Shown here in pieces: positions 1-64,000 of a DNA stretch of 64,000 bases. The notes under the pieces were generated by a model. The model was given only the letters and a program-made list of their open reading frames with translations, did no database searches and was not told the DNA's origin. Positions within the stretch are counted from its first letter, which is position 1; each line of letters begins with the position of its first letter. The stretch comes from a phage. The stretch lies in sequence record PZ445489.1, one strand, 5' to 3'. Both the position numbers and the translations under genes were made by a program.

Positions 1-573
1 ACTTTCGTTGATAGATGTAAATAAGAACTTGATTTGACCCTGAGTTACTTTAACATTAGATTCTAGTATTAAGTGCATTCGGATACCTGGTTTTAGCCCA
101 GCCGAAGATGACGCATGAGCGATAAACCCTGCATCAAGAGGAAACATATCCTCACTAATACTATTTAACATCCTAATAATATGTCGAGCCATGCCAACAA
201 GATCAAACTTGTTACAACCTCCTGTATCTACAATACCATCCACATCCATTGCGATTATATGACTTGGATTAGATACATTAAAGTTGCCCTTCTTACGTCG
301 CACATTATTTTTAGGTGCAAGACATCGACCTCGTACCGCAACGATATGAGGGTCAGACGTTAAACGTCTCATAAGAGGAAGCATTTCTACTAGGGTTTGA
401 GGATCAACTTCATCAATTACATCAAACTTGAAGGGCATTGAAGCTGGTTTACCTTCAGGATGCTTTGAGGAAAATCTTTTAGCAAAAAGATAATCTTCTG
501 CTTTAACTTCTCGCCAATTGCCTGTGGCTAAATCGCGATGAAATCCTGCATGACCTTGTAGGATTGAAAACAC
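1..573 (-). CDS. hypothetical protein, 3' end truncated by window edge
   Basis: Open minus-strand frame running off position 1; GTG at 571-573 with AGGAG 7 nt upstream; absent from ORF track because incomplete. Confidence 0.45.
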   Translation of the reverse strand, partial: MFSILQGHAGFHRDLATGNWREVKAEDYLFAKRFSSKHPEGKPASMPFKFDVIDEVDPQTLVEMLPLMRRLTSDPHIVAVRGRCLAPKNNVRRKKGNFNVSNPSHIIAMDVDGIVDTGGCNKFDLVGMARHIIRMLNSISEDMFPLDAGFIAHASSSAGLKPGIRMHLILESNVKVTQGQIKFLFTSINES

Positions 574-1059
574 AACAATACTCCTGTATTGGAAATGAAA
601 TAAGTTTTCTTTAGGACTATTCAGAAAGAATAGAACAACTGTTACTGTCAATTTCTCAACAAATTAATCGCAAATACTGAAGGGGGGTGGCAACTTCCCC
701 TTTCACGCTACACTGCCGCTTCACTATACCGCACAAATCCTTGAGGATGGCCGCTAAGCCAGATTTGCTCACCTAATGCTTCATGTACTAGCTCATACTA
801 GATGTAGTATACCTTACGTCATCACTTCTCAGAGTTTTTCACTCTTCCCGTCTCACTTCACAACCACCTCACACTAGGTTGCTTCGAGGCCTTACCAGGG
901 TTCCTACGGGATGTAGATCGCTAAGTATTCTATTAACTATTTGTTTAAAAACTAACACGTAACAGTTAAAACAACCCTTAATGGGGCAGCCTAACTGTTC
1001 CGTATCGCGGATTGTAAACAAGAAAAATTAGCAAAATCAATTTTTACTAATGTCTCTCA

Positions 1060-1112
1060 ATTCAATATAAATATTATATCAAGATTTTGGGCATCATGCA
1101 AGTAAAATTTTC
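1060..1112 (-). promoter_or_regulatory. T5-type sigma70 promoter, minus strand
   Basis: On minus strand: TTGCAT (1096-1101), 17-nt spacer, TATAAT (1073-1078), conserved leader. Confidence 0.5.
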
Positions 1113-1139
1113 CGGATGGTGCTATCATTGGTCTTGAGT

Positions 1140-1172
1140 ACGGATAAAACCGAGCCAAAATGACTCGGTTAT
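1140..1172 (-). terminator. hairpin terminator downstream of 1178..1375
   Basis: Minus-strand hairpin aaccgagtcattttggctcggtt followed by T-rich run. Confidence 0.4.
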
Positions 1173-1177
1173 GTGGA

Positions 1178-1375
1178 TTAGACACTTAAAATACTTCTAA
1201 TCTCTTCTATATACTTATCTACTTTTTTAGCATCTACTTTATTTAGTTTTCCTATATCAAAACTAGGATCAGTAAACATTCTAGCTATCTCTATCTCTAG
1301 AGACTTACTAATTTTCCCTGTAGTATTCCACTTAGAAATCTTACCTTTTATTTTCCAAAATTCCTTATTCATCAT
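1178..1375 (-). CDS. hypothetical protein (65 aa)
   Basis: ORF; start overlaps stop of upstream gene (translational coupling). Confidence 0.4.
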   Translation of the reverse strand: MMNKEFWKIKGKISKWNTTGKISKSLEIEIARMFTDPSFDIGKLNKVDAKKVDKYIEEIRSILSV

Positions 1376-1757
1376 TTAATCCCGGAACATATATCCCAAC
1401 ACGGTTTAATTGTTCTTTAGCTTCTTTGAGAATATCTGGAGTGTACTCCCAAATATCATCTTCCACCTGTAAAAGATGGGGCGAACAACCATCATCAGGC
1501 ACACGACATATGGCAAAACCACGTGGATGGAACAAAGAGAAATTTAGTGCAACAATTAAACCCATAGCAGACAATTCATTCCAATCCAATTCCCATTCCC
1601 CAGCGTAGCCTGATAGGCAAACACCAATACAGGGATCGTCTATTTGCTGCTCCGGAAAAGTGAAGGAGACTTGTCTTACTCCCAACCAACGTTGTAGCAG
1701 CTTCTCCGCACGTTTCACCAAACTAGGGTCAATCTGACGCCAATATACTTGTTCCAT
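1365..1757 (-). CDS. hypothetical protein (130 aa), paralog of 1767..2195
   Basis: Shares motifs with neighbour: SF.F....ID.PCIG, W.EL..MGL..ALN..LF.P, G..IPGL. Confidence 0.55.
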   Translation of the reverse strand: MEQVYWRQIDPSLVKRAEKLLQRWLGVRQVSFTFPEQQIDDPCIGVCLSGYAGEWELDWNELSAMGLIVALNFSLFHPRGFAICRVPDDGCSPHLLQVEDDIWEYTPDILKEAKEQLNRVGIYVPGLNDE

Positions 1758-1766
1758 TCTGCCTCC

Positions 1767-2195
1767 TTAAGCAGTTAAACCTGGGATCATATACCCGAAA
1801 CGTCGAAGTTTCTGAATCCCCTCATTTACTTCTTCCGGTGAGTAAGACCAACCATAACGTTCATTAACCTGAAAACCAGGAGATTCACTAGTTTTATAGT
1901 TAACAACGAGGCGATGCTTAGCAGGCATAAACAGCTTATAGTTTAACGCAAAAACTAAGCCCATTTCATCTAACTCTTTCCAGCCAACAATTTCTTCAAG
2001 ACCATCTTCTACCTGCACAATTAAACCAATACAGGGGGCCTCATCAATATCATCTTTAAAAGCAAAGGAGATTTCATTATTCTCACACCATATTTTCAGA
2101 GCATTAATAGCCTCATTGTACAGGTTGGCTGGAAGAGTATGCCAAAAATTAACCAATATTGGGTTAGCTTCTTTAGAGAATACATTATTGAACAT
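1767..2195 (-). CDS. hypothetical protein (142 aa), paralog of 1365..1757
   Basis: Tandem duplicate of downstream gene by shared motifs. Confidence 0.55.
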   Translation of the reverse strand: MFNNVFSKEANPILVNFWHTLPANLYNEAINALKIWCENNEISFAFKDDIDEAPCIGLIVQVEDGLEEIVGWKELDEMGLVFALNYKLFMPAKHRLVVNYKTSESPGFQVNERYGWSYSPEEVNEGIQKLRRFGYMIPGLTA

Positions 2196-2197
2196 AT

Positions 2198-2704
2198 TTA
2201 CACCTTAAATTGTTGTAAGGATTTACACATTTCAAGATCTGGGCTAAATTCTAGCATATAGCTAACAGCTTTTAAATCTTGAAGATTTATTCCAGTTCTA
2301 CCATTGACTATAACTGTTGGATACTGATACATCATAGCACCAGCGTCATCCAGTACACACCAATGTTTGAGCTTATGCTTTTCAACGAAGCGAAGAACAG
2401 AATTACCCCTAGATAGCCCACCACCAGTAAAATCCGTTGTACCAAGAAAACGATCGATAAGACCTAATCCGGTCATAATCTGAACGTTCTCCATCTCATT
2501 CCTGACAGAGAACCATGAGGATACTCCAACAATCATTATCGGAGAAGGACGAATAAAGTCCTGAAAAGCCTTGAGAAGCGGTTTGAAAACCCAGTCACTT
2601 CCAAAGAAAATCTTTTCATCATCAGGTGCATGATGGTGGGAGATGCTCGAATTGAGCACCCCATCAATGTCTAGAAAAATAATTGGAGTATTACTTATTT
2701 CCAT
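2198..2704 (-). CDS. HAD-superfamily phosphatase-like protein
   Basis: N-terminal IIFLDIDGVLN resembles HAD motif I (DxDGT/V). Confidence 0.5.
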   Translation of the reverse strand: MEISNTPIIFLDIDGVLNSSISHHHAPDDEKIFFGSDWVFKPLLKAFQDFIRPSPIMIVGVSSWFSVRNEMENVQIMTGLGLIDRFLGTTDFTGGGLSRGNSVLRFVEKHKLKHWCVLDDAGAMMYQYPTVIVNGRTGINLQDLKAVSYMLEFSPDLEMCKSLQQFKV

Positions 2705-2873
2705 TTTTGTTCCTTTCTAAGAACGTATCATACTCAACCGTATTCACATATATAACACCATAGTCATCGGATTTATAGTCCATTTCCCACAACTCACAGC
2801 GATAGTACCAACTACCGTCCGCCCATACAAATATATCATCAGGGTGTGTATACACAGATTTAATTATGGACAT
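2691..2873 (-). CDS. hypothetical protein (60 aa)
   Basis: ORF with start/stop overlaps to neighbours in operon. Confidence 0.35.
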   Translation of the reverse strand: MSIIKSVYTHPDDIFVWADGSWYYRCELWEMDYKSDDYGVIYVNTVEYDTFLERNKNGNK

Positions 2874-3688
2874 ATTTGTTTCCCTGGCATATAAGGTCTA
2901 CCCTCTAGATGAGCTTCTACACGAGCAATAAAATCAGGGTCACTAAAAGCATCTACCGCACCTTTACTCCAGTAAGGAATACCACGATCTTCCAACTGGT
3001 ACATCTCACTACGAGTCATACCTTGATAGCCCGGTTCTGCCGCTAGGGCACTATCGTAGTAGTTAACTACCATTAATTTGGCAGCAGTCAAATTAAGAAC
3101 AGGAAATAATTCCCAGTAGAAGTTAATTACTTGGTTAGAACAACCAACCACAATGATCATATCTTGACTGGTAATATCATCAAAAACATTGTACATTTCT
3201 GTATATGCTGGAGCATGCTCACCAAAGAAGATTACATTAGGTTTAACCCATTTATAATCATCTGGGTCAATAGAGCTATACCCAACATCAATAATTCGTT
3301 TATTACTACTATTGTAGCTGTCAGCTACAACAACCTCTTTTAAATATCCGTGAATGTGCAGAATGTCACTATGTGGAACGCCAGCACGTTCAATAAGGTC
3401 ATCAACATTGGTAGTCAAGTTTACTACTTGACCTGGATATTGTTTATACCATTCACCAATACGCAAATGTGCAAGATTGGGTTCAACAGTTTTTAGCTCT
3501 TCACGACGCTTGTTGTAAAACATATGGGTTTTATGATAAAAATTACCACGAAAGGCATGAATATTACATACTTCTTCTAGATTATAATCATCCCACAATG
3601 CTTTACCACTAGCAGTATCAGTACGAAAAGCTCGTACACCACTTTCAACACTCAAACCCGCACCGCTAATAATAATTAATCTACGCAT
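2864..3688 (-). CDS. Sir2-family (sirtuin-like) NAD-dependent protein
   Basis: Motifs SGAGLSVESGVRAFR, TTNVDDLIERAG, ILHIHG, IVVGCS match sirtuin signatures. Confidence 0.7.
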   Translation of the reverse strand: MRRLIIISGAGLSVESGVRAFRTDTASGKALWDDYNLEEVCNIHAFRGNFYHKTHMFYNKRREELKTVEPNLAHLRIGEWYKQYPGQVVNLTTNVDDLIERAGVPHSDILHIHGYLKEVVVADSYNSSNKRIIDVGYSSIDPDDYKWVKPNVIFFGEHAPAYTEMYNVFDDITSQDMIIVVGCSNQVINFYWELFPVLNLTAAKLMVVNYYDSALAAEPGYQGMTRSEMYQLEDRGIPYWSKGAVDAFSDPDFIARVEAHLEGRPYMPGKQICP

Positions 3689-3902
3689 TTTTCACCTGTT
3701 CTCTGAAGTTTTGCCCAATACTGTCTAATAGCTCAGCTAATTCTTTATTGCCTTTCTCCATTAAGGTGTTAGCAATAACTTCTAGCATAGTAGCGCAGGA
3801 TTCAACCCCATCCTTATAGCCAGTTTCCCAGTGCTGCATTAATGCGTTTTCCAAAGCGGCGTTTAAACCCTTATCTGGTAGCATCGGCTTCGAGAATGCC
3901 AT
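3681..3902 (-). CDS. hypothetical protein (73 aa)
   Basis: ORF, overlapping start/stop in operon. Confidence 0.4.
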   Translation of the reverse strand: MAFSKPMLPDKGLNAALENALMQHWETGYKDGVESCATMLEVIANTLMEKGNKELAELLDSIGQNFREQVKNA

Positions 3903-4074
3903 AAAGTTTCTCCTCTAGTTCCATAACACGATTTTCATAAGAGGCACGCAACTTTTCAATTGCCAGTGCACGCACTGTAACCTCATTAGAATTAATAGCT
4001 AACTGGGCCAGATCTTCTGTTTCCATACGTCCGTTGTAAATTAAGCGATATTTAAGATGTTTTACGTTTTTCAT
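3871..4074 (-). CDS. hypothetical protein (67 aa)
   Basis: ORF in operon. Confidence 0.4.
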   Translation of the reverse strand: MKNVKHLKYRLIYNGRMETEDLAQLAINSNEVTVRALAIEKLRASYENRVMELEEKLYGILEADATR

Positions 4075-4083
4075 TCTTGTTCC

Positions 4084-4365
4084 TTAGTTCTGTACTGTAA
4101 ATTCATTCTTATCACAGTGAGCATAATAATACCCATACATACGATAAATTTTCACAGCCTTAGTAGACCCCTTCGATTCTTCATAATCAATCCAGAGCCA
4201 CTTGTCTTTACCTACATAATGTACCCGAAACTTCTTAGCTTTCTTATCATTCCATGTTGCAACAACACGACGATAATCAAATCCGCCCAACCAATCTAGA
4301 GCCTTACGTTCTTCACTAGGCTCTCCAAGATGGGAGACATCTACTTTAGGAAGCAATTCGCTCAT
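4084..4365 (-). CDS. hypothetical protein (93 aa)
   Basis: ORF immediately downstream of nrdD; no radical-SAM CxxxCxxC motif. Confidence 0.45.
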   Translation of the reverse strand: MSELLPKVDVSHLGEPSEERKALDWLGGFDYRRVVATWNDKKAKKFRVHYVGKDKWLWIDYEESKGSTKAVKIYRMYGYYYAHCDKNEFTVQN

Positions 4366-4399
4366 AGCTTTCTCCTCTCAAATTTATAAATCTATTATA

Positions 4400-4450
4400 T
4401 ATAAATTTTTGGCTGAAAGCAAATAAAATAAAAGCCAGGTCGACTAGCAA
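4400..4450 (-). terminator. candidate hairpin after nrdD
   Basis: Imperfect hairpin agccgggttgc..ctggct followed by T-rich run on minus strand. Confidence 0.35.
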
Positions 4451-4464
4451 CCCGGCTGATTAGC

Positions 4465-6339
4465 TTACTTAGCTCGAATATCCTGATGCTTCACTCTACC
4501 CATCACCTCGTGCTGTTTGCCAGGGTTAAATGGACGAGCACCCGGATTTCCAAGATACCCACAAACTCGACGAGTTACTTCAAGAGTTTCGGGGTCATGA
4601 TTACCACAGATAGGACACTTAAACCCATCTTCGGATGCTATTGTTTCACCTAAGAATCCGCATTTACCGCAAGAATCCACTGGAGTATTAATACCGAAGT
4701 AATGAACTTTACTAGCAGCATAATTAATAACCCATTCCAGTGCATCTGGGAATCGTTTCATATCCGGTAGTTCTACATAGGAAATGCACCCACCAGAAGC
4801 AATAGGCGTAAAGTTAGATTCATAATCAAATTTCACGTTAGGAGCAACTTTACGCTCTACATCAAGGTGGTGCGAGTTAGTGTAGTATCCTTTAGACAGA
4901 ATATCTTCATGCTCTGGGAAATATTCACGGTCTAAACGGCAAAACCTATCACATAGGGACTCTGACGGTGTAGCATACAGGCTATAACCTAACTTAGTCT
5001 CTTCCTTCTTCTGATCGACTCTATCTCGCATGTACTGCAATACACGCTGAACAAACTTGATGCAGGTCTCTGACATTGTGTCTACATCTTTGCCAAACAT
5101 GAACTGTAGCATTTCATGGCAACCAATATACCCTAGAGATACAGAAGCACGGTTATAGAAATGATCGAATACATATTCATCAGGCTCCAAGCGTAACCCA
5201 AAGGCTCCTGACATATAGAGGATGGGTGCAGCTTTAGCTTGGATGTATTTTAAGCGATCAACTCTCCACTCCAATGCTTTTAACGCTGTATCCACACGTA
5301 GCTCAAGCAAATCAAAGAATAGATCAATATTTCCTTCAGCTTCGATAGCAATTCTAGGCAAGTTTACAGAAACAACACCTAAGTTATTACGGCCAGCAGT
5401 TTCACCATCTTCTGCAGCAGCTAGGAATGAACGGCAGCCCATAGAAACTTTATAGTCTCCAGTAACTTCTACAACCTTGTCATAGCTGATATAATCTGGA
5501 TACATACGTTCAGCAGTACATTTCATAGCTAACTTCTTGATGTCATAATTAACATCTCCTGGTTTCATATTTACGCCATCGCGAAGTACAAATACCAGTT
5601 TCGGGAAGATAGCTGTACGTTTATTGATACCTAAACCATCCATGCGTACTTTCAGTATTGCTTTCTGTACTAGACGTGCTTCCCAGGAAGTTCCTAGACC
5701 AAAACCAAAGGTAATAAATGGACTCTGACCATTAGAGTTGAACATGGTATTGATTTCATATTCTAAACCCTGACAAGCGTCATAGACTTCTTTTTCAGTC
5801 ATCTCCGTAGCCATTACTGATGCTTTGGCTTCATCCTTAGTCCAACGTTTTGCAAACGCATGATTTTTGTCATAGGATTTACGAACATAAGGGGCTAATA
5901 CTTCATCAAGGCGATCTACAGAAGTACCACCGTACTGATGGGAGCTAACCTGAGTGATAATCTGAGCAGTAATAGCCGCCGCAGTAGTGATAGAGTTTGG
6001 AGTGCTAATTTCAGCATTACCAACCTTCATACCATTCTTCAACATATCTTCCAAAGCTACCAGACAACAGTTAGTCATGCCTAATGCAGCATAATCAGCA
6101 TCGTGGAAATGAATATCCCCAATCATATGAGCATTTCGAATCTGAATAGGCATTTCTTCTAGAATTAGATACTTACTCAATTCACCTGCAAGCATATCCC
6201 TTTGTGTAGGGAAACGTTCTGAGGGTTTATTGGCATTATTAAACAGCAGCTCTTCATCTGCTGACCCTTCGATAATCTCTTTGCAGTTTCTAATTAACGC
6301 CTGCATTTCTTTATACTTTAGTTCTTCATTACGATTCAT
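4465..6339 (-). CDS. nrdD: anaerobic ribonucleoside-triphosphate reductase (class III)
   Basis: 624 aa; C-terminal glycyl-radical motif RVCGYLG and Zn-ribbon CGKCG..CPICG. Confidence 0.9.
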   Translation of the reverse strand: MNRNEELKYKEMQALIRNCKEIIEGSADEELLFNNANKPSERFPTQRDMLAGELSKYLILEEMPIQIRNAHMIGDIHFHDADYAALGMTNCCLVALEDMLKNGMKVGNAEISTPNSITTAAAITAQIITQVSSHQYGGTSVDRLDEVLAPYVRKSYDKNHAFAKRWTKDEAKASVMATEMTEKEVYDACQGLEYEINTMFNSNGQSPFITFGFGLGTSWEARLVQKAILKVRMDGLGINKRTAIFPKLVFVLRDGVNMKPGDVNYDIKKLAMKCTAERMYPDYISYDKVVEVTGDYKVSMGCRSFLAAAEDGETAGRNNLGVVSVNLPRIAIEAEGNIDLFFDLLELRVDTALKALEWRVDRLKYIQAKAAPILYMSGAFGLRLEPDEYVFDHFYNRASVSLGYIGCHEMLQFMFGKDVDTMSETCIKFVQRVLQYMRDRVDQKKEETKLGYSLYATPSESLCDRFCRLDREYFPEHEDILSKGYYTNSHHLDVERKVAPNVKFDYESNFTPIASGGCISYVELPDMKRFPDALEWVINYAASKVHYFGINTPVDSCGKCGFLGETIASEDGFKCPICGNHDPETLEVTRRVCGYLGNPGARPFNPGKQHEVMGRVKHQDIRAK

Positions 6340-6426
6340 TATACTCTCCTTCTCTAACTAAGACTACTATTATAACTCATTCGAGGGCGGATGTCAACAA
6401 TATTTTACTATAAAGTTCTGTAACAT

Positions 6427-6480
6427 GATCTGAGTCAAAAAATTTTATTTGCCAATCTCTATTAAAAATTGTATAATCAC
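6427..6480 (+). promoter_or_regulatory. T5-type early promoter
   Basis: TTGCCA 6439-6444, 17-nt spacer, TATAAT 6462-6467. Confidence 0.6.
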
Positions 6481-6576
6481 GCACTCGTGCACGCGATATA
6501 AAATGATTATCTAGTATCACACATCTCACGTTAAAAGCAAGCAAATTTTTTATTTAAATGCAATATCATAGGCTTA

Positions 6577-6630
6577 TTTAAAATTGTAGTTGCTTTTTAC
6601 TGTATATATTGGTATAATATATTTGTAAGT
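6577..6630 (+). promoter_or_regulatory. T5-type early promoter
   Basis: TTGCTT 6589-6594, 17-nt spacer, TATAAT 6612-6617. Confidence 0.65.
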
Positions 6631-6691
6631 TGATAAACAAGATCTTTTTGTTGATCCTCTGTTAGCGAAGTACACTATAGGAGTGTTATTT

Positions 6692-7444
6692 ATGGGAAAA
6701 GCACGTCAAAAAAGAGAGAACCGCAATGGTTCAAGAAAGCGTGGCAACAAATATGAGAATAACGTAATTCAGGCTGATTTTTCTAATGATTACGCTAACC
6801 CAGTTGCTAAATCCCTAGTAGGTAAAAACCGCGAGCAAAAATCATATATCAATATGATCAAGAACAACACAGTGACTGTGGGTATCGGTGAGCCAGGTAC
6901 TGGTAAAACCTTTATTCCGTCCGTTCTTGCAGCTCAGGAACTAGTAGACATTCACTCAGATATTGAGCAAGTGATTCTCGTACGTCCTAATGAACCTCTA
7001 GGTAAGTCTCTTGGTATGCTTCCTGGTGATCTAGCGGAAAAGCTAGAGCCTTGGTTGGAGCCAATAGCTGATGGTATGAAATGGGCCATCGGCGATCATG
7101 CATATAAAGGATATGTCGAACGTCAGAAAATTAAATTTTTGGCTATCGAACATGCTCGTGGCAGAACTTTCAACAACTCCTATGTAATTGTCGACGAAGC
7201 TCAGAATATTTCCGTTGAGGCAATGATTTGTCTCCTAACTCGTGTAGGGCAAGACTGCCGTTTAATTATCTGCGGAGATATAGCTCAGAAAGACATTAAA
7301 GGTGACTCAGGTCTAGCACTCCTTCTGGAAGTCTATGAGAAATATGAAAATGCCCCATTCTCAATGATCGAATTGATTGATAACGTTCGTTCTGTTGAGT
7401 CTAAAGCATTCTATGACATTTTTAAAGACATGGGGAAGGTGTAA
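6692..7444 (+). CDS. phoH: PhoH-like ATPase
   Basis: Walker A GEPGTGKTF, Walker B VIVDEAQN; ATG 6692 after AGGAG (track start 6683 is GTG). Confidence 0.85.
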   Translation: MGKARQKRENRNGSRKRGNKYENNVIQADFSNDYANPVAKSLVGKNREQKSYINMIKNNTVTVGIGEPGTGKTFIPSVLAAQELVDIHSDIEQVILVRPNEPLGKSLGMLPGDLAEKLEPWLEPIADGMKWAIGDHAYKGYVERQKIKFLAIEHARGRTFNNSYVIVDEAQNISVEAMICLLTRVGQDCRLIICGDIAQKDIKGDSGLALLLEVYEKYENAPFSMIELIDNVRSVESKAFYDIFKDMGKV

Positions 7445-7445
7445 T

Positions 7446-7667
7446 ATGGGAAACGTCGTTCATCTGAGCCGTAAAACTAAAATACATCGTACTTCACTGA
7501 GTGCTGCTAATATGATTACACGTAAGGAAGGGGAAGAAAGTCCTAAGACAACCCTAGCGTGGAAAATTGTAACCTCAAACCCAAATAAACCATTCAATTA
7601 TAACGAGCTGAGCACCTCCATAGATATTCTATTAAAAGAAGTAGCTAGAGCTAAAGTAATTGAATAA
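7446..7667 (+). CDS. hypothetical protein (73 aa)
   Basis: ATG overlaps phoH stop (TAATATG); track start 7377 lies inside phoH. Confidence 0.45.
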   Translation: MGNVVHLSRKTKIHRTSLSAANMITRKEGEESPKTTLAWKIVTSNPNKPFNYNELSTSIDILLKEVARAKVIE

Positions 7668-7729
7668 GCTAAAAAGCTAGACTGGTAATATACAGGCCTG
7701 GGTATGAAAATACTCGGGCCTTTTCTATC

Positions 7730-7783
7730 AGAAAATTTTATTTGCCTAATGACCAATAATAATGTAGAATATTCCTTAAATCC
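7730..7783 (+). promoter_or_regulatory. T5-type promoter upstream of nrdA
   Basis: TTGCCT 7742-7747, 17-nt spacer, TAGAAT 7765-7770. Confidence 0.55.
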
Positions 7784-7808
7784 TGATAACTATAAAAAGG
7801 AAAGCCAA

Positions 7809-10139
7809 ATGAGCCATCGCATTGAAAAAGTAATTAAACGTGACGGTACTGTAGAAGACTTTGCTCCTGAAAAACTCAATGGTTGGGCAGAGTATGGTTG
7901 CAAAACAGTTGATGTAAGTTGGTCAGCCATTACTATGGCTGCTCAAAAAACTCTACCTAAAGGGGTTGTAGATTCCGACACTCTGATGGACGCATTAATT
8001 AAAGCTGCTGAAAGTCTTATCAAAGATAATCCAGCATACGATGTGCCAGCAAAGGAATTACGTCTTGCGCAAATGCGTAAACGCCTTTATGATTCTTTCG
8101 AACCACCCTCTCTACGCTTCTTCCATGACCATATGGTTAGCGTAGGTGCATGGGAAGACATGAGTGCATGGATTACCGATGAGCAATTTGAAGCTCTGAA
8201 TCAGGTTATAGACCACGATCGTGACCGTCTTTTTACTAGTGGTGGACTGAAGCAGTTCTTTGATAAGTATTCCCGTCGTAACATAGCCACTGGTGAAATT
8301 TACGAAACCCCGCAGTTTGCCTACATGGGTATGGCAATGGCGATGTTATCTCAACCTAACTGGACAATTCTAGATGCAATCGACCTCTACAACGCAATGT
8401 CACTCCACAAAATCAACGTTCCTACGCCGCCACTGGTTGGTCTGCGCTCTAGTGACCGTGGATTTGCTAGTTGCTGCCTCGTGGATTCCACTGACACGTT
8501 GGATTCAATCGACACCGCCGAGCACATCGTCTTCAAAATGGTCGCAGCCAGAGCGGGAATCGGGTATCATCTTGAAAGCCGATCAATTGCTGATCCGGTG
8601 CGAAATGGGGCATTCCCACATTCCGGAAAACTGCCATATTATCGACACATTGACCGCTCAGTAAAGGCCAATACTCAGCAAACTCGTGGTGGTTCTGCCA
8701 CAGTGTCTTATCCATACTTCGACCCTGAAATCATTCAATTGATGCAGGTTAAGCAACAACGTGCTACAGATGAGAATAAAATCGATAAGATGGATTATTC
8801 TCTGAGCTTTAACAATCTTTTGTTAAAACGTTATCTTAAAAACGAGGATATTACGCTAATGTCATACTTCTATGCTCCAGAAGTTCATGAAGCGTTTTAT
8901 AGTGATGACGAGGCTAAATTTGAAGAAATCTACGTGGCAGCGGAGAAACGTGTGGCATCTCTTACAAAGATCGACCACGAAGGAAAAACAGTTCCTGCAG
9001 CTCCTAAAGTCTCTGCAAAAGAAATCCTAGATACTTGGCTACGTATCCGAATGGAAACAGGACGTATGTATGCTCATCACATCGGGGAATCTAATCGTCA
9101 CGGTAACTTCCTTGATCCAATCCGTATGACAAACCTTTGTGTTGAAATTACTCAGCCTACGCGCCCGTTCCATCATATCACAGAACTGTATAAGACAAAA
9201 GAGCAGCTTGATCAAATGAAGCCGGAGGATATTGGTGAAGTATCTCTGTGTAACTTAGGTGGTGTTGTACTGGGGCGCATGGAATCTCTGGCTGAGTGGG
9301 AAAAAACTTGCTACATCCTCCTGAAATTCGTTGATACAATTATTGAAATTCAGGATTATCCGTTCCCAACTATGGAATATACGGCTAAGAAACGTCGTAA
9401 TGTTGGTATTGGCCTAATGAACGCAGCAGGTGCAATGGCAGCAGAAGGTCTGGCTTATGAAGGTATTGAAGCCCGTAACTGGATTCACCGTGAGGCTGAA
9501 AAACTGTCCTACTTCCTGCATAAAGCCTCTGTACGCCTAGCTAAAGAACAGGGTGCATGTGAGTGGTTTGATCGTACTAAACCATCTAAAGGAATTCTGG
9601 TAATCGACACGTACAAGAAAACTGTTGATGAACTGGTATCCGTAGGTCTAGAAATGGATTGGGAGTCTCTGCGTGCAGATATTCTGAAATACGGTATGCG
9701 TAACTCTGTTCTGACTGCTCAGATGCCAGGAGAAAGTTCTTCTGTTCTGTTAGGTGTTACTAATTCTATTGAACCGCCTCGTAAGATTGTATCTATCAAG
9801 GGTAGTGCAGTGAATAAAGTAATTGCAATTGCTCCGGGTGCAACCGATTGGGAAACGTTAATGAGCTATAAACTGGCTTATGATGTAGATCGTATCGAGT
9901 GGATCAAATGGGTAGCAACTATGCAGAAATTCTTCAGTCAGTCTATCAGTACGAATATGTACTATGACTACACCAAGTTTGAGAATGAAATCATTCCTGG
10001 TCCAGTAGTAGTTCGTGATTTCATGACTGCTGTTAAGTATGGGTGGAAGACTTTCTACTACGCAAACTTCAACACCGCTAATGGTGGTGGTGCAGGGGAA
10101 GAATCCGCAGGCTGCGCTTCTGGTGGTTGTACCATCTAA
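7809..10139 (+). CDS. nrdA: ribonucleoside-diphosphate reductase alpha subunit (class Ia)
   Basis: ATP-cone HRIEKVIKRDGT, NLCVEI active-site region, C-terminal CASGGC; start chosen at ATG 7809 after promoter and RBS. Confidence 0.9.
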   Translation: MSHRIEKVIKRDGTVEDFAPEKLNGWAEYGCKTVDVSWSAITMAAQKTLPKGVVDSDTLMDALIKAAESLIKDNPAYDVPAKELRLAQMRKRLYDSFEPPSLRFFHDHMVSVGAWEDMSAWITDEQFEALNQVIDHDRDRLFTSGGLKQFFDKYSRRNIATGEIYETPQFAYMGMAMAMLSQPNWTILDAIDLYNAMSLHKINVPTPPLVGLRSSDRGFASCCLVDSTDTLDSIDTAEHIVFKMVAARAGIGYHLESRSIADPVRNGAFPHSGKLPYYRHIDRSVKANTQQTRGGSATVSYPYFDPEIIQLMQVKQQRATDENKIDKMDYSLSFNNLLLKRYLKNEDITLMSYFYAPEVHEAFYSDDEAKFEEIYVAAEKRVASLTKIDHEGKTVPAAPKVSAKEILDTWLRIRMETGRMYAHHIGESNRHGNFLDPIRMTNLCVEITQPTRPFHHITELYKTKEQLDQMKPEDIGEVSLCNLGGVVLGRMESLAEWEKTCYILLKFVDTIIEIQDYPFPTMEYTAKKRRNVGIGLMNAAGAMAAEGLAYEGIEARNWIHREAEKLSYFLHKASVRLAKEQGACEWFDRTKPSKGILVIDTYKKTVDELVSVGLEMDWESLRADILKYGMRNSVLTAQMPGESSSVLLGVTNSIEPPRKIVSIKGSAVNKVIAIAPGATDWETLMSYKLAYDVDRIEWIKWVATMQKFFSQSISTNMYYDYTKFENEIIPGPVVVRDFMTAVKYGWKTFYYANFNTANGGGAGEESAGCASGGCTI

Positions 10140-10198
10140 TATTAACAAGGGGACATACGTCCCCTTTATTAGACCTTCTATGGCTGTAATTTTAAATT

Positions 10199-10681
10199 AT
10201 GGAAGAAAAATACAAAGAAATAGTGGGGTTATTTGATTATAATCCAGAAACAGGGATATTTACCCATAAAGCTAGAGAAGATAAATCCTTCAATACTAGA
10301 TTTGCTGGCAAAGAAGCTGGTTCTCTAGAAAAATGCTCTGGATATATTGTAATGCAAGTAAAAGGCACTAAGTATTACGCGCATATCCTAGCATTCCTTA
10401 TCGTTAATGGGTATATTCCAAAGGAAGTAGATCACGATAATAGAATACGGCACGATAACCGAGCTATTAATTTAAAGGCCTCTGACAGACACAGTAATGG
10501 TAAAAATGTCGGGGCGCACAAAGATAATAAATTAGGTATTAAAAATATTCACCAAAAAGCGAGTGGATCTTACCAGGTACAGATAGCCCGTAAAGGTGTA
10601 AAATATACTAAAACATTCAAAGAACTTGAGGATGCTATAGAGTGGCGCGATATGAAACTATTGGAGCTTGATAGTTTATAA
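10199..10681 (+). CDS. HNH homing endonuclease
   Basis: HNH-like VDHDNRIRHDNRAINL plus C-terminal AP2-like DNA-binding region; sits between nrdA and nrdB. Confidence 0.7.
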   Translation: MEEKYKEIVGLFDYNPETGIFTHKAREDKSFNTRFAGKEAGSLEKCSGYIVMQVKGTKYYAHILAFLIVNGYIPKEVDHDNRIRHDNRAINLKASDRHSNGKNVGAHKDNKLGIKNIHQKASGSYQVQIARKGVKYTKTFKELEDAIEWRDMKLLELDSL

Positions 10682-10729
10682 TTTTACTTGCTAATCGCTA
10701 CCAGATTTGCTATAATATTCCTGAAATAG
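10676..10729 (+). promoter_or_regulatory. T5-type early promoter
   Basis: TTGCTA 10688-10693, 17-nt spacer, TATAAT 10711-10716. Confidence 0.6.
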
Positions 10730-10747
10730 TGAGAAAGAGGAAAATCA

Positions 10748-11893
10748 ATGACTACTTTACTAAACCTGAATTGGGATCATACTAATGCTGACCTTTTCCT
10801 GGGAGATTCTCTCGGTATCGCAGATTATGTACGTGTAGCACATCCAGAACTAGAACGTCTGGCACTTCTGCAACGCTCTCAATTTTGGACTGAAACTGAG
10901 ATCAGTCTGGAAGCAGATAAGAAACAATGGCCTAACCTCCCACGGGAAATTCAGGAAATTACACTCCTGAACTTAGCATGGCAGACTCAAACAGACTCCT
11001 TTATCAGTCGTGCTCCTGAAGCAGCTATTATGCCACTTGTAAGTCGTCCAGAATTGGAAGGTATGCTCAAACAGTGGAGCTATTTTGAAGACCTGCATAG
11101 TCGTGCTTATAGCAATATTATTCGTAATGTGCTGACTGACCCAGCAGAATTTATTGATTCTGTAACCAAAAACCAAGAAGCATTCGCACGCATCGCTGAT
11201 TCTGTTGAACTATTCGATGAACTGTACCTGTTAGGTCAGTATTTCATTGCAGTACGCGATCATCGTGGCGACAATACATACCCAGAAACTGAGTTCCCTG
11301 AAGTTAAACGTGAAACTCAGGCTAAACTATTAGACGCTTACTTTGCGATCTACGGTCTGGAAGCAATGCAGTTTTACGCATCCTTTGCATGTACCTTTGC
11401 ATTAGCAGAGAATGATATTCTGCAAGGTATTGCTAAAAATCTGCAATTAATCGCTAAAGATGAAGCTCTGCATACTCAGATGTCCAAAGCAATCATCCAG
11501 ATTATGTTTCAGCAATTTGACAAAGATCTGGTAGATGAAGCAGTGGCTAAAGCACCAGCACAGCTCCTGAAAACTCTGAAAACTGAAATTGAATGGGGTC
11601 ATTTCATTTTCAAAGGTCGTAGTCTGATTGGCTTGAACGCAGAACTTCTAGAAGAATATCTGTACTTTGTGGGGCGTAATGCATTTATGCACATTGGTGT
11701 AGAATGGCCTAGTCACTTACCAGTAATCACCAAAAACCCTATTCCGTGGATCATGAACTGGTTGGATACTACTTCTCTACAGCCTGCTCCACAAGAAATT
11801 CAGATTGGTGCAGCTTACCGTGTAGGTCAGGTAACTGAGACATCTACTGATACTCTGAAAGATCTGGGTAATGAATTTGGAGATTTCTTATGA
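10748..11893 (+). CDS. nrdB: ribonucleoside-diphosphate reductase beta subunit
   Basis: 381 aa; di-iron ligand motifs EDLHSRAY and EALHTQ. Confidence 0.9.
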   Translation: MTTLLNLNWDHTNADLFLGDSLGIADYVRVAHPELERLALLQRSQFWTETEISLEADKKQWPNLPREIQEITLLNLAWQTQTDSFISRAPEAAIMPLVSRPELEGMLKQWSYFEDLHSRAYSNIIRNVLTDPAEFIDSVTKNQEAFARIADSVELFDELYLLGQYFIAVRDHRGDNTYPETEFPEVKRETQAKLLDAYFAIYGLEAMQFYASFACTFALAENDILQGIAKNLQLIAKDEALHTQMSKAIIQIMFQQFDKDLVDEAVAKAPAQLLKTLKTEIEWGHFIFKGRSLIGLNAELLEEYLYFVGRNAFMHIGVEWPSHLPVITKNPIPWIMNWLDTTSLQPAPQEIQIGAAYRVGQVTETSTDTLKDLGNEFGDFL

Positions 11894-12423
11894 TTACAGC
11901 AATGTATGCAGTTGGGCCGAATGGGGAGTTCGGCCTCCGCGGTAAACTTCCATGGGGTTCCTTCAAAGAAGAACTAGATGCTTTCTATTCTCAACTGGAC
12001 GTGTTGAATCCAGATAACATCATCATTGGTGCGGGTACTTATTTAGCTCTTCCATACGCCGTTAGAGAACGTATGATTGGAGCTTCTGACCTATTTATTC
12101 GTGCTGATCGTCCACTGCCAGACGATATTACACATGATATTTACACTCCAATTTCTAAGATTGGGGATGCTTTACCTACATTTCTGAAAGATCAGCAGAC
12201 AGTAGTTCTAGGTGGGGCTAACCTTCTTCTAGAAATGTATATTCATGGACATATTGAAAGTGCTTTTGTATCCACAATCTTTAGTGATCAAAAACTAGAG
12301 GCAGATGTACATCTGGATAATACGATTCTAGATTACAACTACGAATCTACTCGTTTAGTTTACGCAACTGGCGCAAACAGTGATAACAGCCTGCGATTTG
12401 TACAGGAATTGGTTACTTATTAA
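11890..12423 (+). CDS. frd: dihydrofolate reductase
   Basis: 177 aa; N-terminal motif ending LPW; position between nrdB and thyA. Confidence 0.7.
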   Translation: MITAMYAVGPNGEFGLRGKLPWGSFKEELDAFYSQLDVLNPDNIIIGAGTYLALPYAVRERMIGASDLFIRADRPLPDDITHDIYTPISKIGDALPTFLKDQQTVVLGGANLLLEMYIHGHIESAFVSTIFSDQKLEADVHLDNTILDYNYESTRLVYATGANSDNSLRFVQELVTY

Positions 12424-13262
12424 TGCAACAATACTTAAAAATTTTGACAGATGTAACTTTACTAGGTGAACCCCGTAATGACCGTACAGGAACGGGCACA
12501 GTTTCAATTTTTGATTCCTATGCTAAGTTCGACCTACGTGAGGGATTCCCGGCTGTAACTACTAAACGCCTGGCCTGGAAATCAGTAGTAGGAGAACTCT
12601 TATGGTTCTTGTCTGGTTCCACAAATCTCCATGATCTACGTGTATTCACATTTGGTCGTGACGAAGGACAGTGGACCATCTGGACTCCAAATTATGAAGA
12701 CCAAGCTATAAGTATGGGGTATGATAAGGGTAATCTAGGACCAGTATATGGTAAACAGTGGCGCAACTTTGGTGGGCGAGATCAGATTCTAGAACTTATT
12801 GAAGGACTCAAGAATAATCCTCATGGCCGCAGACATCTAGTTTCTGCATGGAACGTAGCTGAACTTGATAAAATGGCATTACCACCCTGTCACTACGGCT
12901 TCCAGTGCTATGTAAGCAACGATGGATACCTAGATCTTAAATGGACACAACGTTCTGTAGACTGTTTTCTAGGCCTACCTTTCAATATTGCTAGTTATGC
13001 TTTATTAACACATATCCTGGCAAAACTGACCGGGTTAAAACCTCGCTACCTTATCTTTAGTGGCGGTGATACTCATATCTATAATGACCATATGGAACAG
13101 GTAGAAGAACAGGTAAAACGTAAACCTCGTTCTTTACCAACTCTAGTAATGCCAGAATTTGTAGATCTCTACGATTTACTGGAGAATAATACTGCAGCTT
13201 GGTCATTCCATTTAGAGGGGTACGATCCTCACCCAGCTCTTAAAGCTAAGATGTCTTCTTAA
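12423..13262 (+). CDS. thyA: thymidylate synthase
   Basis: Active-site LPPCHYGFQ and GGDTHIYNDH. Confidence 0.9.
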   Translation: MQQYLKILTDVTLLGEPRNDRTGTGTVSIFDSYAKFDLREGFPAVTTKRLAWKSVVGELLWFLSGSTNLHDLRVFTFGRDEGQWTIWTPNYEDQAISMGYDKGNLGPVYGKQWRNFGGRDQILELIEGLKNNPHGRRHLVSAWNVAELDKMALPPCHYGFQCYVSNDGYLDLKWTQRSVDCFLGLPFNIASYALLTHILAKLTGLKPRYLIFSGGDTHIYNDHMEQVEEQVKRKPRSLPTLVMPEFVDLYDLLENNTAAWSFHLEGYDPHPALKAKMSS

Positions 13263-13267
13263 CTCAA

Positions 13268-13295
13268 ATAGCCCTTTCGGGGGCTATTATATTTA
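13268..13295 (+). terminator. hairpin terminator after thyA
   Basis: tagccctttcgggggcta hairpin then AT-rich run. Confidence 0.45.
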
Positions 13296-13345
13296 AATTT
13301 CATTTGCTTATTTAGTGAAATTTAAATATAATATATTTTATAAAT
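13292..13345 (+). promoter_or_regulatory. T5-type early promoter
   Basis: TTGCTT 13304-13309, 17-nt spacer, TATAAT 13327-13332. Confidence 0.6.
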
Positions 13346-13357
13346 TGGAGGTATACA

Positions 13358-13639
13358 ATGATTTCAGCCAAAGAAGCCCAAGAACTTGCAGGATTAACAG
13401 AAGTACCCGCATTTCTAAAGTTTATAGAAGAAAAGATTGTAGAAGCTGCTAAGTCTGGAAATACAGAAGTAATTATTCGAGATAATCCTTACGCTAGGTG
13501 GCTATATAATCCTAGAGAAATGCCAGGAGCAGCTAAATCGGTACTAAAAACCTTATCGGATAAGGGGTATCATCTCTCACAATACTACCGAGAAGCCGCC
13601 TTTGTAGACATGGGTCTTAAAATTAGTTGGGAGGTATAA
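13358..13639 (+). CDS. hypothetical protein (93 aa)
   Basis: ORF with GGAGG RBS after promoter. Confidence 0.5.
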   Translation: MISAKEAQELAGLTEVPAFLKFIEEKIVEAAKSGNTEVIIRDNPYARWLYNPREMPGAAKSVLKTLSDKGYHLSQYYREAAFVDMGLKISWEV

Positions 13640-14115
13640 TGTCGGTTTTCCACATTTATACAGATGGTGCTTGTAAGTCTAACCCAGGTCCAGGTGCCTG
13701 GGGTTTTATTGTCTATGATGATAACGACGATCGTTTAGGTTCTAAATCTGGTTATAATCCTAAAACTACAAATAATGAGATGGAACTCACAGCTATCGTA
13801 GAAGCCCTACGTTGGTCTGTTAAAAAAGATAATAGACCAATTGCTATCTATACTGACTCTGCTTATTGCAAAAATGGTATGGAAAGTTGGATGTTTTCTT
13901 GGCAAAGGAAAGGCTGGAAGAAAGCAGATGGTGAAGTTCCTCTTAATCTAGAACTTTGGCAGGAAGCATTTAAATTAACACAGCAGTATATCAACTTTCA
14001 TAATACTAATCCTACCTTTATTAAGGTTAAAGGACATTCTGGTATTAGTGGTAATGAAGCTGTAGATGCATTGTGTAACACAGTTATTACTGAGCAAGAA
14101 CTTGCCGAGATGTGA
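13639..14115 (+). CDS. rnhA: ribonuclease H
   Basis: YTDGACKSNPGPGAWG, TNNEMEL, DSAY motifs; ATG 13639 after GGGAGG (track start 13627 is TTG). Confidence 0.8.
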   Translation: MSVFHIYTDGACKSNPGPGAWGFIVYDDNDDRLGSKSGYNPKTTNNEMELTAIVEALRWSVKKDNRPIAIYTDSAYCKNGMESWMFSWQRKGWKKADGEVPLNLELWQEAFKLTQQYINFHNTNPTFIKVKGHSGISGNEAVDALCNTVITEQELAEM

Positions 14116-14123
14116 TAAATAAA

Positions 14124-14177
14124 TTAAAAATCTTCTTGCTTAAAGCCCTCTAATTTAGTATAATATTCGTATTGAAA
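14124..14177 (+). promoter_or_regulatory. T5-type early promoter
   Basis: TTGCTT 14136-14141, 17-nt spacer, TATAAT 14159-14164. Confidence 0.6.
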
Positions 14178-14191
14178 GTGAGGAGGGCTTT

Positions 14192-14470
14192 ATGCGAATT
14201 TATAACTCAAATTCATTAGGATTTAAACCGTTGAGAAAACGTGCACAATCACCTCGTCAAATAAGAAAGGCTAATATTGGTGAGCCAGAGACACGTCTTC
14301 CGCCTCCTCCAGAACAACGTTTAGTTTATCTGGACGAAGAGTTAGCTGAACGCGAAAGAAAAGCTCAAGAAGAGATTGAGCGTAAGAAAATGTGTACTGC
14401 TCCAGCGTATAATAAAGGAGCGTATCAATATGTTTCCGACGCAGAACAAGCTAAGATGGTTGGTAGATAA
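14192..14470 (+). CDS. hypothetical protein (92 aa)
   Basis: ORF with GAGGAGG RBS. Confidence 0.5.
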   Translation: MRIYNSNSLGFKPLRKRAQSPRQIRKANIGEPETRLPPPPEQRLVYLDEELAERERKAQEEIERKKMCTAPAYNKGAYQYVSDAEQAKMVGR

Positions 14471-14471
14471 T

Positions 14472-14535
14472 TTTTAAAAAATTCATTTGCTAAACGCTTC
14501 AAATTCTTGTATAATATACTTCATAAATTGATAAA
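14472..14535 (+). promoter_or_regulatory. T5-type early promoter
   Basis: TTGCTA 14487-14492, 17-nt spacer, TATAAT 14510-14515, leader CATAAATTGATAAAC. Confidence 0.7.
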
Positions 14536-14553
14536 CAAAAAGGAAAACAAATA

Positions 14554-15069
14554 ATGGCTAAGCAGAAAAACGCAAAAACTCAAGCAGCTACTACAGTTAA
14601 AACTTTCCCGCAGACTGAGGCTAACCGCAAAGCTCGTCTGGAACGCCACCTGCGCAAGCACCCTACTGATGCTCAAGCTGCACAGGCACTGAATCGTCCG
14701 GCTCCGATTCGTCAAAAGCCGAAGGCTAAGAACGCTACTCGTTCTGTAGCCCGCCTTGTGACCTATGTACAAGGTTATGGTCACAAATCTGTTCCAGTAA
14801 CACTGAGTTTCAATGCTGGTGCAGAATTGTTCCCTCGTAATGGCATGGCCATGAAAGATTACGAGAAAGCAGTTAACCAGAAACGCAAACCAACGGCAGA
14901 TGTACTGCGTGATGCTCGTGGACAGTTTGGTTCTGTTAAGCCAAATATCTTCGGTGTAGAGTATAGCAAAGATAACGTTCGTGCTCTGTGTTACGGTGTA
15001 GGCATTAAGTTCACGGGTGATTCTGCTCGTAAATCTGCTAAACCAGCTCGCAAGCGTAAAGCGAAGTAA
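14554..15069 (+). CDS. basic Lys/Arg-rich protein, possible nucleic-acid binding (171 aa)
   Basis: Lys/Arg/Ala-rich composition, host-like codon usage. Confidence 0.5.
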   Translation: MAKQKNAKTQAATTVKTFPQTEANRKARLERHLRKHPTDAQAAQALNRPAPIRQKPKAKNATRSVARLVTYVQGYGHKSVPVTLSFNAGAELFPRNGMAMKDYEKAVNQKRKPTADVLRDARGQFGSVKPNIFGVEYSKDNVRALCYGVGIKFTGDSARKSAKPARKRKAK

Positions 15070-15072
15070 TAG

Positions 15073-15100
15073 ATAAGTAGGGGCGAAAGCCCCTACAATC
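15073..15100 (+). terminator. hairpin gtaggggcgaaagcccctac
   Basis: GC-stem hairpin right after stop; weak T-run. Confidence 0.4.
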
Positions 15101-15133
15101 TACTAATTCTCTAACTAATCAAGGATATTTTTT

Positions 15134-15349
15134 ATGTTCTCTAAGAAACCACGTTCTGTTACTGAAATCGTTGCTTCCTTTACCACTATCACTGATGAGC
15201 TTCAAGCTCGTATTGAGGCTGATCAAAAAATCGCAGCTGATATTCAGAAACAGCAGGAAGAACTCGCTTTAAAGTTGGCTGAAACTAACAAGAGTGAAAA
15301 GTCTGCCCAAACTATTATGGAAAATATCCTTAAACTGCTGGGCAAGTGA
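15134..15349 (+). CDS. hypothetical protein (71 aa)
   Basis: ORF. Confidence 0.45.
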   Translation: MFSKKPRSVTEIVASFTTITDELQARIEADQKIAADIQKQQEELALKLAETNKSEKSAQTIMENILKLLGK

Positions 15350-15355
15350 TTTAAA

Positions 15356-15385
15356 TCAGGGGGCGAAAGCCCCTCTTATTTGGAG
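15356..15385 (+). terminator. hairpin agggggcgaaagccccct
   Basis: Hairpin right after stop, followed by TTATTT. Confidence 0.4.
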
Positions 15386-15390
15386 AAACT

Positions 15391-15627
15391 ATGCGTAATT
15401 TTGTAGCAAAGAATGATTTTAACCGTGCTAGCACCCATAAGTCCACTAGAGATTATACACGACTTTCTAGTCATGAGGTAATGGATACCTGTTATGAAGA
15501 GCTGGAAGGTAGCTGGAATGAATGGCCTGACTTTTCTATGGAAGAGAACTGGGATGTCAGTGAGGATATGCTTCCTGGTTTTAAAGACCCCAAGAAGTGG
15601 GAGTCTATTAAAGAGACAGCTCTTTAA
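15391..15627 (+). CDS. hypothetical acidic protein (78 aa)
   Basis: ORF. Confidence 0.45.
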   Translation: MRNFVAKNDFNRASTHKSTRDYTRLSSHEVMDTCYEELEGSWNEWPDFSMEENWDVSEDMLPGFKDPKKWESIKETAL

Positions 15628-15655
15628 TAGTTTTCTACACAATAAAGGATAAGTT

Positions 15656-16357
15656 ATGAAAGTAAAACCATTTGGTATGCTAGATATTGAATCTCTAGGA
15701 ACTCCGGGAGATTGTGGTACTACTCATATTGTAATGCCTTCTTTCGCTTTTGTGGCTATGCATGGGATTGATAAAGACCCTGATCTAGTGTTTGTTACTT
15801 TAGATGTACAAGATCAGCTTAATTCTGGAGCTAAAGTTACGGCATCTACTCTAGCATTCTGGATGGATCAAGCTAAACATAGCCCGTCTGCTATCCACAT
15901 TATGGAAGCTATGAAGGAACGTAATCCAAAACTGATTGCCTTCCAAAATGGTAAACATCATTGCACTAATAAACTCGGCTCTAACTATGCTGCCTTCTCT
16001 ATGGCTAAAAACATTATGGAATTGGCTCTAGGCGACAATGCTTTGTACTATGGCAATGGCCCAGAGTTTGATATGACTATCTACTCTGCAAATACGTTCC
16101 ATGCTGGAACCAATGAAGAGGTAGTTCCGTGGAAATTCTGGAATTTGGGCAATGTTCGATCTCTTCGTAATCTCTGGATGCAAGCTGGATACAGTTATAA
16201 GGCTCTAGAGACCGAAGGTATTAGCTGGGCAATAGCTAAAATGGAGAAGATGGACACTATTCGTTATGGGATCTATCCGGTTAAGCATGATCCTGCATTT
16301 GATGCCTTAGTTGAAAGCTATTGTGTTGCAGCTATGATCGAAAAAATGAAAATTTGA
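15656..16357 (+). CDS. DEDD-type 3'-5' exonuclease-like protein
   Basis: N-terminal LDIESLG (DxE) and C-terminal HDPAFDAL resemble DnaQ-like exonuclease motifs; weak. Confidence 0.4.
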   Translation: MKVKPFGMLDIESLGTPGDCGTTHIVMPSFAFVAMHGIDKDPDLVFVTLDVQDQLNSGAKVTASTLAFWMDQAKHSPSAIHIMEAMKERNPKLIAFQNGKHHCTNKLGSNYAAFSMAKNIMELALGDNALYYGNGPEFDMTIYSANTFHAGTNEEVVPWKFWNLGNVRSLRNLWMQAGYSYKALETEGISWAIAKMEKMDTIRYGIYPVKHDPAFDALVESYCVAAMIEKMKI

Positions 16358-16405
16358 TTTGCTTCCGGCCCCAAAATTCTGTATAATATATTCATAAATT
16401 TGAGA
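16345..16405 (+). promoter_or_regulatory. T5-type early promoter (overlaps 3' end of previous CDS)
   Basis: TTGCTT 16359-16364, 17-nt spacer, TATAAT 16382-16387. Confidence 0.6.
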
Positions 16406-16427
16406 AAACAATAAAAGGAAAACAAAT

Positions 16428-16610
16428 ATGCCAGTATCTAAAAATGTTCGTAAAAATGGTAAGAAAGCTACTCGTAATCTGGGTATCCGTCGTATGGCTG
16501 AACGTCAATCAGGTATCCAGAAAATCTTTGATCTGCTAAATCGTGCTAATCCTAAAATTGATAACAGTAACGATACTGTTCTGCGCACTCTGCTGGCAAT
16601 TGGTCTGTAA
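16428..16610 (+). CDS. hypothetical basic protein (60 aa)
   Basis: ORF after promoter. Confidence 0.4.
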   Translation: MPVSKNVRKNGKKATRNLGIRRMAERQSGIQKIFDLLNRANPKIDNSNDTVLRTLLAIGL

Positions 16611-16663
16611 TAGACCAAATTTAAACAAATTCAAATCTCAAACTTCATATAAGGAAGCAAATA

Positions 16664-17302
16664 ATGACTACTCGTATCTCTAAAACTCGCGCTCTGGCAA
16701 CTATCAAATCTCTGGAAGCTAAAATCCGTAAAGCTACTGAACAACAGCTTCTGATCGCTGTTGGTGAAGGTAAGGATAAAAATAAGGTTGTAGTTGGCGC
16801 TGCAATCGAAGTAGACGATCTATCTGCTCGTATTAAGGCAGATTTCCAGTCTCTGCTGGATATGATGTCCCAGCGTGATCGTATCAAAGCTGCTCTGATT
16901 AAGAGCAATGCGGAAACAATCGTTGAGATTGGCTCTCGTAAGATGACTGTTGCGGAAGCAATTGAAGCTAAGCGTTCTATGGAACTTAAAGCTCAACTGC
17001 TGGCTAACATGCGTAAGCAGTTCCATGCTGCTACGGTTAAGTTTAACACGCAGAAAGTACAGTTTGATGCTAAATATGAGCGTTTGCAGGATAGCATGGC
17101 TACCCGCGATAAGAAAACTTCCGAAGATGAAGTTAAAATGCAGCTCAACCTGCTGGAACTCAAGAATACTCCATTCTTGATTGATCCGCTGGAACTGGAG
17201 AAGCTGATTAAGCAGCATGACGAGGAATATCAGGACTTTGCAACAAATGTTGACTTTGTTCTGTCCGAGTCTAACGCCTCTACCTTCATTGAAGTAGAGT
17301 AA
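16664..17302 (+). CDS. hypothetical coiled-coil protein (212 aa)
   Basis: ORF with host-like codon usage. Confidence 0.55.
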   Translation: MTTRISKTRALATIKSLEAKIRKATEQQLLIAVGEGKDKNKVVVGAAIEVDDLSARIKADFQSLLDMMSQRDRIKAALIKSNAETIVEIGSRKMTVAEAIEAKRSMELKAQLLANMRKQFHAATVKFNTQKVQFDAKYERLQDSMATRDKKTSEDEVKMQLNLLELKNTPFLIDPLELEKLIKQHDEEYQDFATNVDFVLSESNASTFIEVE

Positions 17303-17671
17303 TAATTTAAAAGCTAGTAAATCGGTAGACGAAAGCCCAAGCATCTTACCTCGCAGCAGCGGTTGAAATACGAGGTTAAATAAGACCGCTGACCATACTA
17401 TAAGGTATAATCTATTGGAGATTATGTTTATTACATCAGACATTTAATCTGACACGTAAAAACAAAGCGTCGTTGATATTACCGACACAACTTCAAAGAT
17501 CAACATTTAAGTATGAAAGCTGAAAAGTTTAAAGAACTCAAACTTCTAAACTTCTAAAGCTAAAAGATGCAAAGTATTCGTTGATGATTCAAACCCTAGA
17601 TCAAAGGTACATGGCTCATAAGATATGGCCTGTGGCGCCTCTAGGCTGTTTATCGGTTTACTAGTTTCACA

Positions 17672-17732
17672 ATTTAAAAATGTATTTGCTAATTTACTAA
17701 ATTATATGTATAATATATTTTTAAATTGATGA
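17672..17732 (+). promoter_or_regulatory. T5-type early promoter
   Basis: TTGCTA 17686-17691, 17-nt spacer, TATAAT 17709-17714. Confidence 0.65.
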
Positions 17733-17744
17733 AACGAGGCTATT

Positions 17745-18062
17745 ATGACTTTTCATATTTTGATTGATGATGTGCGTAATCTTCACGGAATGGACATTAT
17801 CATTCGAACCCCAGAAGCCGCTGTCGAGTTTCTGAATAAAACTGATACCACAGGCCACTTCGTTTATATGGATAATGACTTGGCTGTAGATGGTATGGAA
17901 GGTTATCAAATTCTTCGTTTACTCTTAGAATTTGGGCAGAGACCAAAGAAAGTGGTACTAGTAACCTCGAACCCAGTAGCTAAGCAACATATGCGTAATG
18001 ATTTGCTTGACTTAGGGTACAAAGAAAACCCCAATCGTGTTGAATATGATTGGCAGGAGTAA
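17745..18062 (+). CDS. hypothetical protein (105 aa)
   Basis: ORF after promoter. Confidence 0.5.
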   Translation: MTFHILIDDVRNLHGMDIIIRTPEAAVEFLNKTDTTGHFVYMDNDLAVDGMEGYQILRLLLEFGQRPKKVVLVTSNPVAKQHMRNDLLDLGYKENPNRVEYDWQE

Positions 18063-18067
18063 AAAGA

Positions 18068-18517
18068 ATGAAGGCAGCTTTGCTTTTAGTAGCTGCCCTT
18101 ACCTTCAGCTTTAGTAGTCAGGCATCGCACGATGCAAAAGAAATAGATTGCATTGCTAAAAATATCTATTTCGAAAGTCGTGGTGAGGGCATAAAGGGAA
18201 TGACGGCGATTGCACACGTTACTAAAAACCGTGTAAACTCCGGTAAATTCCCAGATTCCTACTGTAAAGTAGTATATCAGTCTAACCAGTTCTCTTGGGT
18301 ATCTAAGAGACCAAAAGTTGATAAAACTGATGAGGCTTGGCAAACCGCTAAGAATTTAGCTAGAGTGATATACTACGTTGATTTACCACAAGATCCTACA
18401 CATGGAGCACTATACTTCCATAGTGGTAAAGATAAACCTTACTGGACAAAGAAGTTTAAGAAAACAACTAAGATTAAGGGACATACGTTTTATAAACCTG
18501 TTGTCACTAAAACTTAA
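18068..18517 (+). CDS. secreted cell-wall hydrolase (SleB/CwlJ-like)
   Basis: Signal peptide MKAALLLVAALTFSFSSQA, then hydrolase-like region IAKNIYFESRGEG..AIAHVTKNR. Confidence 0.6.
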   Translation: MKAALLLVAALTFSFSSQASHDAKEIDCIAKNIYFESRGEGIKGMTAIAHVTKNRVNSGKFPDSYCKVVYQSNQFSWVSKRPKVDKTDEAWQTAKNLARVIYYVDLPQDPTHGALYFHSGKDKPYWTKKFKKTTKIKGHTFYKPVVTKT

Positions 18518-18572
18518 AAATTTACTTGCTTAAATACTTAAATTTCCGTATAATACTTCCATAAATTAATGA
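18512..18572 (+). promoter_or_regulatory. T5-type early promoter
   Basis: TTGCTT 18525-18530, 18-nt spacer, TATAAT 18549-18554. Confidence 0.6.
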
Positions 18573-18585
18573 GAGGAAGCGAAAT

Positions 18586-18756
18586 ATGAAATCAGTTGTA
18601 ATTATTGGTGTTAACACTCGCGGTATTCGTACTACGAAAATTGTTAAAACTTCTAACGTTGCTGAGATCACTACGAACCCTAAAAAGTTTGATTTCGCCA
18701 AAGTCTCAGCAGTTATGACAGAACAATCTTTTAACCAAGCGTTAGGAATGAAATAA
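18586..18756 (+). CDS. hypothetical protein (56 aa)
   Basis: Small ORF with GAGAGGAAG RBS after promoter; below ORF-track cutoff. Confidence 0.4.
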   Translation: MKSVVIIGVNTRGIRTTKIVKTSNVAEITTNPKKFDFAKVSAVMTEQSFNQALGMK

Positions 18757-19199
18757 TGGAAGAGAATATTTTAGATGTTTTGCGTAGAGCTTTGCAGGAT
18801 TCTAAGTTTAATGGTTCTGATAAAGAAGTCGCTAAAAGCTATCAGACCATAATCGGGGATCTTCAGCGTATTAATAAAGATTTCATCACTTCTGAACAAT
18901 TTGTGTCTTATCTCAAAGCTCAACTAAAAAGCATTAACCAGATGAAAGCTAAACTTCATGGTCAAGATCTTGATAGTTATAGCTTGCAGTCCGCTCAGTA
19001 TGAGTACATTCTAAATAAGTGGTTGCAGGAGTATCTGCCCCCTCAGTTATCTGATACTGAGATTCGTAAATACTTTGCAGAATTAGTTAAGCTAAACCCT
19101 GGAATTACAAAAGGTATGCTGATGAAAGCGATTAAGGAAGAATTTCCTGGGCGTTATGATGGTGGTACTGCTGCTCAGATTGCTGGTGAATTTAATTAA
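18756..19199 (+). CDS. GatB/YqeY-domain protein
   Basis: C-terminal EIRKYFAELVKLNPGITKGMLMKAIKEEFPGRYDG resembles YqeY domain. Confidence 0.5.
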   Translation: MEENILDVLRRALQDSKFNGSDKEVAKSYQTIIGDLQRINKDFITSEQFVSYLKAQLKSINQMKAKLHGQDLDSYSLQSAQYEYILNKWLQEYLPPQLSDTEIRKYFAELVKLNPGITKGMLMKAIKEEFPGRYDGGTAAQIAGEFN

Positions 19200-19254
19200 A
19201 AATTTATTTGCTAAATGCTTATAAATTCTGTATAATATATTCATAAATTAGAGA
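19196..19254 (+). promoter_or_regulatory. T5-type early promoter
   Basis: TTGCTA 19208-19213, 17-nt spacer, TATAAT 19231-19236. Confidence 0.65.
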
Positions 19255-19255
19255 A

Positions 19256-20048
19256 CAGCGAGCCGATTACGCTGAACTTGTCTTAATGTAAGATGCGTCG
19301 AGCACTAAGATTCGTTGAATAGAGTCGGTAGGTTAGTTGTAAAACTAGTACACAGGGGGCGGCAATCCCGGTTAGTGGCTAGAACGTGTAAAATGAGGCG
19401 TCTGAAACCTCTCCCCTAAACTCTTCTCTAATTTATAAATAGTGGGGTGTGGAAATCACTTATGTAGTAACACTGCCGTCCTAGTATAATTGGTATTATC
19501 AAGCCGTAACTGGTGGAAGATATAGATTCGAATCCTACGGTCGGTAAGAACTGGATAACTGATGCTTTTAACGTAAAAGCTTCCGAGGTTAGTTGCGCAC
19601 TGCCTAAACCACGCGGTAGTTGGTTCCAGGCTAACCAACCAGTCTGCTGAATAGTTTTATTACGATTTAACTATGTCCAGGCTAAAGAAGAACTTTAGAA
19701 GGTATTCTAGGATAGTGAAGTTTTTTCTCCATATCGGAGTAGTTTTTCAAGCTATCCACAAAGTGGGAAATGCTGACATGAGAGATGTCACTAATGGTGC
19801 ACAATAGCACAGGTAATTCGCGATAACTCCTGTTGAGTAGCAGCAAAAGGCGGGAAGTCATGACCCCAAGCCTAACCGAGTCCTCAATATACCGCAGGAC
19901 ATAACCACTAAGTCACCCTGACTTAAACTGGAAAATAATAGACGTTACTGTATTTTGTCTTGAAATACTTAATGAGTGAGACTTATGACTCTCCCGGTAT
20001 CGTCTGTATTTTTAAGAGTTTTTACGAGAGTTCTTAAAAATATTTAAA
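19256..20048 (+). ncRNA. promoter-driven ORF-free structured region (function unknown)
   Basis: About 790 nt with no ORF over 10 codons with RBS on + strand; hairpins and a T-loop-like GATTCGAATCC; precedes tRNA-Arg. Confidence 0.3.
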
Positions 20049-20123
20049 CGGGGTGTAGTCTAAGGGAGAGGCAGGAGTCTTCTAAATTCCTTTATGCAGG
20101 TTCGAATCCTGTCACCTCGGCCA
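20049..20123 (+). tRNA. tRNA-Arg (anticodon TCT)
   Basis: Hand-folded cloverleaf: acceptor cggggtg/cacctcg, anticodon loop CTTCTAA, T-loop TTCGAAT, encoded CCA. Confidence 0.7.
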
Positions 20124-20157
20124 ATTTTATTAACTGTAACTAAAACAAAGGAAATAT

Positions 20158-21105
20158 ATGTTTAATACTAAAAATATGAAAGAACTGACTTCTGAGCAGA
20201 AAGTAATTCGTACTATTAAACGTTGGGGTATTGGTGCTGTAGTTGGTTTAGCAGGCTTGATTCTAGCCTTTAATTCATATACTATTGTTTCTGATGGTAC
20301 GGTTAAAACCCAAACATTTCTGGGTAAAGTAGATCCTAACCCAGTATTACCAGGTTTCCATCTTGTAAACCCATTTGCATCTTTCGACACTTTTAGTACA
20401 AAAGATATTGCTGTAAAATTAGATAAACTTCAGGTTCCTAGCCAGGATAAGTTTAAATCCACTGTTGACCTGACTGTTATGTTGCAGTTTGATGGTTCTA
20501 AGGCACCAATTAACCGTATTAACGCAGGTACTCAGGATCAAGCGTTAGACAAATATGTAACTGAAAAATTACTGTCTACTATTCGTGAGTTTGGTAAGTC
20601 TGTACCTAAAGCACAAGATTTGTTTGATGCTAAAATTCAGGCTCAATTGCAAACTGCAATTCAACAGGAAGTTGAAGAGTATGCACGCCCATATGGTTAC
20701 ACAGTTAAGCAGGTATTCCTTCAGGATATTACTTTGCCACCGGTAATCATGGAACAGGTACAGAATACCAAAGTTCGTGAAGAACAGGTTAATGCTGCTA
20801 AAGCTGAATTAGCTCGTGTTGAACAGGAAGCACAGCAAAAAGTTAAACAAGCAGAAGCAGATCGTGAAGCTCGCAACAACCAAGCTATCGCTAATGAACG
20901 TGACGCAGATGCTAAACTGTACGCAGCTAAGAAAGAAGCTGAAGCTAACGCCGCACTGCAACGTACCATTACTCCTGAGATGATTCGTTGGAAACAACTG
21001 GAAGTCGAAATGATTCGTGCTCAGAAATATCAAGGTGGTGTACCACAGACTGTGGTAGGTACTGGCTACGATGGTCAAATGATCATGGATATGCGTAATA
21101 AATAA
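20158..21105 (+). CDS. SPFH/band-7 (prohibitin/HflC-like) membrane protein
   Basis: N-terminal TM helix then SPFH-like region and Ala/Gln/Glu-rich coiled coil. Confidence 0.7.
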   Translation: MFNTKNMKELTSEQKVIRTIKRWGIGAVVGLAGLILAFNSYTIVSDGTVKTQTFLGKVDPNPVLPGFHLVNPFASFDTFSTKDIAVKLDKLQVPSQDKFKSTVDLTVMLQFDGSKAPINRINAGTQDQALDKYVTEKLLSTIREFGKSVPKAQDLFDAKIQAQLQTAIQQEVEEYARPYGYTVKQVFLQDITLPPVIMEQVQNTKVREEQVNAAKAELARVEQEAQQKVKQAEADREARNNQAIANERDADAKLYAAKKEAEANAALQRTITPEMIRWKQLEVEMIRAQKYQGGVPQTVVGTGYDGQMIMDMRNK

Positions 21106-21127
21106 TATCCGCATGTAACATCTGAAG

Positions 21128-21170
21128 TAAGCCCTGCGTTCCCTGGAGAGCGCAGGGCTTTTCTTTTATC
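21128..21170. terminator. rho-independent terminator
   Basis: agccctgcg..cgcagggct stem followed by TTTTCTTTT. Confidence 0.6.
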
Positions 21171-21180
21171 TTAAATACAG

Positions 21181-21220
21181 AAAAGCCCCTAAGTCTTTCG
21201 ACTAGGGGCTTTATTGTTTG
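21181..21220. terminator. rho-independent terminator between convergent genes
   Basis: aaaagcccctag..ctaggggcttt stem with A/T runs on both sides. Confidence 0.6.
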
Positions 21221-21225
21221 GTTCT

Positions 21226-21420
21226 TCAGAACCACACTCTCGGTGTACAGCAACCACCCATACGGGAGGCCAATCTTGACTGAAAATCTACTCTAGGGGG
21301 CAGGATAAGAGTAGGCTTAAAGGCAAAGGGATTGAACGCCGGTATTTGTGTAAACATTGCTGGAGAGCAACAACGTGCTACAGGCATTGGGCAGCACGAA
21401 ACAGGTTTTCTGCAACACAT
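21226..21420 (-). CDS. Cys-rich small protein (64 aa)
   Basis: Strong RBS AAGGAG 5 nt before ATG; four CC pairs. Confidence 0.4.
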   Translation of the reverse strand: MCCRKPVSCCPMPVARCCSPAMFTQIPAFNPFAFKPTLILPPRVDFQSRLASRMGGCCTPRVWF

Positions 21421-21429
21421 AATTTCTCC

Positions 21430-21846
21430 TTAGGAGTTATTACCACCATTTTGAGCTTTTGCAACTTGGCTTTGGCAGAAGCTATTAAACTTACCCATAA
21501 GTGATACAAGCTGCTTCCCATCCTCTGTCTTTGCGAAGTCTTCGAAAAGGGCTAGTACTGCCTGTCCTTCCGCAGAAACCTGCGGTTGTTGGGTTTGCTG
21601 CTGAACTTGCTGCTGCGGCATCTGTTGTTGCATTTGTTGAGGCATTTGCGACTGCCCGCTCATTTGCTGCATCATTTGCATAGGACTCACACTTCCAGGG
21701 TTTTGCTGGAGTTGTTGTTGCATCTGTTGCGCTTCTGCTAAACGCTGTTGCAATTGTTGTAAGTAGGGGTTATCCAGACCCGGAATGGGCTGCTGGGAGC
21801 CCATACTTTGATTAAGTCCGTTATTTACAAAACCATATTTACTCAT
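21430..21846 (-). CDS. Gln-rich low-complexity protein (138 aa)
   Basis: ORF with poly-Q/M repeats and structured C-terminal segment. Confidence 0.5.
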   Translation of the reverse strand: MSKYGFVNNGLNQSMGSQQPIPGLDNPYLQQLQQRLAEAQQMQQQLQQNPGSVSPMQMMQQMSGQSQMPQQMQQQMPQQQVQQQTQQPQVSAEGQAVLALFEDFAKTEDGKQLVSLMGKFNSFCQSQVAKAQNGGNNS

Positions 21847-21867
21847 AATGGGCTCCTCCCCTTAATA

Positions 21868-22860
21868 TTAAGCCGGCAGTTTAGCCTGCAGACCAGCCAG
21901 AGTCTGAGTGATAGCACCAAGACTTACAGCGATTTGATTAATTACCTGACCGTTAGCACCGTTACCCGCAGCGATTGCTTCACGTAGGCGACATGCATCT
22001 AACTCATCCTGAATACGAGCAGTAGTTACACCAGCGATAGCAGTCTGAAGTTCACAGCAACATTCAGCGATCTGACGTTCCAGAGAGTTCTGGTTAGCAC
22101 ACATCTGAGCCTGAACAGCGGCAAACTGGTTATTAGTTTGTAAAGTCTGCTGGAAAGCGATCTGTGCAGAATCAAACTTATCTTGTGCACGAGCTATCTG
22201 ATTAGCTGCGAAAGATTGATCAATCTGGCGAGAAAGATCGAACTGACCCTGAATAACGTTGCGAGTTTCCTGACAGATCTGATTAGACAGATTAGCACCT
22301 GTACCATAGATCGTAGTTAGTACAGACTGAGTATCACGGCTCTGGTTTTGGGATGTCTGGCTAAACCCATTGTTAACTGCGCTTAAAACAGCTCCAGTAC
22401 CCTGGTTAGCTTCTGTACGAGTAGTGTTAATAGCTGCTAGAATACTAGCGGTATCTTGGTTCTGAAGTACTGCATCAACTGCGGTACCATCACCAACTAC
22501 ACCACGTCCACCGAATCCACCGAAACCACCGAATCCGCCTGTTAATAGAGCACCGATTAGGATAGCTCCGAATAGTCCCATACCTTCACCACCGAAAGCA
22601 CCTGCGTTTGCTGGGTAACCACCCAGTAGGCCAGGGAAGCCACTAGTAAATACGTTTACTGGTTCTTGCATTTTATGTTTTCCATATTTATGACAATGTT
22701 CATCGTCATCTTCTTCATCATCGTGTTCACGATGTTTTTCTTCGTAGGCTCTGACCTTCTCCCACTTTTTCTTATCTGATTCCTCGTGACGGTGCAGTTC
22801 TGCTGCAACGCTAGCGACGGTCTCAGGACTCTTAGCTACTTCTTCTGTCATTTTTGACAC
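21868..22860 (-). CDS. membrane protein with His/acidic N-terminus, Gly-zipper TM segment and Q/N/T-rich domain
   Basis: GLFGAILIGALLTGGFGGFGGFGG hydrophobic Gly-rich segment; ECCCELQ cluster; RBS GGAGG. Confidence 0.55.
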   Translation of the reverse strand: MSKMTEEVAKSPETVASVAAELHRHEESDKKKWEKVRAYEEKHREHDDEEDDDEHCHKYGKHKMQEPVNVFTSGFPGLLGGYPANAGAFGGEGMGLFGAILIGALLTGGFGGFGGFGGRGVVGDGTAVDAVLQNQDTASILAAINTTRTEANQGTGAVLSAVNNGFSQTSQNQSRDTQSVLTTIYGTGANLSNQICQETRNVIQGQFDLSRQIDQSFAANQIARAQDKFDSAQIAFQQTLQTNNQFAAVQAQMCANQNSLERQIAECCCELQTAIAGVTTARIQDELDACRLREAIAAGNGANGQVINQIAVSLGAITQTLAGLQAKLPA

Positions 22861-22912
22861 CTCCTAGTATATAGAAAATGTGTGTCTCTTTGATCACTCA
22901 TCCATAACATAT

Positions 22913-22942
22913 ACTTTACACTACCCCAGCGAAAATGTCAAG
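22913..22942 (-). promoter_or_regulatory. candidate sigma70 promoter for leftward operon
   Basis: Minus strand TTGACA (22936-22941), 16-nt spacer, TAAAGT (22914-22919); not the T5 early consensus. Confidence 0.3.
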
Positions 22943-23043
22943 GGGTCTTTAAAAATTGCCCCTGAATTTTTAGTGGGGTCACAAATTTTGGTCCTCACCA
23001 CTTATCTGCTATCCTTAAGTGCCCTATGATTTTCCTCTAAAAA

Positions 23044-23104
23044 GTTAAAAAATTTGATTGCTTGAATGCTAAATTCTCTGTATAATATATCTATAAATTT
23101 GAAA
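23044..23104 (+). promoter_or_regulatory. T5-type early promoter
   Basis: TTGCTT 23058-23063, 17-nt spacer, TATAAT 23081-23086. Confidence 0.65.
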
Positions 23105-23116
23105 GAGGAACCAAAT

Positions 23117-23635
23117 ATGAATGTTGATGAGCTAACACAGCACCTCTTATCTAGAGGATTTGATACAGATAAATATCATTGCTGGTTAAGTCCGGAAGGA
23201 TGGCTAACAGTCCCGTTGTATGACTTCTCTGGGATGTTGAGGGGCTATCAAACTTATAATCCTTCTGCTCCAAAAGGTCATGGTAAGTGCCCCTTTGAAG
23301 CTAAATACTTTACTTATTCTACTACCCAGTGTGTATGGGGACTAGAAACTCTCAATGGAGATGAAAAAGTAGTATTGATTGCTGAATCTGTATTTAAGGC
23401 AGTTGCGTTACATAATGCTGGTTATCCAGCCCTAGCAATGTTGGGTTCTTCTCCAGGAAAAGCGTTATTAAAGCAACTGAAATTACTACCTTTTAAATTG
23501 GTAGCTGTCGGAGATAATGATCCTGCGGGTGAAAAATTTGCTAGAAAATTAAACGGCTTTGTTTCTCCCGTAGATGTGGATGAGATGTCTACCGAAAACT
23601 TGAAAAATTTTCTTGCTATGAAGCTAAATTTCTAA
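23117..23635 (+). CDS. Toprim-domain-like protein (172 aa)
   Basis: VVLIAESVFKAVAL..LVAVGDNDPAGEKFARKL resembles Toprim acidic motifs; ATG 23117 after GAAAGAGG. Confidence 0.45.
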   Translation: MNVDELTQHLLSRGFDTDKYHCWLSPEGWLTVPLYDFSGMLRGYQTYNPSAPKGHGKCPFEAKYFTYSTTQCVWGLETLNGDEKVVLIAESVFKAVALHNAGYPALAMLGSSPGKALLKQLKLLPFKLVAVGDNDPAGEKFARKLNGFVSPVDVDEMSTENLKNFLAMKLNF

Positions 23636-23655
23636 TATAATATATCTTATAAATT
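23600..23655 (+). promoter_or_regulatory. T5-type promoter inside 3' end of CDS, upstream of tRNAs
   Basis: TTGCTA 23613-23618, 17-nt spacer, TATAAT 23636-23641. Confidence 0.55.
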
Positions 23656-23656
23656 C

Positions 23657-23745
23657 GGAAGAATAGCATAACGGTATTGCAGCAGATTGCTAATCTGTCG
23701 GTTTGAAATATAGCCTTGTGGGTTCGATTCCCGCTTCTTCCGCCA
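23657..23745 (+). tRNA. tRNA-Ser (anticodon GCT)
   Basis: Acceptor ggaagaa/ttcttcc, anticodon loop TTGCTAA, 19-nt variable arm, T-loop TTCGATT, CCA. Confidence 0.7.
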
Positions 23746-23751
23746 AATTCT

Positions 23752-23829
23752 GGTTCTCAAGCTCATATGGTATGAGCACCCGGCTCATAACCGGAAGGTA
23801 CGTAGGTTCGAATCCTCGGGGAGCCACCA
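23752..23829 (+). tRNA. tRNA with anticodon CAT (Met, fMet or Ile2 undetermined)
   Basis: Acceptor ggttctc/gggagcc (2 G-U), anticodon loop CTCATAA, T-loop TTCGAAT, CCA; T-stem has 2 mismatches. Confidence 0.55.
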
Positions 23830-23848
23830 AATTAAATAGAGGTCACAA

Positions 23849-24037
23849 ATGGATCTATATATAGTTTATGTTGTGTTTATCCAAGATAGAGAATACCCGG
23901 ATGAATATAAAAAAGGATATAGGTTAGCCAGAGCTACCTCTGAAGCCCAAGCTATGGATAAAGTGGCAGATTATATGATTACGGTAGAAAACATACACTA
24001 TATCGACTACCTTGAAGCCTCAAAAGTAATTGACTAA
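23849..24037 (+). CDS. hypothetical protein (62 aa)
   Basis: ORF with GAGG RBS. Confidence 0.4.
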   Translation: MDLYIVYVVFIQDREYPDEYKKGYRLARATSEAQAMDKVADYMITVENIHYIDYLEASKVID

Positions 24038-24046
24038 GGAGACTAT

Positions 24047-24232
24047 ATGTCTAAGTTTCAAGAACTCAAGCAAGAGCTAGAAGAATGTGCCTGCCCTGAG
24101 TGTAGAGGAATTGGTGAAAGTTCTGATGCAGAAGCAGGAGATACTTTTTGCAATATCTGGGTTTGCCCAAATTGCAATGGTACAGGTATTAATCCTAACT
24201 GTGGTATTTCCCTAGATATTGAACGAGGATAA
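24047..24232 (+). CDS. Cys-rich zinc-ribbon-like protein (61 aa)
   Basis: CACPECRG...CPNCNG paired CxxC motifs. Confidence 0.4.
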   Translation: MSKFQELKQELEECACPECRGIGESSDAEAGDTFCNIWVCPNCNGTGINPNCGISLDIERG

Positions 24233-24333
24233 TACCTGTAAAACTAAAAGATTATTATATTGGTTGGTTTGTGGGACTAGTAGTAGGATTTTCACTAGGC
24301 TATAATATGTATCAACTAATAAACTGATTACAC

Positions 24334-24410
24334 GGGGGTGTAATCGAATTGGCATAGGTACTGGACTTAAAATTCAGGTTTTGTGGGTTCGAATCCCACC
24401 ACCCCTACCA
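24334..24410 (+). tRNA. tRNA, anticodon TAA (Leu codon UUA) with short variable loop
   Basis: Acceptor gggggtg/cacccct, anticodon stem ctgga/ttcag, loop CTTAAAA, T-loop TTCGAAT, CCA. Confidence 0.55.
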
Positions 24411-24425
24411 AACTAAGGAAATAAG

Positions 24426-24593
24426 ATGTATAGACATCCACCTCCGCCAACACGTCGTTCTAGAGAAGTTATCCTCATGGAATTGACTAAAAACTTCAAG
24501 GCAACTCTTGAAGATAGAGATCTAGGTACAGATGAAGACGTTGATTTCATTTGTAAACTATTAAAAATGAAGCTGGAGAAACATCATGGCTAA
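24426..24593 (+). CDS. hypothetical protein (55 aa)
   Basis: ORF with AAGGAA RBS; stop overlaps next start. Confidence 0.4.
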   Translation: MYRHPPPPTRRSREVILMELTKNFKATLEDRDLGTDEDVDFICKLLKMKLEKHHG

Positions 24594-24792
24594 CCGTGAA
24601 ATTACTATGCAACGAATCATGACTAAAGGCATGATAGCCGAGGCAGGTATTGAACAAGAAGTAAAAGGCTATTACGAACAGATTAAGACTATTATAGACT
24701 CTGCTAAAAACACCGGAGAAAAAGAACACGGTGCAGCAATTATGGCTATAACTCTTATTAGCCTAGACTTAGCTGAAGAATCTGGAGTTTAG
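24586..24792 (+). CDS. hypothetical protein (68 aa)
   Basis: ORF, ATGGCTAA overlap with upstream ORF. Confidence 0.45.
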   Translation: MANREITMQRIMTKGMIAEAGIEQEVKGYYEQIKTIIDSAKNTGEKEHGAAIMAITLISLDLAEESGV

Positions 24793-24809
24793 CTCCTCCA
24801 AACAGAATT

Positions 24810-24868
24810 TTTAAAAATGTACTTGCCTTTTGCTTTAAATTTCTGATATAATAGTTGTATAAATTGAT
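24810..24868 (+). promoter_or_regulatory. T5-type early promoter
   Basis: TTGCCT 24823-24828, 18-nt spacer, TATAAT 24847-24852. Confidence 0.6.
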
Positions 24869-24882
24869 GAAGGAGTTAACGA

Positions 24883-25158
24883 ATGCAAAATCGTGTTGTA
24901 GCAACTGGTATTGAAAGTGCAATCTGCAAATCCTGGGAAGACTGGGAAGGTGAGATTGAGTGGCTCTATCTCTATAACGTAGATCTTCTACCGGAGGTTA
25001 AAGCTAAATGTATTGAAGCTGGCATGGCTCCAGATGCAAAAGCTGATATTGATATTTCAATGTCTGAACTTAAAGGTCGTGTAATTACTGTTAGTGATGA
25101 GGGCGAAGAAGTTTTCGAACTTCCGTTCTCCTTAACTGTCACTCCTAAGTTCGACTAA
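24883..25158 (+). CDS. hypothetical protein (91 aa)
   Basis: ORF with AAGGAG RBS. Confidence 0.5.
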   Translation: MQNRVVATGIESAICKSWEDWEGEIEWLYLYNVDLLPEVKAKCIEAGMAPDAKADIDISMSELKGRVITVSDEGEEVFELPFSLTVTPKFD

Positions 25159-25181
25159 CTAATACAGCACTGAGCAAGTTC

Positions 25182-25238
25182 TTTAAAATTTGACTTGCTC
25201 AGTGCCTTAAAACTTGGTATAATATTTACCTAATTTGG
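25182..25238 (+). promoter_or_regulatory. T5-type promoter upstream of tRNA block
   Basis: TTGCTC 25195-25200, 16-nt spacer, TATAAT 25217-25222. Confidence 0.55.
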
Positions 25239-25288
25239 AAACATATTTAAAAGTGTTTAAATGAGAATTTTTGAATACTTCTAAATAT

Positions 25289-25379
25289 GTTGGATTAGTA
25301 TCGTAGAGGTAGCGAAGCAGACTGTAAATCTGCCGACTCGGAAGGGTCTCGGGTGGTTCGACTCCATCATCCAACACCA
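25289..25379 (+). tRNA. tRNA-Tyr (anticodon GTA)
   Basis: Acceptor gttggat/atccaac, anticodon stem gcaga/tctgc, loop CTGTAAA, 18-nt variable arm, T-loop TTCGACT, CCA. Confidence 0.7.
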
Positions 25380-25386
25380 AATTTAA

Positions 25387-25463
25387 GTCCTGTTAGACAA
25401 ACTGGTAAAGTCACTACCCTTTCAAGGTAGGATTTGCGGGTTCGATCCCCGCACAGGACGCCA
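25387..25463 (+). tRNA. tRNA-Glu (anticodon TTC)
   Basis: Acceptor gtcctgt/acaggac, anticodon stem ctacc/ggtag, loop CTTTCAA, T-loop TTCGATC, CCA. Confidence 0.7.
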
Positions 25464-25471
25464 ATTTCTGC

Positions 25472-25548
25472 ATTCCTAGAGTGTTACTGGACAGCATGTC
25501 GGTCTCCAAAACCGTACGGTCTAGGTTCGAGTCCTAGTAGGTTTGCCA
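25472..25548 (+). tRNA. tRNA-Trp (anticodon CCA), possibly degenerate
   Basis: Perfect T-arm ctagg-TTCGAGT-cctag, anticodon loop CTCCAAA, CCA; acceptor stem has two U-U mismatches. Confidence 0.5.
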
Positions 25549-25554
25549 AAATTT

Positions 25555-25629
25555 GCACCTTTAGCTGAGATGGATTAGCGCTTGCCTGAAGAGCTTGAGA
25601 GGTTCGTTCGATACGAACAGGGTGCACCA
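25555..25629 (+). tRNA. tRNA-Phe (anticodon GAA)
   Basis: Acceptor gcacctt/agggtgc, T-arm gttcg-TTCGATA-cgaac, loop CTGAAGA; anticodon stem has 2 mismatches. Confidence 0.5.
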
Positions 25630-25646
25630 AATTGAAGGAGCTGCTG

Positions 25647-25919
25647 ATGCATCCTGAAAACTTCTTTATTTACTGCGCTGATAAGTCGCTAAAACGTAGA
25701 ATTAACAAAGTCTACCATTATCGTGCTAGTCAACAGCCTTATGTATATGCTTTTGACGGTGATCACATTCCATTAGAACAATTATCTTGTGATTACATGA
25801 TATTAAAGAACTTTGACGAGACGAAGATCTCAAGCGTTCACAATCGGCAGAATCCATTAACGTGGAAATATAAGAAGAAAAAGAAAGGCATCAAATTCTT
25901 AAAAAATATAGTTGCTTAG
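25647..25919 (+). CDS. hypothetical protein (90 aa)
   Basis: ATG 25647 after AAGGAG RBS (track start 25632 is TTG). Confidence 0.5.
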   Translation: MHPENFFIYCADKSLKRRINKVYHYRASQQPYVYAFDGDHIPLEQLSCDYMILKNFDETKISSVHNRQNPLTWKYKKKKKGIKFLKNIVA

Positions 25920-25955
25920 TTTCCAAAAGTTCTGTATAATAATTACATAAATTGA
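25898..25955 (+). promoter_or_regulatory. T5-type promoter
   Basis: TTGCTT 25912-25917, 17-nt spacer, TATAAT 25935-25940. Confidence 0.55.
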
Positions 25956-25988
25956 ACTGGAGAAGCAACATGACAGAACAAGATAAAC

Positions 25989-26064
25989 CGACCGTTGGCT
26001 GAATGGCTTAGGCGAAGGATTGCAAATCCTTTTTATGTGAGTTCAAATCTCATGCGGTCGTCCA
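25989..26064 (+). tRNA. tRNA-Cys (anticodon GCA)
   Basis: Acceptor cgaccgt/gcggtcg, anticodon stem aagga/tcctt, loop TTGCAAA, T-loop TTCAAAT, CCA. Confidence 0.65.
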
Positions 26065-26071
26065 AATTTTA

Positions 26072-26154
26072 GGGTCGTTAGCCAAGCGGTTTGGCGGTGG
26101 ACTGTTAATCCATGTCGAAAGACAACGTAGGTTCGAATCCTACACGGCCCGCCA
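26072..26154 (+). tRNA. tRNA-Asn (anticodon GTT) with 13-nt variable hairpin
   Basis: Acceptor gggtcgt/acggccc, D-stem gcca/tggc, anticodon loop CTGTTAA, variable gtcGAAAgac, T-arm gtagg-TTCGAAT-cctac, CCA. Confidence 0.6.
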
Positions 26155-26256
26155 AATTCTGTGTAGAGTTAAGTAAACCGGTAGCCAACCAGCTATCATT
26201 GCTGACATCGAATTCAGCCACAGATACCATTTTCATTAATAACTGAGGAAACAAGC

Positions 26257-26442
26257 ATGTCCAAGAATGTAATTGCGCAGCTAGAAGTTCATCGTGATAG
26301 CACTATCAACAATATTGAAGTTGAAAAGAAATACATCGAAGAACTTAAACATGATATACTAGTGAGTCTCAACCGTCTTAATGTACGAAAAGAGTTTCTT
26401 AAAGAACTTAATGCAGCTATTGAAAAACTCAAAGCTGAGTAA
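26257..26442 (+). CDS. hypothetical protein (61 aa)
   Basis: ORF with GAGGAA RBS. Confidence 0.45.
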   Translation: MSKNVIAQLEVHRDSTINNIEVEKKYIEELKHDILVSLNRLNVRKEFLKELNAAIEKLKAE

Positions 26443-26451
26443 ATGAATTAT

Positions 26452-26528
26452 GCGACCGGGGCTGGCTTGGTAATGGTACTCCCCTGTCACGGGAGAGAAT
26501 GTGGGTTCAAATCCCATCGGTCGCGCCA
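26452..26528 (+). tRNA. tRNA-Asp (anticodon GTC)
   Basis: Perfect acceptor gcgaccg/cggtcgc, anticodon stem ctccc/gggag, loop CTGTCAC, T-loop TTCAAAT, CCA. Confidence 0.75.
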
Positions 26529-26554
26529 AATTAATTTAGTATGAGAAATATGCT

Positions 26555-26902
26555 ATGATTAATGCTAAAGAAGAATTGTTACTTGCCCTAAAGAATACTA
26601 ATTCTGAAGTTAAGTGTATTAAGATAGAATTCGGTTATTATGGAGACAAAGAAGTTTGGGTATTACCCGTAGGTTATACAGAAAAAGATATTGAAGATTT
26701 TCTAAATAATCTAGACTTTAAATATGATTCTGGTTTCGGTGGACAATTGCTTTATGGTAACGTATGGTTTACTGATGGAACTTGGTTAGAACGTGGTGAA
26801 TATGATGGTTCTGAATGGTGGGAATATAAGACTACACCAGCAATTCCAGAGGAATGCCGAACAATTAATGGTGAAGTAGATCGTACTTTACTATTAAATT
26901 AA
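26555..26902 (+). CDS. hypothetical protein (115 aa)
   Basis: ORF. Confidence 0.5.
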   Translation: MINAKEELLLALKNTNSEVKCIKIEFGYYGDKEVWVLPVGYTEKDIEDFLNNLDFKYDSGFGGQLLYGNVWFTDGTWLERGEYDGSEWWEYKTTPAIPEECRTINGEVDRTLLLN

Positions 26903-27024
26903 CAAAATCTCAGTGCAGAACACGGAGCTAGCAATTCGGAAGTGCTGACTCATGATAAGCTGCCTATGTACTTGCGAAGCGGTCGTGTCCAAGACTCGGA
27001 CTCTTGCACTGAAAACAATCAAAC

Positions 27025-27145
27025 ATTCTAGCGTGGTTGATGGGGAAACCAGCTTGGCTAGGGCAGAAGCTCGTTCGATTCGAGTGAAAGAATGGTTCTC
27101 GTAAGTCCGCACAAGTGATAGCAGGTTCGAGTCCTGTCTAGAATG
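27025..27145 (+). ncRNA. tRNA-like RNA with about 50-nt internal expansion (about 121 nt)
   Basis: Perfect 7-bp acceptor pairing attctag/ctagaat 113 nt apart, canonical T-arm gcagg-TTCGAGT-cctgt, D-arm-like hairpin; no normal anticodon arm. Confidence 0.35.
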
Positions 27146-27334
27146 ACATATTCTGGAGGTTTTGTGAATTACAAAGAATTAGATCTTTTAGCAAATAAAT
27201 TCACAGAGCTATCTGATAACGTTGTATCAAAGGACTCCAACATAGATAATTTTATTACTGAATATCGTGATGGTATAATCTCTAAACAAGAGTTGTTAGA
27301 TAAAACGTATAAATATTTAAAGGGGTTCAGCTAA
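27143..27334 (+). CDS. hypothetical protein (63 aa)
   Basis: ORF; start overlaps end of tRNA-like element; weak RBS. Confidence 0.35.
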   Translation: MTYSGGFVNYKELDLLANKFTELSDNVVSKDSNIDNFITEYRDGIISKQELLDKTYKYLKGFS

Positions 27335-27631
27335 ACGGTTAAGCACTGTCCTACTTCGGACAGAGGGAGTAACACGTAGTCTCCCAAACTCCCCCAAATT
27401 TAGATTTCTGCTTCCTAGAGAACGGACTTCTGAATAAACAAGGCGATGAAGTTTCCGGCCGGTTCTAGTCGCTAAAGTCCCTCTAACGGGGCGTAAGTAA
27501 ATGAAAGTTTACTTATTATGTAGGTTCCGATAGATCGGCGGGTCTATTCTGGCATTTAAGAGAGGTCTCGCAAACTTCTTTGTCAGCCGTGGGGTTGGTA
27601 GCCTCCAGGTGGCCTACACAATAAGTAAATT

Positions 27632-27692
27632 TATTAAAAATTCATTTGCTATTCTGCTATATTATCTGTATAATATATTTTATAAAGTGAAG
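27632..27692 (+). promoter_or_regulatory. T5-type early promoter
   Basis: TTGCTA 27646-27651, 17-nt spacer, TATAAT 27669-27674. Confidence 0.65.
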
Positions 27693-27706
27693 AGAAGGAA
27701 AGCAAA

Positions 27707-27865
27707 ATGAAACACAAGATAGCTCAAGTTTTTATGACATTATGGTGTATGCCAATAGCTATAACAGCATTTAATCTAGATACTTTTACTATAGAAGAAA
27801 AATGTATCGGATTAGTTAGCGGCTTTAGTATGCTGGGCTTATCTTTGTTGTGGTTGAAGAAATAA
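27707..27865 (+). CDS. small hydrophobic membrane protein (52 aa)
   Basis: ATG after GAAGGAAAG RBS and promoter; below ORF-track cutoff. Confidence 0.4.
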   Translation: MKHKIAQVFMTLWCMPIAITAFNLDTFTIEEKCIGLVSGFSMLGLSLLWLKK

Positions 27866-27868
27866 TAT

Positions 27869-27946
27869 TCTCCGTGTAGCTCAGTTTGGCCAGAGCGTTT
27901 CGTTTGGGGCGATAGGGTCGGGGGTTCAAATCCTCCCACGGAGACC
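27869..27946 (+). tRNA. tRNA-Pro (anticodon TGG)
   Basis: Acceptor ctccgtg/cacggag, D-arm TAGCTCAGTTTGGCCAGAGC, loop TTTGGGG, T-loop TTCAAAT, CCA. Confidence 0.65.
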
Positions 27947-27952
27947 AAACAA

Positions 27953-28030
27953 TTGCGGGTTAGATCTCTGGTAGAGATCGCTAGTCTCATAAGCTAGAAA
28001 GAGGTAGGTTCGATTCCTGCACCCGCTTCC
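27953..28030 (+). tRNA. tRNA with anticodon CAT (Met, fMet or Ile2 undetermined)
   Basis: D-stem gatc/gatc, anticodon stem ctagt/gctag, loop CTCATAA, T-loop TTCGATT, CCA; position 1:72 is U-U. Confidence 0.6.
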
Positions 28031-28220
28031 ACTTTAATAGAGGATTTCGAAATGAAAGTATTTCGATTAGTAGTAAGTGACAAACGTTTAGGTAATAATA
28101 CCTCAAGATCCTTACTTGCACATTATGGTAAAAATTGGGATGAAGTAATGGCAGAGTTTAATACTAATCACCCTTACTTGAAAGTTCACTCTATTAAAGA
28201 GGTATATAATGGTTACTAAT

Positions 28221-28298
28221 AGATCGCTAGCTCAACTGGATAAGAGTAGCGGACCTTTAATCCGTCAGTTCTGGGTTCGAATCCCAGGCGATCTACCA
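28221..28298 (+). tRNA. tRNA-Lys (anticodon TTT)
   Basis: Acceptor agatcgc/gcgatct, D-arm GCTCAACTGGATAAGAGT, loop CCTTTAA, T-arm ctggg-TTCGAAT-cccag, CCA. Confidence 0.65.
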
Positions 28299-28302
28299 AA
28301 TT

Positions 28303-28376
28303 GCTCGGTTAGTTTAATGGGAGAACCCCGTCTTTACACGGCGGTTGTGATAGTTCGATTCTATCACCGAGTACCA
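28303..28376 (+). tRNA. tRNA-Val (anticodon TAC)
   Basis: Acceptor gctcggt/accgagt, anticodon stem ccgtc/ggcgg, loop TTTACAC, T-arm gatag-TTCGATT-ctatc, CCA. Confidence 0.65.
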
Positions 28377-28395
28377 ATTAACTCAAAATAAGGAA

Positions 28396-28764
28396 TTGCA
28401 AATGCAATTATCAAACAAGATTCAAGGTTATTTCGGTCATGTGACAATGGAGTTCGCATTGCAGCATGGCTGGGATATGGAAAAAGATCTATCGGAATTT
28501 TATGAGTCTCATAAAGAGATTGATCTTAGTTCTGTCTATTTGGGATTATCTACTGGTCAAGAACTTACAGAATATGATGTATTCAAGGCAAGTCAAGGTG
28601 AGATAACACCTAGTTTTGCCGAGTTCTGGCTAGGAATTACCTTGAAGGATAATGCACCAGATGAAGGTGTGGTTATGCAAAGTATGCACTCTGGAAGCTC
28701 TGATTACCTTTACGTTCGTGATGTAAAGGAACTACAGGAAATCGCTAAAAATGTACTTGCTTAA
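28396..28764 (+). CDS. hypothetical protein (122 aa)
   Basis: ORF with AAGGAA RBS. Confidence 0.5.
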   Translation: MQMQLSNKIQGYFGHVTMEFALQHGWDMEKDLSEFYESHKEIDLSSVYLGLSTGQELTEYDVFKASQGEITPSFAEFWLGITLKDNAPDEGVVMQSMHSGSSDYLYVRDVKELQEIAKNVLA

Positions 28765-28803
28765 TGCTTAATTTCTTGTTATAATATTTATATAAATTGA
28801 TGC
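28743..28803 (+). promoter_or_regulatory. T5-type promoter (overlaps 3' end of CDS)
   Basis: TTGCTT 28757-28762, 17-nt spacer, TATAAT 28780-28785. Confidence 0.6.
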
Positions 28804-29124
28804 GAAAATAGCTGCCTAGATACCAGGTGTATGACGTCTACACTAGCAGAGCTACCGAAAAAGAGATCCTCAGGATAAACGTCGTAGCAAAATTAGTCTG
28901 GTATCCATCAATTTAGTTCACTAAGGTATTAGCTCGACCTAGGACTGGCTGCCAAAAAGCACGATCCCTACAATTCGGGAGAAGTTCTAGATTAGTCCAC
29001 TAGATTCAGCGGCAACTGAATAGTGTATCGGGTTTGCGAGATGACGCAGTTCCTTCCGCTCGAAGCGAAGGTGCTGTAGTTACGCCGAGCTAATAGCCTT
29101 AGTAAACTTACAGGGGTTAACGCA

Positions 29125-29511
29125 GTGTGTACAAAAACATGTAGAGCCTGTGGGAATGAATATCCGTTAACAACCGAATATTTTTATTCGAATGGATTTA
29201 CTCCTAATGGCACAAAGAAGTGGAAGCCAACATGTAAAGCATGTGAAAAAGCTGAACGAGTAGCTGGACATGAAGAATTAATTAAAGAAGTATTTCCTGT
29301 ATTAGAATGTAGTATTTGTGGATATAATAGGTGTAAACAAGCCCTAGATTTCCACCGTACTAATCCAGAAGAAAAGGAATACTCCATTGCAAGGTTTAGA
29401 ACTTCTCGTAGAAACAGAGAAGTAGTAATAGCAGAACTTAAAAAGTGCGTACTATTATGCTCTAACTGCCATAGAGAAGTACATGCTGGATTAATAAATT
29501 TGGGCGAATAG
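29125..29511 (+). CDS. HNH endonuclease
   Basis: C-terminal LLCSNCHREVHAG HNH motif plus CxxC pairs; GTG start; stop codon lies inside tRNA-Ala acceptor stem. Confidence 0.6.
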   Translation: MCTKTCRACGNEYPLTTEYFYSNGFTPNGTKKWKPTCKACEKAERVAGHEELIKEVFPVLECSICGYNRCKQALDFHRTNPEEKEYSIARFRTSRRNREVVIAELKKCVLLCSNCHREVHAGLINLGE

Positions 29512-29577
29512 TGTCAGCGGGAGCACACCAGACTTGCAATCTGGTAGGGAGGGTTCGAGTCCCTCTTTGTCCACCAA
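29503..29577 (+). tRNA. tRNA-Ala (anticodon TGC)
   Basis: Acceptor gggcgaa/tttgtcc (2 G-U), anticodon stem ccaga/tctgg, loop CTTGCAA, T-arm gaggg-TTCGAGT-ccctc, CCA. Confidence 0.7.
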
Positions 29578-29582
29578 ATACG

Positions 29583-29659
29583 CGTGATTGATGGAATTGG
29601 CATACATACCGTCCTTAGAAGTCGGGTTTTGAGGGTTCGAATCCCTTGTCACGCACCAA
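29583..29659 (+). tRNA. tRNA, anticodon TAG (Leu codon CUA) with short variable loop
   Basis: Acceptor gcgtgat/gtcacgc, D-loop AATTGGCAT shared with tRNA at 24334, loop CTTAGAA, T-loop TTCGAAT, CCA. Confidence 0.55.
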
Positions 29660-29771
29660 ATTTGATGGTCAGAGTAAATTAAACCTACTATCTCGGTTGA
29701 GCTGTTTTAATGGGTTCGAATCCCAGCGAGGCGTAACTGCCTGGTGTGATAGAGGCATCATCTTATTATTG

Positions 29772-29862
29772 GAAGAGCAAATCGAATTGGCGACGAAAAC
29801 CGCTTGGAAAGTGGCTGACTGGTAAAACGGCTTGAGAGTTCAAATCTCTCCTCTTCCGCCAA
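29772..29862 (+). tRNA. tRNA-Ser (anticodon GGA)
   Basis: Acceptor ggaagag/ctcttcc, anticodon loop TTGGAAA, 18-nt variable arm, T-arm gagag-TTCAAAT-ctctc, CCA; architecture parallels E. coli tRNA-Ser. Confidence 0.65.
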
Positions 29863-29868
29863 ATAATA

Positions 29869-29958
29869 GAAGATAGGACGTAGTGGTACGTAACTGGTCT
29901 TGAAAACCAGCCCGCTGTAGCGATACGGTGATGGTTCGACTCCATTATCTTCTGCCAA
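29869..29958 (+). tRNA. tRNA-Ser (anticodon TGA)
   Basis: Acceptor agaagat/atcttct, perfect anticodon stem ctggt/accag, loop CTTGAAA, 19-nt variable arm, T-loop TTCGACT, CCA. Confidence 0.7.
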
Positions 29959-29977
29959 TTAGCTATAAGGAAACCTT

Positions 29978-30151
29978 ATGAGCAAAACAGTTACTGTAAC
30001 AATGAAGGATGGCAAAAAATTTAAAGCATGTCTTCATGAAACAGATAAGGGATGGATGGCTTACTTGCCACACCTAGATTCCACCGGGTATGGAATGACC
30101 CAACGTGAAGCTATTGTTGATGCTTTAAATGAGGCTTCTGCTGGTTTATAA
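29978..30151 (+). CDS. small protein (57 aa), possible HicB-like fold
   Basis: ATG after AAGGAAACC RBS; KDGKKFKACLHETDKGWMAYLPHLDSTGYG loosely recalls HicB-type antitoxin N-termini; unverified. Confidence 0.3.
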   Translation: MSKTVTVTMKDGKKFKACLHETDKGWMAYLPHLDSTGYGMTQREAIVDALNEASAGL

Positions 30152-30520
30152 AAAATTCTTGAAGTATGCCGGAATCGGTAGACGGGGCTGCCTAAAAGGT
30201 TTATAGGGAACATCCACTCCCTGCAACATACCTCATAAAGCGGCTGAGATAAATGGTCTATCTCGTGAAGGTTCAAGTCCTTCTGCTTCTTGATACATCT
30301 ATGGCTCAAAGTGTAACGGTGCTATTTGATGCTCTTGGTAAGACTTCCCCGACATGCGTTCGGGAGTAAGCTGCTAAGACTAGAGTAGAAGAGTTTCTGA
30401 GAGCCGCCACAATTGAAAATTCGTACTCGTCTTGAGCTGCGTGCAATAGGAGATAACTTGATTAGTATTCTAGAACATGCTAATTGAGGAAGGTTTCGCT
30501 AACCCTGCGAGTTTTCAATT

Positions 30521-30597
30521 GTGGCTATATCATAATTGGTTAATGATCCTGATTGTGAATCAGGCCTATGTGGATTCGAATTCCACTAGCCACCCCA
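30521..30597 (+). tRNA. tRNA-His (anticodon GTG)
   Basis: Acceptor gtggcta/tagccac, D-stem tcat/atga, perfect anticodon stem cctga/tcagg, loop TTGTGAA, T-arm gtgga-TTCGAAT-tccac, CCA. Confidence 0.75.
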
Positions 30598-30622
30598 AAT
30601 TAACTTAAATAGGAAATAAAAT

Positions 30623-30829
30623 ATGGCTGATTTCTGCAAACAATGCTCCATTGATATGTGGGGCAGAGATACTGGTGATCTTTCTGGTTTGATTACAGAA
30701 GCTGAGGTCAAAGAAGGTTATGGTGTAGTTGTGGTTTGCGAAGGGTGCGGAGTTATTCGAGTAGATCATGAAGGCAAACGTTTAGAAGATCCAAAAAGTA
30801 TTAAGAAGAAGGTTAGCCAAGTCGGTTAA
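30623..30829 (+). CDS. Cys-rich small protein (68 aa)
   Basis: CKQCS...CEGCG motifs; 3' end overlaps tRNA-Gln by about 23 nt. Confidence 0.4.
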   Translation: MADFCKQCSIDMWGRDTGDLSGLITEAEVKEGYGVVVVCEGCGVIRVDHEGKRLEDPKSIKKKVSQVG

Positions 30830-30882
30830 GGCTGGGGTCTCTGAAACCCCGATCAGTGGTTCGAACCCACTACCTTCTGCCA
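30807..30882 (+). tRNA. tRNA-Gln (anticodon CTG)
   Basis: Acceptor agaaggt/accttct, perfect anticodon stem ggggt/acccc, loop CTCTGAA, T-arm agtgg-TTCGAAC-ccact, CCA. Confidence 0.7.
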
Positions 30883-30888
30883 AACAGT

Positions 30889-30966
30889 TGGGGATTAGCT
30901 TAGCCTGGTCTAAAGCTTCGGCCTTTGAAGTCGAGATCATTGGTTCAAATCCAATATCCCCTGCCA
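30889..30966 (+). tRNA. tRNA-Gln (anticodon TTG)
   Basis: D-stem gctt/aagc, anticodon loop CTTTGAA, T-arm attgg-TTCAAAT-ccaat, CCA; position 1:72 is U-U. Confidence 0.6.
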
Positions 30967-30974
30967 AACAATAA

Positions 30975-31050
30975 GCGGTTAAGCACACGGGTTGTGTCGC
31001 AGGCCTTCCAAGCCTCGCTGAGTAGGGTTCGATTCCCTCTAGCCGCTCCA
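30975..31050 (+). tRNA. tRNA-Gly (anticodon TCC)
   Basis: Acceptor gcggtta/tagccgc, anticodon loop CTTCCAA, T-loop TTCGATT, CCA. Confidence 0.6.
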
Positions 31051-31066
31051 ACTTTAAGGGAACATT

Positions 31067-31288
31067 ATGCACGTTTTTGAGTTTCGTAATAAAAGTACTG
31101 ATAAACGAGTTATTGTTATTGGGGAAACATACCGAGCATACGAACAAACTGACGGTTCTGTTATCCTGAATGATGAGAAAGGAGGTTTTAGCTTTTATCC
31201 CAAAGAAACTTACGAAGAATTTCGTACAAAGTTTCTTCTACCAGACTGGCTAGAAGTAGCGCAGCAACGAGAACCCGAAGATGGCTGA
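31067..31288 (+). CDS. hypothetical protein (73 aa)
   Basis: ORF. Confidence 0.45.
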   Translation: MHVFEFRNKSTDKRVIVIGETYRAYEQTDGSVILNDEKGGFSFYPKETYEEFRTKFLLPDWLEVAQQREPEDG

Positions 31289-31445
31289 CAACCTAAAAGT
31301 CAAGATCGATAAACAAAAGAAACGTGTAGAAGTAGAGATTGGTGAAGAACGTGTAGCCTTCACCTTTGAATTTCTACAACAAATGGCAATGACAGTTATG
31401 ACTGATAAGTCTCCTGTTATTGAAAAAGAAATCCCGTTGAAATAA
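31281..31445 (+). CDS. hypothetical protein (54 aa)
   Basis: ATGGCTGA overlap with upstream stop; below ORF-track cutoff. Confidence 0.3.
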   Translation: MADNLKVKIDKQKKRVEVEIGEERVAFTFEFLQQMAMTVMTDKSPVIEKEIPLK

Positions 31446-31455
31446 CGGGATCATC

Positions 31456-31530
31456 GCTCCTAAAGCATTGCTGGCGATGCAGTTGCCTTGTAAGCATCTG
31501 AACCGGGTTCGATTCCTGGTGGGAGCACCA
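31456..31530 (+). tRNA. tRNA-Thr (anticodon TGT)
   Basis: Acceptor gctccta/tgggagc, D-stem gcat/atgc, anticodon loop CTTGTAA, T-loop TTCGATT, CCA. Confidence 0.65.
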
Positions 31531-31531
31531 A

Positions 31532-31592
31532 ATTTAAAAATTCATTTGCCTTCTCTCTTATTTCTTGTTATAATATCTATATAAATTAATGA
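31532..31592 (+). promoter_or_regulatory. T5-type early promoter
   Basis: TTGCCT 31546-31551, 17-nt spacer, TATAAT 31569-31574. Confidence 0.65.
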
Positions 31593-31604
31593 GAGGGAAA
31601 CCAA

Positions 31605-31895
31605 ATGAAACGTTATCTTTCTGTAGTATTCCAAACTGGTGGTCAAAGATATACCTATGAATTTCCATCTTCTTGGAAAATCAAAGAAGGTGATCAAGTA
31701 GTAGTGTTAACACCGCGTGAAGGATATAAAGTAGTAACGGTTAAACAAGTATTCCCAAAAGATCATGAACCAGCTAAAGGCATTCGCTATAAGATGATTC
31801 ATGGTGTGGTTCGTCAAGTACCACGAACTGAGGTAGAAGTAGATAAGACTGGAGAAGCTAAATTCCATTATACTTCTTACTTAGACAGTGTATGA
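31605..31895 (+). CDS. hypothetical protein (96 aa)
   Basis: ORF with GAGAGGGAAA RBS. Confidence 0.5.
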   Translation: MKRYLSVVFQTGGQRYTYEFPSSWKIKEGDQVVVLTPREGYKVVTVKQVFPKDHEPAKGIRYKMIHGVVRQVPRTEVEVDKTGEAKFHYTSYLDSV

Positions 31896-31910
31896 TGTAA
31901 ATATTCTAAT

Positions 31911-31987
31911 ACTTCGGTAGCTTAGCGATCTAAAGCACTCGGCTGATAACCGAGAGATCGGGGGTTTAAATCCCTCCCGGAGTACCA
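31911..31987 (+). tRNA. tRNA-Ile (anticodon GAT)
   Basis: Acceptor acttcgg/ccggagt, D-stem gctt/aagc, perfect anticodon stem ctcgg/ccgag, loop CTGATAA, T-loop TTTAAAT (atypical), CCA. Confidence 0.65.
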
Positions 31988-32083
31988 AATCTAGGAATTA
32001 AGACTATGCGTCCAGGAAAGTTTAAAAAAGCTAATTGGTCTAAAGAGTATAAAGAATACTTACTTAGTCTAGTAAAACATAAC

Positions 32084-32159
32084 AGTTAGTTGGCAGAGTG
32101 GTTATGCACCTCCTTCATACGGAGCGACTACAGTGGTTCAAATCCACTACTAACTACCA
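32084..32159 (+). tRNA. tRNA with anticodon CAT (Met, fMet or Ile2 undetermined)
   Basis: Perfect acceptor agttagt/actaact, anticodon loop TTCATAC, T-arm agtgg-TTCAAAT-ccact, CCA. Confidence 0.6.
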
Positions 32160-32196
32160 TTAAAAGAGCTAGAGATAGCTAAATATAGGAGCAATT

Positions 32197-32391
32197 ATGT
32201 TAACAGTTAAAATAATGTCCACTGATGGTGGTGAGCAGATTCATGTTGGTAAAAGCGTAGGGTTTAATCCCAGAAATAAAAGCATAGCTATTTCTGGAAT
32301 AGATCAAGCAATCTTCTTAAAAGAAGATGAAGTAGCATACGTTATGAACCAAACTGGTAAGACAGTTTCTGTATATCGTGGTAAACTATAG
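32197..32391 (+). CDS. hypothetical protein (64 aa)
   Basis: ORF with AGGAG RBS. Confidence 0.4.
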   Translation: MLTVKIMSTDGGEQIHVGKSVGFNPRNKSIAISGIDQAIFLKEDEVAYVMNQTGKTVSVYRGKL

Positions 32392-32433
32392 ACAATAAAG
32401 AGCTGAGCCAAATTCTAACATCAGGGAGATCTA

Positions 32434-32802
32434 ATGAAAGCATATCAAAATCTTAAGTCTGGCGTAATTAACCTTGTTCATGAAAATCAGATTATTCAGC
32501 TATACTCCGACAATGGTGAACTTAAACAGAAAGTTCTAGTTGAAGATCTAGAAGGTATCACACCACAATTCGATCCCGAAGCCTTCCGTGAAGTTAAGGT
32601 GGAAGTCGCCCCTCAAATCGAAGGTGGTCAGCACCTAAATGTCAATGTGTTAAGCCGTGATCAGCTTTTGGATGCGCAGAAACATCCTGAAAAATATCCT
32701 CAGTTGACCATCCGTGTCTCTGGCTACGCTGTTCGATTTAATGCACTGACTCGTGAACAACAGAACGACGTTATTAGTCGTACATTTACTCAGGCGATGT
32801 AA
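32434..32802 (+). CDS. grcA: autonomous glycyl-radical cofactor (GrcA/YfiD-like)
   Basis: C-terminal [34 protein letters not shown] closely matches the E. coli GrcA glycyl-radical region as I recall it. Confidence 0.8.
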
Positions 32803-32883
32803 TGGGGTTTGGATACGATTTCTCCCAGCTACGCAAGGTAGTCGAGCAAACTCCGTTTATCTCCCAAGTTTTAGGAGAAATGT

Positions 32884-33198
32884 GTGGATCGAGCATTAAG
32901 ACGCCATCACCGGCAACGTGTGAAGAACAACCGCAAGAAGTATTGGACAGTCTTCCCACATGAAGAAAGCCCTAAGCGGTTAGGTATTATCACTACTACT
33001 CCTTGCATCTGTTCTTGTTGGATGTGCGGGAACCCTCGCAAATATTATAAGAATAGTAAAGCAGGCATGAAAATTTCGGAGATTAGGAAAATGGAAGCAA
33101 TGATTATGGGCATCTCAAATGATGAATTTGATGGCTTTGTAGGATTCGGAGAAGGAATTAGCTCAGGCTGTTTCGAAGATGAACGCCCCGATCTGTAA
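32884..33198 (+). CDS. hypothetical Cys-containing basic protein (104 aa)
   Basis: ORF. Confidence 0.4.
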   Translation: MDRALRRHHRQRVKNNRKKYWTVFPHEESPKRLGIITTTPCICSCWMCGNPRKYYKNSKAGMKISEIRKMEAMIMGISNDEFDGFVGFGEGISSGCFEDERPDL

Positions 33199-33202
33199 TT
33201 AA

Positions 33203-33243
33203 TAACAAACCCCAGCTATTGAATAAGTAGTCTGGGGTTTTTC
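33203..33243 (+). terminator. rho-independent terminator
   Basis: ccccag...ctgggg stem followed by TTTTTCTG. Confidence 0.55.
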
Positions 33244-33319
33244 TGTATAAAGGTACATAATATATGTATAACAAAATTCATCCACATTAGGTTAATTTAA
33301 AAGACTTAATGGAGGTAAT

Positions 33320-33667
33320 ATGAGCCGTACTTATCGTAAACAATCTGGTGATCAGTGGTGGAAGTCTAAAGAACAATTCTCTCAAGAATATTCTTTCATC
33401 AAAGAAAATGGCTACTGGATTCGTGTTATTTATGCTAAATCCTGGGATGATGTAGAACAGGAAATGAAGGAAGCAACCATTCGTAATGAGAAAAAGGATG
33501 GTTATAACTGGAATTCTATTAGTAAGAATGTTAAGTGGCATTCTAATAAAATGGTTCGTCAAGGGAATCGTCAAGAACTCCACCGCGTGATGAAAGATCC
33601 AGAAAATTATGATTATAATCGCGATCATGACATGCGTAAGCGTGGATTATGGTGGTGCTATGACTAA
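33320..33667 (+). CDS. hypothetical Trp-rich protein (115 aa)
   Basis: ORF with GGAGG RBS. Confidence 0.5.
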   Translation: MSRTYRKQSGDQWWKSKEQFSQEYSFIKENGYWIRVIYAKSWDDVEQEMKEATIRNEKKDGYNWNSISKNVKWHSNKMVRQGNRQELHRVMKDPENYDYNRDHDMRKRGLWWCYD

Positions 33668-33670
33668 ATT

Positions 33671-33731
33671 CTGAAATAATTCATTTGCTAAACCTCTCTT
33701 TTCTTGCTATAATATATTTATAAATTGATGA
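33671..33731 (+). promoter_or_regulatory. T5-type early promoter
   Basis: TTGCTA 33685-33690, 17-nt spacer, TATAAT 33708-33713. Confidence 0.65.
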
Positions 33732-33743
33732 GAGAGGTTTGAA

Positions 33744-34025
33744 ATGAAAACTCGTCTAGACTGTGCTGTTCATGTTCTTGAACATGATGTTGTGGGAACC
33801 TGTATGTCTTATCACGAAGCAGGTCGTTTAATTAAAGAACGTGTGGCAGATGTGTGCGGATTGAAGATTACTGCTGAGGAAGCTGATGATCTTTTAGGTC
33901 AAGCACTAGAGAAAACCGAAATGTTTCTCTGCGATTCTTGTTCTTGGTGGTGTGAAGCTCACGAACGTTCTTTCAACGATTATGATGTATGTCGTGATTG
34001 TAGTGGGGAGGATGAAGATGAATAA
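33744..34025 (+). CDS. Cys-rich acidic protein (93 aa)
   Basis: CDSCSWWCEAHE..CRDCSG motifs. Confidence 0.5.
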   Translation: MKTRLDCAVHVLEHDVVGTCMSYHEAGRLIKERVADVCGLKITAEEADDLLGQALEKTEMFLCDSCSWWCEAHERSFNDYDVCRDCSGEDEDE

Positions 34026-34317
34026 GTTTATTATTGCACTGATGATCTCCACAGTTAGTTTCGGTTCTCTGGCATCTATCAAAGTTTCTATGAAAAATGG
34101 TAATGTTAAAGTCCAACAGAACGGCATTATTACCGAGTATGGTAAAGTTCGTGATGTTAAGGAACGTAATGGTAAAGTAGAAATATATACTAATAAAAAC
34201 TTCTCTACTCCAGCCGTTACTATTAGCAAACGCGGTGAAATAACCACTCAACGTACTAATAGCTCCAGTTCTTTTACTTGTCGTTATGATTGCGACTTTG
34301 AAGGTGAAGATGAATAA
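34018..34317 (+). CDS. secreted small protein (99 aa)
   Basis: Signal-peptide-like MNKFIIALMISTVSFGSLAS; ATG overlaps upstream stop. Confidence 0.45.
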   Translation: MNKFIIALMISTVSFGSLASIKVSMKNGNVKVQQNGIITEYGKVRDVKERNGKVEIYTNKNFSTPAVTISKRGEITTQRTNSSSSFTCRYDCDFEGEDE

Positions 34318-34729
34318 TTTAGACCCTAGAATTAAATTTGCAATTACAGAAATCCAAGATCAAATTGATGAGGATTTCACTGTTTGGTCAAGATCTGGTA
34401 ATGGAGAATATTGCCAGCTTTATAGCATGAAAATGGGTATCTCAATTGATCTTAATATCAACTCTGAAGGTAGAGTGGAAGCCCAACCCATGTTCAGTGT
34501 TCCAGGCTTCTCTGGATTTGTTGCAGGTATAAAATTGTGTCTACCAAATAACCATCTTCATCGAGTTATTTGTCAGCTAGAGACTATTAAGCATTTCTTG
34601 CCAGAAGGTAACATTAATGACTACTACCATGAAGTTGTAGCAGCTCATATGATGAAAGAATGCAAACGTAGGAGAGAAGAACGTGAAAAAGCTAAACATC
34701 AACAGCACGGTGCAGATTCCAGCAACTAA
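34310..34729 (+). CDS. hypothetical protein (139 aa)
   Basis: ATG overlapping upstream stop. Confidence 0.45.
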   Translation: MNNLDPRIKFAITEIQDQIDEDFTVWSRSGNGEYCQLYSMKMGISIDLNINSEGRVEAQPMFSVPGFSGFVAGIKLCLPNNHLHRVICQLETIKHFLPEGNINDYYHEVVAAHMMKECKRRREEREKAKHQQHGADSSN

Positions 34730-34979
34730 GGATGTTTTAACATTCCTACGTAGTGAGAATACCCAGTTTTGGCATGACTATATTCAGGAAAATAAAAATA
34801 ATCCAGATGTAGTTGCCTTTGCCAAAAAACGTATCGAAGAATATAAAGATCCAGAGATTAAAGATGGGATGATCACTATGCAGCTGTGGGTAGCTATGAA
34901 TACGTTTGGACCTGCTATGAGTCTAGGGGTTATTCCACTGTTTACTAATATTCTAATTAATGAAAAGGATCTGAAATGA
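34683..34979 (+). CDS. hypothetical protein (98 aa)
   Basis: ORF. Confidence 0.45.
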   Translation: MKKLNINSTVQIPATKDVLTFLRSENTQFWHDYIQENKNNPDVVAFAKKRIEEYKDPEIKDGMITMQLWVAMNTFGPAMSLGVIPLFTNILINEKDLK

Positions 34980-35260
34980 TTATCTCTCCATTTGCTCTTT
35001 GGTTCGTCATTGGATCTATAGTAGCTATTTACAGCTTGGTTGATGATCTGTATATTTCTAAGAATAAAGATGTAATATTATACGTTATACATAAAACTCG
35101 ACCGTTAGATCTGCCTCCTCTTGATGATAAAACATTACTCAGATGTGCTAGATCTATGATATTTATTGTGGATATTCTTCTAGGCCCAACATCTGTGTTT
35201 TTCTTTTATAGAAAGACTCGTAATATGAAAAAATTTAAAGCTGAAATGCAGAATACCTAA
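34976..35260 (+). CDS. small membrane protein (94 aa)
   Basis: Hydrophobic N-terminus; ATGA overlap with upstream gene. Confidence 0.45.
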   Translation: MIISPFALWFVIGSIVAIYSLVDDLYISKNKDVILYVIHKTRPLDLPPLDDKTLLRCARSMIFIVDILLGPTSVFFFYRKTRNMKKFKAEMQNT

Positions 35261-35370
35261 AGAACTCGCGTAGGACCGAGTTGCGTCACCTGCAACTGTT
35301 ACGGATAAGGGAGTCGTGCCCCTTAGTGCGGTAAGTGGTGAGTTGGTCGCTGACCTTAACTGGAGATTAT

Positions 35371-35715
35371 ATGACTATAATACTAATTCTTGTTACCACT
35401 TGGTTTTTAATTGGCGCTGGGTATGCAGTAGCTATACTTAGACACTTAGATGAATATTCTGCTGAATGGTTCATTAAACACCTTCGTATAGACAACAAGG
35501 AGCACGAGTTTGAAAACGAAAAACAAAGAAAAGCAGTTGAAGAAATGACAGGCGAAGAATGCTTGTTCTATATGCGTGCAATAGGATTCTTAGGGTTATT
35601 TAGTGCTGGCCCACTAGGTTTTACCATAGCTCCTTATAAAGAAACAGTAGACGATATTAAGTTATGGAGAAATGCAGGGGTACTACGCAAAGCTAGAGAA
35701 ACTAATATTACATAA
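35371..35715 (+). CDS. membrane protein (114 aa)
   Basis: ATG after GGAG RBS; two hydrophobic segments. Confidence 0.45.
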   Translation: MTIILILVTTWFLIGAGYAVAILRHLDEYSAEWFIKHLRIDNKEHEFENEKQRKAVEEMTGEECLFYMRAIGFLGLFSAGPLGFTIAPYKETVDDIKLWRNAGVLRKARETNIT

Positions 35716-35754
35716 GATTGACACTAAGTCAACTTACTAGCAAAAGCAAATAAT

Positions 35755-35795
35755 GACAAAGCCCAGCACGCACTTTTGCGACTGGGCTATTTTTA
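35755..35795 (+). terminator. rho-independent terminator
   Basis: gcccag...ctgggc stem followed by TATTTTTAT. Confidence 0.55.
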
Positions 35796-35856
35796 TAATA
35801 AAATTTTAGTTGCTTAGATGCCCAAACTTTTGTATAATATGTTTATAGATTGAGGC
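35796..35856 (+). promoter_or_regulatory. T5-type early promoter
   Basis: TTGCTT 35810-35815, 17-nt spacer, TATAAT 35833-35838. Confidence 0.65.
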
Positions 35857-35869
35857 AAGAGGATTAAAT

Positions 35870-36568
35870 ATGAGGATTATTTCTAAGTTCGCCGATGTGT
35901 ATGATTTGCAGAACAGTTTGTTCGACCCCGATCGTGTTTGGGAGCGTAAAACTGAAGAGCTACTGGTTAAGGTAACTGATGATGCAGAAAAGAACATTGT
36001 GCATACTCGCCAAGTATTTCGGGATGGTTCACTATCTTTCCGTGGCGACTTCGAATACTTTGTAAACCCACTGTTTGTTGCAGGTGAAGTTTACTGGTTA
36101 CACGAGCTGTACTGCTGGCATCCAGCATTTAGCTTCAAAACGTTTAATCTCGACACTATGTTTGATAAAATGGAAGAGATGGGATTACATGCTCGCTCTT
36201 ACTTAATGGATAAGAGTCGTGGAGATGTTCGTGAAACAATGCGTGATCTGCTCGCTGAAGCAAAACCTAAAGCAGAACGTATCTTATCCGAACTGCGTGT
36301 ACCAATTGCATATGTGAAAGGTATTAAAAAGAACGATAACGATGATGTTCGTAACTTCGTAATTCAGACTAACATTCGTTTCCATCAGTCCGGTATTCCG
36401 TGGCAGGAAATTGAAAGTAACTTATACCGTTTACACCAAGTTCTCGAACAGTATATCTTCGGTGTACTAGGAACTGGTGAGCCTGATATGATTAAAGTAT
36501 CAGATAAAGACAGGTTAGCAGCGCATGGATTTGATACAAAAACTTCTTTCAGGAATATGGCACGGTAA
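35870..36568 (+). CDS. hypothetical protein (232 aa)
   Basis: ORF with GAGGATT RBS and host-like codon usage. Confidence 0.55.
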   Translation: MRIISKFADVYDLQNSLFDPDRVWERKTEELLVKVTDDAEKNIVHTRQVFRDGSLSFRGDFEYFVNPLFVAGEVYWLHELYCWHPAFSFKTFNLDTMFDKMEEMGLHARSYLMDKSRGDVRETMRDLLAEAKPKAERILSELRVPIAYVKGIKKNDNDDVRNFVIQTNIRFHQSGIPWQEIESNLYRLHQVLEQYIFGVLGTGEPDMIKVSDKDRLAAHGFDTKTSFRNMAR

Positions 36569-36974
36569 GTGGTGTATCCTGGGAGCAGGTCTAGCGATAG
36601 GCATCGGGTTCGGTGCTTATCACTTAGTAGATAAAGTGGAGACTTTAGCGGGTGATCTTGCGGTAGCTACTAAAAAGATCTCTTCTCTAGAAACTTCCTT
36701 GAATAATGTAAAAGTTGAGAGTGAACGTCGTGAGACACGCATGAATCAATATTTTACACTGAATAATGTATCTCAAGCAGATCTAGACAAAAAGATTAAG
36801 CAGCTAGATAAAGCTCTTAGTCGCCAAGATGTTATCGCTGCAAAGCCTGGATTGGTAACATTAATTGCTAAAAAGCAGAATAAAGAGTTCGAGGAAAGAT
36901 TAGCGTGTTTAACTGGAAACTTGGAGTACTGCTCGCAGCCACAATCACAATCACAGGCTGTGCAGAAGAAATAA
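36525..36974 (+). CDS. membrane-anchored coiled-coil protein (149 aa)
   Basis: N-terminal hydrophobic segment then heptad-like region. Confidence 0.45.
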   Translation: MDLIQKLLSGIWHGKWCILGAGLAIGIGFGAYHLVDKVETLAGDLAVATKKISSLETSLNNVKVESERRETRMNQYFTLNNVSQADLDKKIKQLDKALSRQDVIAAKPGLVTLIAKKQNKEFEERLACLTGNLEYCSQPQSQSQAVQKK

Positions 36975-37258
36975 AACCAGAGCCATCTCATGAGTTAAAG
37001 CAAGCTCATGTAGACTGGCCTAAAGGACTTCAACCTTGTAGCTTTGACTTTAAGTTTGAAAAGAAATTAGCTACAAATGGAGAAGATGGCGTAGTAGTTG
37101 TTGTACCGTATAAAGATTGGAATGCAAAAGCAAAATGTGAGGAAGCAGTTTACTCTTACATTTCACGACTGACTGGTATGGTTTGCTTCTATCGCCAAGA
37201 TTTACAAGAAAAACGTTGCTTAGTTTACTATCCACCAATTAACAATAGGAAAGATTAA
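36905..37258 (+). CDS. putative lipoprotein (117 aa)
   Basis: Signal peptide with lipobox-like ITGC; GTG start. Confidence 0.45.
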   Translation: MFNWKLGVLLAATITITGCAEEIKPEPSHELKQAHVDWPKGLQPCSFDFKFEKKLATNGEDGVVVVVPYKDWNAKAKCEEAVYSYISRLTGMVCFYRQDLQEKRCLVYYPPINNRKD

Positions 37259-38010
37259 TGTCAGTATTAGTCGGTTTACATGGTGAAGCTGGTTCGGGAA
37301 AAGATACCGTTGCAAAATTAATTATCGATTGGTGTAATGACACGTATCCAACGTGTTTATCCCGTCGTTATAGTTTTGCTAAGCCCGTTTATGAACTTGC
37401 ATCCGTAATCCTCGGTGTAACTCCAGAGTTTTTAGGAGAGCGCAGGGGAAAAGAGATTGACCAATGGTTTACGGTCACACAATCTCAATTGGAGCGAGCC
37501 AGAGATGTGTGGTTTAAGTACGGTATCGATAAGTTTGAAGACTTCTCGTACGTTTGGCCTATTTTTGAGGAAAAATATCTTAATCCTCAACAACTTATCT
37601 CAGAGAATAAAGAAGACGGACTTTATAGTTTATTTAGTTCTCCGAGAAAAATGTTACAGCTCATAGGGACAGAGCTAGGAAGGCAGCTGGTGCATGAACG
37701 CATTTGGCTCATAATTCTGGAGCAATCCATCGCTAAAGACGACCCAGACGTCGCCGTAATAACAGATGTTAGATTCCCCAATGAAGGAGAGTTACTCAGA
37801 GAAACAAACCATTTAGATATGGATTCTTTGATAGTAAATGTAGTACCCGCTGAGCAGAAGTTCACTATTAAATCAGATCATCCATCTGAAAGTGGTATTC
37901 CTGCAAAATATATTACTCACGAATTAGTTAATAAATTCGATGGTATCAATAACCTTAAACTAGAAGTTTATAACTTCTGTGACTTAGAGCTAGAACCACT
38001 AGTTGGATAA
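37258..38010 (+). CDS. dnk: deoxynucleoside monophosphate kinase-like P-loop protein
   Basis: P-loop GEAGSGKDT near N-terminus; 250 aa matches the T5 dNMP kinase size as I recall it. Confidence 0.6.
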   Translation: MSVLVGLHGEAGSGKDTVAKLIIDWCNDTYPTCLSRRYSFAKPVYELASVILGVTPEFLGERRGKEIDQWFTVTQSQLERARDVWFKYGIDKFEDFSYVWPIFEEKYLNPQQLISENKEDGLYSLFSSPRKMLQLIGTELGRQLVHERIWLIILEQSIAKDDPDVAVITDVRFPNEGELLRETNHLDMDSLIVNVVPAEQKFTIKSDHPSESGIPAKYITHELVNKFDGINNLKLEVYNFCDLELEPLVG

Positions 38011-38022
38011 TCAAGGATCGCT

Positions 38023-38622
38023 ATGACTAATAAAAAAGAAGAAAAGACTAACCTGTTTCACTCCATTCGCCAATCTAATGAGTATACCTTTTTCTTTGAT
38101 GAAGAATTAGGCCCGCCGGATGAATACCGTGATTTATCAATGGTACTTATGCAAGCAAATGAGGACGACGAAATTAATCTGATGATTAATGGCCCGGGTG
38201 GTTATGTTGATACTGCTGCACAGTTATCTAACTTAATTGCTAATTGCCGTGGAACAGTTATAGGGCATCTGATTGGTCCTAGTGCTTCTGCTTACTGCAC
38301 AATTTTCCTATCTTGCCATGGATGGGTAGTACATCCACATGCTACGCTAATGGGACACACGTTCTCTGGCGGGTTCTGTGAGAAAGGTCAAGAAATCAAG
38401 AAAGCCTATGAATCTTACAACAAGTTTGTAGAAGATATGATGCTAGATGTCTACTATCCGTTCTTCTCAATAGATGAAATCGACGAGATGGTAAAAGACA
38501 ACAAAAATATCTATCTAGATAGCAAGGAAATCCGTAAGCGTATTGAAATCTTGGCAAAATATCGATCTGAGCAATATAATAAAGCCCAGTTACCTCAATC
38601 AGAGGAGCATAACGAAGAGTAA
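38023..38622 (+). CDS. ClpP-like serine peptidase
   Basis: INGPGGYVDTAAQL resembles the ClpP INSPGG motif region. Confidence 0.5.
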   Translation: MTNKKEEKTNLFHSIRQSNEYTFFFDEELGPPDEYRDLSMVLMQANEDDEINLMINGPGGYVDTAAQLSNLIANCRGTVIGHLIGPSASAYCTIFLSCHGWVVHPHATLMGHTFSGGFCEKGQEIKKAYESYNKFVEDMMLDVYYPFFSIDEIDEMVKDNKNIYLDSKEIRKRIEILAKYRSEQYNKAQLPQSEEHNEE

Positions 38623-38624
38623 GT

Positions 38625-38660
38625 AATTTTAAGCCAGGGTTTAACGACCCTGGCTTTTCT
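38625..38660 (+). terminator. rho-independent terminator
   Basis: agccagggt...accctggct stem followed by TTTCTTTTAT. Confidence 0.55.
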
Positions 38661-38713
38661 TTTATCTAAAATTCTTCTTGACAACGACAAAATTTTATGC
38701 TCCAGAAGTGATC

Positions 38714-38768
38714 TTTAAAAACACATTGTAATTTTCCTCCAAAATTAGTATAATGGTATTGGTTAGAG
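38714..38768 (+). promoter_or_regulatory. sigma70 promoter upstream of lysis genes
   Basis: TTGTAA 38726-38731, 17-nt spacer, TATAAT 38749-38754; an additional TTGACA at 38678. Confidence 0.5.
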
Positions 38769-38778
38769 GAGGTTACAA

Positions 38779-39435
38779 TTGGAAAAGTTCTTACAATTAT
38801 TAACGGTACTGCTCCAAGAAGCGAAAGATCCAGCATCGCTTCTTAAACGTCTGCTAACTATCTTAGTTGCTGTCATTATTTTCTTATTTGTTAGTAATAC
38901 TAGCGAGGTGATGTCATTCTTAAAGACTTTCTCCACGTCTGCGGTTCTACAGGATGTTCAAACTCAAAGGATAGATAACTTTCCTAATGTAGCTAGAGAA
39001 AAGAGCATGGTACTCTTTTCTCAAACGGGTGCGGATGCTGTTTTTGTCGTCAAGTATAAACCCGATGCCATTAATGATTATTCTAACATTATTGCATGGG
39101 AAAGCAATGCGCAATTAGATAGGGCTGACTTGGCCGATAAAGCGGTAAATAAAACGTCTGAGCTATATAGACGTCACTTGGAAGGCTTTAACTACGCATC
39201 GGATTTAAGTGTAAAAGTAAATAAATACATGGGGTTAAATATACCTGCGTTTAAGAACGTTACTTTTAATTACATATACACTTGTCCGTATTTCAATCTA
39301 AACAATATCTATGCTGGATATATTGGTATTGCTTGGAAAGATAACCCTGTAGATGCAGCCGATTCTGAGAAATTTAAGGAATATTTAACAAAGCTCTGTT
39401 CACCACAACAGAGATCTTTAGGTAGATCAATATGA
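38779..39435 (+). CDS. putative holin (218 aa)
   Basis: N-terminal TM helix LLTILVAVIIFLFV; sits directly upstream of endolysin with 4-nt overlap; TTG start after AGAGGAGG. Confidence 0.45.
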   Translation: MEKFLQLLTVLLQEAKDPASLLKRLLTILVAVIIFLFVSNTSEVMSFLKTFSTSAVLQDVQTQRIDNFPNVAREKSMVLFSQTGADAVFVVKYKPDAINDYSNIIAWESNAQLDRADLADKAVNKTSELYRRHLEGFNYASDLSVKVNKYMGLNIPAFKNVTFNYIYTCPYFNLNNIYAGYIGIAWKDNPVDAADSEKFKEYLTKLCSPQQRSLGRSI

Positions 39436-39845
39436 GTTTTAAATTTGGTAAAAATAGCGAAAAACAATTAGCTACCGTCAAGCCAGAGCTACAAAAAGTA
39501 GCTCGTAGAGCTTTAGAATTATCTCCATATGATTTTACGATCGTACAGGGTATTCGTACAGTAGCACAAAGTGCCCAGAATATTGCTAATGGTACTTCAT
39601 TTTTAAAAGATCCTAGTAAAAGTAAGCATATTACTGGGGATGCTCTTGATTTTGCTCCATACATTAATGGCAAAATTGATTGGAATGATTTAGAAGCATT
39701 TTGGGCAGTTAAGAAGGCTTTTGAACAAGCTGGTAAAGAGCTAGGCATTAAACTTCGTTTTGGTGCTGATTGGAATGCTTCGGGAGACTATCACGATGAA
39801 ATAAAACGTGGTACCTATGATGGCGGTCATGTCGAACTAGTTTAA
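39432..39845 (+). CDS. lys: endolysin, L-alanyl-D-glutamate peptidase (M15-like)
   Basis: 137 aa; HITGDALDF ... DGGHVEL zinc-peptidase motifs; same size as the T5 endolysin as I recall it. Confidence 0.8.
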   Translation: MSFKFGKNSEKQLATVKPELQKVARRALELSPYDFTIVQGIRTVAQSAQNIANGTSFLKDPSKSKHITGDALDFAPYINGKIDWNDLEAFWAVKKAFEQAGKELGIKLRFGADWNASGDYHDEIKRGTYDGGHVELV

Positions 39846-39851
39846 TTAATA

Positions 39852-39880
39852 ACTTAGGCGGGAGTATTCCCGCCTTTTTA
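39852..39880 (+). terminator. rho-independent terminator
   Basis: ggcgggagtattcccgcc hairpin followed by TTTTTAGG. Confidence 0.55.
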
Positions 39881-39923
39881 GGCAAAGGGGGCTTTAATAA
39901 TTTTTTGAAGATAGGAGAAAGCC

Positions 39924-40340
39924 ATGTTTGCAGAACTATTCACTATGATGCTGCTAGGTATCTGGAAAATAAGTCTAGTAGTATTCGTTTTAATGATAGT
40001 CTTTACTATCATTGCATTAACTACCCGAAATAGCTTATTAATAAAGGTTATTCACGGACTAGAGTATATAATTATGGGTTCATTCGGCGTTTGTAAATGC
40101 AATTGCCATAGAGATACGAAATATTGTTGGTTATGGATGGAACTAGAGAATCCTATATCCATAGCTTTGGCTGTTTCATTCGGCATGATTCTTATGGCCC
40201 TTACTCTAGCATTAATACCTTTGATGTTAGCTGGGGGAGTTACAGCGTATTTCACCCTTTTCTCCCCGATACTTATGTACTCAATTTACCCAATAACTAT
40301 GTATCTAGTTAGGAAAAGATTTATACATGCAGTAGATTAA
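39924..40340 (+). CDS. polytopic membrane protein (138 aa)
   Basis: Four hydrophobic segments; just downstream of lysis genes. Confidence 0.45.
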   Translation: MFAELFTMMLLGIWKISLVVFVLMIVFTIIALTTRNSLLIKVIHGLEYIIMGSFGVCKCNCHRDTKYCWLWMELENPISIALAVSFGMILMALTLALIPLMLAGGVTAYFTLFSPILMYSIYPITMYLVRKRFIHAVD

Positions 40341-40400
40341 GATAAAAAAGTAGTTGACTTTTAGCCCTAGTTATTATATAATATATACATAAATTAGTTA
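40341..40400 (+). promoter_or_regulatory. T5-type early promoter
   Basis: TTGACT 40354-40359, 17-nt spacer, TATAAT 40377-40382. Confidence 0.6.
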
Positions 40401-40415
40401 AGAGAGGTATATAAT

Positions 40416-40847
40416 ATGTCTGATCGTTTCTACACTCAAATGGCGGAACATTTTCGTATACCACATTACGAGCTAAACATTGCACTCCGCGATCATGACT
40501 CTCCTGAGTACAAAAAGCTCGAAAAGAAAGCGGAAAAATCTATTGATACAAAGGTAGGTGCATCTATGTCTAAGGGCAAAAAGTTAACTCGTCTTGATCT
40601 TAATAAAATTTTAACTGAACTTTTGGGTACTGATATTGAGGGTGCTAAATTACCGCTTCTTGTACTAGAGACTATGATTAAAAAGGTCAAAAATAAAGAA
40701 TATAAGAAGGTAGAAGTCCCAGAAGGCAGATTAAAGGCTCCTTATCAGGAAGCATTAACCGAGTGTTTGGGTGTAAATCTTGATCTGAGCACCGCAACCG
40801 TAAAAACTATGAAAAACTTCTTAGAGGCCATTAATAACTATGAGTAA
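40416..40847 (+). CDS. hypothetical protein (143 aa)
   Basis: ORF with GAGAGG RBS. Confidence 0.5.
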   Translation: MSDRFYTQMAEHFRIPHYELNIALRDHDSPEYKKLEKKAEKSIDTKVGASMSKGKKLTRLDLNKILTELLGTDIEGAKLPLLVLETMIKKVKNKEYKKVEVPEGRLKAPYQEALTECLGVNLDLSTATVKTMKNFLEAINNYE

Positions 40848-41130
40848 ATTAGTATATCTATTGAAAGGTTCTACTTGCAATCCTTGCAAAATGTTTGAGC
40901 CAGTATTTGATAAAGTAGTCAATGACTATAATTTGGAAGTCCATAAAGAGACTGATAATACAGAATTAATGCAGAAATTTGGTGTACGCCAAGTTCCTGT
41001 AGTAGTTCTAGCGGATCGCTTACCTAATGGTCGAGTAGAAGCTAATCATATTTTGATTGGACGCCAGCTTCGTAAAGAAACTATGCACGAAGCTATTAAA
41101 AATTTCCTGGATGATAATCCAGAGGATTAA
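40840..41130 (+). CDS. thioredoxin/glutaredoxin-like protein
   Basis: CNPC CxxC motif near N-terminus and RQVPVVVL beta-strand typical of the Trx fold. Confidence 0.5.
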   Translation: MSKLVYLLKGSTCNPCKMFEPVFDKVVNDYNLEVHKETDNTELMQKFGVRQVPVVVLADRLPNGRVEANHILIGRQLRKETMHEAIKNFLDDNPED

Positions 41131-41137
41131 TAAACCA

Positions 41138-41168
41138 AGCCTGATCTTAGCGGATCAGGCTTTTATTT
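41138..41168 (+). terminator. rho-independent terminator
   Basis: agcctgatc..gatcaggct stem followed by TTTTATTTT. Confidence 0.55.
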
Positions 41169-41218
41169 TACTTGCTTTTTGCTAAAAATTTTGGTATAAT
41201 AATTATATAAATTGATAA
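41160..41218 (+). promoter_or_regulatory. T5-type early promoter
   Basis: TTGCTT 41172-41177, 17-nt spacer, TATAAT 41195-41200. Confidence 0.6.
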
Positions 41219-41257
41219 GAAGGCTATCTACACACTACAAGAAATAGGGGTATTCCA

Positions 41258-41635
41258 ATGAACTATGCATATCTAATTATTAATAATAACGTAGTTTGTG
41301 GTACTCGCGCTGTTGAGATGGGTATTACAGAAGAAAAGTATAAGTCACTTCCAGAAAAGGAACAACAATATTATGTTGAAGAAGCTGCTTGGGAGTATGC
41401 TGAGGTTTATCCCGAAGAACGTGAAGATTGTCTTACTCTTGTTGTGTCTCTGGGTTTGGTTGGCTGTGATACCGAAGTTGATACAGACCTAGAGACTTTA
41501 GAGGAGTGGGAAGAGTTAGATATTTCAGCTAAAAACTCCTTAATCCGTGAAGCCTTTTGGGAAGCTGTAGATTGCCACGTAGTATTTGAACCTAATGATG
41601 AAGAGGCTGAAAAACATACTAACCATTGGGGATAA
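41258..41635 (+). CDS. acidic protein (125 aa)
   Basis: ORF; Glu/Asp-rich. Confidence 0.45.
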   Translation: MNYAYLIINNNVVCGTRAVEMGITEEKYKSLPEKEQQYYVEEAAWEYAEVYPEEREDCLTLVVSLGLVGCDTEVDTDLETLEEWEELDISAKNSLIREAFWEAVDCHVVFEPNDEEAEKHTNHWG

Positions 41636-41639
41636 TTAA

Positions 41640-41885
41640 ATGTTAGCAGAACAAGCAAAACGTTTAGCTAGAATAAATAGAGCTGCACTCCTTAAGAGCC
41701 GAAAGAAGCCGTATAGATACGTTAAAAGACGGATTCTAGCTTCTGTAGAGGCTGGGGGTTCTTTTATACAATTTAATCGTGATGAAATTAGTTATGAAGC
41801 TATAAAAGCCCTCTATAAAGATGGTTATACTCTAAAACTATCAAATAATTATGGTACAACTATTTTAAATGTTATTTGGGAATAA
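41640..41885 (+). CDS. hypothetical protein (81 aa)
   Basis: ORF. Confidence 0.4.
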   Translation: MLAEQAKRLARINRAALLKSRKKPYRYVKRRILASVEAGGSFIQFNRDEISYEAIKALYKDGYTLKLSNNYGTTILNVIWE

Positions 41886-41887
41886 TT

Positions 41888-42751
41888 ATGAAAAAAGAAT
41901 TTAATGTGCATAAAACACTAGTAGTACCTGATGACGTTAATTTATTCTTTGTTGGTGATATTCATGGATGCAACGATTTACTAGAAGATGCACTACAATT
42001 AGCTGGCTATAACGGCAAGAAAGACTGCGTTGTATGCGTGGGGGATTTAATTGATCGAGGCACGCAGAACCTACAAGTTTTAGCCAAATTCCTGTATAAT
42101 CCACGCTTTATCAGTGTCCGTGGTAATCATGACCAATTTATGATTGTGGGAGATTGGGCTAACTGGATGTATAACGGTGGTATGTGGGCCATGAATGAAC
42201 TAGATGCAGATACCATTAAAAATATTGCTGAAGACATGGCTGAAAAAATGCCAGTATTTCTGACTGTATTGCATCGTGGTAAAAAGTATGGTGTTGTTCA
42301 TGGTGGTGTACCTTTTACGTACAAAGAATGCGGTAACGAAGTAGAAACCCCAGTATGGGATAGTCTTATTGCACAAGTAGAAGCAGCTAAGGAAGACCCC
42401 CATGACCATCCTGGATACCATGTTGAGCCATACTTATGGGATCGAGATGTAATCCAAGAAATAGGTTTTCACTTAGCTAAAAATGGTGAAGAACACTCAT
42501 ATTTCCAGCGTTATGCAGGGTTTAAAGAGAAATACATGGTAGAAGTACCTCCAGTTAAAGGTGTAGATTTCGTGTTTCACGGACATACTGGAGTTCCTTA
42601 CCCACTTCTTTATAAGAACCGTGTTTATCTTGATACTGGCGGTGTTTTCAACGGGCAGTTGACGGTTGCGCAGGTTAACGATGAAACTGGCAAAATCACC
42701 ACATTTACCACAGACAAAAATGATAGCTGCGGTGTACAGAGGATCCTTTAA
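41888..42751 (+). CDS. Ser/Thr protein phosphatase (PPP family, calcineurin-like)
   Basis: GDIHGC, GDLIDRG, RGNHD signature motifs; ATG 41888 (track start 41876 is TTG). Confidence 0.8.
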   Translation: MKKEFNVHKTLVVPDDVNLFFVGDIHGCNDLLEDALQLAGYNGKKDCVVCVGDLIDRGTQNLQVLAKFLYNPRFISVRGNHDQFMIVGDWANWMYNGGMWAMNELDADTIKNIAEDMAEKMPVFLTVLHRGKKYGVVHGGVPFTYKECGNEVETPVWDSLIAQVEAAKEDPHDHPGYHVEPYLWDRDVIQEIGFHLAKNGEEHSYFQRYAGFKEKYMVEVPPVKGVDFVFHGHTGVPYPLLYKNRVYLDTGGVFNGQLTVAQVNDETGKITTFTTDKNDSCGVQRIL

Positions 42752-43050
42752 TGAATGATAGAATGAAAGAAGTACAAGAAGAATTACGAGCAATGCGTAT
42801 TGATGCCCTTCGTTGGAGGGCATTAGTTAATGCTTTCGTCAAAGGAGACACCGGAGTAATATATTCTGGAATAGCAGTCAATTTTTGTTTTAATTCTCCT
42901 GCTGAAATAGAGATAGAAACAAGGCTTACTACCTACCTTAATGAGGTAGATCTTAAGGAAGGAGAGACTCCCGAGGAGTTTAAAACCAAAGTGTTAACCT
43001 CTTGGGTTGATAGTTTAATACAGAATAAGGAAAAGAGTAATGAAAGTTAA
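42751..43050 (+). CDS. hypothetical protein (99 aa)
   Basis: ORF. Confidence 0.45.
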   Translation: MNDRMKEVQEELRAMRIDALRWRALVNAFVKGDTGVIYSGIAVNFCFNSPAEIEIETRLTTYLNEVDLKEGETPEEFKTKVLTSWVDSLIQNKEKSNES

Positions 43051-43630
43051 ATTCTGGTCAGACTTGCATCTAGACCACCCTGGAGCGTTACGTTTCCGTC
43101 CGTGGTTTAAGAACATGAAAGAGCACGATGAGTATATTCTAGATACTTTGTCTAAGCATATTGGTAAACGAACAAAACTTATTTTGCTAGGAGATATTGC
43201 AGTAGGTCGTGAAGGTCTAACCAAATTAAAGTCGGTTATCCACAATGTCCCTAATCAACTTATTATGGGTAATCATGATGCGGAACGTCAAGGACTGAGC
43301 ATCAGGGATTTAGCGGAAGTTTATGACGATATCCAGGCTCTAGGTAAACAGACTGGAGGCGGCAAAAAGTTTTGGCTATCTCACTGCCCTTTGCACCCTA
43401 ATGAACTTCGTGGCAAACTAAATATTCACGGACATGTACATACTACTTCTCTACGTGATCCACGTTATATTAATGTCTCATTTGAAATGAGTAAAACTCC
43501 AATCCCACTGGAGGATATTGTATCTGGTAAGTTTACTAGCTATGATAGAGTAGTTAATTGTACTACCGGCGAAGTATTACAAATAGGGGAAGATGTAGCT
43601 GCCGTATTGCGTGGAGATATAAATGTCTAA
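43040..43630 (+). CDS. metallophosphoesterase
   Basis: DLHLDHP, LGDIAVGREG, MGNHD motifs. Confidence 0.6.
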   Translation: MKVKFWSDLHLDHPGALRFRPWFKNMKEHDEYILDTLSKHIGKRTKLILLGDIAVGREGLTKLKSVIHNVPNQLIMGNHDAERQGLSIRDLAEVYDDIQALGKQTGGGKKFWLSHCPLHPNELRGKLNIHGHVHTTSLRDPRYINVSFEMSKTPIPLEDIVSGKFTSYDRVVNCTTGEVLQIGEDVAAVLRGDINV

Positions 43631-43716
43631 GTATATAGCTGAGGCTATTATTAAACGAATCATACAAACAGTAGCAATACTTATAATCATTTGTATTGCT
43701 ATTGGCACAGGATTAG

Positions 43717-43777
43717 GCATTTTAACTAAAAGTTTTATTTGCTAAAATGCTTAAGTTTCTGTATAATTACTTTATAA
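43717..43777 (+). promoter_or_regulatory. T5-type early promoter
   Basis: TTGCTA 43731-43736, 17-nt spacer, TATAAT 43754-43759. Confidence 0.65.
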
Positions 43778-43797
43778 ATTGATGAGAAGGAATCAAA

Positions 43798-44229
43798 ATG
43801 AACAAAGTTGATAAAGCTCTAGTTTTCGCAGCAGCAGATAAGTTTGAACAAGTTAAGGCAACTTTCCGAACCCTGTTTCAGTCTTACGTTCAGGATAAGT
43901 CTAATCCTATTTCTGAACGCTTGATGGTTTGGGAGTGTCATGCTTGCAATGCCCTATTAATTGCGGATTATCGTAGCGATATAGATAAAGATCTTTGTGA
44001 AATCCTTATCCCCGAGGAAGCAGAACGTTATCAGCTAATCTCTTTCCAAGATTTGGCGGAGCACATCATCCCCGATGATCTTTGGGATAAATACTATGGT
44101 GATCCTGAAGATGAAGGAATGACTCCAGAAGCATGCATTGAGCTGATCTGCAAAGATCATCCTGAAATTACAGAGAAATTTGAAAAAGTTTTTGCTTCTG
44201 AGTTCTCCGGCGTTGTTAATGATTGGTAA
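43798..44229 (+). CDS. hypothetical protein (143 aa)
   Basis: ORF. Confidence 0.5.
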   Translation: MNKVDKALVFAAADKFEQVKATFRTLFQSYVQDKSNPISERLMVWECHACNALLIADYRSDIDKDLCEILIPEEAERYQLISFQDLAEHIIPDDLWDKYYGDPEDEGMTPEACIELICKDHPEITEKFEKVFASEFSGVVNDW

Positions 44230-44232
44230 GTA

Positions 44233-44293
44233 ATTAAAAAATTCAGTTGCTTTAAGCCTTAAAATTCTGTATAATAAGTTCATAAATTAATGA
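44233..44293 (+). promoter_or_regulatory. T5-type early promoter
   Basis: TTGCTT 44247-44252, 17-nt spacer, TATAAT 44270-44275. Confidence 0.65.
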
Positions 44294-44307
44294 GAGAGGA
44301 AATTCTA

Positions 44308-44559
44308 ATGGAAAACATGACTAAAAATGAAATGGCTAACGTTCTGGCAATTCTCCTCGACATGCAGGGTTTTGAGGGTCAGCTCATGAAGATGTCTATT
44401 CCGGCAATGAAAAAGATGTATGATTCTCTGAATAAGAATGCTATGGCATTCAACCTTGCAAAACAGGAAGCACGTTTTGCTAAAGAGCATCAAGCGACTG
44501 CCGAACGTCGTGCAGCATCTTTTGAGCGTGAAGTTAAGCAACTGAAAGGTAAGAAATAA
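44308..44559 (+). CDS. hypothetical protein (83 aa)
   Basis: ATG 44308 after GAGAGAGG; track start 44290 lies in promoter leader. Confidence 0.5.
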   Translation: MENMTKNEMANVLAILLDMQGFEGQLMKMSIPAMKKMYDSLNKNAMAFNLAKQEARFAKEHQATAERRAASFEREVKQLKGKK

Positions 44560-44723
44560 TGGAAAGAGTATCAATTTCAATACTGTCATTCCTTATAGGA
44601 ATACTAATATATAATATGGTTTCTCTTAACATACGCTTAACTGAAGTAGACAAGTCTCTTCATGAGCTAAACGTAGAGATTTGCAAAGTAACGCCAAATA
44701 ACGAAAAATGTAGGGGCATTTAA
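44559..44723 (+). CDS. small membrane protein (54 aa)
   Basis: TAATG overlap with upstream gene; hydrophobic; below ORF-track cutoff. Confidence 0.35.
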   Translation: MERVSISILSFLIGILIYNMVSLNIRLTEVDKSLHELNVEICKVTPNNEKCRGI

Positions 44724-45004
44724 TGTTAACTGAAATTCTCATTGGATTGCTAGTGCTTATGACACTAGTAGCGATTGGCGGGATTATTGGTATTGTAAGC
44801 ATGCGAAAAAATATAGAGAGTATGCTTACTACTAATAGTGGACTTCACTGCCGCTTAATAGAACAAGAACAAGATATTGAACTAGCACAGAGACGCTCAG
44901 ATATTCTAAAAGAAAAACTAAATAATATTGAAGCAATAGCTGGGAATACAAAATTACCTAATAAAGTAATGCGTGCACAGATAATTACGGAGATTAAAAA
45001 ATGA
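44723..45004 (+). CDS. membrane-anchored protein (93 aa)
   Basis: TAATG overlap; N-terminal TM segment. Confidence 0.45.
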   Translation: MLTEILIGLLVLMTLVAIGGIIGIVSMRKNIESMLTTNSGLHCRLIEQEQDIELAQRRSDILKEKLNNIEAIAGNTKLPNKVMRAQIITEIKK

Positions 45005-45246
45005 TGATGTTTATTCTAGCGTTTTATCTAATTGTGGTTGGTGTACTGGTTACCAAGTACCACACATGGACGCCAAAGAATGTTGTTAAGGTAGCTTTAT
45101 TTGTTATTCCAGTCCCACTTATTATATTTTCTATGTTACTGGTGATGTTAATCGGTAGAGTGACGAAGACCGATATTAAGCGCATTGCTGACGAATTGCA
45201 ACAGTCCTGTGATATGGTTGAGGATATTCTTAAAGATGAAGCTTAA
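45001..45246 (+). CDS. membrane protein (81 aa)
   Basis: ATGA overlap; two hydrophobic segments. Confidence 0.45.
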   Translation: MMMFILAFYLIVVGVLVTKYHTWTPKNVVKVALFVIPVPLIIFSMLLVMLIGRVTKTDIKRIADELQQSCDMVEDILKDEA

Positions 45247-45562
45247 TTTTAATGAATTAAATACCTTACATGAGATATTACAGTTTGTGAATAATAATAT
45301 TAGTATTCCAGATGATACACTAGAAGTCCTCATGGTAATCGAGAAAAAGGTAGGAATTGAGATTGAGGACTTCTGGAAACCGCTTTCTGTATTAACACCT
45401 CTTAATATGAAAGTGATAGTTAAAAATATCGATACTGGTGAAGAATGTAAGATGATTCGTAAAGAGCTAGCTGATAGCTATTCACCAAAGTCTGTAGTAA
45501 TGTATCATGATGACACACCTAAGGTTCTACAGACAGCTAATTACGTATGGCGTCTCCCATGA
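45236..45562 (+). CDS. hypothetical protein (108 aa)
   Basis: ATG overlapping upstream stop; track start 45185 is upstream in-frame. Confidence 0.45.
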   Translation: MKLNFNELNTLHEILQFVNNNISIPDDTLEVLMVIEKKVGIEIEDFWKPLSVLTPLNMKVIVKNIDTGEECKMIRKELADSYSPKSVVMYHDDTPKVLQTANYVWRLP

Positions 45563-45661
45563 TTGATTTAGTACCAATTACTGCGGGGCTAATAGCACTA
45601 TTAGTGCTCGCAGTTTTCATTATTGTGGAGCAGGCCAAAGTAATAAGGAGACTTAAAAACA

Positions 45662-45862
45662 ATGATAAAACGTCTTGTTTATCGGGCACCAAAGATTGTA
45701 ACTGAGTATTTTGTATTACTGCCCCAGATTGTATTTCTAACAGCATTATTTAATATACTTTTTCGACATCTAGGAATAACGGAAAATATCTTCTACACTT
45801 CTGAACTACTTCCTTTTATGTATGAAGGCATCATCGTGGCAATTAACGGAGTTCGTAAATGA
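45662..45862 (+). CDS. hypothetical protein (66 aa)
   Basis: ATG after AAGGAG RBS. Confidence 0.45.
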   Translation: MIKRLVYRAPKIVTEYFVLLPQIVFLTALFNILFRHLGITENIFYTSELLPFMYEGIIVAINGVRK

Positions 45863-46320
45863 CAGCACTACAACAACTACAGAATTACTGGTTTGATAAC
45901 CAATTTAACGATCTTTTCATCCAGTTGTTTGTCGAAACGAACGGACGCTTCAACTACCGATTCTTTAATAAGTTTCACGAAACAAAATTCTCGCATACAG
46001 AAATTAATGCAGCGATCCAAGACCTAACTGGTTCTAAAGTAGTTCAATATCGTGAAGTAGACTTTACACCAGATTGTTTTGGGTTTGAATTGTTTAAGAA
46101 AGCATATAAATTTGGTAAGTTTGAGGATGCTCGTCAATGGGTTCATGATTTCTGGTACAACACTGATATTGTTCCTAGTCGTGTACTGATTCTTAGCTGG
46201 ATTGCTAAACAACATCCGCCTAAAGCTCAATCATCCTTCTTACCGACTGACACAGGAAACCTCTACCATGACAGAAAAGAAAAATCCATTATTGGAGCAG
46301 ATGAAGGAGTGGGAGAGTAA
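45859..46320 (+). CDS. hypothetical protein (153 aa)
   Basis: ORF, ATGA overlap. Confidence 0.5.
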   Translation: MTALQQLQNYWFDNQFNDLFIQLFVETNGRFNYRFFNKFHETKFSHTEINAAIQDLTGSKVVQYREVDFTPDCFGFELFKKAYKFGKFEDARQWVHDFWYNTDIVPSRVLILSWIAKQHPPKAQSSFLPTDTGNLYHDRKEKSIIGADEGVGE

Positions 46321-46639
46321 TATTGAATCTGGTCTAATAGATGGTGAAGATATTGTTAACTCCATGCTAGAAGTAACAGTAGATAATATTAATCCTATTC
46401 TGGCTGGAGAAACCTCAGATCTTATAGGACTCTCTAGCACATTTGATTCTTTGGCTAAATTAGCCTTAGACGATGAAGAGATAACCAAAGAAGATCTCGC
46501 TACAGCTATGAATATGGCTATTAACGCTTACATTGGTAAACGTACCGATGAACTCGGTAAACAGATCAATAAGCGTGATACTACGCTAGGTCTTATGGAA
46601 ACGGCCACTATGTTAAGAAGTGGTAAACAACTTCATTAA
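46268..46639 (+). CDS. hypothetical acidic protein (123 aa)
   Basis: Internal ATG chosen to minimise overlap with upstream ORF. Confidence 0.45.
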   Translation: MTEKKNPLLEQMKEWESNIESGLIDGEDIVNSMLEVTVDNINPILAGETSDLIGLSSTFDSLAKLALDDEEITKEDLATAMNMAINAYIGKRTDELGKQINKRDTTLGLMETATMLRSGKQLH

Positions 46640-46641
46640 TT

Positions 46642-46680
46642 TTAAGGGGCCAGGACTTAGTTGTTCTGGCCTTTTGTGCT
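46642..46680 (+). terminator. rho-independent terminator
   Basis: ggccag...ctggcc stem followed by TTTTGTG. Confidence 0.5.
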
Positions 46681-46694
46681 TCAAGGAACTTCAA

Positions 46695-46898
46695 ATGCAA
46701 GTATATGTCCTTACTAGAGATATAAATGAGTATAATCAGGATGGTGAGTATTTTGTAAAAGTATTCGCTGAAAAGCCAAGTAAACAACAATTATTAGATG
46801 CTGGAGTACCGGAAGACCAAGCTAAGTGTTTACTGCAGGATAAAGAGTTTACTGGGGATGCTTACGAATGTTTCTACCTTAACTGTGAGACTATTTAA
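46695..46898 (+). CDS. hypothetical protein (67 aa)
   Basis: ATG after AAGGAA; follows terminator. Confidence 0.45.
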   Translation: MQVYVLTRDINEYNQDGEYFVKVFAEKPSKQQLLDAGVPEDQAKCLLQDKEFTGDAYECFYLNCETI

Positions 46899-46899
46899 T

Positions 46900-47346
46900 A
46901 TGAGAGAGAAAGTAAATGAATTATTAATCGAGGAAGCTAACAACTTTCCAATAAATAGGTTCATTAAATCGGATGGATCTATTAATAGAACTAAGATTAA
47001 GCAGCTACACCCCGACTTTCAACAAGAAGCACTAAACCTTATATTTATCAAGAAAGCCGTTGCAGCTCACGGGGCTTTCTTCGGATATGAGCGTGTAAAT
47101 TATAAAACAATGCAGCAGCAAGTCGAGATTTATTGTCCAGATCATGATGGTTATTACTGGCAGACTGCTAGATCTCATTTAGAAGGGCATGGTTGTCGAC
47201 TGTGTGCACACAAGGTTGTGCAGCGCGTCACGGATTATGGAACTTATACCGTACCAGCATGTTACCATAAATTTGTGATTGACGATAATCATATAGTTTG
47301 GTATAATAAGTTTTCAAAGCTAAGAATGGAGATAAATAGTGAGTAG
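46900..47346 (+). CDS. hypothetical Cys/His-containing protein (148 aa)
   Basis: CPDHDGYYWQ..HGCRLCAH cluster suggests metal binding. Confidence 0.45.
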   Translation: MREKVNELLIEEANNFPINRFIKSDGSINRTKIKQLHPDFQQEALNLIFIKKAVAAHGAFFGYERVNYKTMQQQVEIYCPDHDGYYWQTARSHLEGHGCRLCAHKVVQRVTDYGTYTVPACYHKFVIDDNHIVWYNKFSKLRMEINSE

Positions 47347-47629
47347 CTATATTGTATGGTCAAACCCACTAGCAGCACTTAGTAACAAACTATTTAAAAC
47401 AACGTGGGGATATAATGAGATAGACTTAGGTAGTCGCCCAATACCAAACAAACACCCCTTAGTTCCAGAGCTGTATAGGGTAGTAATAAATGGCGCAGAG
47501 TATTTGGTTGATAAATTTGACAGAAAACGTTTACTAGAGGGTATCTACGATAATTCTACATCAATAAATGAATTAGTAGAACATGCTCAAATATATGATA
47601 AAAGCTGGATGTTAATATGGAGATCATAG
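47339..47629 (+). CDS. hypothetical protein (96 aa)
   Basis: ORF; GTG start. Confidence 0.45.
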   Translation: MSSYIVWSNPLAALSNKLFKTTWGYNEIDLGSRPIPNKHPLVPELYRVVINGAEYLVDKFDRKRLLEGIYDNSTSINELVEHAQIYDKSWMLIWRS

Positions 47630-47850
47630 TAATTATTTTAGCAGTTATGTTATTTATTGTAACATTTGTATCATTTGCTATTATGCGCAGAGCTAGAGAA
47701 CTAGCGGAAGATATAACAAAATTACGTGGTGAGTTAGCTGCTCTTAAATTACAGCGTGAGGCTTTAAAGTTGTTTGTGGTTCAGGGTAGCGTAGAACATA
47801 CAACAGAAGACTTCATCACGTATCTCAAACGTTACATGGGAATTAAATAA
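47617..47850 (+). CDS. membrane-anchored protein (77 aa)
   Basis: N-terminal TM segment. Confidence 0.45.
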   Translation: MEIIVIILAVMLFIVTFVSFAIMRRARELAEDITKLRGELAALKLQREALKLFVVQGSVEHTTEDFITYLKRYMGIK

Positions 47851-48035
47851 TGGAAACTCTTTTTCTTTTAATGCTCGTAGGTTCCCTGCTAGTTATACTA
47901 GCACTTCTACTAATCTGTAATATTCTTAATAATAAGAATTTAGAGTTAAAGTGTGAGAACCAAATCCTTAACCGTGAACTTAAACAATATAACCTAGCAG
48001 CTCATAAGCTGTTAGACAAACTGGAGAATAAATAA
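47850..48035 (+). CDS. membrane-anchored protein (61 aa)
   Basis: N-terminal TM segment; ATGG overlap. Confidence 0.45.
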   Translation: METLFLLMLVGSLLVILALLLICNILNNKNLELKCENQILNRELKQYNLAAHKLLDKLENK

Positions 48036-48655
48036 TGACTTTATATGCACAACAATCTATTCAAGTAGTACCAGAGCATGAACTGAATACATGGGATTAT
48101 AGCTTTAAAGATTTAACTGCTACTGTACAATTCAAATCTATGAAGCTAACCTTTGCACACACTAGTATTAAAGCATGTAAAGATCTTGAAGGTAAGCTCG
48201 AAGATGCTCGCAAGATTTTTGGTACGGCTCGCATCCCGGCGGATAACCTGATTAATGCACTGATCGATGCAGGGTACAAACTTGTGAAGACTGAGGTGAA
48301 CCGCCCCAGTACTCCAGTGACTATTAGAGATCCGTGGCAGTCAGGGACAATCTCAATGCTGAATAACTCCGATAAAAGATTAATGTCGGATATGCACAAT
48401 GTTCCTTGTGGGGGTGTGGTAAGTAGTACGAAGTCATATAAGTTTGGGGAAGATTACGGCCCTTCTGTACAGTTGAAACATACCCAAGAAGCTTTTGAAT
48501 CTGATATGCGAAGCGTAGCACCTGTGGATGCTGGAGTTTCTAGGAGTTCTGTTTGTACTATTCATTTTAATAATCCTAGTAAACATGGAAGTCTAGAAGA
48601 TGCAATTATGGAAGCACTGGGAGCTGTTATTAATGAAGATAAGAGGGGTAATTAA
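48035..48655 (+). CDS. hypothetical protein (206 aa)
   Basis: ORF. Confidence 0.5.
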   Translation: MTLYAQQSIQVVPEHELNTWDYSFKDLTATVQFKSMKLTFAHTSIKACKDLEGKLEDARKIFGTARIPADNLINALIDAGYKLVKTEVNRPSTPVTIRDPWQSGTISMLNNSDKRLMSDMHNVPCGGVVSSTKSYKFGEDYGPSVQLKHTQEAFESDMRSVAPVDAGVSRSSVCTIHFNNPSKHGSLEDAIMEALGAVINEDKRGN

Positions 48656-49386
48656 TGAAAGATTTGGCAGTAAAATTTAAGAATATTCTAGCCCTCGCTA
48701 AGGGGGCTGATCATCGCTGTTTCTCTGATCTAACTGCTCAAGAGAAACATGCAGTAATGTTTGTTTGTGAGATGTTCCCAGCTAGGTGGGAAGGTGGTAA
48801 GATTAAGTATGATAACAAAGCTGCAAAAGCTGACCTTGCTTACTCTTATGTTGATATGAATAAACTTCTCAAGTCTTTAGATCCAACTGCTAAAGGTCAC
48901 ATGGGAAACTATATTCATGTTATTATTGATGAACCTCTCCCAGCGTATAGAGAAACATCCGCTAGAGAAGCGTTAGAAGCGTATCCTGAGCAACTTCTTA
49001 TCCCACCTAAGAAATGTAAGTTCGATCATCTTCCAGCATTAGCTTTTGAAACTAGCATTACGTTTGAAGATATTTATAGAACGATTGGAGCTGTAGTAGC
49101 ACGGATTGCAGTGGCACATCATCGTGATATAGAACTAACTACAGCGGAAGATTACATTCTATATGCTATCCACGATGAAAAGGACTCCTTCAAACGTTTA
49201 ATGGATGCGCTAGGATTAGGTAGTCTCACTGCACTTGTGCTTAACCAGGCTCCTAGAACTAAGCGTTATGCAAAAGGATCTATTACTCTTGAAGAAACAG
49301 GATCTACATCTTCATTCCTTGCTACGTATATTTATCTAGCATCTAAAGGAATCTATCTAAAGGCTAGAAAGAATGTCACTATATAA
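48655..49386 (+). CDS. hypothetical protein (243 aa)
   Basis: ORF. Confidence 0.5.
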   Translation: MKDLAVKFKNILALAKGADHRCFSDLTAQEKHAVMFVCEMFPARWEGGKIKYDNKAAKADLAYSYVDMNKLLKSLDPTAKGHMGNYIHVIIDEPLPAYRETSAREALEAYPEQLLIPPKKCKFDHLPALAFETSITFEDIYRTIGAVVARIAVAHHRDIELTTAEDYILYAIHDEKDSFKRLMDALGLGSLTALVLNQAPRTKRYAKGSITLEETGSTSSFLATYIYLASKGIYLKARKNVTI

Positions 49387-49729
49387 AGTATATATTCTTG
49401 CAAATAGGGATCTGACGAAGATCCCTAAGAGAACAAAGATCGGTATTAGTATGAATCCACATAATAGGATTCAAACACTAAACTTAGATAAGATAGTTTA
49501 TCGTGGTTTTGACGATTTATACGTGTATGGGATCTATGAAACCCATAATCCTAGAGATCTAGAAGCCGCTGCACATATCTACTTTAAGAAATACCGCTGT
49601 AATTTAAAGGGATTCGAAGGATGCACAGAGTTCTTTGATATTCACCCACAACTTGCAGAACGATTCCTATTAAATACAGGAGCCAAGAAGATTTACGACC
49701 CCAATATCAATCTCGAAGGAGATGTATAA
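49373..49729 (+). CDS. GIY-YIG-like nuclease domain protein (118 aa)
   Basis: YKVYIL...KIGISMNPHNRIQTL resembles the GIY-(N10)-YIG-..R..N pattern; weak. Confidence 0.4.
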   Translation: MSLYKVYILANRDLTKIPKRTKIGISMNPHNRIQTLNLDKIVYRGFDDLYVYGIYETHNPRDLEAAAHIYFKKYRCNLKGFEGCTEFFDIHPQLAERFLLNTGAKKIYDPNINLEGDV

Positions 49730-49734
49730 ACGTT

Positions 49735-49790
49735 AACAAAATCTTCTTGACAACTCATTGCGGAACATGTTATAATAATCTCATAGATTA
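49735..49790 (+). promoter_or_regulatory. near-consensus sigma70 promoter with no downstream ORF
   Basis: TTGACA 49747-49752, 18-nt spacer, TATAAT 49771-49776. Confidence 0.5.
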
Positions 49791-49815
49791 AAAACAACTC
49801 TTGTTTTGAACTCTA

Positions 49816-49911
49816 GGGGCGATGATTATTACACTTAGTATTACGTCTATACGTTGCGACAGCACGAGTATAGATCTAATTACTAAGTCTTCCGTAATAC
49901 TCACGCGCCCC
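49816..49911. repeat. imperfect nested palindrome (about 95 bp)
   Basis: ggggcg..gtattacg..ctatac..gtatag..cgtaatac..cgcccc. Confidence 0.5.
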
Positions 49912-50224
49912 ACGAGGAATCTCACATGAAATGGGGGTATATTTACTTTTAAATAACTAAAAATATTTAAAGGCAATATCTGTGTTCAAGATGATACACC
50001 TGTTGCCGCTCATCTGCTAGGATGGCACAACACTTTCTAGTAGACTCCTAAGTTTCTAGGAATAGTTGAGCACTAACTCTAGAGTTTACATTAAACTTTA
50101 AATCTGTTTCTCTAGCCAACTCAGGCGGTTTTCATTGTTCCTAGAAACTCTAGCAATAGGCGGTTATAGGGAGGGCGGTTATTTCTAGAAGACATTTTTT
50201 GAAAACACATTTCCAGAAATTACT

Positions 50225-50825
50225 GTCGGATTTGCACACTGCATTTCTAGAAATTTATGGTCGGATTTGCACAAACGCCTAAGTTTTTAGGGACACATAA
50301 TCTCCTGAAAATAGCAGCATTATTTCGGGCCGAAGGCCCATGATTGCCTGAGTTTTTAGAGCCACAGAAATTTTCACTTGTCAAGCTATTTTGCCCCGTT
50401 TAGCTAATAAAATTTTACTTTTTCTGCACCTATCTCAAATTAACCCAAATTATCTCACATCTTCCCCAAAATCCCCGCAAATCAGGTGCTCCGCACCAAA
50501 CATGCGCCCCATCCTTCTAGCCTCCCAAATTTCTCTCACTCTCTCATCTTCTCCTCAAACCCACACAATCACACACCCTCCAATCGAAGTCACAAAAATC
50601 TTGTCGGATTCGCACAAATAAACCCATGTCGGATTTGCACATATTCTAGCTAATTCCACAGGATTGATGCGCAGCATCGGATTGCTGGAGTTTTTGGGAA
50701 AATTCATTGTCGGATTTGCACACTATAAAAATTTTTCGGGTCGGATTTGCACACTACCAAAAATTGTCGGATTCGCACATACATGCCCGCACGTAACACC
50801 CGTGGAGCAATGTCGGATTTGCACA
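50225..50825 (+). repeat. eight direct copies of 14-bp box GTCGGATT(T/C)GCACA
   Basis: Copies at 50225, 50260, 50603, 50628, 50709, 50740, 50766, 50812, all same orientation. Confidence 0.8.
50510..50585 (+). other. G-free C/T/A tract on + strand (about 75 nt)
   Basis: cctcccaaatttctctcactctctcatcttctcctcaaacccacacaatcacacaccctc has no G. Confidence 0.7.
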
Positions 50826-50871
50826 AAAGCGCAGGGCAATTGCCCTGCTAGCCTGAATGCGAATGATAATA

Positions 50872-51000
50872 AGAATCATTATCATTTAAAAAGCGAAATG
50901 AGAACTATTCAAAAAGTGAAATGATTCTCATTTAGGAAAGGAAATGATTATCGGTTAGAAAGTGAAATGCGAATGAGAATAATTCTCATTTAAGAATGGA
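50872..51000. promoter_or_regulatory. cluster of palindromic AATGAGAAT-N-ATTCTCATT-type operator-like boxes
   Basis: Palindromes at 50872-50896, 50928-50943, 50982-51000 plus GAAATGA half-site repeats. Confidence 0.55.
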
Positions 51001-51023
51001 AGTGAGAAACACTGTTATTTAAG

Positions 51024-51105
51024 TTATCCACAGACTTATTAACAGCACGATTTGACTTGACAGAATCCTAGCCATTTTGAGGCGTTATTAACAGACTTAT
51101 CCACA
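51024..51105 (+). promoter_or_regulatory. two DnaA-box-like TTATCCACA sites
   Basis: TTATCCACA at 51024-51032 and 51097-51105. Confidence 0.5.
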
Positions 51106-51129
51106 GCTTATCCTACTGTATAAATATAC
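51094..51129. repeat. 36-bp inverted repeat, left copy (partner 54637-54672)
   Basis: gacttatccacagcttatcctactgtataaatatac; 34 of 36 match reverse complement of right copy. Confidence 0.7.
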
Positions 51130-51327
51130 AGTATTCCTACGTAGTGAATAATTCTAATATACCGCTAAAACGTCCTAGATCGCATTCTAACGCGTTTAAT
51201 TTTGGTGGGGATACTAAAACAAGGGCAAAATTGGAGGAGGCTTAAAAATTAGTTAGCCCGCTAACGATCACACAAGTCGACACGTAACACCCTAATCATT
51301 AGCAGGCTAACCATCGCGGGCGCGCTC

Positions 51328-51348
51328 AAATGAGAATGATTCTCATTT
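51328..51348. promoter_or_regulatory. palindromic operator-like box AAATGAGAATGATTCTCATTT
   Basis: 10-bp arms, same family as the 50.9-kb boxes; just beyond 3' end of leftward operon. Confidence 0.5.
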
Positions 51349-51389
51349 GAGAATTGGGGGCACTCCCTGGTAGTTGCGCCCCGTTATTA

Positions 51390-51584
51390 TTAATCCGGTA
51401 ATTGATGCGTGATCTTCTCCTCTTCCCCATAGGAATCGACCAAATGCTGATAATAACCATCGGCATCATAAATAACGCTATCATATTCCCCCCGCTCGAC
51501 CGCTTGCCGGTTTTCCGGCGTATCGGGCACGTAAAAAACATCAACCATTGTACTGATTTTGGTTACAACAATTTTATTGCTCAT
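51390..51584 (-). CDS. hypothetical pre-early protein (64 aa)
   Basis: ORF, last gene of leftward operon; ATGA overlap with upstream gene. Confidence 0.45.
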   Translation of the reverse strand: MSNKIVVTKISTMVDVFYVPDTPENRQAVERGEYDSVIYDADGYYQHLVDSYGEEEKITHQLPD

Positions 51585-51925
51585 TGCGCCACCTTTCGAA
51601 ACGCTGTTTCAATACTATCCGCAGTGGATTGAATATACGCGCCTTTCATTACTAGGCGCTCGGTGCATACCTTGCGGAAAATATTAATAAAATCATCTTC
51701 ATTTTCTGCAATTAATGCTTCACCCATAACCTGAACGTCACAAGATGCAAAGGTCAAAAATTGAAACGCTAGTTCACGGGCAACGACCGCATTAATCTTA
51801 TAATGCGCTTTGCCCTCATAAATATTAATAACGCCCTTATAAGCTGGTGAAAGCTGGTTTAAATAGTTTGCTAACAATGCCGGGCGGCAATTAGCAACAA
51901 AGCGGTTGCCCTCATAAATAACCAT
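51581..51925 (-). CDS. hypothetical pre-early protein (114 aa)
   Basis: ATG after GGGAGG RBS (track start 51940 is upstream in-frame). Confidence 0.5.
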   Translation of the reverse strand: MVIYEGNRFVANCRPALLANYLNQLSPAYKGVINIYEGKAHYKINAVVARELAFQFLTFASCDVQVMGEALIAENEDDFINIFRKVCTERLVMKGAYIQSTADSIETAFRKVAQ

Positions 51926-51926
51926 T

Positions 51927-52052
51927 TTATAACCTCCCAATCAGATAGCCAGATAAAAGCATAAAAACCCCCAGTAAAAGGGGATCATTCTTAAATAGGG
52001 TGGCGGTAAAACCGCCAACCATTGCAAGGATAATAATAATAACGCTTTTCAT
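51927..52052 (-). CDS. small hydrophobic membrane peptide (41 aa)
   Basis: Single TM helix; stop overlaps next start; below ORF-track cutoff. Confidence 0.3.
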   Translation of the reverse strand: MKSVIIIILAMVGGFTATLFKNDPLLLGVFMLLSGYLIGRL

Positions 52053-52261
52053 AGTACCCCACGAAACGCAGCGTAAAAGGTGGCAAAGTGTTTAACCGTT
52101 TCAGCGATCACGTTGCCGCGCTTGTCAAATTTCTTTTCTGTAACACGAAAGGCATTCTTATTACGTGCTACATATTCGATTTTACAATCTTCACGCTCGA
52201 ACGTGTTAACATCCACCAGCTTAAAGCCTTTCGAACGGGCAAGGGAAACATTGCGGATCAT
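52049..52261 (-). CDS. hypothetical pre-early protein (70 aa)
   Basis: ATG after AAGGAG RBS. Confidence 0.5.
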   Translation of the reverse strand: MIRNVSLARSKGFKLVDVNTFEREDCKIEYVARNKNAFRVTEKKFDKRGNVIAETVKHFATFYAAFRGVL

Positions 52262-52263
52262 TT

Positions 52264-52419
52264 TTATTCTCCTTTACTAGTCATGCAGCCCAGCAGATAA
52301 GAAAATGCAGCGATACCTGCGCCAATAATAACCGCGTGAACGCCGAAAGCTATTGCAAACAACGATAAAATAGCGCCCAAGATACCCGCTAAAATAGCTC
52401 GAAAAATAACCATTTTCAT
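52264..52419 (-). CDS. small hydrophobic membrane peptide (51 aa)
   Basis: Single TM helix; below ORF-track cutoff. Confidence 0.3.
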   Translation of the reverse strand: MKMVIFRAILAGILGAILSLFAIAFGVHAVIIGAGIAAFSYLLGCMTSKGE

Positions 52420-52460
52420 TCCCCCTAGTTAGTGGGGCGAAAATAACGCCCCGTTATTAA

Positions 52461-52769
52461 TTACATTAAAACAATTTTAGCCGCTTGTTTTTTGGTGCAA
52501 TGTTCTGCTTTCAGGGTATCCAGCAAAAAGCCCGCCGTTTGCTGATCGATTTGATCATTATCATAAAGCGCCTGAATGGTAGTGTATGTTTTAGCAATGC
52601 CATATTCTTGCACCATTTCGTGAATAATAACGCGGTTAGATACCCAGCCTTGAGCGGTGAACAGATGACTAGCAGAAGAATAAGCAACCATTTTAAGCCT
52701 CCAATTTTTGGGAAAATTTTCAACCGTCCTCAAACGGTGTAAAGGCATTATAACAAAAAAGGCCACCAT
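52461..52769 (-). CDS. hypothetical pre-early protein (102 aa)
   Basis: ORF. Confidence 0.5.
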   Translation of the reverse strand: MVAFFVIMPLHRLRTVENFPKNWRLKMVAYSSASHLFTAQGWVSNRVIIHEMVQEYGIAKTYTTIQALYDNDQIDQQTAGFLLDTLKAEHCTKKQAAKIVLM

Positions 52770-52796
52770 AAAAGGCGACCTTTACAAAACTTTACA

Positions 52797-53291
52797 TTAG
52801 ACTACTTGTAGGGATTCAATATTGAAACATCGTTTCAATTCGTCATGCAAAACAGCATATTCATCCCATCGGGTACTATCAGGAATATAAACAAGCTGTT
52901 TTAATCGATTTGCGTATATTACCGCTTTGTTACCAACTATCTCGACGCCACCATATTTAATAATTAATCTCATGACGGAATTAATAGGATCGCCGCCGTT
53001 TACATATGTGCCGGATTTACTTAATTGATAATGATAAAGGCTTGCATATACGTTTTCATTTTCATACCATTCGCCAGTTTCTTCGTCTTCGTAACCATCG
53101 CTACCAAAACGAGAAGCATTATCAATAGCCATTTCCTGAGCGAAAGCGTCCAGATTACAGCCAGCTGGAACAAAATGTTCCTCCGTCCAACCTTCCCCGC
53201 AATAGCCAGTATGACAATCGACCAAAATGATCATATCATGTTTTGCCATGCTCACTTCTCCCAGTGAGAAGCCATATTTTTCATCAGCCAT
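52797..53291 (-). CDS. hypothetical pre-early protein (164 aa)
   Basis: ORF with GGAGG RBS. Confidence 0.55.
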   Translation of the reverse strand: MADEKYGFSLGEVSMAKHDMIILVDCHTGYCGEGWTEEHFVPAGCNLDAFAQEMAIDNASRFGSDGYEDEETGEWYENENVYASLYHYQLSKSGTYVNGGDPINSVMRLIIKYGGVEIVGNKAVIYANRLKQLVYIPDSTRWDEYAVLHDELKRCFNIESLQVV

Positions 53292-53356
53292 TTATTAGCC
53301 TCCTATTAATTAACAAGGGAATACTAAAGCGGGGTAACAATCCCCGCTTAGTATTA

Positions 53357-54367
53357 TTACTCGCTTTCGGTGTTAGTAGTAAAAGTAGAAATATCAATAC
53401 CTTTTACCATTTCATCAATCATTTCAGCGATGTTAAAACTTTGCACCATTTCTAACATAGCCGCTTCCATAGCCGCGCCTGCTACCGCTTTCGCTTTCTG
53501 GTTACTCGGGGCATACTGGTCAACCGCTACACTCAGCAGGTTGGCAATCACTACCCGACCAATCGGTGTATCAATATAACCTTTGATCATAAACGGTGCT
53601 TTTTTAGCCGCTACTTTCGTGATTTGAGTCAATGCAATTTTACCTGCTTCCAGTTTTGCAGCATTTACAACAGCGGATTTATTAGCGGCAACAATATTAG
53701 CGATCTTGGTCATGGTGTTTTTTCCTTTGTTTTCAGTAGTTTGAATTTTAACGCTTTGAGTGTTAGAATTTACAGCATGGTTTTCTACGCTGTCAATAAT
53801 CTGATCTTCATCTTTCCAGAAAGAAAAACCAGCGCTTTCTATATCCCCATCATAAATATATGGGTATAGCTCCCGTGGTAACAAAAAATTACCGTCGCCA
53901 TCAAAAGCCATTATACCGGTATATTGAGATCCGTCGTTATCCGGCTTATGCCATCCAGCCGGTAAATACTTCCAGATAACATCTAAAAATCCCTCAATAC
54001 TAGAAAGTCCGTTTATCAGATCAAGCCCAATAAGCTCAAAACCATTTATATTAAATGATTGACGGCCTGAATTGCTATGATACGCAACAATATTATTACC
54101 CTGTGCAACAATAAAATCGGTATCCGGCCCCGCTCCCCTGCCAGTAAAGATATGGCAATCACGGTTATATAAAACTAGCGTTGCCCCGTACTTATATAAT
54201 GGCAAAAAACCTTCCATATCATAGGCGTCATAGTCATCAAAAAAGTTTTGATGAATAGTTTCAGCCTTGTTAATAAAATGTTTAATGCTGGTTGACTTGC
54301 TACCGTCCAGCAGGTTACGCAGCGCACCTTTTAAGACGGTAGCATTATCAGGTTTATACAGCCTCAT
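53357..54367 (-). CDS. hypothetical pre-early protein (336 aa)
   Basis: First and largest gene of leftward operon; RBS GGAGG. Confidence 0.55.
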   Translation of the reverse strand: MRLYKPDNATVLKGALRNLLDGSKSTSIKHFINKAETIHQNFFDDYDAYDMEGFLPLYKYGATLVLYNRDCHIFTGRGAGPDTDFIVAQGNNIVAYHSNSGRQSFNINGFELIGLDLINGLSSIEGFLDVIWKYLPAGWHKPDNDGSQYTGIMAFDGDGNFLLPRELYPYIYDGDIESAGFSFWKDEDQIIDSVENHAVNSNTQSVKIQTTENKGKNTMTKIANIVAANKSAVVNAAKLEAGKIALTQITKVAAKKAPFMIKGYIDTPIGRVVIANLLSVAVDQYAPSNQKAKAVAGAAMEAAMLEMVQSFNIAEMIDEMVKGIDISTFTTNTESE

Positions 54368-54636
54368 TTGTTCGGCCTCCCTCGTTAATCGGTGAGTGAA
54401 TGATATAGATATTTTCTTTCTAGGGGCAAATATTATTTTACCTTTTTATTTTCCTTGCCTAGCGCCTAGTTTTATGCTAACCGCGCAGCGGTGCAATAAA
54501 GAGCAAAACACGGCGAAGCCCCCAGGGCGACGGGTGAAGGCTTTACTTTAATATTACCCCACCGCATTTAGCTCGTTAGAAAGCGTTTTAGGCCGCTTAA
54601 AATTGATTGCAGTTGTTAACACTACCTTTTTACCTT

Positions 54637-54672
54637 GTATATTTATACAGTAGGATAACATGTGGATAAGTC
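54637..54672. repeat. 36-bp inverted repeat, right copy (partner 51094-51129)
   Basis: gtatatttatacagtaggataacatgtggataagtc. Confidence 0.7.
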
Positions 54673-54742
54673 TGTGGATAAGCCCTTATATCGCCGCCTA
54701 TTGTGTCAAATCATTTTGTGCTGTGGATAACGTTGTGGATAA
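54661..54742 (-). promoter_or_regulatory. cluster of four DnaA-box-like sites
   Basis: TGTGGATAA on + strand at 54661, 54673, 54722, 54734 (TTATCCACA on minus). Confidence 0.55.
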
Positions 54743-55025
54743 CTTAAATGATAGTGGTTCTCACTTAGGCCGATAGTTTCTTATAGTTATTATTTCTATT
54801 GGTTACGATTTCTTATAATTATTATTTCTCATTAATTTATATGTATATTATATATCATGAAATAGTTAGTTGGCTAATGAGATTTTCCGTGATTAATAGT
54901 CTGCTAATAATTTAAGCCGTTACAATCCACCAGCACGATTATCATCCTAGCAATTATAAGCCTGCTATTCTCCCAATACACACTAACAAACAAAAGTCAA
55001 TTAATTTATTTCATAAAATAAGTAG

Positions 55026-55058
55026 TTATCCACTGGAAAATAAAAGTCAAGTGGATAA
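55026..55058. promoter_or_regulatory. inverted pair of DnaA-box-like sites
   Basis: agttatccact and agtggataact, 11-bp arms 14 nt apart. Confidence 0.5.
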
Positions 55059-55459
55059 CTAGGAAAATTTCATTTTTGCTTTTTGGGGATAAGTTATCAA
55101 CAAGGCTAGAATGCGCCTAAAACGCCCTAGAACGCGATGAAAGTTTTAGCCATGCCATTGCATTGCCTACCCTCGTTTATCGCTGCCACGAGCTTTTTAA
55201 GTTTTGTCAATACCCCCAAAGCAAATATAGATGAAAAAATTACTTGCCAACCTGCTGGGTTTTATGGTATTCGCGCGCCCGTTTCTTTTAATTTTAGTGC
55301 GGCGCGCCCAGGTCGCCGCACGCCGTCCGGTTAATCGTGTCTTTACGTTTCTTTACAAAAATAAGGTTGCGCCATTTTTGGTATTTGCTATTATTTACCA
55401 CGTAGGGCGGCAATGACGAACTACACGGCGGGAAGTTTACCGCCGCGCTCTTTAAAAAT

Positions 55460-55483
55460 TGGGTACATCTTAAAGCCTATCGG
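55460..55483. repeat. 24-bp perfect inverted repeat, left arm
   Basis: tgggtacatcttaaagcctatcgg; exact reverse complement at 55729-55752. Confidence 0.8.
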
Positions 55484-55516
55484 CGGTAAACTTATTCATT
55501 ATAAGGAATCGACGAT

Positions 55517-55720
55517 ATGAAACAAACTTTATTGATCACTGGTAAACCTAGCAAGGCACTGGACAGCAAAACAAAAAATTTGTTGACAGTAGCGCAAAGA
55601 TCGGTAAAATATCGATTTAAGCAGTACAAGAAAGGCCGCCAGCAAGGTCTGGAAATGATCTGGCGTAATATTATGATTGACTTAAAAGAAAATCATAAAA
55701 AACTGCAAAAAATTGTTTGA
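55517..55720 (+). CDS. small basic protein (67 aa) bracketed by 24-bp inverted repeat
   Basis: ATG with weak purine-rich RBS (GGAATCGACGAT upstream); Lys/Arg-rich. Confidence 0.45.
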   Translation: MKQTLLITGKPSKALDSKTKNLLTVAQRSVKYRFKQYKKGRQQGLEMIWRNIMIDLKENHKKLQKIV

Positions 55721-55728
55721 CACCCTAG

Positions 55729-55752
55729 CCGATAGGCTTTAAGATGTACCCA
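55729..55752. repeat. 24-bp perfect inverted repeat, right arm
   Basis: ccgataggctttaagatgtaccca. Confidence 0.8.
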
Positions 55753-55947
55753 GTTCGATAAGAGCGATAACTTGATAAAATTTGACGGTCGGCACTTACC
55801 ATAATGTGCCCCGCCCCCTAACTGGGATATAGCGGCCTGCGTGGAGTTCTTTAAATTGATTATATTGGCGAGCGGATTGTTGCTTATTACCTGCTAGAAA
55901 GTAGCAGGTAATGCGGAACAATCCCCTAAATAACTGGAGTTTATACT

Positions 55948-56199
55948 ATGCAAAACGTTATCATTACGCCGAAAGTTGGTCAATCCGTTTTTATTCCTTT
56001 CGTTACTAAAACGGATGAATTAACCGGAAAGGCCGAACGCATTAAAGGCGCGGCGCTTATGCCGTTCGATACAATCGACGCGGTATACGCTGAAACGGAA
56101 CGGAGTAACAACGGCAAAACCGTTTTTAGCGTTCGCGTTAAATCCGGCGACGTTGTAAAGGTTGTCCAGCGTAACGAAAAATGGGAAGCTGTAGCGTAA
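55948..56199 (+). CDS. hypothetical pre-early protein (83 aa)
   Basis: ATG after GGAG RBS. Confidence 0.5.
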   Translation: MQNVIITPKVGQSVFIPFVTKTDELTGKAERIKGAALMPFDTIDAVYAETERSNNGKTVFSVRVKSGDVVKVVQRNEKWEAVA

Positions 56200-56300
56200 T
56201 ATAGTGTTAACTTTATATTCCTCTGAAATATGGGGAATATAATGATTAACATTAAGTTAATCATTAAATCCCTTAAATTAAACTAACAGGAGCTACAATC

Positions 56301-56708
56301 ATGACTAACGTTAAAACCGCAAAATTCTCATGGAATGAAGAAAACACCCAAAAAGCTGTTACCATGTACCAGCAGTTAATTAATGAAAACGGTTTAGATT
56401 TCGCAAATAGCGACGGCCTGAAAGAGATTGCAAAAGCAGTTGGCGCGGCCTCCCCCGTGTCCGTTCGCTCAAAATTGACCAGCGCGAAAGCGTATCAGAA
56501 AAGCGATAAGCCGCGCAAAGTTGGCGGCGGTAGCTCAATCCGCAAAGCGCATTATGTGCGCGTTATTGCAAAACACGCTATCGATTCCGGCATTATCAAA
56601 GACGCCGACGATCTGGCATCACTGGAAAGCGCAAAACTGGAAACGCTGGACGCCGTGGCGCAACTGTTAGGCGTTGCCGATGAAGTGAAACAAGCCGCAG
56701 GCGAATAA
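56301..56708 (+). CDS. A2: pre-early protein, A2-like by size and position
   Basis: 135 aa, AGGAG RBS, directly upstream of A1-like gene; assignment by synteny and size only. Confidence 0.4.
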   Translation: MTNVKTAKFSWNEENTQKAVTMYQQLINENGLDFANSDGLKEIAKAVGAASPVSVRSKLTSAKAYQKSDKPRKVGGGSSIRKAHYVRVIAKHAIDSGIIKDADDLASLESAKLETLDAVAQLLGVADEVKQAAGE

Positions 56709-56765
56709 ATTTAATTAGTGGGGAATATTCCCCACTATAATTTCCCTTTGACTGGAGTTATTAAA

Positions 56766-56963
56766 ATGATCTTTTACCCTACTGAATCCTTAATTCTAGG
56801 CTTATTTATTATGGCGGCCTCATTACTATTCGCTTATTTTCAAAATGATTTAGATTCATATTATTTTAAACGTAAATCTAAGTTAGCAAAGCGTTTAGGT
56901 CTGATTTGTTTTATTGCCGCCGTTGTTTGTGGTGTTAGTTCTAGCCTTATGCCTTTAAATTAA
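56766..56963 (+). CDS. small membrane protein (65 aa)
   Basis: ATG after GGAG RBS; two hydrophobic segments (track start 56718 is upstream). Confidence 0.45.
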   Translation: MIFYPTESLILGLFIMAASLLFAYFQNDLDSYYFKRKSKLAKRLGLICFIAAVVCGVSSSLMPLN

Positions 56964-57060
56964 TGTTGCAAATTATAACGCCTCAAATAATAGGCGTTAT
57001 ATTTGGCAATATTTGCCAATAACAAACGTTTTTTAATCCCTTTAATGGAGTTTTATTACT

Positions 57061-58725
57061 ATGATTATTTCCGCAGAAAAACAAACCGTTATCCTGAAAA
57101 TGGCCGCTGACTTTAATTTCTACGGTAAACGTCTGCGCGCTACTAAACTGGAGGTCTGCGACGATATATCAAAAGCGGTTTACGATACTCCAAAACATTC
57201 CACCGCTATTTGTGATTGGCTGGAAGCAAATAAACCAGCGAAACCGAAAGCGGCGAAAGTAGCAAAAGCCATTAAAAACGATGAGCGCCCAGAAGCGGCG
57301 GGGATTGTTTCTAGCACGGTGGAAAGCTGGGAAGTAAAACAAGGCAAACGCTTTATTATTACATCGATTCAGAATAATACGTTCCCGCATAAAAACTTTT
57401 TAGCCTCACTGGAGCAATTTGCTAAATATATCGGCGCTGATTTGCTGGTTAGCAAGTATATTTATAATAAAAACGGATTCCAAAATGGCGAGGGCGCGGA
57501 TGGAATAAAATATGATTCCGCGTTCGATAAATATATTTGCAGCAAAAACGTGTTTTTGAATAATCGCCGTTTTGCTTTCATGGCTGAAATTAATGTTTTG
57601 CCCACCGCAGATTATCCGCTTTCTGGATTCGCTGAAACTGCAACCGCGCTTAATCTGGAAGGTCTGGCAATTGGTCACGCTAAAATCACCGCCGAAAGCG
57701 TGCCAGCTTTAAAAGGTGAAGTAGTGCGCCGCATGTATTCAACTGGCACGGCAACGCTTAAAAATTACATCCAGCAGAAAGCAGGACAGAAAGCGGAAGC
57801 ACTGCATAACTTCGGTGCGCTGATTGTTGAGTTCGACGAAGACGGTGAGTTTTTTGTTCGCCAGCTTGAAACAATGGACGAAAGCGGGGTGTTTTATGAT
57901 CTGAATGTTTGCGCTACTCCCGCCGGATGCTATGAAACATCGGGGCATGTTTTAGGCTTACAATACGGCGATATTCACGCAGAAAAATTAGATGAAGAGT
58001 GCGCCGCCGCGTCATGGGCTGGCGAAAATAGCTTGCTTGATATTCTTAAACCAAAATATCAGTTTATCCATGACGTTCACGACTTTACATCACGCAACCA
58101 TCACAACCGCGCTTCGGGTGTATTCCTAGCAAAACAATACGCCGCCGGACGTGATAAAGTTCTGGATGATCTTATCGATACCGGTCGCGTGCTGGAATCA
58201 ATGGAACGTGATTTCTCGCAAACAATCATTGTTGAATCTAATCACGATCTGGCGCTATCCCGTTGGCTGGATGATCGTAATGCTAACATTAAAGACGACC
58301 CCGCAAACGCGGAACTATATCACCGCCTTAATGCCGCGATTTATGGCGCTATTGCAGAAAAAGACGATACTTTCAACGTGCTAGATTATGCGCTGCGTAA
58401 GGTTGCAGGTTGCGAGTTTAACGCCATTTTCCTAACGACTGACCAATCATTTAAAATTGCAGGCATTGAATGCGGCGTACACGGTCACAATGGCATAAAC
58501 GGCAGCCGTGGCAATCCGAAACAGTTTAAGAAATTGGGCAAATTAAACACGGGGCACACTCATACCGCCAGCATTTACGGCGGGGTATATACCGCTGGCG
58601 TGGCTGGTAGTCTGGACATGGGTTACAACGTTGGCGCGTCAAGCTGGACACAAACGCATTTAATTACCTATGCAAATGGTCAGCGTACTTTGATCGACTT
58701 TAAGAACGGTAAATTTTTTGCGTAA
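57061..58725 (+). CDS. A1: pre-early protein A1-like with calcineurin-like phosphoesterase motifs
   Basis: 554 aa; GDIHAE, ESNHD and GHTHTAS resemble Mre11/SbcD-type metallophosphoesterase motifs; size matches T5 A1 as I recall it. Confidence 0.55.
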   Translation: MIISAEKQTVILKMAADFNFYGKRLRATKLEVCDDISKAVYDTPKHSTAICDWLEANKPAKPKAAKVAKAIKNDERPEAAGIVSSTVESWEVKQGKRFIITSIQNNTFPHKNFLASLEQFAKYIGADLLVSKYIYNKNGFQNGEGADGIKYDSAFDKYICSKNVFLNNRRFAFMAEINVLPTADYPLSGFAETATALNLEGLAIGHAKITAESVPALKGEVVRRMYSTGTATLKNYIQQKAGQKAEALHNFGALIVEFDEDGEFFVRQLETMDESGVFYDLNVCATPAGCYETSGHVLGLQYGDIHAEKLDEECAAASWAGENSLLDILKPKYQFIHDVHDFTSRNHHNRASGVFLAKQYAAGRDKVLDDLIDTGRVLESMERDFSQTIIVESNHDLALSRWLDDRNANIKDDPANAELYHRLNAAIYGAIAEKDDTFNVLDYALRKVAGCEFNAIFLTTDQSFKIAGIECGVHGHNGINGSRGNPKQFKKLGKLNTGHTHTASIYGGVYTAGVAGSLDMGYNVGASSWTQTHLITYANGQRTLIDFKNGKFFA

Positions 58726-58781
58726 ATAATTAATACCCTAGCGGCTTGAAATATAGCCGCTATTATAGGAGCTAAATTAGA

Positions 58782-59039
58782 ATGAAAGTTACATTACCCA
58801 AAACGCTGGACGAAAAAGCATTTATTTCACCGGATGAAATGGAATCCGATAAAGTTTACAGCTTCGGGCCTATCCTAGCCGCCAAAACTAATACGGATGG
58901 GATTATTACGGTCGATTATCGTGATAATGATATTATCCCTTTTGACGATGATGACGCTTTTTATGAGTGGCTAAGCGATAATAATTTACCCGTAAATGGT
59001 GAATTAACGCCGTATCAAATGCAGATTATTATCAAGTAA
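58782..59039 (+). CDS. hypothetical pre-early protein (85 aa)
   Basis: ATG after AGGAG RBS. Confidence 0.5.
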   Translation: MKVTLPKTLDEKAFISPDEMESDKVYSFGPILAAKTNTDGIITVDYRDNDIIPFDDDDAFYEWLSDNNLPVNGELTPYQMQIIIK

Positions 59040-59079
59040 ATTAAATACCCTTTATTAAATTAATTGGAGTTTTATAAAT

Positions 59080-59472
59080 ATGAAAAAGCAAAATATCCCA
59101 TTCGATCGCGCTCAATCTTCCATTGTTCTGGTTTATTCTAATGGTGAACGTTACCACGTCGAGGCGGGGCACGTTATTGATGAGCTATTGGACTTTAACG
59201 ACGCTTTGCAGGTTACTACCTTTGCCTATACGCAAGGTAAACTAACTAGCCATATTAAAGCAAAAGGTGTTTATGTTGACACTGTGAAACAAGAAACGAT
59301 TATCATCGACGCCGTAAAATCCGGCCTAGCCTTTGCAGTTGTCGCGCCTTGCCCCGCTTGCCTCGATGATCAATTGACCAGCGCAAAGGTATATACCTGC
59401 GCGGGCATTCGTTCCGGTGTATCTGGTGAAGATATTAGTTTTATTGCTGATGCGTTGGCGTATGGTCTTTAA
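59080..59472 (+). CDS. hypothetical pre-early protein (130 aa)
   Basis: ATG after GGAG RBS. Confidence 0.5.
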   Translation: MKKQNIPFDRAQSSIVLVYSNGERYHVEAGHVIDELLDFNDALQVTTFAYTQGKLTSHIKAKGVYVDTVKQETIIIDAVKSGLAFAVVAPCPACLDDQLTSAKVYTCAGIRSGVSGEDISFIADALAYGL

Positions 59473-59552
59473 TAGTTAATTTATTATTACCCGCTTATAA
59501 ATAGCGGGTAATGCTGAATTAATCTAATCCCTTAAATGGAGAACGTAACAAA

Positions 59553-60287
59553 ATGAATCAAGTTAAAACGAATATTACCCGTAATTTCCCGCATATTTCC
59601 CGCGTCATGATTTGGGATCTGGACGGAACTATCATTAATTCTTTCCATCGCGTAGCGCCTTGCTTTGATAGCGAGGGCAATTTAGATTTAAATAAGTATA
59701 AAAATGAAGCATGTAAACATGATTTAATAATGCAAGATACACTATTGCCGCTTGTTACATATATGCGCCAGTGCATGAATGATGTTAGTACGTTAAACAT
59801 TATTTGCACCGCTCGACTGATGAGCAAGTCGGACTATTATTATTTGCGCAAACAAGGATTGCGAGGGCGTGGGGATAGTAATATCCGTGTATTTTCCCGC
59901 GATACACTACACAAATATTTTGAGGCTGATAAAGTTAGCGAGATATACCACAGCAAAGACGCTATTTATAAAAGCCATTACTTTGAGTTATTTAAACAAT
60001 TATATCCGAACGCTGATTTCACGATGATTGATGATCATAAAGGCGTGCTATCAGCGGCGGCGTCATACGGATTTAAAACGCTGGACGCGCAAGCCGTTAA
60101 CGATATTCTATCGATTGGGGTTACATTGATAGGTGAAACCTTTATCGATGAATCTCTTGAGGATGATAATGATTATCAGTTCCTAGCCGACCGCCTGCAA
60201 TTATGTTGGGAAGGTATGACCGAAGAAGAACGCGCAGAATATAGTTGCAGCCCGCAACAATATATTGAGAAATTAAAAGTTGCGTAA
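59553..60287 (+). CDS. dmp: HAD-family 5'-deoxyribonucleotidase-like protein (Dmp-like)
   Basis: 244 aa; HAD motif I IWDLDGTIIN; size and position match T5 dmp as I recall it. Confidence 0.55.
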   Translation: MNQVKTNITRNFPHISRVMIWDLDGTIINSFHRVAPCFDSEGNLDLNKYKNEACKHDLIMQDTLLPLVTYMRQCMNDVSTLNIICTARLMSKSDYYYLRKQGLRGRGDSNIRVFSRDTLHKYFEADKVSEIYHSKDAIYKSHYFELFKQLYPNADFTMIDDHKGVLSAAASYGFKTLDAQAVNDILSIGVTLIGETFIDESLEDDNDYQFLADRLQLCWEGMTEEERAEYSCSPQQYIEKLKVA

Positions 60288-60299
60288 TAATTAAAGTTG

Positions 60300-60345
60300 A
60301 AATAGTCACGGTGTGTAATGATAACATGCCGTGACTATTAGCCTG
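60300..60345 (+). terminator. hairpin after dmp-like gene
   Basis: agtcacggtgtgtaatgataacatgccgtgact stem-loop; no clear T-run. Confidence 0.35.
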
Positions 60346-60438
60346 CTAAGTACCGGGCGGTAATGAGACTCATTCTCATCTGGAGGGCCACTGGACACAC
60401 CTCCATGTGTAATCTTATGAAATTTGGCAAAAAGTCAA

Positions 60439-60684
60439 TTAGCGCATAGAAGGGTCATCAAAACGATGTTCAGGTTTAAACTCACGAAATCTCTTCCGCG
60501 ACGCCCGAGATCCATCCGACCATTCTCGCTCAAACTCCGCACGTTTCTCGTCAAACTTCCGCTCCCTATCCGCAATCTCCCGCGTCACTCCCGCAATATA
60601 TTTACGATGCTTGTTGATTGCCGCAGTTGTCCCGAAAACCCCCGCGAGTATCCCGATAATAAAAGCAATTACAATACTAAACAT
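60439..60684 (-). CDS. small membrane protein (81 aa)
   Basis: N-terminal TM helix then charged tail. Confidence 0.45.
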   Translation of the reverse strand: MFSIVIAFIIGILAGVFGTTAAINKHRKYIAGVTREIADRERKFDEKRAEFEREWSDGSRASRKRFREFKPEHRFDDPSMR

Positions 60685-60871
60685 CTAATTCCCTCTCAAT
60701 TTGCAGAATACGGGTACTATCACAACGTTGCAGTAGTGCTAGCTTTTCTAGAGTAACTTGTTGTTGTTTTACCTGAGCTTCTAGCGTTTTTAGGCGAACG
60801 TACACGGTGTAAGAAATAATGAAAACTGCCCAGACTAGTATTACTGTTAGTGTAGCTACTACCTCCATCAT
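60677..60871 (-). CDS. small membrane protein (64 aa)
   Basis: N-terminal TM helix; overlaps downstream gene start. Confidence 0.45.
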   Translation of the reverse strand: MMEVVATLTVILVWAVFIISYTVYVRLKTLEAQVKQQQVTLEKLALLQRCDSTRILQIERELDV

Positions 60872-60974
60872 TTACATTTCTCCGATAGTAAGGTTTCGAT
60901 TCTAGCTAAGTGATTATCTAAGATACATTGCCCAATAATCACAATCCCTAGTAATGCAATAATTACCCATTCCA

Positions 60975-61160
60975 TTAAATCCATCCCGCCATAGCTGCTA
61001 ACCAAAAACCTACGAAGATTAGGAATAATACAAAACCAAATCCGTAAATATTAATCCACTCTTCGTACACCTCTCCGCGTCTGTTCTTTCTTTTGTTGCC
61101 GTTTGACATGTCTTTCATACTCCCGTAAATGTGGTATTTGGAATATTCTAGCAATTGCAC
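60975..61160 (-). CDS. small membrane protein (61 aa)
   Basis: C-terminal TM helix. Confidence 0.4.
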   Translation of the reverse strand: MQLLEYSKYHIYGSMKDMSNGNKRKNRRGEVYEEWINIYGFGFVLFLIFVGFWLAAMAGWI

Positions 61161-61272
61161 AAGTCATAACATTTTATCTTATATGATGTTCTGAATGACC
61201 TCAATTGCATTGTGAACTAGTTTTGACCTAGGATCCACCCTAAGTGGCATGGGTTTATGGGAGGGATTCTCC

Positions 61273-61506
61273 TCAGAAAACTCCTTCACATGTATTCCCC
61301 TCGGTAAAGTAGCTTACTGGAGCCCAGAAAGATCCATAGGCCATGATTGGTGCCACCAGGAACATATCCCCTTTTCTATCAAAAACATTAGCCTTATATT
61401 TCACATGATCTTGTACATAGTAGGCCTCACATTTAATATCTTTAGGCCCAAAAGTAGAGCAAGCCGAAAGAAGTACCACTGCCATAGCTAAAAATAATTT
61501 TTTCAT
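61273..61506 (-). CDS. llp: lytic-conversion lipoprotein Llp-like
   Basis: 77 aa; signal peptide with lipobox LSAC; AGGAG RBS; divergent from pb5-like gene as in T5. Confidence 0.75.
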   Translation of the reverse strand: MKKLFLAMAVVLLSACSTFGPKDIKCEAYYVQDHVKYKANVFDRKGDMFLVAPIMAYGSFWAPVSYFTEGNTCEGVF

Positions 61507-61585
61507 TTACATTCTCCTCTGTTTAATTTATAATACTATTATACAGAATTATAGCAACATAAGCAATTAAATTTTTGGAGAACTT

Positions 61586-63508
61586 ATGAGTTTTTTCGCT
61601 GGCAAGCTAAATAACAAATCTATACTCTCTCTACGCAGGGGTAGTGGCGGAGATACTAATCAACATATTAATCCTGACTCTCAGACCATATTCCATTCAG
61701 ATATGCCCCATGTTATCATAACAGAAACTCACTCCACAGGGTTGAGGCTAGATCAAGGTGCTGGAGATTACTACTGGTCTGATATGCCTAGCAGAATTAC
61801 CCAGTTACATAATAATGATCCTAATAGGGTTGTGCTGACAGAGATTGAGTTCTCAGATGGCTCTAGACATATGCTATCTGGCATGTCTATGGGGGTAGGA
61901 GCTAAAGCGTATGGAATTATAAATCCGCAGGTCATGTCTCAAGGTGGTTTAAAAACACAAATAACAGCTAGTGCTGATCTATCTCTTGATGTAGGCTATT
62001 TTAATAGTGGTACTAGCGGTACGATCCCCCAGAAGCTTAGAGATGGTACTGGATGTCAGCATATGTTTGGAGCCTTTAGTGGGCGTAGAGGATTTGCATC
62101 TAGTGCAATGTACTTAGGCGGTGCCGCTCTTTACAAATCTGCCTGGGATGGTTCAGGATATGTAGTGCCGGATTCAGGAACTCTAACTATCCCTAGCGAC
62201 TACGTTAGGCATCCAGGAGCTAGAAACTTTGGATTTAACGCCATATATGTTCGTGGTAGGTCTTGTAATAGAGTTCTTTATGGTATGGAAGGGCCCAACT
62301 ACACCACTGCTGGAGCTGTACATGGGGCGTCGAGTTCAGGGGCTCTTAACTTTATGTCTAATCCTAGCAATCCCTCGGCTCCTAAGTACTCTGTAGGTTT
62401 CGCACGTGCTGATCCCACTAACTATGCGTATTGGGAAAGTATGGGTGATCCGAATGATGCTGCTAATGGGCCCATAGGTATATATAGTGAGCACCTCGGT
62501 ATTTATCCATCTAAAATTACCTGGTATGTTACTAACTTAGTGTATAATGGTTCAGGTTATAGTATTGATGCTGGATTATTTACAGGTAATGATATAAAAT
62601 TAAGCCCCACTGAATTTATTATTAAAGGTATTAACGTTAATAATACATCTTGGAAGTTTATCAACTTTGTTGAGAAAAACTTTAATGTAGGGAGCAGAGC
62701 TGATTTTCGTGATGTTGGGTGTAACTTGAGTATGGGTGGCCCCTCTACTGGGATCTCTGGCATAGCAACATTTGGACTACCAACCACAGAAAGCAATAAC
62801 GCACCAAGTATTAAGGGTGGTAACGTTGGTGGTTTAAATACTAATGTAGTTAGTATTTATAACTTTTTACCTTCAGCATCTTGGTATGTTTCTAGTAATC
62901 CTCCAAAAATAGGGAGTAATTATGGGGACGTTTGGAGTGAAAATCTTCTACCTTTAAGACTTCTAGGTGGTAGCGGAAGTACTGTACTATCTGGTAACAT
63001 AGTATTTCAGGGTAATGGTTCCGTGCATGTTGGTACCGTGGGACTAGATCTTAATAGTAGTAGAAATGGTGCAATTGTATGTACTATGGAGTTCCTAGAT
63101 GACACATGGTTGTCTGCAGGAGGTATTGGCTGCTTTAATCCTACGGAAATGCTATCTAAAGGCGCTGAATATGGCGATAGTAGGTTTAGAATGGGTGGCA
63201 ATACTATTGATAAAAAACTTCACCAAATATTGTCCCTACCTGCAGGAGAATATGTACCATTTTTTACTATTAAAGGTACTGTAGTAAATGCTTGTAAATT
63301 ACAGGCTGCTGGGTATACTCCAACTCCGTACTGGGTATCTGGGTTGCCAGGATCCGTAGGTCAAACGGGTTACTATACTCTAACATACTATATGAGAAAT
63401 GATGGAAATAATAATATCTCTATTTGGTTAGAATCCTCTATGAGCAATATAATTGGCATGAAAGCATGCTTACCAAATATTAAACTTATAATTCAACGCC
63501 TTACCTAA
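61586..63508 (+). CDS. oad: receptor-binding tail protein pb5-like
   Basis: 640 aa, the size of T5 pb5 as I recall it; Gly/Ser/Asn-rich; adjacent and divergent to llp-like gene. Confidence 0.65.
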
Positions 63509-63518
63509 AGGAGGAAAT

Positions 63519-64000
63519 ATGGCAAATGATGTATTAGTACCAGATCTTATGTCCCCTGAAGGGATGGATGTAATTGAAGCTTATTTACAGTGCGGCAGCG
63601 ATGTGCCTTCTGCCGCACGTAGTCTTGGAATGTCCGAAATTGCTTTCCGAGATATTATGAATCGTAGTGAGGTTAAGAACTACTTAAATGGTATTTTTAT
63701 GGAGAGTGGTTTCCGTAATAGGGATCGTTTATTTGGTGTTCTGGATGAAGTTATTAAGCGTAAGCTGGAGGAACTAGAAGAAACTGGCATGGGTTCTGAC
63801 CAGGATATTATGGATATTCTCTGGAAAGCACACAAAATGAAGATGGAAGAAATGAAGATGATGGTGGAGTTAGAAAAAGCTAAAGCTGCCATCCGAGCTC
63901 CTGCTAATCAGACTAATATCCAGAATAACATTATTGCTGGAGCCGGGGATCAAAACTACATGGATTTAATTACTTCCCTAGCTACTGGAGGTAAGAAGTA
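63519..64000 (+). CDS. late-region protein with HTH-like N-terminus, possibly terminase small subunit; 3' end beyond window
   Basis: Open frame from ATG 63519 to window end; RBS AGGAGG; [16 protein letters not shown] helix-turn-helix-like segment. Confidence 0.35.

What the first reader, a model, noticed from the sequence alone, without database searches (positions are those of the whole stretch)
29690..30520. Orphan T-arm-like hairpins and a 370-nt ORF-free stretch inside the tRNA cluster
Canonical-looking T-arms at about 29711-29727 (tggg-TTCGAAT-ccca) and 30267-30283 (gaagg-TTCAAGT-ccttc, preceded by a 7-bp hairpin) have no pairing partner for the adjacent acceptor strand within 150 nt. 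The 30152-30520 interval has no ORF. These may be decayed tRNA genes or parts of larger structured RNAs.
Basis: seen in the sequence. Interest (0 to 1): 0.45.

Follow-up and report, generated by a model that had tools for sequence, protein, structure and literature searches.

The report
Phage T5-family stable tRNA-like RNAs
The flagged stretch of this T5-like phage holds three non-coding RNAs already annotated in phages T5 and BF23 (function still unknown) plus one conserved, tRNA-arm-bearing structured RNA that no fetched genome record annotates.

Summary
The window is the tRNA region of a T5-like phage (Tequintavirus). The 370-nt ORF-free stretch matches three consecutive RNAs annotated in the T5, BF23 and phage 5 GenBank records. 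They are RNA1 ("tRNA-like RNA", about 30158-30302), RNA I (30303-30409) and RNA III (30414-30519), and they abut tRNA-His.

The second T-arm belongs to RNA1. RNA1 is a class-II, tRNA-Leu-like cloverleaf. A 48-nt two-helix extension with an invariant 10-nt loop replaces the anticodon loop, and no CCA is encoded. Covariation across four phage genera supports this fold.

The first T-arm lies in a 112-nt element (29659-29770) between tRNA-Leu(UAG) and tRNA-Ser(GGA). No record I inspected annotates it, and T5 lacks it. It is conserved in Escherichia, Salmonella, Klebsiella, Pectobacterium and Erwinia phages. Compensatory changes support three helices: a long-range 5-bp stem, a T-loop hairpin and a second hairpin.

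All four are most likely cut from one polycistronic tRNA transcript by host RNases. What they do is unknown; tRNA mimicry is my best guess. This is mostly known biology, with one modest new member.

The parts
29659..29770 (+). Leu-Ser ('LS') element: a 112-nt conserved structured RNA between tRNA-Leu(UAG) and tRNA-Ser(GGA), not annotated in any record inspected. Structured core is 29681-29765.
   Evidence: Matches in 249 phage records, 168 of them at 99% identity or more, and about 75-80% identity in Klebsiella and Pectobacterium phages. No RNA feature lies under the match in BF23, phage 5, DT571/2 or NBSal005. It is absent from the T5 locus, where an HNH gene sits. A covariance model finds one copy per genome at 107-109 bits.
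29688..29752 (+). LS long-range helix: CUAUC at 29688-29692 pairs with GAUAG at 29748-29752 and encloses a three-way junction.
   Evidence: 100% paired in 9 distinct sequences. Three of the 5 pairs change on both sides (UAUC/GAUA, UGCU/AGUA, GGCU/AGUC, UACU/AGUA).
29711..29725 (+). LS T-arm-like hairpin: stem 29711-29714 with 29722-29725, invariant loop UUCGAAU.
   Evidence: Two of the 4 stem pairs covary (UGGG/CCCA, CGGG/CCCG, CAGG/CCUG, with a CGGG/CCUG intermediate). Similarity to tRNAs is limited to about 20 nt, covering the variable loop and T-arm.
29726..29745 (+). LS hairpin H2: GCGAGGCG at 29726-29733 pairs with UGCCUGGU at 29738-29745, loop UAAC. It uses the strand that would be the acceptor 3' strand in a tRNA.
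   Evidence: Two pairs change on both sides (A-U to G-C; G-U to U-A). 96.8% of cells are paired.
29771..29861 (+). tRNA-Ser(GGA), context only. ARAGORN misses it and Rfam scores it weakly.
   Evidence: Annotated as tRNAS2 in BF23, phage 5 and T5. It is 99% identical to the BF23 gene. ARAGORN does not call it. It scores 19.7 bits against the tRNA-Sec model.
30158..30302 (+). RNA1, annotated as 'tRNA-like RNA with unknown functions'. The cloverleaf core is 30160-30291. Ends are transferred from the BF23 and phage 5 annotation.
   Evidence: Homologous to misc_RNA rna1 of AJ604530, AJ604531 and AY692264. The 35-pair structure is 94.8% paired against 40-53% when the partners are slid, and 12 pairs change on both sides.
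30161..30289 (+). RNA1 acceptor-like stem: GAAGUA at 30161-30166 pairs with UGCUUC at 30284-30289. It is followed by UUGAUA with no CCA.
   Evidence: 100% paired, with covariation at 3 of 6 pairs (for example GGAAUA/UGUUCC in T5).
30196..30234 (+). RNA1 extension that replaces the anticodon loop: helix P2 (30196-30200 with 30230-30234) and hairpin P3 (30204-30208 with 30219-30223), with an invariant 10-nt loop AACAUCCACU at 30209-30218.
   Evidence: The loop is invariant in all 14 sequences from four genera, while the P3 stem covaries at 3 of 5 pairs. The position that would be U33 varies among U, G and C.
30246..30283 (+). RNA1 long variable arm (30246-30251 with 30259-30264, invariant loop AAUGGUC) and T-arm (30267-30271 with 30279-30283).
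30303..30409 (+). RNA I, 107 nt. It has an acceptor-like terminal helix, GGCUC at the 5' end with GAGCC near the 3' end, followed by an encoded G-CCA.
   Evidence: Homologous to misc_RNA rnaI. The ends are invariant. The central hairpin is replaced by a compensating one in Epseptimaviruses.
30414..30519 (+). RNA III, 106 nt: a long hairpin-type RNA with a 10-bp terminal stem and a 2-nt 3' overhang. It abuts tRNA-His.
   Evidence: Homologous to misc_RNA rnaIII. The folding energy z-score is -3.5. The terminal stem is kept in relatives whose interior is unrelated.
30406..30525 (+). 18-bp helix in the precursor: GCCACAAUUGAAAAUUCG at 30406-30423 pairs with CGAGUUUUCAAUUGUGGC at 30508-30525. It joins the CCA end of RNA I to the first five bases of tRNA-His.
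   Evidence: Read directly from the sequence. The outer 12 bp are invariant in all 13 aligned phages.

Best explanation
The interval holds four non-coding, structured RNAs embedded in the early tRNA operon of a T5-like phage. Three are the homologues of RNA1, RNA I and RNA III annotated in T5 and BF23. The fourth, the Leu-Ser element, is an unannotated relative of the same kind.

Shown here:
- Sequence homology and identical gene order with the annotated RNAs.
- Structures supported by covariation for RNA1 and the LS core.
- RNA1 is a tRNA-Leu-like class-II cloverleaf that cannot decode. It has no 7-nt anticodon loop, no conserved U33 and no encoded CCA.

Inferred:
- All four are transcribed from promoter P13b together with the flanking tRNAs.
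- Host tRNA-processing enzymes cut them out.
- RNase P cuts at the base of the acceptor-like helices of RNA1 and RNA I and at tRNA-Ser and tRNA-His. These cuts would set the 3' ends of LS and RNA1.
- RNase III excises RNA III from the 18-bp precursor helix, because the annotated ends leave a 2-nt 3' overhang.

Function, which is speculative: the RNAs act as tRNA mimics. They would present T-loop and D-loop folds and invariant loops to a host or phage tRNA-binding partner, such as a modification enzyme, a synthetase or a tRNA-targeting defence nuclease, without taking part in decoding.

The confidence given refers to identity and non-coding structured-RNA nature. I put the processing route at about 0.5 and the mimic or decoy function at about 0.2.
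For: Identity:
- The window region is 94-97% identical to BF23 and phage 5 and about 92% identical to T5 over the stretch.
- Those records annotate rna1, rnaI and rnaIII in the same order directly before tRNA-His.

RNA1 fold:
- 35 pairs are 94.8% paired against 40-53% when partners are slid.
- 12 pairs change on both sides, and the loops are invariant across four genera.
- Rfam's tRNA model aligns the full cloverleaf but only at 25.2 bits with a 45-nt insertion.
- The D-arm resembles tRNA-Leu most closely.

LS fold:
- 16 pairs are 98.6% paired against 28-44% when slid, and 7 pairs change on both sides.
- There is one copy per genome.

Single transcription unit:
- BF23 annotates promoter P13b upstream of RNA 2H and the next promoter, P11, only after tRNA-Thr.
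- The same promoter sequence and RNA 2H are present in the window.

Processing:
- RNA1 and RNA I abut each other, as do RNA III and tRNA-His.
- RNA I ends in an encoded GCCA above a 5-bp helix.
- The RNA III ends map 2 bp apart across the 18-bp helix.

Non-coding:
- No conserved ORF, a 7-nt indel, and no Pfam hit.
Against: - I have no expression or end-mapping data. The ends are transferred from GenBank annotation, and I could not verify their experimental basis in the paper library.
- Nobody has shown that LS accumulates as a discrete RNA.
- LS covariation rests on about five lineages.
- Its closing stem (29663-29667 with 29756-29760) and the CAG/CUG stem are conserved but do not covary.
- The annotated 5' end of RNA1 lies 2-3 nt upstream of where a canonical RNase P cut would fall.
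- The elements are accessory. DT571/2 lacks RNA1, T5 lacks LS, and several Epseptimaviruses swap the RNA III slot.
- The T5 tRNA region is a dispensable deletion hotspot.
- I found no target for the invariant RNA1 loop inside the window.
Confidence: 0.85

Rival explanations
1. The hairpins are neutral remnants of decayed tRNA genes (pseudogenes) left by recombination or homing-endonuclease traffic in the tRNA cluster. They would have no function of their own.
For: - LS resembles tRNAs only over about 20 nt, covering the variable loop and T-arm.
- The region is a recombination hotspot.
- Phage SelmaRatti carries a deletion that fuses tRNA-Leu to LS at the shared GGGTTCGAATCCC.
- T5 has an HNH gene at the LS position.
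- The elements are present in some relatives and absent in others.
Against: - Stems keep pairing through double substitutions while loops stay invariant, across Tequintavirus, Epseptimavirus, Sugarlandvirus, Hongcheonvirus and an Erwinia phage.
- A decaying pseudogene would lose pairing instead.
- LS has a long-range helix with no tRNA counterpart, and it is 100% maintained.
Confidence: 0.07
2. The elements are cis-acting spacers. Their folds would exist only to guide ordered RNase P, RNase E or RNase III cleavage of the neighbouring tRNAs, for example by holding the tRNA-His 5' strand and the RNA I CCA end in one helix. The excised pieces would be by-products.
For: - The outer 12 bp of the helix joining RNA I and tRNA-His are invariant in 13 phages, even where the enclosed RNA III sequence is replaced by unrelated hairpins.
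- Every element abuts a tRNA or a tRNA-like end.
- LS always lies between tRNA-Leu(UAG) and tRNA-Ser(GGA).
Against: - Relatives without LS place tRNA-Leu and tRNA-Ser 6-17 nt apart, so those tRNAs do not need it.
- In DU_PP_V a small ORF separates LS from tRNA-Ser.
- A spacer role does not explain the invariant 10-nt and 7-nt loops of RNA1.
- In Klebsiella phages RNA1 sits in a different neighbourhood, after tRNA-Val.
Confidence: 0.2
3. The stretch encodes small proteins, as automated annotation suggests in many related genomes, where 'hypothetical protein' features overlap it.
For: - Several records place hypothetical-protein CDSs over the stretch.
- A 38-aa + strand ORF recurs in Tequintaviruses, and ORFs of 52-73 aa occur in Epseptimaviruses.
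Against: - ORF lengths and C-termini differ completely between relatives.
- A 7-nt indel lies inside the frame.
- Substitutions are compensatory for RNA pairing.
- There is no Pfam match.
- I see no Shine-Dalgarno sequence upstream of the recurring ATG (sequence).
- The curated T5 and BF23 records annotate RNAs here, not CDSs.
Confidence: 0.03
4. LS is a circularly permuted or closed-acceptor tRNA mimic. Hairpin H2 would be an acceptor stem capped by a loop and stacked on the T-arm, analogous to the tRNA-like module of bacterial YrlA (Y RNA-like A) RNAs.
For: - The strand that follows the T-arm and would be the acceptor 3' strand pairs with the next 8 nt, giving a 7-8 bp helix directly next to the T-stem.
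- An invariant GG lies in the junction strand, as in a D-loop.
Against: - ARAGORN finds no tRNA in artificially re-permuted LS sequences at default stringency, and only inconsistent calls at 80% stringency.
- There is no Rfam match of any kind at E up to 10, which includes Y-RNA and tRNA clan models if they are in the library.
- A proposed D-stem alternative is broken in the Klebsiella and Pectobacterium versions.
Confidence: 0.1

Closest known systems
RNA1, RNA I and RNA III of phages T5, BF23 and phage 5 (misc_RNA features in GenBank AY692264, AJ604530, AJ604531)
   Same: They are direct homologues: 85-99% identity, the same order RNA1 - RNA I - RNA III - tRNA-His, the same lengths (144/145, 107 and 106 nt), and the same position after the small ORF trn 2.14.
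   Different: Nothing essential differs. The window's RNA1 is 85.5% identical to T5's, and the differences are largely compensatory. The annotation gives no function ('unknown functions').
Other stable RNAs of the T5/BF23 tRNA region (RNA2 'tRNA-like', RNA IV, RNA 2H)
   Same: LS shares their setting and style. It sits inside the tRNA operon, is about 100-170 nt long, has a terminal closing helix and, like RNA2 and RNA IV, a T-arm-like hairpin near the 3' side.
   Different: LS has no detectable sequence similarity to them. It is not annotated in any record inspected and is missing from T5 itself. Its core is a three-way junction closed by a long-range 5-bp helix.
Class II tRNA-Leu
   Same: RNA1 has a 3-bp D-stem with a GAAUYGGUAGAC loop, a long variable arm, GUG before the T-stem, and a GGUUCAAGUCC T-loop.
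   Different: A 48-nt two-helix extension replaces the anticodon loop. There is no conserved U33, the discriminator position is U, no CCA is encoded, the first acceptor pair is U-U, and the Rfam score is below threshold.
Phage T4 species 1 and species 2 stable RNAs in the T4 tRNA cluster (recalled from memory)
   Same: They are phage-encoded stable RNAs of unknown function that are co-transcribed and co-processed with phage tRNAs.
   Different: I did not test sequence or structure similarity. T4 belongs to a different phage family.
Bacterial YrlA (Y RNA-like A) tRNA-like modules and tmRNA tRNA-like domains
   Same: They are non-decoding RNAs that carry a genuine T-loop within a tRNA-like fold.
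   Different: There is no Rfam hit to any such family. ARAGORN finds no tmRNA in the window. No tag ORF or Ro-binding helix was identified.

Membership tests
Canonical tRNA (Rfam RF00005 / ARAGORN) | Predictor score at or above threshold | tested here: not met
   ARAGORN makes no call in 29659-29770 or 30152-30520. Rfam's tRNA model gives 25.2 bits against a 29-bit gathering threshold for RNA1, and nothing for LS at E up to 10.
Canonical tRNA (Rfam RF00005 / ARAGORN) | Acceptor, D, T and (class II) variable arms forming a cloverleaf | tested here: met
   Met for RNA1 only. All four arms are present, and the acceptor and variable arms covary. LS has only a T-arm-like hairpin.
Canonical tRNA (Rfam RF00005 / ARAGORN) | 7-nt anticodon loop with conserved U33 | tested here: not met
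   In RNA1 the anticodon stem opens into 48 nt forming helices P2 and P3. The U33-equivalent position is U, G or C in different phages.
Canonical tRNA (Rfam RF00005 / ARAGORN) | 3' CCA, encoded as in the other tRNAs of this cluster | tested here: not met
   The RNA1 acceptor is followed by UUGAUA. The neighbouring tRNAs all end in CCA followed by AAU or similar. Addition of CCA after transcription cannot be tested here.
T5-family stable RNAs RNA1 / RNA I / RNA III | Sequence homology to the annotated RNAs | tested here: met
   Identity is 85-99% over the full lengths.
T5-family stable RNAs RNA1 / RNA I / RNA III | Same gene order and position, directly upstream of tRNA-His | tested here: met
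T5-family stable RNAs RNA1 / RNA I / RNA III | Accumulates as a discrete stable RNA in infected cells | not testable with these tools
   This rests on the GenBank notes ('stable RNA with unknown functions'). No RNA data were available.
T5-family stable RNAs (for the LS element) | Annotated or described as a stable RNA | tested here: not met
   No RNA feature covers LS in the BF23, phage 5, DT571/2, NBSal005, Klebsiella or Pectobacterium records. The feature columns list only tRNA edges, 'none' or hypothetical proteins.
tmRNA | tRNA-like domain plus a tag reading frame, detected by ARAGORN or Rfam | tested here: not met
   ARAGORN reports no tmRNA. Rfam reports none.
YrlA (Y RNA-like A) / bacterial Y RNA | Match to a curated Y-RNA covariance model | tested here: not met
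   No such hit at E up to 10 in 29600-30600.
Circularly permuted tRNA | Re-permuted sequence folds into a recognisable cloverleaf | tested here: not met
   ARAGORN finds 0 genes in 16 re-permuted constructs at default stringency. At 80% stringency the calls are inconsistent.
RNase III substrate (RNA III excision) | Long, near-perfect duplex spanning the cleavage sites | tested here: met
   There are 18 contiguous pairs, 30406-30423 with 30508-30525. This is slightly shorter than the roughly two helical turns typical of RNase III substrates (recalled from memory).
RNase III substrate (RNA III excision) | Staggered cuts that leave 2-nt 3' overhangs | tested here: inconclusive
   The annotated ends (BF23 2366 and 2471) map 2 bp apart across the helix. 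I could not verify that those ends were determined experimentally.

The most novel reading that the evidence does not exclude
RNA1, RNA2 and the newly delineated Leu-Ser element could be dedicated tRNA mimics. By presenting authentic T-loop and D-loop folds and invariant recognition loops, they would bind host factors aimed at tRNAs and so protect the phage's own tRNA supply. Candidate targets are defence nucleases such as the anticodon nuclease PrrC, the PARIS nuclease AriB or the retron Eco7 effector PtuAB, as well as modification enzymes and synthetases. Under this reading LS would be a previously unrecognised, independently folding stable RNA.
Probability: 0.15. Interest if true: 0.7.

Novelty: new member of a known kind. 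Interest (0 to 1): 0.3.

Why it matters
Most of the finding is already catalogued. RNA1, RNA I and RNA III have been annotated in T5-family GenBank records with 'unknown functions', so the ORF-free stretch is explained and ordinary for this phage group.

Three things are added here:
- A covariation-supported fold for RNA1. It shows RNA1 is a tRNA-Leu-derived mimic that cannot decode and whose loops are invariant across four genera.
- A conserved, unannotated T-loop RNA (LS) that T5 lacks. That absence probably explains why it was never named.
- A testable processing scheme.

Phage T5 tRNAs have recently been shown to neutralise tRNA-cleaving defence systems (PMC11464382; bioRxiv 10.1101/2023.03.15.532788). 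The neighbouring tRNA-like RNAs are therefore reasonable candidates for related roles. That link is conjecture.

Tried and rejected
- **Target for the RNA1 loop.** I searched the window for a complement of the invariant loop (AGTGGATGTT, 1 mismatch allowed). The 6 hits match the chance expectation of 4.2, and the only perfect hit is the loop itself.
- **Permuted-tRNA reading of LS.** Testing re-permuted sequences with ARAGORN was negative.
- **Wider distribution of LS.** Pattern scans of IMG/VR for the LS core found only T5-like genomes plus two false positives that are ordinary tRNA-Gln genes.
- **Wider distribution of RNA1.** A pattern scan for the RNA1 core found only T5-like genomes of about 110 kb in IMG/VR and nothing in 185,579 bacterial and archaeal genomes. 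This gives no sign of a host origin.
- **Rfam.** Permissive scans of 29600-30600 and 26900-27250 gave no family beyond sub-threshold tRNA and tRNA-Sec hits.
- **Pfam.** Scans of the flanking small ORFs and of the 82-aa minus-strand ORF gave no hits. The 'HicB family' label in record OR621298 is therefore unconfirmed.
- **Literature.** Searches for the original descriptions of the T5 stable RNAs found nothing in the held library.
- **MFE folding of LS.** Single-sequence folding is uninformative (z-score -0.24). Only comparative analysis revealed the structure.
- **Alternative D-stem in LS.** A UGAU/AUCA pairing was rejected because it breaks in the Klebsiella and Pectobacterium versions.
Full report
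**Where we are**

ARAGORN finds 23 tRNA genes and Rfam 24, all on the + strand between 20 and 32 kb. Megablast of 29400-30800 matches 528 phage records, essentially all T5-like Demerecviridae infecting Escherichia, Salmonella or Klebsiella. The window is the early tRNA region of a BF23-type Tequintavirus.

**The observation**

Both T-arm-like hairpins exist as described: 29711-29725 and 30267-30283.

A motif scan (G-TTCRANY-C closed by at least 4 pairs) finds 26 such hairpins. All are on the + strand, against 0.39 expected by chance. They are therefore not accidents.

Five hits fall outside the predictors' tRNAs:
- the two hairpins in the finding;
- one in an atypical tRNA-Gly(UCC) at about 30975-31050 that both predictors miss;
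- two in a stretch at 27026-27143, which corresponds to BF23's annotated 'RNA2, tRNA-like RNA'.

So every orphan T-arm in the window maps to an annotated T5-family RNA except the first one in the finding.

**The 370-nt ORF-free stretch**

The curated tRNA-region records of BF23 (AJ604530), phage 5 (AJ604531) and T5 (AY692264) annotate three misc_RNAs between a small ORF (trn 2.14) and tRNA-His. DT571/2 annotates RNA I and RNA III there.

| RNA | Annotation note | Length |
|---|---|---|
| rna1 | 'tRNA-like RNA with unknown functions' | 144-145 nt |
| rnaI | 'stable RNA' | 107 nt |
| rnaIII | 'stable RNA' | 106 nt |

BLAST transfers these features to the window:
- RNA1 at 30158-30302;
- RNA I at 30303-30409;
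- RNA III at 30414-30519.

The stretch matches 500 phage records. Only short ORFs occur in it. Their frames, lengths and C-termini are not conserved, and a 7-nt indel separates the Tequintavirus and Epseptimavirus versions of RNA I. There is no Pfam match. This part of the finding is already known.

**RNA1**

I aligned 14 sequences from Tequintavirus, Epseptimavirus, Sugarlandvirus (Klebsiella) and Hongcheonvirus (Pectobacterium). The alignment gives a class-II cloverleaf:
- acceptor stem 30161-30166 with 30284-30289;
- 3-bp D-stem with an invariant GAAUYGGUAGAC loop;
- 5-bp anticodon stem;
- long variable arm with an invariant AAUGGUC loop;
- T-arm at 30267-30283.

Of 35 pairs, 94.8% of cells are paired, against 40-53% when the partners are slid. 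Twelve pairs change on both sides.

The partner lies 117 nt upstream.

RNA1 has no anticodon loop. The anticodon stem opens into a 48-nt extension with two further helices. The terminal 10-nt loop, AACAUCCACU (30209-30218), is invariant in all 14 sequences, although the stem beneath it covaries at three pairs. The U33-equivalent position varies, no CCA is encoded, and the discriminator position is U.

Rfam's tRNA model sees the cloverleaf only at 25.2 bits and only by skipping 45 nt. The 5' part aligns best with tRNA-Leu. RNA1 is thus a tRNA-Leu-derived mimic that cannot decode. I found it only in T5-like genomes and in no bacterial genome.

**RNA I and RNA III**

RNA I begins GGCUC and ends GAGCC-G-CCA. 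This is a 5-bp acceptor-like helix with an encoded CCA, invariant in 13 phages. Its central hairpin is replaced by a different but equally paired sequence in Epseptimaviruses.

RNA III folds into a long hairpin-type structure (z-score -3.5). Its terminal stem continues in the precursor into an 18-bp helix, 30406-30423 with 30508-30525. That helix pairs the CCA end of RNA I with the first bases of tRNA-His.

The outer 12 bp of this helix are invariant. This holds even in EH2, SuperGirl and TrudiGerster, where the enclosed sequence is unrelated.

The annotated RNA III ends lie 2 bp apart across the helix and leave a 2-nt 3' overhang. That is the geometry of RNase III cleavage (established knowledge). 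This is an inference from annotation, not a measurement.

**The first T-arm: the Leu-Ser (LS) element**

The 112 nt between tRNA-Leu(UAG) and tRNA-Ser(GGA) carry no feature in any record I opened. T5 itself has an HNH endonuclease gene there, together with a different tRNA-Leu.

Distribution:
- It matches 249 phage records.
- It has 75-92% identical counterparts in Klebsiella Sugarlandviruses, Pectobacterium phage DU_PP_V and Erwinia phage KEY.
- In those relatives, wherever the upstream tRNA is annotated it is tRNA-Leu.

Single-sequence folding is uninformative. Comparison is not. Nine distinct sequences support three helices:
- a long-range 5-bp helix (29688-29692 with 29748-29752), 100% paired, with three pairs changed on both sides;
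- the T-like hairpin, with two covarying pairs and an invariant UUCGAAU loop;
- an adjacent 7-8 bp hairpin (29726-29745), with two covarying pairs.

Overall, 98.6% of cells are paired, against 28-44% when slid.

The strand that would be the acceptor 3' strand in a tRNA pairs downstream instead.

A covariance model finds exactly one copy per genome and none in the T5 locus. Similarity to real tRNAs covers only the variable loop and T-arm. A permuted-tRNA reading failed its test.

Caveats:
- Only about five independent lineages are available.
- Two further conserved stems do not covary.
- There is no evidence that LS accumulates as an RNA.

**How it probably works**

BF23's annotation places promoter P13b upstream of RNA 2H and the next promoter only after tRNA-Thr. 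The same promoter and RNA 2H are in the window at about 28758-29085. All four elements are therefore transcribed together with the tRNAs.

Their abutting ends and acceptor-like helices suggest excision by host RNase P, and by RNase III for RNA III. I put this processing route at about 0.5.

Function is unknown. The region is a dispensable deletion hotspot in T5 (PMC12483538), and the elements come and go among relatives. That pattern fits accessory, host-specific roles. T5 tRNAs are known to counter tRNA-cleaving defences (PMC11464382; bioRxiv 10.1101/2023.03.15.532788, listed). A tRNA-mimic or decoy role is therefore the most attractive hypothesis, but it is untested (about 0.15-0.2).

**Verdict**

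The 'larger structured RNAs' reading is right. Most of the finding is already annotated biology. One element, LS, is a new member of the same kind.

Noticed in passing
window 27026-27143: This stretch has two T-arm-like hairpins (27069-27085 and 27121-27137) inside a 7-bp acceptor-like closing stem, ATTCTAG with CTAGAAT. It has no Rfam hit. It corresponds to BF23's annotated 'rna2, tRNA-like RNA with unknown functions'.
   Followed up: yes
window 30975-31050: A tRNA-Gly(UCC) with an aberrant D-arm is missed by both ARAGORN and Rfam at gathering threshold. BF23 and T5 annotate a tRNA-Gly (tRNAG1) at the syntenic position after tRNA-Gln.
   Followed up: partly
window 29771-29861 and 23752-23826: ARAGORN misses tRNA-Ser(GGA), and Rfam scores it only 19.7 bits. 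The BF23 note says it cannot be converted into an amber suppressor. Separately, Rfam calls a tRNA at 23752-23826 (40.3 bits) that ARAGORN misses.
   Followed up: partly
window 29582-29658 and 24334-24410; L003 143-227: Both tRNA-Leu genes of this phage are only 77 nt and lack the long variable arm expected of tRNA-Leu. T5's tRNA-Leu(UAG) is an 85-nt class-II molecule. NBSal005 labels the 77-nt gene 'tRNA-OTHER'.
   Followed up: no
L033 1128-1266 (Escherichia phage SelmaRatti): A deletion fuses the 5' part of tRNA-Leu(UAG) to the 3' part of LS exactly at the shared GGGTTCGAATCCC. This shows that repeated T-arms act as recombination substrates in this cluster. The LS model still scores 57 bits on the hybrid.
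   Followed up: partly
L029 1650-1817, L030 1649-1886, L031 1649-1816: In some Epseptimaviruses the RNA III slot holds unrelated hairpin sequences of different length. The flanking inverted repeat GCCACAATTGAA...TTCAATTGTGGC is unchanged. The slot behaves like an exchangeable cassette.
   Followed up: partly
window 28795-28913: Compared with BF23, about 110 extra bases lie between promoter P13b and RNA 2H. They contain an inverted repeat (GATACCAG...CTGGTATC).
   Followed up: no
window 28914-29085 and L001 1264-1435 (RNA 2H): The annotated ends of RNA 2H also lie in a long precursor helix with a roughly 2-bp stagger, allowing for one bulged G. This suggests the same RNase III-type excision as for RNA III.
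   Followed up: partly
window 29125-29511: A 128-aa cysteine-rich ORF, HNH-like by eye but with no Pfam hit, lies between RNA 2H and tRNA-Ala and overlaps the first bases of tRNA-Ala. BF23 has no gene at this position.
   Followed up: partly
window 29978-30151: The 57-aa ORF directly upstream of RNA1 is labelled 'HicB family protein' in record OR621298, but it has no Pfam match here. RNA1 occurs without this ORF in TrudiGerster and in Klebsiella phages, so the two are not linked.
   Followed up: partly
L006 4108-4741 and 2794-3052; L005 4067-4551: Klebsiella and Pectobacterium relatives have further unannotated ORF-free stretches of 250-600 nt around their RNA1 homologues and between tRNA-Ser and tRNA-His. 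These may hold additional structured RNAs.
   Followed up: no

What the first reader, a model, noticed from the sequence alone, without database searches (positions are those of the whole stretch)
49735..49911. Near-consensus sigma70 promoter firing into a 95-bp nested palindrome with no ORF
TTGACA-18-TATAAT at 49747-49776 is followed by a large imperfect palindrome (49816-49911) and then the repeat-rich ORF-free zone. This lies at the junction between the early region and the putative terminal-repeat region. It may mark the terminal-repeat boundary, a cruciform-forming signal, or the start of a noncoding transcript through the iteron array.
Basis: partly seen in the sequence, partly recalled or inferred. 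Interest (0 to 1): 0.5.

Follow-up and report, generated by a model that had tools for sequence, protein, structure and literature searches.

The report
Unannotated structured RNA gene in T5-like phages
Next to the long terminal repeat of a T5-like phage, a perfect host-type promoter appears to drive a hairpin-rich non-coding RNA that nobody has annotated; many T5 relatives keep its shape while its sequence varies widely, and its function is unknown.

Summary
TTGACA-18-TGtTATAAT (49747-49776) is one of only two perfect sigma-70 consensus promoters in the 64-kb window. The 96-nt hairpin at 49816-49911 folds far better than shuffled sequence (z = -6.5).

The window is a T5-like phage (Demerecviridae) read in reverse relative to the T5 map. 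By homology to T5 and to PhageTerm-annotated relatives, the terminal-repeat boundary lies at about 50358/50359. That is about 450 bp beyond the hairpin, so the hairpin does not mark the boundary.

The same layout sits at the same position in every relative examined, and related sequence occurs in several hundred deposited genomes:
- a conserved promoter;
- a small hairpin (P1);
- one long hairpin (P2);
- in most types a G-run followed by an AT-rich tail.

P2 comes in at least ten sequence types, and all nine tested fold into a single long hairpin. Compensatory base changes support P1 and P2. Substitutions that give G·U pairs favour the transcribed strand. No reading frame is conserved, and nothing matches in Rfam, E. 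coli genomes or the searchable literature.

Best reading: an unannotated structured non-coding RNA gene of unknown function. It may instead be the structured leader of a transcript that runs into the iteron array.

The parts
49747..49776 (+). Sigma-70 promoter: -35 TTGACA (49747-49752), 18-nt spacer, extended -10 TG (49768-49769), -10 TATAAT (49771-49776). The inferred transcription start is the A at 49783.
   Evidence: 12/12 consensus. It is one of two perfect consensus promoters in the window and the only one with TG. Across relatives TGTTATAAT is kept (TGTTATCAT in T5, TGTTACAAT in Slocum). The -35 is TTGACA or TTGACG in most, but only 3/6 (TTGCAT) in class B1 and L029. The spacer sequence varies freely. 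The start site is inferred from the standard 7-nt spacing and has not been mapped.
49791..49807 (+). P1: small 7-bp hairpin (AAAACAA-CUC-UUGUUUU) near the 5' end of the predicted RNA.
   Evidence: 4 of 7 pairs change on both sides among relatives (AAAACA/TGTTTT, ACAATA/TATTGT, CAACTA/TAGTTG, ATAACA/TGTTAT). 86% of cells are paired against 74% in shuffles. The covariation score is 0.273 against 0.068, reached by 0 of 500 shuffles.
49811..49916 (+).
   Evidence: z = -6.48. Nine sequence types from relatives were folded and all give one long hairpin, z from -3.6 to -8.8; a tenth type was seen. On a structure-fitted alignment, 24 of 47 pairs change on both sides and 91% of cells are paired, against 32-42% when partners are slid. 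In plain sequence alignments, T5 versus Gostya9/S116 shows 3 compensatory double changes.
49921..49937 (+). Conserved 3' motif CTCACATGAAATGGGGG, ending in a run of five G (49933-49937). The arms could form a weak hairpin (P3).
   Evidence: A run of four or five G in the equivalent position is present in types A-G and absent in type H. P3 pairing is weak in the window (A·G mismatches) and stronger in relatives such as L003 and L009.
49939..49979 (+). AT-rich imperfect palindrome and U-rich tail: the candidate weak 3' end of the RNA.
   Evidence: A 15-bp A-U-rich hairpin is predicted, but the region does not fold better than shuffles (z = -1.0). The equivalent element in Serratia phage Slocum is a clear intrinsic terminator, GGGCTATATTTAAAATAAATAGCCC followed by TTATTTTTT. 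No terminator-like site was reported here in the window.
49985..50358 (.). Conserved non-coding block between the RNA element and the terminal-repeat boundary. It is rich in CTAG and holds the first two iterons.
   Evidence: Homology to T5 resumes at 49985, matching T5 10608 (87% identity over 1.3 kb). This corresponds to the part of T5 'Repeat Region 3' that overruns the repeat by about 270 bp (Davison, bioRxiv 10.1101/866236). CTAG density in 49700-50400 is 14.3 per kb against 4.6 per kb elsewhere.
50358..50359 (.). Inferred boundary of the direct terminal repeat. The repeat extends rightwards in the window to about 60410.
   Evidence: Alignment with the annotated end of the T5 left repeat, 10219 in NC_005859. 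The Sepoy PhageTerm boundary and the Kenya-K15 DTR lie 613-619 bp after the stop codon of the homing-endonuclease gene. T5 positions 105-600 match 60306-59811. This is inferred by homology; no read-coverage data are available.
50225..50830 (+). Array of eight iterons GTCGGATT(T/C)GCACA, all in the orientation of the predicted transcript, straddling the repeat boundary.
   Evidence: 10 matches in the window against 1.4 expected; 8 of them here. They correspond to T5 'direct repeat D' (AY587007 annotation).
50391..50620 (+). C-rich, G-poor tract just inside the repeat. On a + strand transcript it would look like a loading site for the Rho termination factor.
   Evidence: GC skew of -0.63 to -0.79 in 100-nt windows between 50400 and 50600. 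The Rho reading is inference.
49373..49729 (+). Homing-endonuclease gene (T5orf172 / GIY-YIG type) inserted between the last early gene and the promoter.
   Evidence: Pfam PF13455 and PF10544, phrog_18411. It is present in the window's type and absent at this site in T5 and in the records with a fully annotated upstream gene (A', B2, C, D, E and F). It is context, not part of the RNA element.

Best explanation
The feature is an unannotated non-coding RNA gene that T5-like phages (Demerecviridae) keep between their last leftward early gene and the terminal repeat.

Proposed course of events:
1. Host RNA polymerase with sigma-70 starts at about 49783 from a perfect, extended -10 promoter. This DNA lies just beyond the first-step-transfer segment, so it should be among the first DNA to enter at second-step transfer (inference).
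2. The transcript folds into a small hairpin (P1, 49791-49807) and one long irregular hairpin (P2, 49816-49911).
3. A G-run and an AU-rich tail follow. Most transcripts probably end here, at about 160-200 nt. Any that read through would meet a C-rich tract, a plausible Rho loading site, just inside the repeat.

Evolution keeps the shape of P1 and P2 while the sequence of P2 is replaced almost completely. No single-stranded stretch is conserved across all types as a seed for base pairing. The RNA therefore most likely acts through its structure, as a ligand or decoy for a protein, and not by base pairing or by coding.

Shown here: the promoter and its conservation, the structure and its covariation, the conserved position, and the absence of coding potential. 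Inferred: the start site, the 3' end, the timing and the mode of action. The partner protein and the biological role are unknown.
For: Promoter.
- 12/12 consensus plus TG, and one of two perfect consensus promoters in the window.
- The TG and the -10 are kept, and the -35 is kept in most types, while the spacer varies across about 40 distinct relatives.

Structure.
- P2 z = -6.5. Nine sequence types from relatives were folded and all give a single long hairpin, z from -3.6 to -8.8.
- P1 has 4 of 7 pairs with changes on both sides; 0 of 500 shuffles reach its score.
- On the covariance-model alignment, 24 of 47 pairs change on both sides and 91% of cells are paired, against 76% in shuffles and 32-42% when partners are slid.
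- In plain sequence alignments within the T5 type there are 3 compensatory double changes, 2 changes to U·G, 1 broken pair and 5 changes in unpaired positions.
- Over all types, about half of the substitutions fall in the roughly 25% of positions that are unpaired.

RNA strand.
- One-sided changes that keep a pair mostly give G·U on the + strand (four or five events, against one giving A·C).
- The + strand folds better than the - strand in 8 of 9 types.

3' end.
- The Slocum version ends in a clean intrinsic terminator. Type B1 has a long hairpin followed by a U-run.

Gene-like behaviour.
- There is one copy per genome at the same position in every relative examined.
- Related sequence is found in 272 + 141 + 112 phage records for three queries; these counts overlap and include partial, promoter-only matches.

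Not something else.
- No ORF is shared between types, and a 1-nt deletion within type C shifts the frame.
- No Rfam match, no E. coli genome match, no annotation in three T5 records, and no paper in the library holds the sequences.
Against: - No transcript data were available, so the promoter's activity, the start site and the RNA's ends are all unverified.
- The window's own version has no convincing intrinsic terminator, so a discrete small RNA is not assured here.
- P2 is almost entirely Watson-Crick paired (36 of 37 pairs), so a DNA hairpin cannot be excluded on structure alone.
- The covariance-model alignment is fitted to the structure and leans towards it.
- The most distant types (T5 type E, Serratia type G) do not reach significance with the models (E = 1.7 and 0.38). 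They are joined to the family by position and layout only.
- The P2 type tracks the allele of the upstream gene. Part of the 'cassette' pattern may therefore be plain linked divergence.
- The protein-binding mechanism is argued by exclusion, not from any positive evidence.
Confidence: 0.55

Rival explanations
1. The structure is a cis-acting leader. P1 and P2 modify the transcribing polymerase, by processive antitermination or pausing, as the put RNAs of phage HK022 do. An untranslated transcript can then run about 0.6-1.5 kb across the terminal-repeat boundary and the iteron and DnaA-box region. There, the act of transcription or the RNA itself would serve a DNA transaction such as concatemer cutting, repeat regeneration, or clearing proteins from the injection-stop region.
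For: - The structured RNA begins within about 10 nt of the inferred start.
- The window has no intrinsic terminator before the boundary.
- All eight iterons share the transcript's orientation and straddle the boundary about 576 nt downstream.
- A strong C-rich, G-poor tract follows, which an unmodified untranslated transcript should not pass.
- The element keeps its position next to the repeat even in distant relatives.
- Analogy from general knowledge: T7 needs transcription from the phiOR promoter into the concatemer junction for DNA maturation.
Against: - Slocum and type B1 have good terminators straight after the structure.
- There is no detectable similarity to put RNA or any Rfam antitermination element.
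- The C-rich tract may equally be there to stop the transcript.
- No experiment links T5 packaging or DNA transfer to transcription.
Confidence: 0.2
2. The palindrome works as DNA. It would be a hairpin or cruciform in double- or single-stranded DNA that acts in terminal-repeat duplication, packaging, priming or replication initiation, with the promoter only helping to open the DNA.
For: - P2 is nearly all Watson-Crick paired and folds almost equally well on both strands in the window (-39.1 against -38.9 kcal/mol).
- It lies about 450 bp from the repeat boundary, next to an AT-rich palindrome, iterons and DnaA-box-like repeats.
- From general knowledge: T7 DNA maturation involves a hairpin near the repeat.
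Against: - Bulges and asymmetric loops disfavour cruciform extrusion.
- In 8 of 9 types the + strand folds better.
- One-sided substitutions give G·U on the + strand about 4-5 to 1.
- A promoter with conserved TG and -10 always precedes the hairpin in the same orientation.
- Cumulative GC skew has a maximum here, not the minimum expected at an origin.
- Electron-microscopy studies place T5 origins near the middle of the genome (cited in Davison, 10.1101/866236).
Confidence: 0.08
3. P2 is an RNase III-type processing or 3'-stabilising hairpin for the early operon that ends just upstream, as at the T7 early RNase III sites. The promoter would be incidental or secondary.
For: - About 37 bp of nearly continuous duplex would be a plausible RNase III substrate.
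- In the window only 17 nt separate the stop codon of the last early gene from the promoter, and no terminator lies between them, so read-through transcripts would carry P2.
Against: - A perfect consensus promoter, kept in all relatives, sits directly in front of the hairpin.
- In Klebsiella phage Sealy a terminator-like hairpin (stem followed by a T-run, read by eye) separates the upstream gene from the promoter, so there the hairpin belongs to its own transcript.
- P1 and the 3' motif are conserved too.
Confidence: 0.08
4. The palindrome marks the terminal-repeat boundary, or the region encodes a small protein.
For: It lies close to the repeat. Several GenBank records annotate small hypothetical ORFs over it.
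Against: - The boundary maps about 450 bp away in T5, Sepoy, Kenya-K15 and Slocum.
- The annotated ORFs lie on different strands and in different frames. None is shared between types, and indels within a type shift the frame.
Confidence: 0.03

Closest known systems
putL / putR antiterminator RNAs of phage HK022
   Same: Promoter-proximal stem-loops in a nascent phage transcript made by host sigma-70 RNA polymerase. Function resides in the RNA fold, and no protein is encoded.
   Different: No sequence or model similarity could be tested (there is no match in Rfam). Here there is one short and one very long hairpin. Terminator read-through has not been shown, and two relatives have a terminator directly after the structure.
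pRNA of phi29-like phages
   Same: A structured RNA of about 170 nt, encoded next to a genome end and transcribed from a strong early host-type promoter towards that end. The secondary structure is conserved among relatives while the sequence diverges strongly.
   Different: pRNA has a three-way junction and interlocking loops and is part of a protein-primed phage's packaging motor. T5-like phages are not reported to need an RNA for packaging. Nothing here tests such a role.
Stable small RNAs of virulent coliphages (T4 species 1 and 2 RNAs) and other phage-encoded sRNAs
   Same: Non-coding RNAs of a lytic phage, made by host polymerase, with unknown or regulatory function.
   Different: The T4 RNAs lie in the tRNA cluster and are processed from its precursor. 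This element has its own promoter, lies about 18 kb from the tRNA region, and has a hypervariable long hairpin. No base-pairing seed is conserved across all types.
T7 phiOR promoter, concatemer junction and maturation hairpin
   Same: A strong promoter firing towards a terminal repeat, with a palindrome near that repeat, in a phage with direct terminal repeats.
   Different: T7 uses its own polymerase. The promoter sits on the opposite side of the repeat relative to the packaging direction. The T7 hairpin is a DNA intermediate. In the present case the evidence favours RNA.
R-loop origins (ColE1 RNA II; T4 oriF/oriG)
   Same: A promoter, a structured RNA, a G-run and then an AT-rich segment, with DnaA-box-like iterons nearby.
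   Different: The cumulative GC skew has a maximum here, not a minimum. Published mapping places T5 origins mid-genome. No evidence of priming exists.
T5 'Repeat Region 3' / injection stop signal (Heusterspreute 1987; Wang 2005; Davison 2015, 2020)
   Same: It is the direct neighbour: the iterons, palindromes and DnaA boxes start about 75 bp after the element. The neighbour is known and annotated.
   Different: The annotated repeat region ends at T5 10409 (AY587007 numbering). The promoter and hairpins lie beyond it, in about 450 bp that are unannotated in all three T5 records.

Membership tests
Sigma-70 promoter, extended -10 class | -35 and -10 hexamers at 16-18 nt spacing with TG one base upstream of the -10 | tested here: met
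   TTGACA-18-TATAAT with TG at 49768-49769, a 12/12 match.
Sigma-70 promoter, extended -10 class | Promoter elements conserved in relatives while the spacer drifts | tested here: met
   TGTTATAAT, TGTTATCAT or TGTTACAAT is kept. The -35 is TTGACA or TTGACG in most but only 3/6 in B1/L029. Spacers are unrelated across types A-H.
Sigma-70 promoter, extended -10 class | Transcription initiates there in vivo | not testable with these tools
   No transcript data. Published T5 and Bas33 studies read here do not report this site.
Structured non-coding RNA gene | Secondary structure more stable than expected by chance | tested here: met
   z = -6.5 in the window; -3.6 to -8.8 in eight further types.
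Structured non-coding RNA gene | Base pairs maintained by compensatory change | tested here: met
   P1. P1 and P2 on the covariance-model alignment. Alignments not fitted to the structure, T5 versus Gostya9/S116: 3 compensatory pairs.
Structured non-coding RNA gene | Own terminator or a defined 3' end | tested here: inconclusive
   Clear in Slocum and type B1. Weak or absent in the window, T5 and Sealy.
Structured non-coding RNA gene | No conserved reading frame | tested here: met
   ORFs differ in strand and frame between types, and a frameshifting indel occurs within type C.
Any Rfam 15 family | Covariance-model match | tested here: not met
   No match with E <= 1 in the window region or in seven relatives. 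The best hit in the window is E = 1.9, elsewhere in the region.
Terminal-repeat boundary or terminase cut site | Coincides with the end of the direct terminal repeat | tested here: not met
   The boundary maps to about 50342-50359, 430-450 bp downstream. The same offset is seen in Slocum.
Cruciform-forming DNA inverted repeat | Long, near-perfect, symmetrical arms with a short spacer and no strand preference | tested here: not met
   The hairpin has seven or more interruptions, including a 5-nt one-sided bulge. The + strand is favoured in 8 of 9 types. Substitutions giving G·U favour the + strand.
put-type processive antiterminator RNA | Promoter-proximal stem-loops in the nascent RNA | tested here: met
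   P1 starts at +9 and P2 at +34 from the inferred start.
put-type processive antiterminator RNA | Causes read-through of downstream terminators; homology to put RNA | not testable with these tools
   No put model in the library and no transcription data.
R-loop replication origin | Located at a mapped origin or at a skew minimum | tested here: not met
   Cumulative GC skew has a maximum near 50 kb. T5 origins are reported near the genome centre.
Small protein gene | Conserved ORF with a start codon and ribosome-binding site | tested here: not met
   The 8-codon MKWGYIYF ORF is lost in L013, type D and T5.

The most novel reading that the evidence does not exclude
The RNA takes an active part in events at the terminal repeat. 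In this reading it is a self-acting antiterminator leader. It lets host polymerase transcribe an untranslated stretch across the terminase cut site and the injection-stop iterons, and that transcription is needed for concatemer processing, repeat regeneration or the switch after second-step transfer. An alternative reading is also not excluded. In that reading, the rapid replacement of the long hairpin's sequence reflects an arms race with a host factor that senses or is blocked by this RNA.
Probability: 0.2. Interest if true: 0.8.

Novelty: new member of a known kind. Interest (0 to 1): 0.6.

Why it matters
T5 is a classic model phage, and its relatives are among the most frequently isolated coliphages and Salmonella phages. 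Yet the roughly 450 bp between the terminal repeat's known repeat region and the first early gene carry no annotation in the T5 records.

A conserved RNA gene with a perfect promoter at this spot would be one of the first things expressed when the bulk of the genome enters the cell. It lies next to the least understood parts of T5 biology: the injection stop, second-step transfer, the shut-off of pre-early genes and the formation of the terminal repeats. It is easy to test, because its existence can be checked by re-mapping existing RNA-seq data.

It would also remove spurious small 'hypothetical protein' genes from many deposited genomes. Finally, it would add a phage RNA family whose shape is kept while its sequence turns over unusually fast.

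Tried and rejected
- **Rfam.** The window region and seven relatives gave nothing. A weak CRISPR-repeat hit on the opposite strand (E = 6.4) is noise.
- **tRNA/tmRNA scan.** All 23 tRNAs lie at 20-32 kb and none is here.
- **E. coli genomes.** No match to the RNA region, so it is not host-derived and not a host RNA mimic at sequence level.
- **Small ORFs.** The 35-aa (+) and 62-aa (-) ORFs and the 8-codon ORF after P2 are not conserved.
- **Alternative pairing.** I considered the CCCC arm of P2 pairing with the downstream G-run as an attenuator. This is not conserved, because types C, D and F lack the CCCC.
- **A 5-3-5 palindrome over the start site.** AATCT-CAT-AGATT in the window against AACTC-TAT-GAGTT in T5 looked compensatory. 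It straddles the inferred start, so it would not be wholly in the RNA, and I did not count it as evidence.
- **Antisense targets in the window.** The best is a 14-nt match of P1 to 27284-27297, inside a small ORF (E = 0.03). I judged it chance.
- **Sequence-based alignment of P2 across types.** Only the invariant outer stem aligns, so it shows no covariation. A structural aligner (MAFFT Q-INS-i / X-INS-i) was not usable.
- **Class-A covariance model.** It does not find the T5, Sealy, Slocum or K7 types (E >= 0.38). A multi-class model finds K7 (E = 0.0016) and Sealy (E = 0.07), but not Slocum (E = 0.38) or T5 (E = 1.7) significantly.
- **Literature.** I found nothing on this promoter or RNA in Davison 2020, the BF23 genome paper, the gpT5.026 paper, two 2026 T5/Bas33 papers, a 2025 review of phage sRNAs, or by exact-sequence search. 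'Rad', the anti-retron factor of T5-like phages, is a protein and is unrelated.
- **T5 nick site.** The major nick lies at A|GCGC, inside the repeat. The ACGCGCC in P2 is not preceded by a purine and is absent from types D and E.
Full report
**1. What the window is**

The region around the finding matches 445 T5-like phage records at 80-96% identity; the best is Escherichia phage FFH_1. The matches are on the minus strand of records that follow the T5 map, so the window's + strand is the reverse complement of that map.
- The genes at 46.8-49.7 kb on the + strand are the last leftward early genes.
- The final one, 49373-49729, is a homing endonuclease of the T5orf172 / GIY-YIG type.
- To the right lies the non-coding, repeat-rich end of the direct terminal repeat. 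In T5 this part holds the injection stop signal.

**2.

Promoter.
- -35 TTGACA at 49747-49752, an 18-nt spacer, TG at 49768-49769, and -10 TATAAT at 49771-49776.
- Promoter-like sites in general are not enriched in this region (25 found, 22 expected).
- A perfect 12/12 match occurs only twice on both strands of the 64 kb, and this is the only one that also has TG.

Hairpin.
- 49816-49911 folds as one long hairpin at -39.1 kcal/mol, z = -6.5, with 0 of 200 shuffles as good.
- It ranks third among 12,780 sliding 100-nt windows on the + strand.
- The two windows above it are a pair of back-to-back terminators (21121-21220) and a stretch inside an ORF.

Downstream there is no ORF of 90 aa or more until 51581, and eight iterons GTCGGATT(T/C)GCACA lie at 50225-50830.

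**3. It is not the terminal-repeat boundary**

- T5's left repeat ends at 10219 (NC_005859). Homology between the window and T5 resumes at window 49985, matching T5 10608. This places the boundary at window 50358/50359.
- The repeat annotated from PhageTerm in phage Sepoy and the annotated DTR of Kenya-K15 begin 613-619 bp after the stop codon of the endonuclease gene, at about 50342-50348.
- The palindrome therefore ends about 430-450 bp outside the repeat, in unique DNA.
- The other end of the repeat maps to about 60410.

**4. The element is conserved, and conserved as a layout**

I collected this region from 65 loci: GenBank phages, IMG/VR contigs and metagenome contigs. Every T5-like genome examined has the same series at the same place, directly after the last early gene:
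1. a promoter in which the TG and the -10 are kept while the spacer sequence is unrelated; the -35 is kept in most, but is only 3/6 in B1/L029;
2. a small hairpin, P1;
3. one long hairpin, P2, of 95-133 nt;
4. a run of four or five G (present in types A-G, absent in the Klebsiella type H);
5. an AT-rich palindrome or U-rich tail.

P2 occurs in at least ten sequence types:

| Type | Examples |
|---|---|
| A | the window |
| A', B1, B2, C, D | other Escherichia and Salmonella phages |
| E | T5, Gostya9, S116 |
| F | Klebsiella Sugarlandvirus (Sealy) |
| G | Serratia phage Slocum |
| H | Klebsiella phage K7_rec10 |

Types A to B2 share only the outer stem. The others share almost nothing with A inside the hairpin.

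T5 itself has the element at about 10,610-10,880. That stretch is unannotated in all three T5 records. It lies beyond the 'Repeat Region 3' that Davison describes as ending at 10409 in AY587007 numbering.

BLAST with three versions of the region finds 272, 141 and 112 phage records. These counts overlap and include partial, promoter-only matches.

**5. The structure is under selection**

- All nine P2 types that were folded give a single long hairpin, z from -3.6 to -8.8.
- P1: 4 of 7 pairs change on both sides (AAAACA/TGTTTT, ACAATA/TATTGT, CAACTA/TAGTTG, ATAACA/TGTTAT). The covariation score is 0.273 against 0.068 in shuffles, reached by 0 of 500.
- A covariance model built from the window's type finds types A', B2, B1, D and C (E from 1e-23 to 0.04). 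It finds one copy per genome and nothing else in the 64-kb window.
- On the resulting alignment, 91.4% of cells pair, against 76% in shuffles and 32-42% with slid partners. 24 of 47 pairs change on both sides. That alignment is fitted to the structure, so I also used plain sequence alignments within types.
- T5 versus Gostya9/S116/OSY-STA/gmork shows 3 compensatory double changes, 2 changes to U·G, 1 broken pair and 5 changes in unpaired positions.
- Over all types, about half of the distinct substitutions fall in the roughly 25% of positions that are unpaired.
- A multi-class model reaches type H (E = 0.0016) and type F (E = 0.07). Types G (E = 0.38) and E (E = 1.7) are not significant, although the best hit is at the right place in each locus tested except L060 (S116), where it ranked second. 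The most distant types are therefore joined to the family by position and layout, not by a significant model score.

**6. RNA or DNA, and which strand**

- The one-sided substitutions that keep a pair are mostly transitions giving G·U on the + strand: four or five events, against one giving A·C.
- The + strand folds better than the - strand in 8 of 9 types, by about 4 kcal/mol on average.
- The promoter always points into the structure.
- The hairpin has many bulges, including a one-sided 5-nt loop, which is poor for cruciform extrusion.

These points favour an RNA made from the + strand. The numbers are small, and P2 in the window is almost fully Watson-Crick paired, so a DNA role cannot be excluded.

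**7. It is not coding and matches nothing known**

- No ORF is shared between types on either strand. A 1-nt deletion inside type C shifts the frame.
- The small 'hypothetical proteins' annotated over the element lie on different strands in different records and are probably spurious.
- There is no Rfam match, no tRNA or tmRNA and no E. coli genome match.
- No paper in the library contains the sequences, and none of the T5 papers read mentions a promoter or RNA here.

**8. Where the transcript ends is open**

- Serratia phage Slocum has a clean intrinsic terminator directly after the structure. Type B1 has a long hairpin followed by a U-run.
- The window, T5 and Sealy have only weak AU-rich hairpins.
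- A transcript that read through would cross the repeat boundary 576 nt from the inferred start. It would pass iterons that all share its orientation.
- It would then enter a 230-nt tract that is very C-rich and G-poor (GC skew down to -0.79). That tract looks like a Rho loading site (inference).

**9. How it most likely works**

Shown: a conserved perfect promoter, a selected RNA fold, one copy at a fixed position, and no coding potential.

Inferred:
- Transcription starts at A 49783, from the standard spacing after the -10.
- Expression begins as soon as second-step transfer brings this DNA into the cell, because it lies about 0.6 kb beyond the first-step segment.
- The main product is about 160-200 nt.
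- The RNA acts through its shape. The fold is kept while the sequence of P2 is replaced, and no single-stranded stretch is conserved across all types as a pairing seed.

Features kept across several types hint at protein recognition. They are a basal stem CUAGGC/GCCUAG with a 3-4-nt bulge on its 3' side, and a GCG motif near the tip of the hairpin. This reading rests on inspection by eye.

I put about 0.55 on 'a discrete structured non-coding RNA that works in trans'. The rivals are:
- about 0.2 on a cis-acting leader (antitermination or pausing) for a transcript that must cross the repeat boundary;
- under 0.1 on a DNA hairpin;
- under 0.1 on an RNase III-type processing site.

An origin of replication is disfavoured. 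The cumulative GC skew has a maximum here, not a minimum, and T5 origins are reported mid-genome.

**10. Two cautions about the 'cassette' pattern**

- The P2 type tracks the allele of the upstream gene. That gene is itself hypervariable (30-100% amino-acid identity) and in T5 is replaced by an unrelated gene (phrog_8583 instead of phrog_8993). Part of the pattern may be linked divergence of a fast-evolving region, not replacement of the hairpin alone.
- Even so, P1, P2 and the 3' end recombine independently. For example, L020 carries a B1-type hairpin with an A-type 3' end.

**11. Novelty and verdict**

The neighbouring iterons, palindromes and DnaA boxes are known. The promoter-P1-P2 unit appears not to have been described. 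I class it as a new member of a known kind, phage-encoded structured non-coding RNAs, with unknown function. It is readily testable with existing RNA-seq data.

Noticed in passing
window 48655-49386 (+), compared with relatives: The last early gene before the element (phrog_8993, function unknown) is hypervariable among T5-like phages: 30-100% amino-acid identity over 285 records. In T5 an unrelated gene (T5.018, phrog_8583) takes its place. The sequence type of the long hairpin tracks the allele of this gene.
   Followed up: partly
window 49373-49729 (+); L065 1-330: A T5orf172 / GIY-YIG homing-endonuclease gene sits between the last early gene and the promoter in the window's type, overlapping the upstream gene by 14 nt. 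An annotated homing-endonuclease gene occupies the same spot in Klebsiella phage K7_rec10. The site may be a recurrent target for homing endonucleases.
   Followed up: partly
window 50391-50620 (+): A roughly 230-nt tract just inside the terminal repeat is extremely C-rich and G-poor on the + strand (GC skew -0.63 to -0.79). It would look like a Rho loading site on a rightward transcript, or it may have another strand-specific role at the repeat end.
   Followed up: no
window 49700-50400: CTAG is about three times enriched (14.3 per kb against 4.6 per kb in the rest of the window), mostly as TTCTAGAA- or CTCTAG-like motifs. Two of these flank the base of the long hairpin in several types. They may be protein-binding sites.
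   Followed up: no
window 50225-50830 and 51023-51107: There are eight same-orientation iterons GTCGGATT(T/C)GCACA (close to a DnaA box) straddling the repeat boundary, and a 61-bp-spaced pair of 24-nt repeats that contain TTATCCACA. These correspond to the known T5 'direct repeat D' and DnaA-box repeats.
   Followed up: partly
window 6397-6369 (- strand): The only other perfect consensus promoter in the window (TTGACA-17-TATAAT, without TG).
   Followed up: no
window 27284-27297 (+), inside ORF 27143-27334: A 14-nt perfect complement to the P1 hairpin of the predicted RNA (E = 0.03). It is a similar hairpin with the complementary loop. It is probably chance, but a loop-loop contact is conceivable.
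   Followed up: partly
window 21121-21220: The most stable local fold in the window is two back-to-back intrinsic terminators next to the stop of ORF 20158-21105; ORFs on the opposite strand lie downstream.
   Followed up: yes
L002 3489-3614, L003 3632-3841, L021 547-711, L024 521-712, L026 521-661, L058 2741-2878, L065 391-507: GenBank records annotate small 'hypothetical proteins' over the RNA element, on different strands and in different frames. These are probably spurious gene calls.
   Followed up: partly
L064 (Klebsiella phage KPN4) compared with L057 (Sealy), P2 pair 19-72: Both partners of one predicted base pair changed (U-A to A·G) without restoring pairing. Two hits on the same pair are unlikely by chance, so the local pairing register may differ from the prediction.
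   Followed up: no
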